A stretch of 35,820 nucleotides of DNA, from assembly GCA_036785375.1 (NCBI GenBank), contig JAWMAR010000061.1, positions 7,220,181-7,256,000 on the forward strand, written 5' to 3'. The stretch's first letter is position 1, and the number at the start of each line of letters is the position of its first letter. The DNA is from Leucoraja ocellata (Eukaryota). The notes below the pieces were generated by a model, which was not told where the DNA came from, searched no databases, and saw only the letters and a program-made list of their open reading frames with translations. The position numbers and the translations under genes are program-made. Shown here piece after piece: positions 1 through 35,820 of this stretch.

Positions 1-12514: not shown

Positions 12515-12658
12515 TAAGGAGGGCATCGAAATAGTCGTGGGAATTCGAAGACGTACTTGTAGGAGTTCGTAGATTACCACGTTCTTGATTTTTTTTAGGT
12601 CCTTTAAACTAGGCAGAGGTTTTGAATTAATTGTGAGAGAGGGAACCTGAGGGGCAAC

Positions 12659-12866
12659 TGGGGTAGTGATGAAGATGTGGGGCCTCGTGGACAGCGAGCA
12701 TCTCCTGCGGGTGTGGGGACCCAACACAGACAGTGGAGCACATAGTCACCAGTTGCCCCAAACACCGGTTGGCCACCCAATGGTGAACGAGGTCTGATTG
12801 GCCTGGACGTTGGTCTGGCTCGCCTCAACGGAGCTGCAGGTCTAAAAGACACACGCCAGAAGAAGA
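12659..12866 (+). mobile_element. 5'-truncated I-group (Ingi/Vingi-like) LINE 3' end
   Basis: 9-bp TSD AGGGGCAAC (12650-58, 12867-75). Frameshifted ORF end MKMWGLVDS../CGCGDPTQTVEHIVTSCPKHR (CxCx8Hx4C)/..GLIGLD../WLASTELQV* (stop 12843-45), very short 3' UTR and (AGA)n tail. Inserted into a CR1-type fragment. Confidence 0.7.
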
Positions 12867-13026
12867 AGGGGCAACCTTTCTTGTGCTAAGGGTGGTGGGC
12901 ATTTGGAATGAACTGCAGGAGGGGGCAGTTGTGGCAGGAACTATCACAATGATTAAAAAAAACATTGGGGCCAGAACATGGATCGGAAAGCTTTAGATAG
13001 GTACTAGAAGGGCTAAATGCAGGCAG

Positions 13027-13467
13027 GTGGGACTAGTGTAGATGGGACATGTTGGTCGGGGTGGGACTAGTGTAGATGGGGCAAGTTGGACGGGGTGGGA
13101 CTAGTGTAGATGGGGCATGTTGGTCTGGGTGGGACTAGTGTAGATGGGGCATGTTGGTCGGGGTGGGACTAGTGTAGATGGGGCATGTTGGTCGGGGTGG
13201 GACTAGTGTAGATGGGGCATGTTGGTCTGGGTGGGACTAGTGTAGATGGGGCATGTTGGTCGGGGTGGGACTAGTGTAGATGGGGCATGTTGGTCGGGGT
13301 GGGACTAGTGTAGACGGGGCATGTTGGTCGGGGTGGGACTAGTGTAGATGGGGCATGTTGGTCGGGGTGGGACTAGTGTAGATGGGGCATGTTGGCCGGG
13401 GTGGGACTAGTGTAGATGGGGCATGTTGGTCGGGGTGGGACTAGTGTAGACGGGGCATGTTGGTCGG
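13027..13467 (-). repeat. Same 34-bp minisatellite in opposite orientation, ~13 copies
   Basis: GTGGGACTAGTGTAGATGGGGCATGTTGGTCGGG units. Confidence 0.95.
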
Positions 13468-13795
13468 CATGTGCCTTACAGTTCTCCCTGTGACTGCTGG
13501 GTTTTATCCGGGTGCTCCGGTTTCCTCCCACATCCCAAAGACCTGTAGGCTAAGTGGCCCCTAGTGTACAGGGAGTGGTTGAGAAACTGGAATACCACAG
13601 AACTAGCATCAATGGATTTGGCGGGCCGAAGGGCCTGTTTCCAAGCTGATCTTTCAATCCATCAATTTGCCGTGATGTCTCGTCCGCAAGGCACATTAAA
13701 GACCAGCAGTGTAATTGGTGTAAAAGTCATTAATTTCCCCCAATATGCAAGCGGGCGTGAGTGTACAATGCTTGCAAGGAACGAGCTGGTGAGAC

Positions 13796-13850
13796 GGGGT
13801 GGGGAGATTGCAACCTTCACGTGGCCCGCCCTGTTTCGACGAATGCAATC
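13796..13850 (+). ncRNA. Minimal HDV-like self-cleaving ribozyme (predicted)
   Basis: P1 GGGGTGG(13796-802)/CCGCCCT(13826-832) with a G1.U wobble; P2 GATTGCA(13806-812)/TGCAATC(13844-850); P3 ACC/GGC (one mismatch); L3 TTCACGT; a G after P1 for P1.1; a very short TTTCGA linker in place of P4; J4/2 CGAA with putative catalytic C13840. Confidence 0.8.
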
Positions 13851-13936
13851 AACCTGGCGTGCACAATCAAATAAGATCAAATAGAACAAGTTGTCCTGCA
13901 ACTTTAGGCTGTGCCCGCCACATGCAAGAAGAAGAC
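13796..13936 (+). mobile_element. Short non-autonomous retroelement with 5' HDV-like ribozyme and (GAA)n tail, copy 1
   Basis: Perfect 11-bp TSD GCTGGTGAGAC (13785-13795 and 13937-13947), an AAGAAGAAGA tail, and a homologous second copy at 16965. Confidence 0.85.
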
Positions 13937-14189
13937 GCTGGTGAGACCAGGAAAGCTACCTTGTGATGAAGTCTTAGCGAGACTTTATCATCCCCTGGCT
14001 CTGTGAAAGGAAATGAAACATTTGCCAGAATTCTTCCCTCTCTATATCATCGTTCCTCAATTGCGATGTGAATAACAGAGTCTGTATCCAAGGCTGTGAC
14101 CCCACCCATCAGTCTCCGCCAACTGACCTACTTTACATTCCGACTCGGAAGAGCAGCTTTAAAACTTGCATTCTAGGTTCAAATCTTCT

Positions 14190-14635
14190 TAGAAACATAG
14201 AGACATAGACAATAGGTGCAGGAGTAGAGGCCATTCAGCCCTTCGAGCCTGCACCGCCATTCAATATGATCATGGCTGATCATCCAACTCAGTATCCCAT
14301 CCCTGCCTTCTCTCCATACCCCCTGATCCCTTTAGCCACAAGGGCCACATCTAACTCCCTCTTAAATATAGCCAATGAACTGTGTGGCCTCAACTACCTT
14401 CTGTGGCAGAGAATTCCACAGATTCACCACCATCTACGTGAATTTTTTTTTTCTCAGCTCGGTCCTAAAAGACTTCCTTCCCCCTTATCCTTAAACTATG
14501 TGACCCCTTGTTCTGGACTTCCCCAACATCGGGAACAATCTTCCTGCATCCAGCCTGTCCAACCCCTTAAGAATTTTGTACGTTTCTATAAGATCACCCC
14601 TCAATCTTCTGAATTCTAGCGAGTACAAGCCGAGC
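14190..14635 (-). mobile_element. CR1-clade LINE 3' end
   Basis: Reverse complement of the CR1 3' ORF/UTR with an (ACATAG)n tail. Confidence 0.9.
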
Positions 14636-15525
14636 CTCTTCCCTCACTGTTCATTTGTGTTTGCACTGTGAACAGGCAGGGCGAGGACTGCAGGCTCTCG
14701 TCTCTGAGTGGTATCAGTAAACCAGACGGCTTACTACACCAATCTGGTAGTCTTGTAATTATTACCAATGACTATATAAATCGTAGGAGCGGAATTAGGC
14801 CATTTGGCCCATCACGGTGGATCTGTGACTCTTCATCAAAACCACAACTGGTGCCAGGCTCCATGGCCTTGGTTTTTGATGCCTCAGATACAGTAAAAAA
14901 GTTGGAAGATAGACACAAAATGCTGGAGAAACTCAGCAGGTGCAGCAGCATCTATGCAGCGAAGGAAATAGGCAACGTTTCGGGCCGAAACCTGCTGTTT
15001 TAATCAGTATCCAAACTAGCTTGGTCAACATGGAGAGACATAAAATGCTGGAGTAACTCAGCGGGACTCTGGAGAGAAGGAATGGGTGACGTTTCAGATC
15101 GAGACCTTTCTTCGGTTCTCGACCCGTTCCTTCTCTCTGGAGATGCTGCCTGTCCCGCTGAGTTACTCCAGCATTTTGTGTCTATCTTCCAACTTCTTTA
15201 TTGTATCTGAGGCATCAAAAACCAAGACCATAAAGCCTGGCACCAGTTGTAGTTTGATGAAGAGTTGACCTCAGTTGTACTTGCTTTCCCTGCCTGGTTT
15301 GACAACGTCCTTCTTTCCTACCCGCTGGTCAGCACGGGTTCAGATTAAGGACGGAAAGTGACCTCATCCTGTTATTTTTAGACCTTGCATCTGGAGGGAA
15401 AAAAAGCTGACTGTTTCTTGAGAATCCAATCTTGCCTCTCCCTCCCTCACATGCTTTCAAAAAGTAATTGCACTGCGGAGTTGTTGGCAGGAGAAGAATA
15501 TCGTTGCTCTGAAGAAAGTTAGAGA

Positions 15526-16316
15526 GTGGCACAGTGGTGCAGCGGTAGAATTGCTGCCTCACAGCACCAGAGACCCAGGTTCGATCCTGACTACGGGAGC
15601 TGTCTGTGCAGAGTTTGTGCCTTCTCCTTTTTCTTTCAAAATCTTTTTATTCGTTTTTTTCAAAAGCAAAAACAAAAGAACAAAAAAGTAATGATAAACA
15701 TAACAGTGATATTTATCCAGAGGGATCAGGGTTTCATTAATGGCAGGTAAAACCTAAATATGAGTCCAGTGTTAACATACACATTGAATATAGACTTCCT
15801 GGTCTCTATGTAAATATAGTTACGTGTTTAAAAGAGCTTATATGTATAAAAACAAAAAGATTTTTAAAAAAAAGATCGAAAAAACGAAATAACAAAACCC
15901 CCCTAAACTAAAGAAGAAGAAGAAAAAAATAAAATAAAAACTGAATCTGGGCTGCAAAGAGTTTCAACAATTTAAGTCCTTGTTTGTCATCAAGTCCGTT
16001 GCACTGTATACCAGTAAAATTATTATAACAGTTGGAGAGGAGACAGTTCATGTCGTATGAAAATGTTGAATAACTCTTCCCCAAGTCCGATCAAATTTAA
16101 CCAAGGGTTCAACAATGTTTGTGTCTTCTCCCCGTGACCTGCGTGAGTTTTCTCCAAGATCTTCGGTTTCCTCCCACACTCCAAAGACGTACAGGTTTGT
16201 AGGTTAATTGGCTTGGTGTGAATGTAAATTGTCCCCAGTGTGTGTAGGGTGATGTTGGTGTGTGGGACTCGGTTGGCCGATGAGCATGTTCCCGCACTGT
16301 ATCTCTAAACTAAACT
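15526..16316 (+). mobile_element. HE1-like tRNA-derived V-SINE (split by the L1-like insert)
   Basis: A box tggtgcagcgg, B box ggttcgatcc, V-domain ttctccccgtgacctgcgtg..cggtttcctcccacactccaaagac, and a (CTAAA)n tail. Confidence 0.85.
15628..16116 (-). mobile_element. L1/Tx1-like 3' end inserted into a V-SINE
   Basis: 15-bp TSD GTTTGTG(C/T)CTTCTCC (15613-27, 16117-31), minus-strand AATAAA plus an A-rich tail, and an ORF end VKFDRTWGRVIQHFHTT*. Confidence 0.7.
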
Positions 16317-16964
16317 GAAGTTGTTTCTTTGCTCTGCCTTTGATACTTCAGTTTGAAGGAATCGGATGGAAGGAAGGACAAGGAATTAGTGAGACTGCCT
16401 CACCTTTACACCTGCACCTACTGCTGACTAATTGAACCTTGCGGGCAGTATCGCAGTGAGTCATGCCCCATACATCCCACAAAGCTTTGCCCACCAGCTG
16501 ACATCTGTGTGTTATATTGCTCTTAACTCCCTCTAAACGGTGATTATCTGTGTGTGCCTTGTGCTTAAATACATTTGCACTTTGTCAGGAGTGTCGAGAG
16601 AAAAAATACAGCGCAGTATTTGGATAGTGTCATTGGAAACATGAGCCACCACAATGCACACACATAACCTATGCCAAGAGCCAAGAGCTTCTTCAGATCC
16701 GATATCGAGGGGCAATCAAAACTCTTTTATCACAAATATTCAGTTTCCCGCCTTTTGATTTTCAAGTCTTTGGAAGGTTGATTGCTCCGGGTTTAGGGTG
16801 TAGATAGAGTGGATGCTTCCACTTGTGGGAGAGTCTAGGACTCAGAATCGATGTGTCGAAAGGAACTGCAGATGCTGGTTTACACTGAAGAGTAATTCTT
16901 CAGAGTCTGCAGAAGTGTCTCGACCTGAAAGGTCACCTATTCCTTCTATCCAGTGATGCTGCCT

Positions 16965-17099
16965 GGGGTGGGGAGATTGCAAACTTCATGTGGGACGCCC
17001 TGTTTCGACTAATGCAATCAACTGGACGTGCACAAACGGAAGATCAAATAGAACAAGTTGTCCTACAACTTTAGGCTGTGCACGCCACATGCAAGAAGA
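16965..17099 (+). mobile_element. Same HDV-ribozyme retroelement, copy 2 (ribozyme 16965-17019, P3 degenerate)
   Basis: Colinear with copy 1, with the same 5' start, intact P2 and J4/2 CTAA. Imperfect TSD AGTGATGCTGCCT/AGTGATGCTCTCT (16952-16964, 17100-17112). It interrupts a Penelope-terminus remnant. Confidence 0.8.
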
Positions 17100-18190
17100 A
17101 GTGATGCTCTCTGATCCGCTGAGTTACTCCAGTATTTTGTGTTGAGCCTCAGAATTTCGTTTAGTTTTTTGCCCAATAGAAATTTGGAACAGACTTGTTG
17201 GTCTGAAGGATTTTCTCTCAGTTCTATGTTTCTATATCCTTTCATTGGTGTATATTCACCCAAGAATAAAGGGCATTCAGGTGTCGTCATTTAGCTCTTA
17301 GGGCTAATGGAATCGAGGGATATGGGGGAAAAAGCAGGAACGGGGTACTGATTTTGGATGATCAGCCATGATCACATTGAATGGCGGTGCTGGCTCGAAG
17401 GGCTGAATGGCCTCCTCCTGCACCTATTGTCTATGTTTCTATGCCACAAGCTTTATTGGAGAGTCTGTTTAGAGACACAGCAGTGAAACAGGCCATTTGG
17501 CCCATCAAGTCCATGCTGGCCACTGACCACTAGTGACCACACCAGTTTTAGGTCATCCCATTTCCTCATCCATTCTCTCCACAGTCGCGCTGACTACGGG
17601 TGCTGTCTGTGCGGAGTTTGCACGTTTGTCTGTGTGCTTCCTCCCACATTCACAAAGATGTGCGGGTTTGTAGGTTAATTGGCATCTGTGGATTGTCCCT
17701 AGTTTGTAGGATAGAACTAGTGTGTGAGTGATTGCCCCTCAATGCAGACATGGTGGGCCGAAGGGCCTGTTTCAATGCTGTATCTATAAACTGCAGGCTT
17801 GGTTACTCTCTCTCCATTCTTTTCTCCCCAACGTGACCCATCTACCAATCAACCCCCCCTCCTCACCTGGATCTACCTATCATAGGGTCTTACAGTGTGG
17901 AAACAGGCCCTTTGGCCCAACCTGCCATAGACACAAAATGCTGGAGTAAGTCAACGGGACAGGCAGCAACAGTCAAGGGATATGGTGAGAAGGCAGGAAT
18001 GGGGTACTGATTCTAGATGATCTGCCATGATCACAGTGAATGATGGTGCTGCCTCGATGGGCTGAATGGCCTACTCTTACACCTATTATCTATTGTCTAT
18101 TGCATCTCTGGAGAGGAGGAATGGGTGAAGTTTTGGGTCTAGTCCCTTCTTCACTTGCTAGCAATCCATCATTTTTCTCATTTCTGCATT

Positions 18191-18225
18191 AGCCTGAAGA
18201 AGGGTCCTGACCCGAAACGTTGTCT
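18191..18225 (+). ncRNA. Minimal hammerhead motif (GTT triplet variant)
   Basis: CTGAAGA-A-GGGTCCTGACCC-GAAACGTT; stem I is weak. Confidence 0.5.
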
Positions 18226-19472
18226 GTCCAATTCCCTCGTTAGAGGGCGTTGGGGTGGTTTGGAGAGCTTAGGGGGGCGTTCAAGTGCGTTAGAGGCCGT
18301 TAGGTGGCATGAGTACTGTGGAGGGCGTTAGATGCGTTGGAGGTCATTGCAGGTCGTCGACTGTAAAATATTGCGAGGGGAATTCCTGACATGACAGCAC
18401 ATCCAGATGTGAGCCTTCCTACCATTCCATGAGTTCTTGCTCGCAGTTAGTTCTGTATTTAGTTCAGTGTCCTCCTTCATCGCTGACTGCTCACAGTCGA
18501 CATCTGGAATGCAGTAAGATTCTTTGACTGAGTGCGAGTTTTATGAAAACACTGGAACAACTAAAGGATATTGGCGAGTGAGTTAGTGCTGTCATCAATT
18601 AGAAATTCCTAAGTATGATCGCAGATGTCAATACTGTACATGTGGCACTGAAGCCAGACCTCTGCAGTGGACTTCCATGGACTCTAGTTTAGTTTAGAGA
18701 TACAGCGCGGAAACAGGACCTTAGGGTCCACACCGACCAGCGACCCACGCATATTAACAATTTTTTTTTCCCTTTACCGAGCCAATTTACCTACATAGCT
18801 GTACGTCTTTGGAAAGCCGCTGAGTTACTCCAGCACTTTGTGCCCTTCTTCGGTATAAACTAGCACTTGCAGTTACTTCCTGCACATTGAACCCGCAGTC
18901 CGAGATCTCTACAACACTCCCTACAACATATACAGGGCCTGATGCTTGCACCTAACAAGCAGGACAAATCCCACCCTGCCAACCACCTCTTCACTCTGCT
19001 ATCCTCTGGGAGGTGATACAGGTCCCTGAAGACTAAAAAATAGTTCCTACCCATGTGCGATAAAATAATTTTCTATTTATTTATTTAAAAAAATAAAATT
19101 TATTAGAAGTACAATACAGTGGTACAAAAATGATGTTAACATATGACATTCTCTGTACAACTTCCTTTTTTTTTAAAGAAAGGAGAGAGGAAAAAGAGGT
19201 TGTGAAAGGTGAGGGATAGACTAGTGAGCGTGAGTGAAAAACACATAAAGAAAAAAGGAATGAGTGAAGGAGAGCAGGAGGGACATTATTCAATTGCCAC
19301 AGGGAGATTTTTAATATTCTGAATCGTCTTATCTCCCATACGTGAAACGTTTCGGTTTCACGATACTATGTCACCACATGACCGCGATAAAAGGACTTAA
19401 CTCTAACAGAGAACACTGGGGAAGCACAATATAATTCGGGGTGCAATATAATGGGCAATACTCTTTTTAAAT

Positions 19473-19693
19473 GGGATTTTTAAATGGCACAATGGGCTAA
19501 GTGTTCGGCTGGCGACCGGAAGGTAGCCGGTTCGAATCCCGCTTGGAGTGCATACTGTCATTGTGCCCTTGGGGCAAGACACTTCACCCACCTTTGCCTG
19601 TGTGTAATGTAATGTAATTATGTGAAGCACTTTGGGGTCAATGCAAGTTGACTGAAAATGTGCTATATAAATAAGATTATTATTATTATTATT
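19473..19693 (+). mobile_element. tRNA-derived SINE with CORE/Mermaid-like centre and L2-type tail
   Basis: A box tggcacaatgg, B box ggttcgaatcc, gtgcccttggggcaagacacttcaccc, and tail tgtgaagcactttg..gtgctatataaat(ATT)n. Confidence 0.75.
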
Positions 19694-20308
19694 TATTATG
19701 TGTATTGTTATGTGCCTTACATCGCCCGGCGCGGCTTTAAGTGGCCGTGGGACTTGCTAGCGCCCGCTGAGGGCTTTGACTTTGACTTTGACTTTGGGAG
19801 AGGAATGGAGAGCAGGGGAGAGACAAGACTTTGCCTTCCATCACAGTGAGGTGGAGACTCACTGTGATGGATGTTTGTGTGAATTGTGTTGGTGTGTGTC
19901 TTGGTTCTTTTCTTGTATGTCTGCAGAAACCAAATTTCGTTTGAACGTCATGTCAGGTTCAAATGACAAATAAACGGTATTGTATTGTTGTATATGTTAT
20001 GTGGATTTTGTGCATATGGGAGTCAATGGCTGTTGTGTTTTGTTATTTTTAAACGAAGGAGATGCAATGGGATTTTGTTGCACAGTGTTGTACCATCACA
20101 ATAAACGTATATTTGATTCTATTCTATTCTCCCCGAGTGAAAGAAAGGCTGGGATTGTTCCCGATGGCCTTGCCAACATTCTTTCCTTAACCAGGAAAAC
20201 TGATGAACAGTGAGGAATGTTGGCCTGTTGAATTTGGAGATATCACTGCCGGCTATAACCGGTGGCGCAGCGATAGAGTTACATGGAAACATAGACAATA
20301 GGTGCAGG

Positions 20309-21004
20309 TGATGAAGCCGAATTTTAGTTAAAAATATAAGAAGATATTAAATTGGCTTCTGGGCTAGCTTACAGCTTATATTTAGTCTCAAATTAGGCTT
20401 GCCTTAGGTTGTGGTGTGTGTGAGATAGTAAATCCTATAACATTGTCTCCCATGTGAGGAAGTGACAGAGAGGAAGAGAGATATCTTTGAAGTAAGATGC
20501 CATAAACCAAATGACCAATGTTGATGGGGAGGAGGCAATAAAGGAAGAGAGACATAGCCAGTCACATCTTTGTAAACAAATGACCTATGTTTATGAGGGA
20601 CCAAATGACAGAGGAAGCAGCGAAAAGAGCTAGGGTGGTCTATTTGGAGATAAAATGACCTAAAGCAAATGGCCAATGTTTTTAGTATATCTTGTACCAT
20701 GTAAACAAAATGTTTGATGTGATGCATTCTGTGGAAACCTTTTCCTGTACCTCTGACCATGAGTAATGTCTGTGGAATGTGCTAAGGGGACAAAAAAACC
20801 CTATTTAAAGCAATGTAATTCTGTTGTTGAGGGAAGAGGACCGAGGACAGTTGAGTGTGTACATTGGTCACTTAGCCGGAATTCTCGCTCCCTTCCATCG
20901 GCCGATGTTAAGTAACGTTTTGAACTGGTCTACCAAACAGTTTGTGTGGTGTCTGTTTATTAAGAAGCGAACCTGGTTTAGTAGTTATAAAAGTAACTTT
21001 TTCA
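20309..21004 (+). mobile_element. Solo LTR (696 bp; ERV- or Gypsy-type; orientation tentative)
   Basis: TGA...TCA termini and a 4-bp TSD CAGG (20305-08, 21005-08). It cleanly splits the CR1 tail sequence aataggtgcagg|agtagaggcc. Internal AAATGACC repeats and a TATA-like TATTTAAA at 20802. Confidence 0.75.
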
Positions 21005-21290
21005 CAGGAGTAGAGGCCATTCAGCCCTTCGAGCCTGCACCTCCATTCAATATGATCATGGCTGATCATCCAACTCGGTATCCCATCCCTGCCTTCTCTC
21101 CATACCCCCTGATCCCTTGAGCCACAAGGGCCACATCTAACTCCCTCTTAAATATAGCCAATGAACTGTGGCCTCAACTACCTTCTGTGGCAGAGAGTTC
21201 CAGAGATTCACCACTCCCTGTGTGAATTTTTTTTTTCTCATCTCGGTCCTAAAAGATTTCCCCCTTATCCTTAAACTGTGTGACCCCTTC
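21005..21290 (-). mobile_element. CR1 3' end (its tail continues at 20281-20308, across the LTR)
   Basis: The sequence is continuous once the LTR and one TSD copy are removed. Confidence 0.85.
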
Positions 21291-21480
21291 TGAGACAGGA
21301 TATTGACCCCAGAATCAGTCTAACATCTCACACCTTTGAAAGGAAGGATCTGCCAGATAGACAAATCTTTGAGATCCTTTGGCAGCTTGCAACCCCAGCT
21401 CTATGAATATCGATTTCTCTAACTCCGTAACCCTCAGATAGACACTAAATGCAGGTCACGGGGAGAACGCACAAACTCCG

Positions 21481-21878
21481 TGCTGACACTAGAATTCAGA
21501 AGATTGAGGGGGGATCTTAAAGAAACTTACAAAATCCTTAAGGGGTTGGACAGGCTAGATGCAGGAAGATCATTCCCGATGTTGGGGAAGTCCAGAACAA
21601 GGGGTCACAGTTTAAGGATAAGGGGGAAATCTTTTAGGACCGAGATGAGAAAAACATTTTTCACACAAAGAGTGGTGAATCTGTGGAATTCTCTGCCACA
21701 GAAAGTAGTTGAGGCCACAGTTCATTGGCTATATTTAAGAGGGAGTTAGATGTGGCCCTTGTGGCTAAAGGGATCAGGGGGTATGGAGAGAAGGCAGGAA
21801 TGGGATACTGAGTTGGATGATCAGCCATGATCATATTGAATGGCGGTGCAGGCTTGAAGGGCCGAATGGCCTACTCCT
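21481..21878 (+). mobile_element. CR1-clade LINE 3' end
   Basis: LEFRRLRGDLKETYKILKGLDRLD..FFTQRVVNLWNSLP. Confidence 0.9.
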
Positions 21879-22369
21879 AAAGGATTTGAGTATAGGTTCT
21901 TGAAGGAAATAGGCAACGTTTCGGGTCGAAACCCGGAAGGGTTTCGTCCCGAAACGTTGCCTATTTCCTTCGTTCCATAGATGCTGCTGCACCCGCTGAG
22001 TTTCTCCAGCACAGCCATAATCATATTGAATGGCGGTGCAGGCTCGAAGGGCCGAATGGCCTACTCCTGCACCTATTGTCTATGTTTCTAAGAGCTGAGT
22101 GGTAGCACTGGCAGATTTTTCCCCACGAACAGGGTCTATTTTAGTGTTACATTTCAGTGATTCTTATAAATGGGGCCATAGTTTTGGAGTCTCGTTGCTG
22201 TAGAGATGTCAGTGCTGGAAGTGCATTAGCCATCCAAGATCCTGCTCCCTATTGCCACCTAATGATTCTTGCTGGTACACAAAATTGCTGGAGAAACTCA
22301 GCGGGTTCAGCAGCATCTATGGAGCGAAGGAAATAGGCGACGTTTCGGGCCGAAACCCTTGCTGGAAGG

Positions 22370-22640
22370 TTTAGTTTAGTTTGGAGACACAGCGCAGAAA
22401 CAGGCCCTTCGGCCCAACGTGTCCGTGCCGACCAGCGATCCCCGCACACTAACACCATCCTACACACACACTAGGGAAGAATTTACAATTTTAACTGAAG
22501 CCAATTAACCCACATCTTTGGAGTGTGGAAGGAAACCGGGGAACCCGGAGAAAACCCACGCGGTCCCAGAGAGAACGTGCAAACTCCGTACAGACAGCAC
22601 CTGAGGTCAGGATCAACCACGTGTGTCTGGTGCTGTGAGG
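22370..22640 (-). mobile_element. HE1-like V-SINE
   Basis: (TTTAG)n tail and V-domain. Confidence 0.8.
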
Positions 22641-22910
22641 CCCTGTGTTATATCCTTTATCAGATCCTTGATTCAGATTCAGATTCAATTTTAATTGTCA
22701 TTGTCAGTGTACAGTACAGAGACAACGAAATGCCTTGAGATGAGGAGGTTTTTTTTTTTTTAGCGGTATAGATACACTTTTAAAGAATAGGCAGGAACGT
22801 TGATTCACGCCAATGATCTTGGTGAATGAGGAACAGCCTCAGGAGGCTGAGTGGTCTGTTTGAGCAAAATGCTCCCCCGTATAATCCCATCACTTTGGTT
22901 ATGTTTCTCA

Positions 22911-23288
22911 AGATGCAGCACAGAACGCCACAGGAGATCCTTCTTCCCTGTGGCTATCAAACTGTACAACTCCTCCCCCCACCCCACACCCCTCCGTTCT
23001 AGCGTGGGGTAGACTGAGACTGACTCCTCTCCCCAAACCTTTCCACTAATCACTTTAATTTAGTGTTGATAATGGTTGAACACAAACCCAAACCCGATGC
23101 TAGGGTGGGGTGAGTGGGTGTAGGGAAGAAAGGGCAGTGGGATAAATCTCCGCTTCTTTCACTTCTTCATTAGTTTTTCTCTTCTCTTTTTATAAAAAAT
23201 AATAATTTAGTGTTTCATGTATATTGTGTGTTTATGACTGTCAGCAGATCAATTTCCCTCCTGGGATAAATGAAGTTCTATCGTATTG
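22911..23288 (+). mobile_element. Rex1/Babar-like LINE 3' remnant (boundaries approximate)
   Basis: STERHRRSFFPVAIKLYN and a Rex1-type tail aatttccctcctgggataaatgaag. Confidence 0.55.
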
Positions 23289-23458
23289 TGTGTGGATTCC
23301 TTAACCCATGGTCACCACTTGCTTGTTTGTCCAATCCTGCAGACACTTGGTCGATGTTGTTGTCGGGGTCGTGAAGGGCAGTGCGTCATCAGACAGGCAG
23401 ATCTTCTGGACGATCCTCGTTCTGCCTTCATCACCAACACTCCCCACCATCCTCAGCG

Positions 23459-23516
23459 ATGCCCTTCGCCATCTTCCCGCTGTGTTTACTGCCTCTACTG
23501 CTGGGACTTTGCAGAG
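23459..23516 (+). CDS. cd276: CD276/B7-H3 signal-peptide exon, coding part (MPFAIFPLCLLPLLLGLCR-G)
   Basis: ATG at 23459 with a purine at -3 (cagcgATG), then a 19-codon hydrophobic leader and a strong phase-1 donor AGAG|GTAAGC at 23516/23517. It splices in frame to the IgV exon (G|GA = Gly), giving ...LCRG-ALDIQVP, like human ...CLTG-ALEVQVP. Candidate acceptor ctgcag| at 23342/23343. Confidence 0.8.
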
Positions 23517-23613
23517 GTAAGCTGCCAGCTTTCCATCGCATTCGCCTGCTCGCCCTCAAAGGCACAAGGCAGGCGCAGGCCCTTCGGCCCAACTCGTCCA
23601 TACTGACCGATTG

Positions 23614-24040
23614 TTAAGGGCTTGGGCACTCTGGAGTTTAGAAGAATGAGAGGGGATCTCATTGCAACATATAAGATTGTTAAGGGCTTGGACACGCTAG
23701 AGGCAGGAAACATGTTCCCGATGTTGGGGGAGTCCAGAACCAGGGGCCACACACAGTTTAAGATTAAGGAGTGAGCCATTTAGAACGGAGACGAGGAAAC
23801 ACTTTTTCTCACAGAGAGTGGTGAATCTGTGGAATTCTCTGCCTCAGAGGGCGGTGGAGGCAGGTTCTCTGGATGCTTTCAAGAGAGAGCTAGATAGGGG
23901 TCTTAAAAATAGCGGAGTCAGGGGATATGGGGAGAAGGCAGGAACGGGGTACTGATTGGGGATGATCAGCCATGATCACATTGAATGGCGGTGCTGGCTC
24001 GATGGGCCGAATGGCCTACTCCTGCACCTATTGTCTATTG
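23614..24040 (+). mobile_element. CR1-clade LINE 3' end
   Basis: Same motifs and a (CTATTG)n tail. Confidence 0.9.
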
Positions 24041-24565
24041 ACCATAATGCCCCATCTACTATAGTCCCATAGCCCTTGCAAGCTTTCCATAAGACAGAGG
24101 AACAGAATGAGGCCATTCAATCCATTGAGTCTACTCCGCTATTAAATCATGGCTGATCTATTTTCCCACAGGACTCCATTCTCCTGCCTTCCCCCATAAT
24201 CTTTGACGCACTTCCTAATCAAGTACCTATCAATCTCCGCTTGAAAATACCAAATTTGGCCACCGCAGCCGTCTGTGGCAATGAATCCCACAGATTCACC
24301 ACCCTCTGGCTTAAGAAATTCTTCCTCATCTCCTTTCTAAACCAACCCAGTCTTACAACTTTCCAAACGATCGATGGGTTAGCTAAATAAACTTTCCTGG
24401 GATTTCCTTGCTTCATGTATGAAAAAGTTGGTCATGACCAGGCTGGCTCCATCAATGTTGGTTTGTTGTTTCCAGGTGAACTGAGAAAAAGTGATAAAAC
24501 TTTGTGTGCTATCCTTTCAAATCATACTGTACATGAGATTAATCAAACCACACTGAGGTAGGGCA

Positions 24566-24674
24566 TGAAGAAGGGTCTCGACCCGAAACGTCACCCATTC
24601 CTTCTCTCCAGAGATGCTGCCTGTCCGGCTGAGTTACTCCAGCATTTTGTGTCTGTCTTCAGTGCAAACCAGCG
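24566..24674 (+). mobile_element. Penelope terminal-repeat fragment
   Basis: tgaagaagggtctcgacccgaaacgtcacccattcc...gagttactccagcattttgtgtc; the first core C of the hammerhead is absent. Confidence 0.75.
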
Positions 24675-25050
24675 NNNNNNNNNNNNNNNNNNNNNNNNNN
24701 NNNNNNNNNNNNNNNNNNNNNNNNNNNNNNNNNNNNNNNNNNNNNNNNNNNNNNNNNNNNNNNNNNNNNNNNNNNNNNNNNNNNNNNNNNNNNNNNNNNN
24801 NNNNNNNNNNNNNNNNNNNNNNNNNNNNNNNNNNNNNNNNNNNNNNNNNNNNNNNNNNNNNNNNNNNNNNNNNNNNNNNNNNNNNNNNNNNNNNNNNNNN
24901 NNNNNNNNNNNNNNNNNNNNNNNNNNNNNNNNNNNNNNNNNNNNNNNNNNNNNNNNNNNNNNNNNNNNNNNNNNNNNNNNNNNNNNNNNNNNNNNNNNNN
25001 NNNNNNNNNNNNNNNNNNNNNNNNNNNNNNNNNNNNNNNNNNNNNNNNNN
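24675..25050. other. Assembly gap (the others are 3145-3363, 4024-4223 and 4429-4730)
   Basis: Runs of N. Confidence 1.
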
Positions 25051-25236
25051 GAATATAGTGTTACAGAACTATAGCTTTACAGTTACAGAGGAAGTGCAAG
25101 AAAAAAGTGCAAGTACCACAGGGTAGGGTGGAAGATTGGGATGACACCCTAGCTAATAGTCTAAGGAAATGGTCGAACTGTTGATCTACAAACTTGTACT
25201 TGCATGGCACAAACAACCAAAAACAACACACAAGTG

Positions 25237-25585
25237 GGTGTGTGTGTGTGTGTGCGAGTGGGTGTGTGTATGTGTGTGAGAACGCTGGCAAGTATGTAAG
25301 AGATTGGACGAGAGCGTGTGTGCCTGTGTGCATGCGCGGGGGAGTGTGTGAGAGGGTGTGTGTGTGAGTGCGTGCGCATGTGCACACGCGTGTGAGAATG
25401 CGCGGGGGATTGTGTGAAAGGGTGTGTGTGTGCGCGTGTGTGCGTGCATGTGTGGGCGTGCGAGTGTGTGCGAGTGCGTGCGCATGTACACACGCGTGAG
25501 AATGCGCGGGGATTGTGTGAGAGGGTGTGTGTGTGTGCGCGCGTGTGCGTGCATGTGTGGGCGTGCGAGTGTGTGCGAGTGTGCA
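25237..25585 (+). repeat. Compound (GT/GC)n tract with an internal ~105-bp duplication
   Basis: Alternating purine-pyrimidine runs. Confidence 0.9.
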
Positions 25586-26175
25586 AGGGCACAGATGAGT
25601 GAGAGGAGTGTGACAGTGGTGCAGGTTGAACGAGTGTGTGTTGCAGTGAGTAATGTAAGCAAGGTGTGGGTGACAGATCACACAGCAGTATCTGCTCCTC
25701 TGCTGCAGCCCTGTCACTGGCAAAGGCAAGAATGATGTGGTGTTTGTGAAATGTATTTTAAAGATGGTTCCCATGCTGTGATTACAGTCGCTATCCATCG
25801 TGTGACCTAGTTATCCATAACTATAATATACCACCACTGCCACATTCCATATCCACAATCCATGGTGTCTTTGCTTTCCTGACCTTAGTCTTAAAACAAT
25901 GATGTGTACCATCCTGCAGGGACTGTCTGCTGTAAAATATAGTCCCTGTTAAAGCGCGAGTGAAAGACTATCATTCTATCTTGCAGCAGTAATAATAATA
26001 CAGGCTGCGTTCTCTTCTCTAGTTTATGGCATTTCGAAAAACCCTCAATCAAATAACTCTTAAATTACTTATTTGAACCGTCCACAATCACAGGTTTGTG
26101 ACACATCTACAGGAATACTCTTCAGGTAGAAGTTCACTGGTTCAAGTCCCGCACCGGCCTTAAATCTTGTCAAGG

Positions 26176-26612
26176 GGGGCCACGGTGTTGCAGTGGTAGA
26201 GTTGCTGCCTTATGCCCCTGTCCCACTTAGGAAACCTCCATGGAAACCTCTGGAGACTTTGCGCCCCACCCAAGGTTTCCGTGTGGTTCCCGGAGGTTGC
26301 CGGAGGTTGCAGGCAGTGGAAGCAGGTAGGGAGACCGACAAAAACCTCCGGGAACCGCACGGGAACCTTGGGTGGGGTGCAAAGTCTCCAGAGGTTTCCG
26401 TTCAGGTTTCCTAAGTGGGACAGGGGCATTGCAGTGCGTGCAGCGCCGGAGATCCGGGTTCAATCCCAACTACGGGTGCTGTCTGTACGGAGTTTGTACG
26501 TTCTCCCCGTGACCTGCACAGGGTTTCTCCGAGATCTTCGGTTTCCTCCCACACTCCAAAGACGTGCAAGTTTGTAAGTTAATTGGCTTGGTGTACGTGT
26601 AAATTGTCCCGA
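26176..26612 (+). mobile_element. HE1-like V-SINE split by a MITE
   Basis: The tRNA head is interrupted at gttgctgcctta|; the B box and V-domain follow the insert. Confidence 0.85.
26213..26428. mobile_element. Almost fully palindromic Harbinger-like MITE
   Basis: ~85-bp imperfect arms starting tgcccctgtcccacttaggaaacc; flanks TTA/TTG. Confidence 0.85.
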
Positions 26613-26710
26613 GCTAGTGTTGCTCAGTTACTCCAGCATTTTGTGTCTATCTTTAAGGTTTCAATTGACGACACAAATGTCTGTCTCCACAGATGCTGCC
26701 TGGTCTGATG

Positions 26711-27016
26711 GCTATAACCATATAACCATATAACCATATAACCATTACAGCACGGAAACAGGCCATCTCGACCCTTCTAGTCCGTGCCGAAAACATAATC
26801 TCCCCTAGTCCCATATACCTGCGCTCAGACCATAACCCTCCATTCCCTTCCCGTCCATATAACTATCCAATTTATTTTTAAATGATAAAAACGAACCTGC
26901 CTCCACCACCTTCACTGGAAGCTCATTCCACACAGCCACCACTCTCTGAGTAAAGAAGTTCCCCCTCATGTTACCACTAAACTTCAGTCCCTTAATTCTC
27001 AAGTCATGTCCCCTTA
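26711..27016 (-). mobile_element. CR1-clade LINE 3' end with (CATATAAC)n tail
   Basis: RGHDLRIKG..FFTQRVVAVWNELP; an 8-bp microsatellite tail, typical of CR1. Confidence 0.85.
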
Positions 27017-27416
27017 TGACTATGTTCAACAAATTCCAAACTAATTTAGATCTCTATCATTCTGTTGCCACCTCCTTTGGCATTGAAGAACTGCGTAATT
27101 AGCCCTGGGAGGAGATAAACACAGTGTTGAGAAAATACAGGCTATGAATAGTGGGGCTGTGTGGGGCTGAAATTGCATTTAAAAAACGCACTGGAATTTT
27201 TGATCTGTAAGGAAGATTGAAAAGTGTGTGTAGACATTAGGAATTGCAGATGGTGGTTTATTTAAAAAAAAGGCAAAGTGCTGGAGTAACTCAGCGGGTC
27301 AGGCAGCATCTCTGGAGAACATGAATAGGCGACGCTTTGAGCTGTGGCTTTGCCTGCGATAGCTGGTGGGGCAATGTTGCCAAATTAGTACCGGTAGATG
27401 ATCTGCAGACCTATAG

Positions 27417-27938
27417 GAGGAAGGATGTGCTGGCCTTTGAGAGAGTCCAGAGGAGGTTTACAAGAACGATCCCAGGAATCAGAGGGTTTACCTATGATGA
27501 GCGTTTGTCGGCATTGGGCCTGTACTCGCTGGAGTTTAGAAGAATGAGTGGGGAGGGGCGGGGGGCTGATTGAAAAGTACAGAATAGTGAAAGGCTTGGA
27601 TAGAGTGTGGAGAGGATGTTTCCACTAATGGGAGAGTCTAGGACTAGAGGTCACAGCCTCAGAATTAAAGGATGTTCTTTTAGGAAGGAGATGAGGAGGA
27701 ATTTCTTTAGTCAGAGGGTGGTGAATCTGTGGAATTCTTTGCCACAGACGGCTGTGGAGGCCAAGTCAGTGGATATTTTGAAGGCAGAGATAGATAGATT
27801 CTTGATTAGTGTGTGTGTGTCGGAGGTTATGGGGAGAAGGCAGGAGAATGGGGTTGGGAGGGAGAGATAGATCAGGCATGATTGAATGGCAGAGTAGACT
27901 TGATGGGCTGAATGGCCTAATTTTACTATCACTTATGA
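27417..27938 (+). mobile_element. CR1-clade LINE 3' fragment
   Basis: KDVLAFERVQRRFTRTIPG..RGHSLRIKG..NFFSQRVVNLWNSLP. Confidence 0.9.
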
Positions 27939-28559
27939 CCAGGCAGCATCTCTAGAGAGAAGGAATGAGTTAGTGTTTCTTCTATCTAACTTCAATCGTG
28001 GATTTCTCGGTGATGGCAGCTTTCTCTTTAATTTGCAGTAAAATATTTCTAATAACCACCCACTTGAGCAGGTTATGGGATGTGTGTGATCACACAGCGG
28101 CCTGCAGCGCAGCTGGTAGTCAACACATTATTATTATTCATCCAAAGACAGAAATATTTGTCTGATGAAAAGGAATCAGTAGCTCAGATGGAAAGCTGGT
28201 ATCTTTGGTGTTAGGTTTTAGAGATACAGTGTGGTAAACAGGCCTGTAGAGTCTGCCCCGACCACATATTAACACTATCCTATACACCAGGGGTTGCCAA
28301 CATTACTCATCCCGTTTACCCCAGGCAACTTTAATAGCACATATCAATGTTATTTTCTTTTTTTTAAGTATTTTTATTAGAAGCATGTACACAAATAATA
28401 GTGAGTGACAATTTAATTACTGATTTCTTACAAAGCTTCAGTTTTTAACAATGTTATTTTCATTTATTTATCAACAACTAATAATGAACAGATACCGCAC
28501 CGATCAATGAGAACAAATATCCAGAGTTACCCCTGGGGCTAAATATACTGTAGGTTGGG

Positions 28560-28797
28560 AAACCTTTATACACACTATACACACACTACGGACAATTTAC
28601 ACATACACCAAGCCAGTGGATCTACTAACCTGTACGTCTTTGGAGTGTGGGAGGAAACCGAAGATCTCGGAGAAAAGTCACGGGGAGAACGTGCAAACTC
28701 CGTACAGACAGCGCCCGTAGTCGGGATCGAACTTGGATCTCCGGTGCTGCAAGCGCTGTAAGGCAGCGACTCTACCGCTGCACCACCGTGACCGCCC
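28560..28797 (-). mobile_element. HE1-like V-SINE
   Basis: Reverse copy with tRNA head and V-domain. Confidence 0.85.
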
Positions 28798-29287
28798 TAA
28801 AGTTGTCCCTCTCTTGGTGCTGGGATGACCTTCGGACGAGAGAAAATATTTTGTGCTTGCACGAGGTTTGATTCACACCCTGGTGCTCTCGGTTCGACAC
28901 TTTGCAATTTGTAGGCTGGTGCTGCTCCCAGATTTGCCAGCCAACCTGCTGTAACAAATGGTGGCTATCGCCAGCGCTGGCAGATCATTACCCGAGTAAC
29001 AGACACAACTGTAACAGCACCGGGATTATCTGCATCATCTCCACACTGTTACTCACCGCTCCATGTCCGACCTCTTATCTTGCTGCAGATGAGTAACGTT
29101 AATGCGTTATTGACTGAGTAGGGAGCGACGGGCTTGTTGGCAGATGGGACACGGGCCGGGGAGCGTTGCAAAGATTGTCGCAGTGGTTGGATGAGGCTAT
29201 CCATTAAGTTAACGCTGGCGGTGAATGTAATAACACGCTGGTGCAGCGGTAGTGTTGCTGCCTTACAGTGTGTATAGACAGCACCCA

Positions 29288-29572
29288 GAGTTACTCCAGC
29301 ACTCTGTGAAACGTCACCTATCCATGTTCTCCACAGATGCTGCCTGACCCACTGAGTTACTCCAGCACTCTGTGAAACGTCACCTATCCATGTTCTCCAC
29401 AGATGCTGCCTGACCCGCTGAGTTACTCCAACACTCTGTGAAACGTCACCTATCCAGGTTCTCCACAGATGCTGCCTGACCCGCTGAGTTACTCCAGCAC
29501 TCTGTGAAACGTCACCTATCCATGTTCTCCACAGATGCTGCCTGACCCGCTGAGTTACTCCAGCACTCTGTG
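29288..29572 (+). repeat. 66-bp tandem repeat (~4.3 copies) derived from the Penelope terminus
   Basis: Units start at 29288, 29354, 29420, 29486 and 29552. Confidence 0.95.
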
Positions 29573-30411
29573 TCATTTTACAAAATAAACTAAACGCTGA
29601 CCAAAACTAAAATGTCCAGCGACGTTGGTGCTGTTGTCAAACATGGCTTTTGACTCATTCGCAAAGAATTGCACGCAGCTAGACTTAATTTCCGCACCTT
29701 TTGCCAAACGCTTCAGAAACTAAAATCCTTGGCAAATGTTCCGTCCTCAGAAGCTGCCCGAACTCATGAATCTTTAATGTTAATCCCCAGTTTTTATTTC
29801 AAATCCCATGCGCTTTGCAGTTAAGCAGGAACTTGGAGCCCAGAGGGGAAGCTATCTAATGATTGCACGATACTGTATGGAGTAATCCCACACAAACTGG
29901 GACTCTAACTTAACTTAATCATGGAGTGTGAGCCTGTTTTATTCATCGTATTAATTATACAGTGAAGCCTTATGGAACCATCATCATCAATGAGGAATAT
30001 TAGAATAACTCAAAAGTCTTGCAGATATCTGGAATAAATCAGCAGCTTCATTGCATTTTACCGGGCTGCATCACAGCATGGTTTGGGATGTGGGAGGAAT
30101 CTGGAGCTCCTGAAAGAAACGGGGAGAACATGCAAACTCCGTACAGACAGTATAGAATCTGTATAGAGTTTTGTTCTCCCTGTCTCCACGTGTAAAAGTT
30201 TCATGTATTCAAGAGAGATAGCTAACGGAATCGAGAGATATGGGGAGAAAGCAGGAACGGGGTACTGATTGTGGATGATCAGCCATGATCATATTGAATG
30301 GGGGTTCTGGCTCGAAGGGCCGAATGGCCTCTACTCCTGCACCTATTTTCTATGTTTCTGTTTTGTGCTGCTGGCTTCCTTCACTGATGAATTCTCTTTC
30401 AATGCTTGCAG

Positions 30412-30762
30412 GAGCTCTGGACATCCAGGTTCCAATGGACCCAGTGATTGCCCGCTATGGGGAAGACGTGACACTGAACTGCACGTTCACCATCGAGGGC
30501 AACTTCTCCCTGGGGGATGTGAGTGTGATCTGGCAGCTGACAGAGACCAAGGCCATGGTGCACAGCTACTCGCAGCAGTGGAACGTGCAGAGCGACCAGG
30601 CGGACAGCTTTGTCAACCGGACCGCACTGTTCATGGACCAGCTGGGCAAGGGCAACGCCTCGCTGCTGTTGAGGAATGTGAAGATTGAAGATGAAGGCAG
30701 CTTCACCTGCTTTGTCCGTGTCCTAGACTACAACAGTGCCCCCATCATGCTCCAACTCGCAG
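30412..30762 (+). CDS. cd276: CD276/B7-H3 IgV-domain exon (351 nt, phase 1-1)
   Basis: Acceptor ttgcag| at 30411 and donor G|GTACAA at 30763. The translation GALDIQVPMDPVIARYGEDVTLNC..IWQLTETK.MVHS..NRTALFMDQLGKGNASLLL..EDEGSFTCFV aligns closely with B7-H3 as recalled (GALEVQVPEDPVVA..IWQLTDTKQLVHS..NRTALFPDLLAQGNASLRL..DEGSFTCFV). Confidence 0.95.
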
Positions 30763-30873
30763 GTACAACACTATCCTAAACATACTTCCAAATGTGACGT
30801 GGAACATAGAACGCTACAGCACAAAGATACAGGAAAGATATTGTCAATCTTCAAAGGGTTCAGTAAAGATTTA

Positions 30874-31208
30874 AAGCCCTGTCCCACGGTACGAGTTCAT
30901 TCCAAGAGCTCTCCCTCCCGAGTTTGCCCTGATTCGAACGCGGAGATTTACGGTAATGTCCACTCGTCGCTACTCGGGGCTCTCGTGGACATTTTGCAAC
31001 ATGTTGAAAAATCTTCACGAGTCTTCCCGTGCTTACCTGCCGTTAGCGAGTCTTCCCGAGTACCTGCCGTTAGCGTTACGAGCCGCTAAGAGACGTCCCC
31101 GTGCTCCGACGTACCCGCTACGTTCATTCTCCGTGCTTACCACGAGTTTGATTTTTTTTTAAACTCGGGAGAGCACTTGGAATGAACTCGTACAGTGGGA
31201 CAGGGCTT
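30874..31208. mobile_element. Harbinger-like MITE
   Basis: 40-bp TIR with 2 mismatches; flanks TTA/TTG. Confidence 0.85.
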
Positions 31209-31209
31209 T

Positions 31210-31670
31210 TGCGAGGATGTTGCCAGGACTAGAGGGTGTGAGCTGCTATAGGGAGAGGTTGAGCAGGCTGGGTCTCTATTCCATGGAGCGCAGGAGGATG
31301 AGGGGGATCTTATAGAGGTGTATAAAATCATGAGAGGAATAGATCGGGTAGATGCACAGAGTCTCTTGCCCAGAGTAGGGGAATCGAGGACCAGAGGACA
31401 TAGGTTCAAGGTGAAGGGGAAAAGATTTAATAGGAATCTAAAGGGTATCTTTTTCACACAAAGGGTGGTGGGTGTATGGAACAAGCTGCCAGAGGAGATA
31501 GTTGAGGCTGGGACTATCCCAATGTTTAAGAAGCAGTTGGATAGGTACATGGATAGGACGGGTTTGGAGGGATATGGACCAAGAGCAGGCAAATATGTAG
31601 CTGGGACTTGTTGGTCGGTGTGGGCGAGATGGGCCAAAGGGACTGTTTCCATACTGTATCACTCTATGAC
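31210..31670 (+). mobile_element. CR1-clade LINE 3' fragment
   Basis: YKIMRGIDRVD..FFTQRVVGVWNKLP. Confidence 0.9.
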
Positions 31671-31999
31671 ACAAGGAGTTACCCTTCCCACAATGTCCAT
31701 GCTGAACATGATGTCAAGACCATCTTTTATCTGCCTGTCTGAGATCCATTTCCCTCCATTCCCTGCAAGTGTGTCAATCTAAATGCCGCCATCATGTCTG
31801 CCTTCACCACCACCCCTGGCAGCGTGCTCCTGGGATTCATCACTCTCTGTGTAAAAAAATGTGTAATCACTCTCTTCCTATTTGATTATTCCATCCTAGG
31901 GGAAAAGGCTCAGACTGTCTACCTTATCTACACATCTTATTATTTTATATACTATTATCAAGTCTCCCTTCAATCTTCAACATTTTATGTTTGTTTGTG

Positions 32000-32460
32000 A
32001 TAGGAGCAGAATTTGGCCATTCGGCCCATCAAGTCTGCTCCGCCATTCAATCATGGCTGATCTATCTCTGCCTCCCAACCCCATTCTCCATAACCCCTGA
32101 CACCCGTACTTATCAATAATCTATCTATCTCTGCCTTAGAAATATCCATTGACTTGGCCTCCACAGCCGTCTGTGGCAAAGAATTCCACAGATTCACCAC
32201 CCTCTGACTGAAGAAATTCCTCCTCATCTTCCTAAAGGAACGTCCTTTAATTCTGAGGCTGTGACCTCTAGTCCTAGACTCTCCCACTAGTGGACACATC
32301 CTCTCCACATCCACTCTATCCAAGCCTTTCACTATTCTGTACATTTCAATGAGGTCCCCCCTCATCCTTCTAAACTCCAGTGAGTGCAGGCCCAGTGCCG
32401 ACAAACGCTCATCGTATGTTAACCCACTCATTCCTGGGATCATTCTCGTAAACCTCCTCT
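32000..32460 (-). mobile_element. CR1-clade LINE 3' fragment
   Basis: MIPGMSGLTYDERLSALGLHSLEFRRMRGDL. Confidence 0.9.
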
Positions 32461-32742
32461 TTCTTATTTATTAATTCATCCTAGATTAACCCAAAGCTGC
32501 AGCTTCTTATTAGACAAAGAAACATAGACAATAGGAGCAGGAGTAGGCCATTCGGCCCTTTGAGCCAGCACCGCCATTCAATAAGATCATGGCTGATCAT
32601 CCAGAATCAGTACCGTGTTCCTGCTTTCTTCCCATATCCATTGATTCCATTAGCCCCAGGAGCTAAGTCTAACTCTCTGTTGATGGGGCACAAGTCCTCA
32701 GATGTGGGTCCACCATGCTGATGCCCCTACCTCTTCTTGCAG

Positions 32743-33039
32743 CCTCTTACTCCAAGCCCAACCTGCACCTGGAGCCCAGCAAGAACCTGAAGCCTGGAGA
32801 TGAGGTGAGCATTGCCTGCCATTCCTCGGGGGGCTACCCGCAGGCAACGGTGCTGTGGTTTGACGGGAAGGGGGGCAACGTGACGGAGAATGTCAGCACC
32901 TCGCAGGTAGCCAATGAGCGAGGCCTGTTCGAGGTGAGCAGCGTGATGCGAGTCACCCTGGAGCCCAACAGCTCGTACAGCTGCACGGTGAGGAACGAGC
33001 TACTGGGAGAGGAGACCCATGCTGCAGCGACAATCACAG
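32743..33039 (+). CDS. cd276: CD276/B7-H3 IgC-domain exon (297 nt, phase 1-1)
   Basis: Acceptor ctcttcttgcag| at 32742 and donor ACAG|GTCAGT at 33040. The translation ASYSKPNLHLEPSKNLKPGDEVSIAC..GYPQATVLWFDG..NVSTSQVANERGLFEV..YSCTVRN..ATITG matches B7-H3 IgC as recalled ([36 protein letters not shown]). Confidence 0.95.
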
Positions 33040-33117
33040 GTCAGTCCCACCTCACCGCCACGCCCAACACCCTCCTCTCCTCTCCTCTACCCACCAATGC
33101 TAACATGCACATCCCAC

Positions 33118-33852
33118 ACGGTATGGAACAAGCTGCCAGAGCATGTAGTTGAGGCTGGGACTATCCCAACGTTTAAGAATGGTCCCTGTGGCTAAAGGGA
33201 TCAGGGGGTATGGAGAGAAGGCAGGGTTGGGATACTGAGTTGGATGATCAGCCATGATCATATTGAATGATATTGTACTCGCTATAATTTAGAAGATTGA
33301 GGGGGGATCTTATAGAAACTTACAAAATTCTTAAGGGGTTGGACAGGCTAGATGCAGGAAGATTGTTCCTGATGTTGGGGAAGTCCAGAACAAGGGGTCA
33401 CACAGTTTAAGGATAAGAGGGAAATCTTTTAGGACTGAGATGAGAAAAACATTTTTCACACAGAGAGTGGTGAATCTGTGGAATTCTCTGCCACAGAGGG
33501 CGGTTGAGGCCACACAGTTCATTGGCTATATTTAAGAAGGAGTTAGATGTGGCCCTTGTGGCTAAAGGGATCAGGGGGTATGGAGAGAAGGCAGGGTTGG
33601 GATACTGAGTTGGATGATCAGCCATGATCATATCGAATGGCGGTGCAGGCTCGAAGGGCCGAATGGCCTCTACTCCTGCACCTATTTTCTATGTTTCTAT
33701 GTAAGAAACAGTTAGACAGGTACATGGATAGGACAGGTTTGGAGGGATATGGACCAAACGCAGGCAGGTGGGACTAGTGTAGCTGGAACATGTTGGCCGG
33801 TGTGGACAAGATGGGCCAAAGGGCCTGTTTCCACACTGTATCACTCTAAGAC
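33118..33852 (+). mobile_element. Nested CR1 3' ends (33180-33701 inserted into an older copy, TSD TAAGAA)
   Basis: TAAGAA at 33174-79 and 33702-07; the host sequence resumes after the insert. Confidence 0.8.
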
Positions 33853-34449
33853 ACTATCTGCCGCCTGAGATCAGATGCCATTACTGAAACCCGAAATGAG
33901 ACAAGAGTAATATCTGGTGAAAATTGTGATTTCCGTAAGCTTATTGGATTTGAAAAGCTCCACTTAATGCCGTGTAAGTTCGAGGAGGGCTGTTTGAATC
34001 TGTATTTACAAGCACACATGCAAAATGGTCTTAAAAGACATGATTGTTACTGTGTGATTGATGTGGAATCCACTGGGTCCTGGGCCCTGTCACATTGACA
34101 TTAGATCAAAGGTTTGATTGATGGAACCTTCTGGTTCATTCCGCAATCATCTATCTTGCCTGTTATTGGCTGAGTGTGTAATCCCGCTGATATTAAATGC
34201 CGTTGACTTGCCAAATATTAAGTGAGCTAACTTTAGACGAAGGAACCTGGCCTCTAACAAGGTGGAAATATCCACCTGAGACCCATCCCTGAAGCCAGCC
34301 TTTAGTTCTATCAACGTACAGAGGGAATTATTAACTAAATGCTACATGTATAAAGCAAGTTGGAAGAGCAACGTGTTTGAGGAATATAGAACTGTACAGC
34401 GGAAATGTTCCATCTGGAATCCCTCTGGTTTTAACACTAATGGAATGAA

Positions 34450-34997
34450 AGGATATATTTAAGGCAGAGATGGATAGATTTTTGATTAGTGCGGGTGTCA
34501 GGGGTTATGGGGAGAAGGCAGGAGAATGGGGTTAGGAGGGAGAGATAGATCAGCCATGATTGAATGGCAGCATAGACTCGATGGGCCGAATGGCCTAATA
34601 CTGCTCCTATCACTTAAGACCGGATAGAGTGGATGTGGAGAGGATGTTTCCACCAGTGGGAAGTCTAGACCATAGGTCATAGAAACATAGAAAATAGGTG
34701 CAGGTGTAGAGGCCATTCGGCCCTTCGAGCCTGCACCATTCGCCATTCAATATGATCATGGCTGATCATCCAACTCAGTATCCTGTACCTGCCTTCTCTC
34801 CATACCCCCTGATCCCTTTAGCCACAAGGGCCACATCTAACTCCCTCTTAAATATGTCATAGCCTCATAATATGAGTCATAGCCTCAGAATTAAAGGGCG
34901 TTCCTTTCGGAAGATGAGGAGGGATTTCTTTAGTCAGAGGGTGGTGAATCTGTGGAATTCATTGCCACGGAAGGCTGTGGAGGCCAAGTCAGTGGAT
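34450..34997. mobile_element. Cluster of nested CR1 3' fragments on both strands
   Basis: A minus-strand CR1 tail (~34683-34855) flanked by GTCATAG sits inside a plus-strand fragment. Confidence 0.75.
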
Positions 34998-35008
34998 TTT
35001 TTTTTTTA

Positions 35009-35509
35009 AATGCTGGTGTAACTCAGCGGGTGAGGCAGCATCTCTGGAGAGAAGGAATGGGCGACGTTTCGGGTCGAGACCCTTCTTCAGACTGGTGTCG
35101 GGGAGAGGGTGGGACAAGGAAAATACTGTAAGTACAGACAGTAAGACTAGTGGGAGAACTGGGAATGGGGAGGGGATGGAGAGAGAGGGAAAGCAAGGGG
35201 TATTTGAAGTTAGAGAAGTCAATGTTCATACCGCTGGGGTGTAAGCTGGCCAAGCGAAATATGAGGCGCTGTTCCTCCAATTTGCGCTGGGCCTCACTCT
35301 TGACAGTGGATGAGGCCCAGGACAGAAAGGTTAGTGTGGGAATGGGAGGGGGAGTTGAAGTGCTGAGCTCAAGTAGGAGATCAGGATAGGTTGAGGCGGA
35401 CTGAGCGGAGGCGTTCAGCAAAACGATCGCCAAGCCTGCGCTTGGTCTCGCCGATGTAGAGAAGTTGACACCAGGAACAGCGGATACAGTAGATGAGGTT
35501 GGAGGTTAC
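35009..35509 (-). mobile_element. Penelope-like element 3' fragment: degraded GIY-YIG endonuclease, 3' UTR and terminal repeat
   Basis: Minus-strand peptides TSNLIYCIRCSWCQLLYIGETKRRLGDRFAE and RKLEEQRLIFRLASLHPSGMNIDF, followed by the CTGAAGA..GAAACGTC terminal motif. Confidence 0.9.
35061..35092 (-). ncRNA. Minimal hammerhead motif, Penelope terminus
   Basis: The reverse complement reads gtCTGAAGAagggtctcgacccGAAACGTCgc, directly downstream of the GIY-YIG ORF remnant. Confidence 0.65.
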
Positions 35510-35579
35510 TGGTTTAAACTGAAGATCGACACACAGTGCTGGAGTAACTCGGCGGGACAGAAGGAATGGGTGACGTTTC

Positions 35580-35615
35580 GGGTCTGAAGAAGGGTCTCGA
35601 CCCGAAACGTCACCC
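35580..35615 (+). ncRNA. Minimal type I hammerhead ribozyme motif in a Penelope terminal repeat
   Basis: Stem I GGGT/ACCC, core CTGAAGA (35584-90), an extra A, stem II GGGT(CTCG)ACCC, GAAA, a loop-less palindromic stem III ACGT, and a GTC cleavage triplet (cut after 35611). Confidence 0.75.
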
Positions 35616-35820
35616 ATTCCTTCTCTCCAGAGATGCTGCCTGCCCCGCTGAGTTACTCCAGTATTTTGCGTCTATGGAGGTGTATGGATTTTGTACAGAC
35701 AGAAAAGAGTTGGCATGGTCTTCGTGTTCGACACAGACAATGTGGGCTGAAGTTGGTCATGTGGGGGGTTTTGTCAAAGAGCAGTCACTGTCTTCCTGAG
35801 GAAACATGAAGGCAGCTGCA

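Follow-up and report, generated by a model that had tools for sequence, protein, structure and literature searches.

A short, abundant retroposon headed by a predicted HDV-like ribozyme in a vertebrate genome

A retroposon of about 140 nt, present in very many copies in the genome examined here and in its relatives, begins exactly with what is probably a stripped-down version of the self-cutting RNA known from hepatitis delta virus and the mammalian CPEB3 gene. The element was found in a stretch of 35,820 nt from Leucoraja ocellata (GCA_036785375.1, contig JAWMAR010000061.1), which is referred to below as the window. It has no ORF and lies between perfect 11-bp target-site duplications. The most likely interpretation, to which a probability of roughly 0.7 can be given, is that a P4-less HDV-like ribozyme of the CPEB3 type heads a non-autonomous non-LTR retroposon, although cleavage itself is inferred. 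The preliminary description, made from the sequence alone, had proposed a promoter-independent, non-autonomous family that releases its 5' end from host read-through transcripts and is retroposed in trans. Everything that could be computed agrees with this proposal, while self-cleavage, promoter independence and mobilisation in trans remain inferences. The coordinates of the features are collected in the table.

Features of the retroposon and its surroundings in the window (positions of the window; pairs checked base by base)
Position	Strand	Feature	Details
12659-12866	+	5'-truncated LINE copy, 208 bp	ORF2 C-terminal zinc knuckle, very short 3' UTR, (GAA)3 tail; 9-bp duplications at 12650-12658 and 12867-12875
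13785-13795	+	Left target-site duplication	gctggtgagac
13796-13936	+	Retroposon copy 1	141 nt, no ORF
13796-13802	+	P1 5' strand	GGGGTGG; 7 of 7 pairs with 13826-13832, wobbles G13796.T13832 and T13800.G13828, -11.3 kcal/mol; G13796 is the predicted first base after the cleavage site
13803-13805	+	J1/2	GGA
13806-13812	+	P2 5' strand	GATTGCA; 7 of 7 Watson-Crick pairs with 13844-13850, -7.4 kcal/mol
13813-13815	+	P3 5' strand	ACC; 2 of 3 pairs with 13823-13825 (A13813.C13825 does not pair)
13816-13822	+	L3	TTCACGT; T13816 and G13821 at the reverse-wobble positions, C13818 is the P1.1 partner
13823-13825	+	P3 3' strand	GGC
13826-13832	+	P1 3' strand	CCGCCCT
13833-13834	+	P1.1 3' strand	G13833 pairs with C13818; T13834 faces T13817
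13834-13839	+	Stretch in place of P4	TTTCGA; first base also faces T13817 in P1.1; at most a one-pair stub closing TTCG
13840-13843	+	J4/2	CGAA; C13840 is the candidate catalytic cytosine
13844-13850	+	P2 3' strand	TGCAATC
13851-13925	+	3' body	Predicted long stem 13856-13864 with 13911-13919 and inner hairpin 13888-13904; probable recognition module for the partner's reverse transcriptase (inferred)
13926-13936	+	Tail	(AAG)3 then AC
13937-13947	+	Right target-site duplication	gctggtgagac
16965-17101	+	Retroposon copy 2	Decayed head; imperfect 13-nt duplication at 16952-16964 and 17100-17112 (11 of 13 alike); end ambiguous by 2 nt
19477-19551		tRNA	The only tRNA called by ARAGORN in the window

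A blastn search with word size 7 found only two copies in the window. The second copy is 89.2% identical to the first over 139 nt, and the two are alike only from GGGGTGGGG to CAAGAAGAAG. It interrupts a SINE that 4 of 4 aligned paralogues keep intact. In copy 2, the first G could equally belong to the duplication, and its fold is decayed: the top P1 pair is broken, P3 is lost, and J4/2 is CTAA. A scan of metagenome contigs with a 32-letter pattern gave 0 hits.

Contigs from sequencing runs of four organisms (X1, X3, X11 and X17, coded organisms A, B, D and E) show a huge family with sharp ends. In total, 7,655, 13,979, 13,471 and 767 contigs, respectively, were aligned to the region. The summed depth is about 4–20 outside the element and 10^5–10^6 inside it; in X1, it is 4–8 in the flanks and 2.0–3.9 x 10^5 in the bins from 13809 to 13922, and the other runs show the same step. 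In organisms A and B, the single-copy flank contigs run into the element from the left duplication. Loose contig ends before 13802 end in GGGGT and those before 13805 end in GGGGTGGA (148+85, 235+118, 263+183 and 25+13 contigs in the four runs). The letters upstream are AT-rich and unconserved (agreement 0.43–0.60), and no conserved upstream head of the Pol III type is seen in the best-supported loose-end classes. From the consensus of the loose ends, it can be inferred that most copies carry a J1/2 of 2 nt (GA or AA). At the other end, loose ends behind 13935 read AGAAGAAG and then AT-rich, unconserved letters in 267, 340 and 435 contigs of X1, X3 and X11, so the tail is (AAG)n of variable length in the family.

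It could be supposed that the element is an ordinary Pol III SINE whose head derives from an unrecognised small RNA, with an accidental HDV-like pairing. Its size, its abundance and its mostly full-length copies resemble a SINE, and there is no run of four T inside it. However, ARAGORN calls no tRNA at the element, and no tRNA, 5S, 7SL or snRNA match appears in Rfam at E<=10. The descriptor hit at exactly the first base and the repair of P3 in the family majority, both described below, also speak against this explanation, which is very unlikely.

The first 54–55 nt of the element pair in the order P1, P2, P3, L3, P3', P1', P1.1, J4/2 and P2' that characterises the nested double pseudoknot of HDV-like ribozymes (PMC4908430), and the family's 5' end coincides with the G of the G1-Y pair at which cleavage is predicted. 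The single P3 mismatch is private to this copy, which may be impaired. At 13825, T replaces C in 98.6, 97.4, 95.9 and 98.4% of depth in X1, X3, X11 and X17, which turns P3 into a perfect ACC/GGT helix in the family majority. The fixed L3 letters of a published descriptor (U at the first position, C-G at the fifth and sixth; PMC6326823) are present, and J4/2 fits its C-R-R-A form. Nevertheless, P1.1 has one G-C pair, against two in the descriptor, and P4 is missing. Natural P4-less HDV-like ribozymes are reported (cited in PMC6326823), so P4 is peripheral rather than defining.

Whether such a fold could arise by pure chance, from a G-rich 5' end and a palindrome-rich head, was examined with shuffled sequences. 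A first, loose descriptor gave 9 hits in the window against a mean of 9.6 in 40 shuffles. When very many repeat ends are read, rare coincidences will also turn up. A second descriptor was taken from PMC6326823 (G1-Y, L3 U..CG, P1.1 C-G, J4/2 C-R-R-A) and relaxed to one P1.1 pair, at least 2 of 3 pairs in P3, and no P4. It gave 1 hit in the window, at 13796 on the + strand, against 1 hit in total in 300 dinucleotide shuffles of 69,446 positions each, or about 5 x 10^-8 per position. It should be noted that this descriptor was assembled after the candidate had been seen. With the hit lying at the first base on the sense strand, with P3 perfect in the family majority and with core letters identical to those of CPEB3, chance is a most improbable explanation.

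Other computational tests did not support the ribozyme. No HDV, CPEB3 or other ribozyme family of Rfam matched, either at gathering score over the window (0 matches) or at E<=10 on 301 nt (1 match, an unrelated snoRNA at E 5.9) or on 67 nt (0 matches); these models cannot encode the pseudoknots and include P4. The searches are uninformative for a P4-less pseudoknot but still count as a failed test of membership. Nested folding, by which a pseudoknot cannot be scored, gave -14.3 kcal/mol for the head, no better than shuffles (z +1.09, with 181 of 200 shuffles folding at least as well), and the energy of the whole element was likewise no better than shuffles (z 0.13). On per-position letters rather than linked haplotypes, no covariation was seen. 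The helices do not vary among copies or among the four organisms, so no pair has independent comparative support; the only helix variants, 13827 C>T (3–5%) and 13828 G>A (13–25%), keep pairing through one-sided changes at a CpG. The density of variable sites is about the same in the head (5 of 54) as in the body (7 of 86).

The position of the variation in the head is nevertheless consistent with a ribozyme. It sits where HDV-like ribozymes tolerate it, namely in the length and letters of J1/2 and at the second J4/2 position, and no variant of 5% or more is seen in P2, the P3 5' strand, L3 or P1.1. C13840 is changed to T in only 2.9–5.4% of depth, whereas 13841 carries G>T in 15.5–44.3% (a CTAA subfamily) and G>A in 6–11%. 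In the stretch that replaces P4, 13838 G>A reaches 7–11%. In the body, family variants at 13894, 13897 and 13898 fall in or next to the predicted hairpin loop. The CTAA form breaks C-R-R-A, and either that position is free or cleavage is not needed for spread.

This last point bears on another explanation, in which the head is a real, selected RNA or DNA module but not a working ribozyme. It would fold, or act as an internal Pol II promoter, to recruit the partner's protein or to define the 5' end by transcription start, and its HDV-like shape would be a relic of a ribozyme that lost activity along with P4. The missing P4, the single G-C pair of P1.1 and the abundant CTAA subfamily favour this view. 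In L1Tc, the same 77 nt act as promoter and ribozyme (PMC3383444). In X17, which is guessed to be RNA although none of the 24 runs is on record as such, 25+13 contigs join upstream flank to the element and would be uncleaved forms if it is RNA. On the other hand, the letters needed only for catalysis (G1.U, the L3 U and CG, and the J4/2 C) are all kept and are among the least varied positions, and natural P4-less ribozymes are reported to be active (Riccitelli 2014, as cited in PMC6326823). An inactive head is possible but unlikely.

The family can be best explained as a retroposon with two modules: the minimal predicted ribozyme, and the remaining ~85 nt that form a structured 3' body ending in (AAG)n. 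In the proposed cycle, a copy lying in sense orientation in any Pol II transcript (here probably in or upstream of an intron of a CD276 gene) is transcribed by read-through. The ribozyme cuts immediately 5' of G+1 and so creates the exact 5' end of the element. A LINE-encoded endonuclease/reverse transcriptase then recognises the 3' body and tail, nicks an AT-rich target, and copies the RNA to its cleaved 5' end, which regenerates a complete ribozyme and 9–14-bp target-site duplications. Cleavage, read-through transcription and the partner are inferred in this scheme.

No autonomous LINE with this head was found. In the window, the 5'-truncated LINE copy is a weak candidate for the kind of partner; it shares with the element only CACGCCA and the GAA/AAG tail. 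A search of 1.84 billion representatives with its 37-aa peptide gave 10 hits at E<=0.001, which were short C-terminal fragments or repeats and, in one case, an unrelated bacterial adhesin, and none allows the clade (Ingi/Vingi or other) to be named. The Rex3 tail is (GAA)2(GATG)n (PMC6274825) and is not the same tail.

If the head cleaves, this would be one of the most minimal retroposons known to us, made of one 54-nt ribozyme and one ~85-nt recognition tail, and a vertebrate case in which a ribozyme, not a promoter, defines a very abundant repeat. Tens of thousands of sense-oriented copies in introns would then be potential RNA cut sites, with effects on host transcripts, and a natural eukaryotic P4-less HDV-like ribozyme would be at hand for studies on structure and function. 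In the literature examined, HDV-like ribozymes in vertebrates are listed only for the mammalian CPEB3 locus and lamprey (PMC8256844). In the same literature, no paper on an HDV-like ribozyme in a SINE-like element of a cartilaginous fish or other vertebrate was found and a 19-letter string of the head is printed in none, although an existing entry in Repbase or Dfam cannot be excluded. Even without cleavage, this is a well-defined, very abundant repeat family that deserves a proper library entry.

The core letters are the same as those of the mammalian CPEB3 intronic ribozyme. For the latter, G1.U36, U20, U21, C22, A23, G25, U26, G37, U38 and C57-G58-A59-A60 are named, and P1.1 is described as one G-C plus a U-U pair (PMC4836649). 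The element has the same strand order and the same letters, with a 7-bp P1 and a 7-nt L3, and with a 2-nt J1/2 it has them at the same positions up to 38. However, the CPEB3 ribozyme is single-copy, conserved in one intron and not mobile, it has an 18-nt P4 hairpin, and its P2 and P3 letters differ; it is described as “highly conserved among mammals” (PMC8256844), from which its restriction to mammals is taken. The element, in contrast, is a dispersed repeat whose neighbouring gene here is CD276. The shared letters include not only the few required in all HDV-like ribozymes but also free ones (the second, fourth and last L3 letters, the U/U in P1.1, and the G in J4/2). It might be speculated that the CPEB3-type ribozyme is not a mammalian invention but the head of an old vertebrate retroposon lineage, still hugely amplified here, and that the CPEB3 intron holds a domesticated copy that later gained or kept a P4. 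This family would then be its first living mobile relative. Such an origin is an unlikely but not excluded possibility, and a cleaving head would make it directly testable by comparative genomics.

Of the following systems, the first three are precedents for the mechanism. The NARTc, RIME and SIDER elements of trypanosomatids, internally deleted L1Tc/ingi derivatives carrying the Pr77/L1TcRz ribozyme, are also short, ORF-less retroposons whose first tens of nucleotides are an HDV-like ribozyme cleaving at +1; they are released from long co-transcripts and mobilised by a LINE (PMC3185411, PMC4035085). Their ribozyme is 77–96 nt and has P4, the same DNA is also an internal promoter, the hosts are protists, the partners are known, and activity has been shown in vitro, whereas here it is inferred. 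The R2 SIDEs of Drosophila consist of the LINE's 5' ribozyme plus its 3' end, and the ribozyme generates the 5' end from a co-transcript (PMC3414825). They insert site-specifically into 28S rDNA, have a large ribozyme (~184 nt; PMC6765202) and have few copies, while the family here is dispersed in AT-rich sites and has on the order of 10^4–10^5 copies. The bipartite ORF-absent non-autonomous LINEs of vertebrates (RTE-derived RTESINE2, WALLSI3 and MAR4_MD; Vingi-1_EE derivatives) are made only of a LINE's 5' and 3' ends and are probably transcribed by Pol II, and a 5' ribozyme is proposed to explain why they keep the exact 5' end (PMC5786205). For those families, the ribozyme is only a suggestion in that paper; in the present element, the ribozyme motif is explicit, but the parental LINE was not found. 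The minimal HDV-like ribozymes of the human microbiome (Riccitelli, Delwart and Luptak 2014, as cited in PMC6326823) also lack the P4 stem but are microbial or metagenomic and are not described as retroposon heads. Finally, ribozyme-bearing SINE-like and Penelope-like elements with hammerhead or twister motifs (Schistosoma Sm-alpha, PLEs, Perere-3/SR3) likewise have a self-cleaving RNA built into a retroposon to process its transcript (PMC6765202, PMC8501958), but they carry a different ribozyme class and placement, and some have a Pol III promoter.

The preliminary description, which had placed a short retroposon between perfect 11-bp target-site duplications, is confirmed at the level of the letters. 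The identical 11-mer gctggtgagac stands on both sides of an element that starts with GGGGTGGGGAG and ends with CAAGAAGAAGAC. A second copy was identified with blastn, and no further copy was found in the window. When the two loci were aligned with their flanks, they were alike only from GGGGTGGGG to CAAGAAGAAG. The second copy sits inside a copy of a SINE that is common in the window, and four of four aligned paralogues run straight through the insertion point. After the insert, 13 letters of the SINE are repeated, with 11 of 13 alike. This is therefore a mobile insertion with target-site duplications of variable length and not a local duplication. The coordinates of the element, its predicted helices, and the neighboring features are collected in the table below.

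Positions of the retroposon copies, the predicted pairings of the head, and other features of the window
Feature	Position	Strand	Description
Left target-site duplication	13785-13795		11-mer gctggtgagac
Retroposon, first copy	13796-13936	+	141 nt
P1 (predicted)	13796-13802 with 13826-13832	+	7 of 7 pairs, including G13796.T13832 at the predicted cleavage site; duplex energy -11.3 kcal/mol
P2 (predicted)	13806-13812 with 13844-13850	+	7 of 7 Watson-Crick pairs; -7.4 kcal/mol
P3 (predicted)	13813-13815 with 13823-13825	+	2 of 3 pairs
P1.1 (predicted)	C13818-G13833	+
Right target-site duplication	13937-13947		11-mer gctggtgagac
Retroposon, second copy	16965-17101		89.2% identity over 139 nt; inserted in a SINE copy
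5'-truncated LINE copy	12659-12866		208 bp; ORF2 C-terminal zinc knuckle (frameshifted), 3' UTR of roughly 20 nt, (GAA)3 tail
9-bp duplications of the LINE copy	starting at 12650 and 12867		AGGGGCAAC; whole feature 12650-12875
Piece of another repeat family	13613-13656		GGGCCGAA...GGCC core; 10 copies in the window
34-bp tandem repeat arrays	7869-8780 and 12924-13578		inverted orientation; arms about 450 nt, 93% complementary, 4.4 kb apart
tRNA-Ala (GGC) called by ARAGORN	19477-19551	+	could be a gene or a SINE head
Tandem array, 66-bp period	29222-29617		built from the CTGAGTTACTCCAGCA part of the common SINE
Tandem repeat, 11-bp period	1801-2375		32 registers reported
G/T-rich low-complexity sequence	26230-26400	+	satisfies a loose HDV descriptor (P1 7 bp, P2 8 bp)
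ORFs with Ig V-set and Ig C-type domains	30285-30779 and 32715-33152	+	best solved relatives CD276 (B7-H3) chains

The extent of the family was examined by aligning contigs of four public runs with 13600-14150 at 80% likeness. The runs are designated X1, X3, X11, and X17 and come from the coded organisms A, B, D, and E, respectively; X17 is guessed to be RNA. In total, 7,655, 13,979, 13,471, and 767 contigs were aligned. In X1, the summed depth is 4-8 in the unique flanks and 2.0-3.9 x 10^5 in the bins from 13809 to 13922. It steps up in the bin 13790-13808 and down again in 13923-13941, and the other three runs show the same pattern. This depth is not a copy number. Nevertheless, the ratio, together with two copies in 34,723 non-N bases of the window, points to the order of 10^4-10^5 copies. 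The best-supported loose ends lie before 13802 and 13805, with 148 and 85 contigs in X1, 235 and 118 in X3, 263 and 183 in X11, and 25 and 13 in X17. Their consensus ends in GGGGT or GGGGTGGA, and the letters before that are AT-rich, with an agreement of only 0.43-0.60. The family therefore begins at GGGGT in all four organisms, and no conserved sequence lies upstream in these classes. Behind 13935, the loose ends (267, 340, and 435 contigs in X1, X3, and X11) read AGAAGAAG and then AT-rich, unconserved letters, so the tail is (AAG)n of variable length. The coverage of the 5' bins is 60-75% of that of the 3' bins, which indicates that most copies are full length. The short piece of another repeat family located upstream of the element also reaches a contig depth of 10^5-10^6 in all four runs, and in other loci a few contigs join its end to the start of the element 20-30 nt downstream. 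The right-flank contig starts matching only at 13959, with 45 letters unaligned. This may represent an empty or differently filled orthologous site.

The fold of the head was checked base by base. A first, loose descriptor was useless. It found 9 hits in the window against a mean of 9.6 in 40 shuffles. The G/T-rich sequence listed in the table satisfies such a descriptor but none of the core-letter constraints, and it is a reminder that helices alone are not evidence. The constraints of a published HDV descriptor were then used (PMC6326823), namely G1-Y, P1.1 C-G, L3 with U at the first and C-G at the fifth and sixth positions, and J4/2 C-R-R-A. They were relaxed to one P1.1 pair, at least 2 of 3 P3 pairs, P2 of 5 or more pairs, and 0-150 letters in place of P4. 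This search finds exactly one place in the window on either strand, at 13796 on the + strand. It finds one hit in all of 300 dinucleotide-preserving shuffles of 69,446 positions each. This corresponds to a rate of about 5 x 10^-8 per position, and here the position is the first base of a retroposon on its sense strand. The descriptor was written after the candidate had been seen, which weakens this figure somewhat but not by orders of magnitude.

The family adds further information on the fold. The only flaw in this copy, A13813 opposite C13825, is private. The family reads T at 13825 in 98.6, 97.4, 95.9, and 98.4% of depth in the four runs, which gives a perfect ACC/GGT P3. The loose-end consensus implies that most copies have one G fewer after GGGGT, so that J1/2 would be 2 nt (GA or AA) rather than the 3 nt of both copies in this window, although this is an inference from soft-clipped ends. 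Other positions of the head vary in 5% or more of depth in at least one run. The variants 13827 C>T (2.7-5.0%) and 13828 G>A (13-25%) both keep P1 paired, and 13838 G>A (7-11%) falls in the stretch that replaces P4. In J4/2, 13840 C>T amounts to 2.9-5.4%, whereas 13841 shows G>A in 6-11% and G>T in 15.5, 16.2, 37.2, and 44.3%. Nothing varies in either strand of P2, in P3 5', in L3, or at G13833. The large subfamily differences of the head thus fall in J1/2 and at the second J4/2 letter, while the candidate catalytic C and the L3 C-G stay near the floor, although they are CpG letters. This pattern is what selection on source copies for cleavage would give, but it is not proof. The density of variable sites is the same in the head (5 of 54) as in the body (7 of 86), one body CpG (13916-13917) is equally quiet, and no pair shows a two-sided change.

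The core of the head is also similar to that of the CPEB3 ribozyme. An NMR study of the CPEB3 ribozyme (PMC4836649) names a G1.U36 wobble, the L3 residues U20, U21, C22, A23, G25, and U26, the residues G37 and U38, and a 4-nt J4/2 of C57, G58, A59, and A60. The element has T T C A C G T in L3, G then T after P1', T facing T next to the C-G pair, and CGAA. With a 2-nt J1/2, every one of these letters also has the same number up to 38. However, the P2 and P3 letters differ, and the 18-nt P4 hairpin is replaced by six letters. Only six nucleotides are stated to be invariant among HDV-like ribozymes (PMC8256844). The extra identities are therefore more than the fold demands, though four or five free positions can also agree by chance or convergence.

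There is also evidence against this interpretation. Rfam does not recognize the head: there were 0 matches at gathering score in the window, only an unrelated snoRNA at E 5.9 in 301 nt, and nothing at E<=10 in 67 nt. The nested folding energy is ordinary. For the head, it is -14.3 kcal/mol, with 181 of 200 shuffles folding at least as well, and for the whole element z is 0.13. P4 is absent, although active P4-less natural ribozymes are cited in PMC6326823. The CTAA subfamily does not fit C-R-R-A, yet it is abundant. There is no RNA evidence, as all of the 24 runs are contigs and none is on record as RNA, and if X17 is RNA, it contains contigs that join the upstream flank to the element. The second copy has lost the top P1 pair and P3. 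A structured but inactive module, or a combined promoter and ribozyme as in L1Tc (PMC3383444), cannot be excluded in the absence of a cleavage assay. In contrast, a Pol III SINE head is not supported. The only tRNA called by ARAGORN in the window is far away, no tRNA, 5S, 7SL, or snRNA model matches at E<=10, and no conserved upstream head is seen in the loose-end classes with the best support.

The surroundings of the element were also characterized. The two ORFs with Ig domains have CD276 chains as their best solved relatives by far, at E 3 x 10^-71 and 2 x 10^-70, and an atlas look-up places the second in Chordata. The element lies 16 kb upstream on the same strand, possibly in a long first intron; the gene is confirmed here, but the intron is not. 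The element also lies about 220 bp beyond the second of the inverted arrays of the 34-bp tandem repeat. The truncated LINE copy lies between 9-bp duplications, and the 9-mer occurs twice in the window, while 7 of 100 shuffles give two or more matches. Relatives from a search of 1.84 billion proteins carry Pfam zf-RVT. This copy shows that a LINE with this kind of tail and duplication is active in the genome. However, its likeness to the 3' end of the element is only CACGCCA plus the tail, and it therefore does not identify the partner.

Taken as a whole, this is a two-module, ORF-less element with exact and shared 5' and 3' ends, AT-rich targets, duplications of 11-13 bp, and a head that fits a CPEB3-type HDV-like ribozyme starting at base 1. 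Its mechanism can be inferred from the known behavior of R2, L1Tc/NARTc, and RTE elements (PMC3414825, PMC3185411, PMC6765202, PMC5786205). It would include read-through transcription by host promoters, self-cleavage 5' of G+1, recognition of the 3' body and tail by a LINE reverse transcriptase, and target-primed reverse transcription up to the cleaved end, which restores a complete ribozyme in every new copy. The head is very probably a real ribozyme motif, and a probability of about 0.72 can be given to the full mechanism. A bolder and unproven implication is that the mammalian CPEB3 ribozyme descends from a retroposon head of this lineage.

In full-text literature searches, which did not cover Repbase, Dfam, or supplements, neither such an element in a vertebrate with a P4-less, CPEB3-type core nor this sequence in print was found. 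Ribozyme-headed non-autonomous retroposons as such are already known. Examples are NARTc, RIME, and SIDER, the R2 SIDEs, and the bipartite non-autonomous LINEs of RTE, Ingi, Vingi, and R2. For the last group, a 5' ribozyme has been proposed as the reason why they keep the 5' end of the LINE (PMC5786205). P4-less HDV-like ribozymes, in turn, are known from microbial sequence (PMC6326823).
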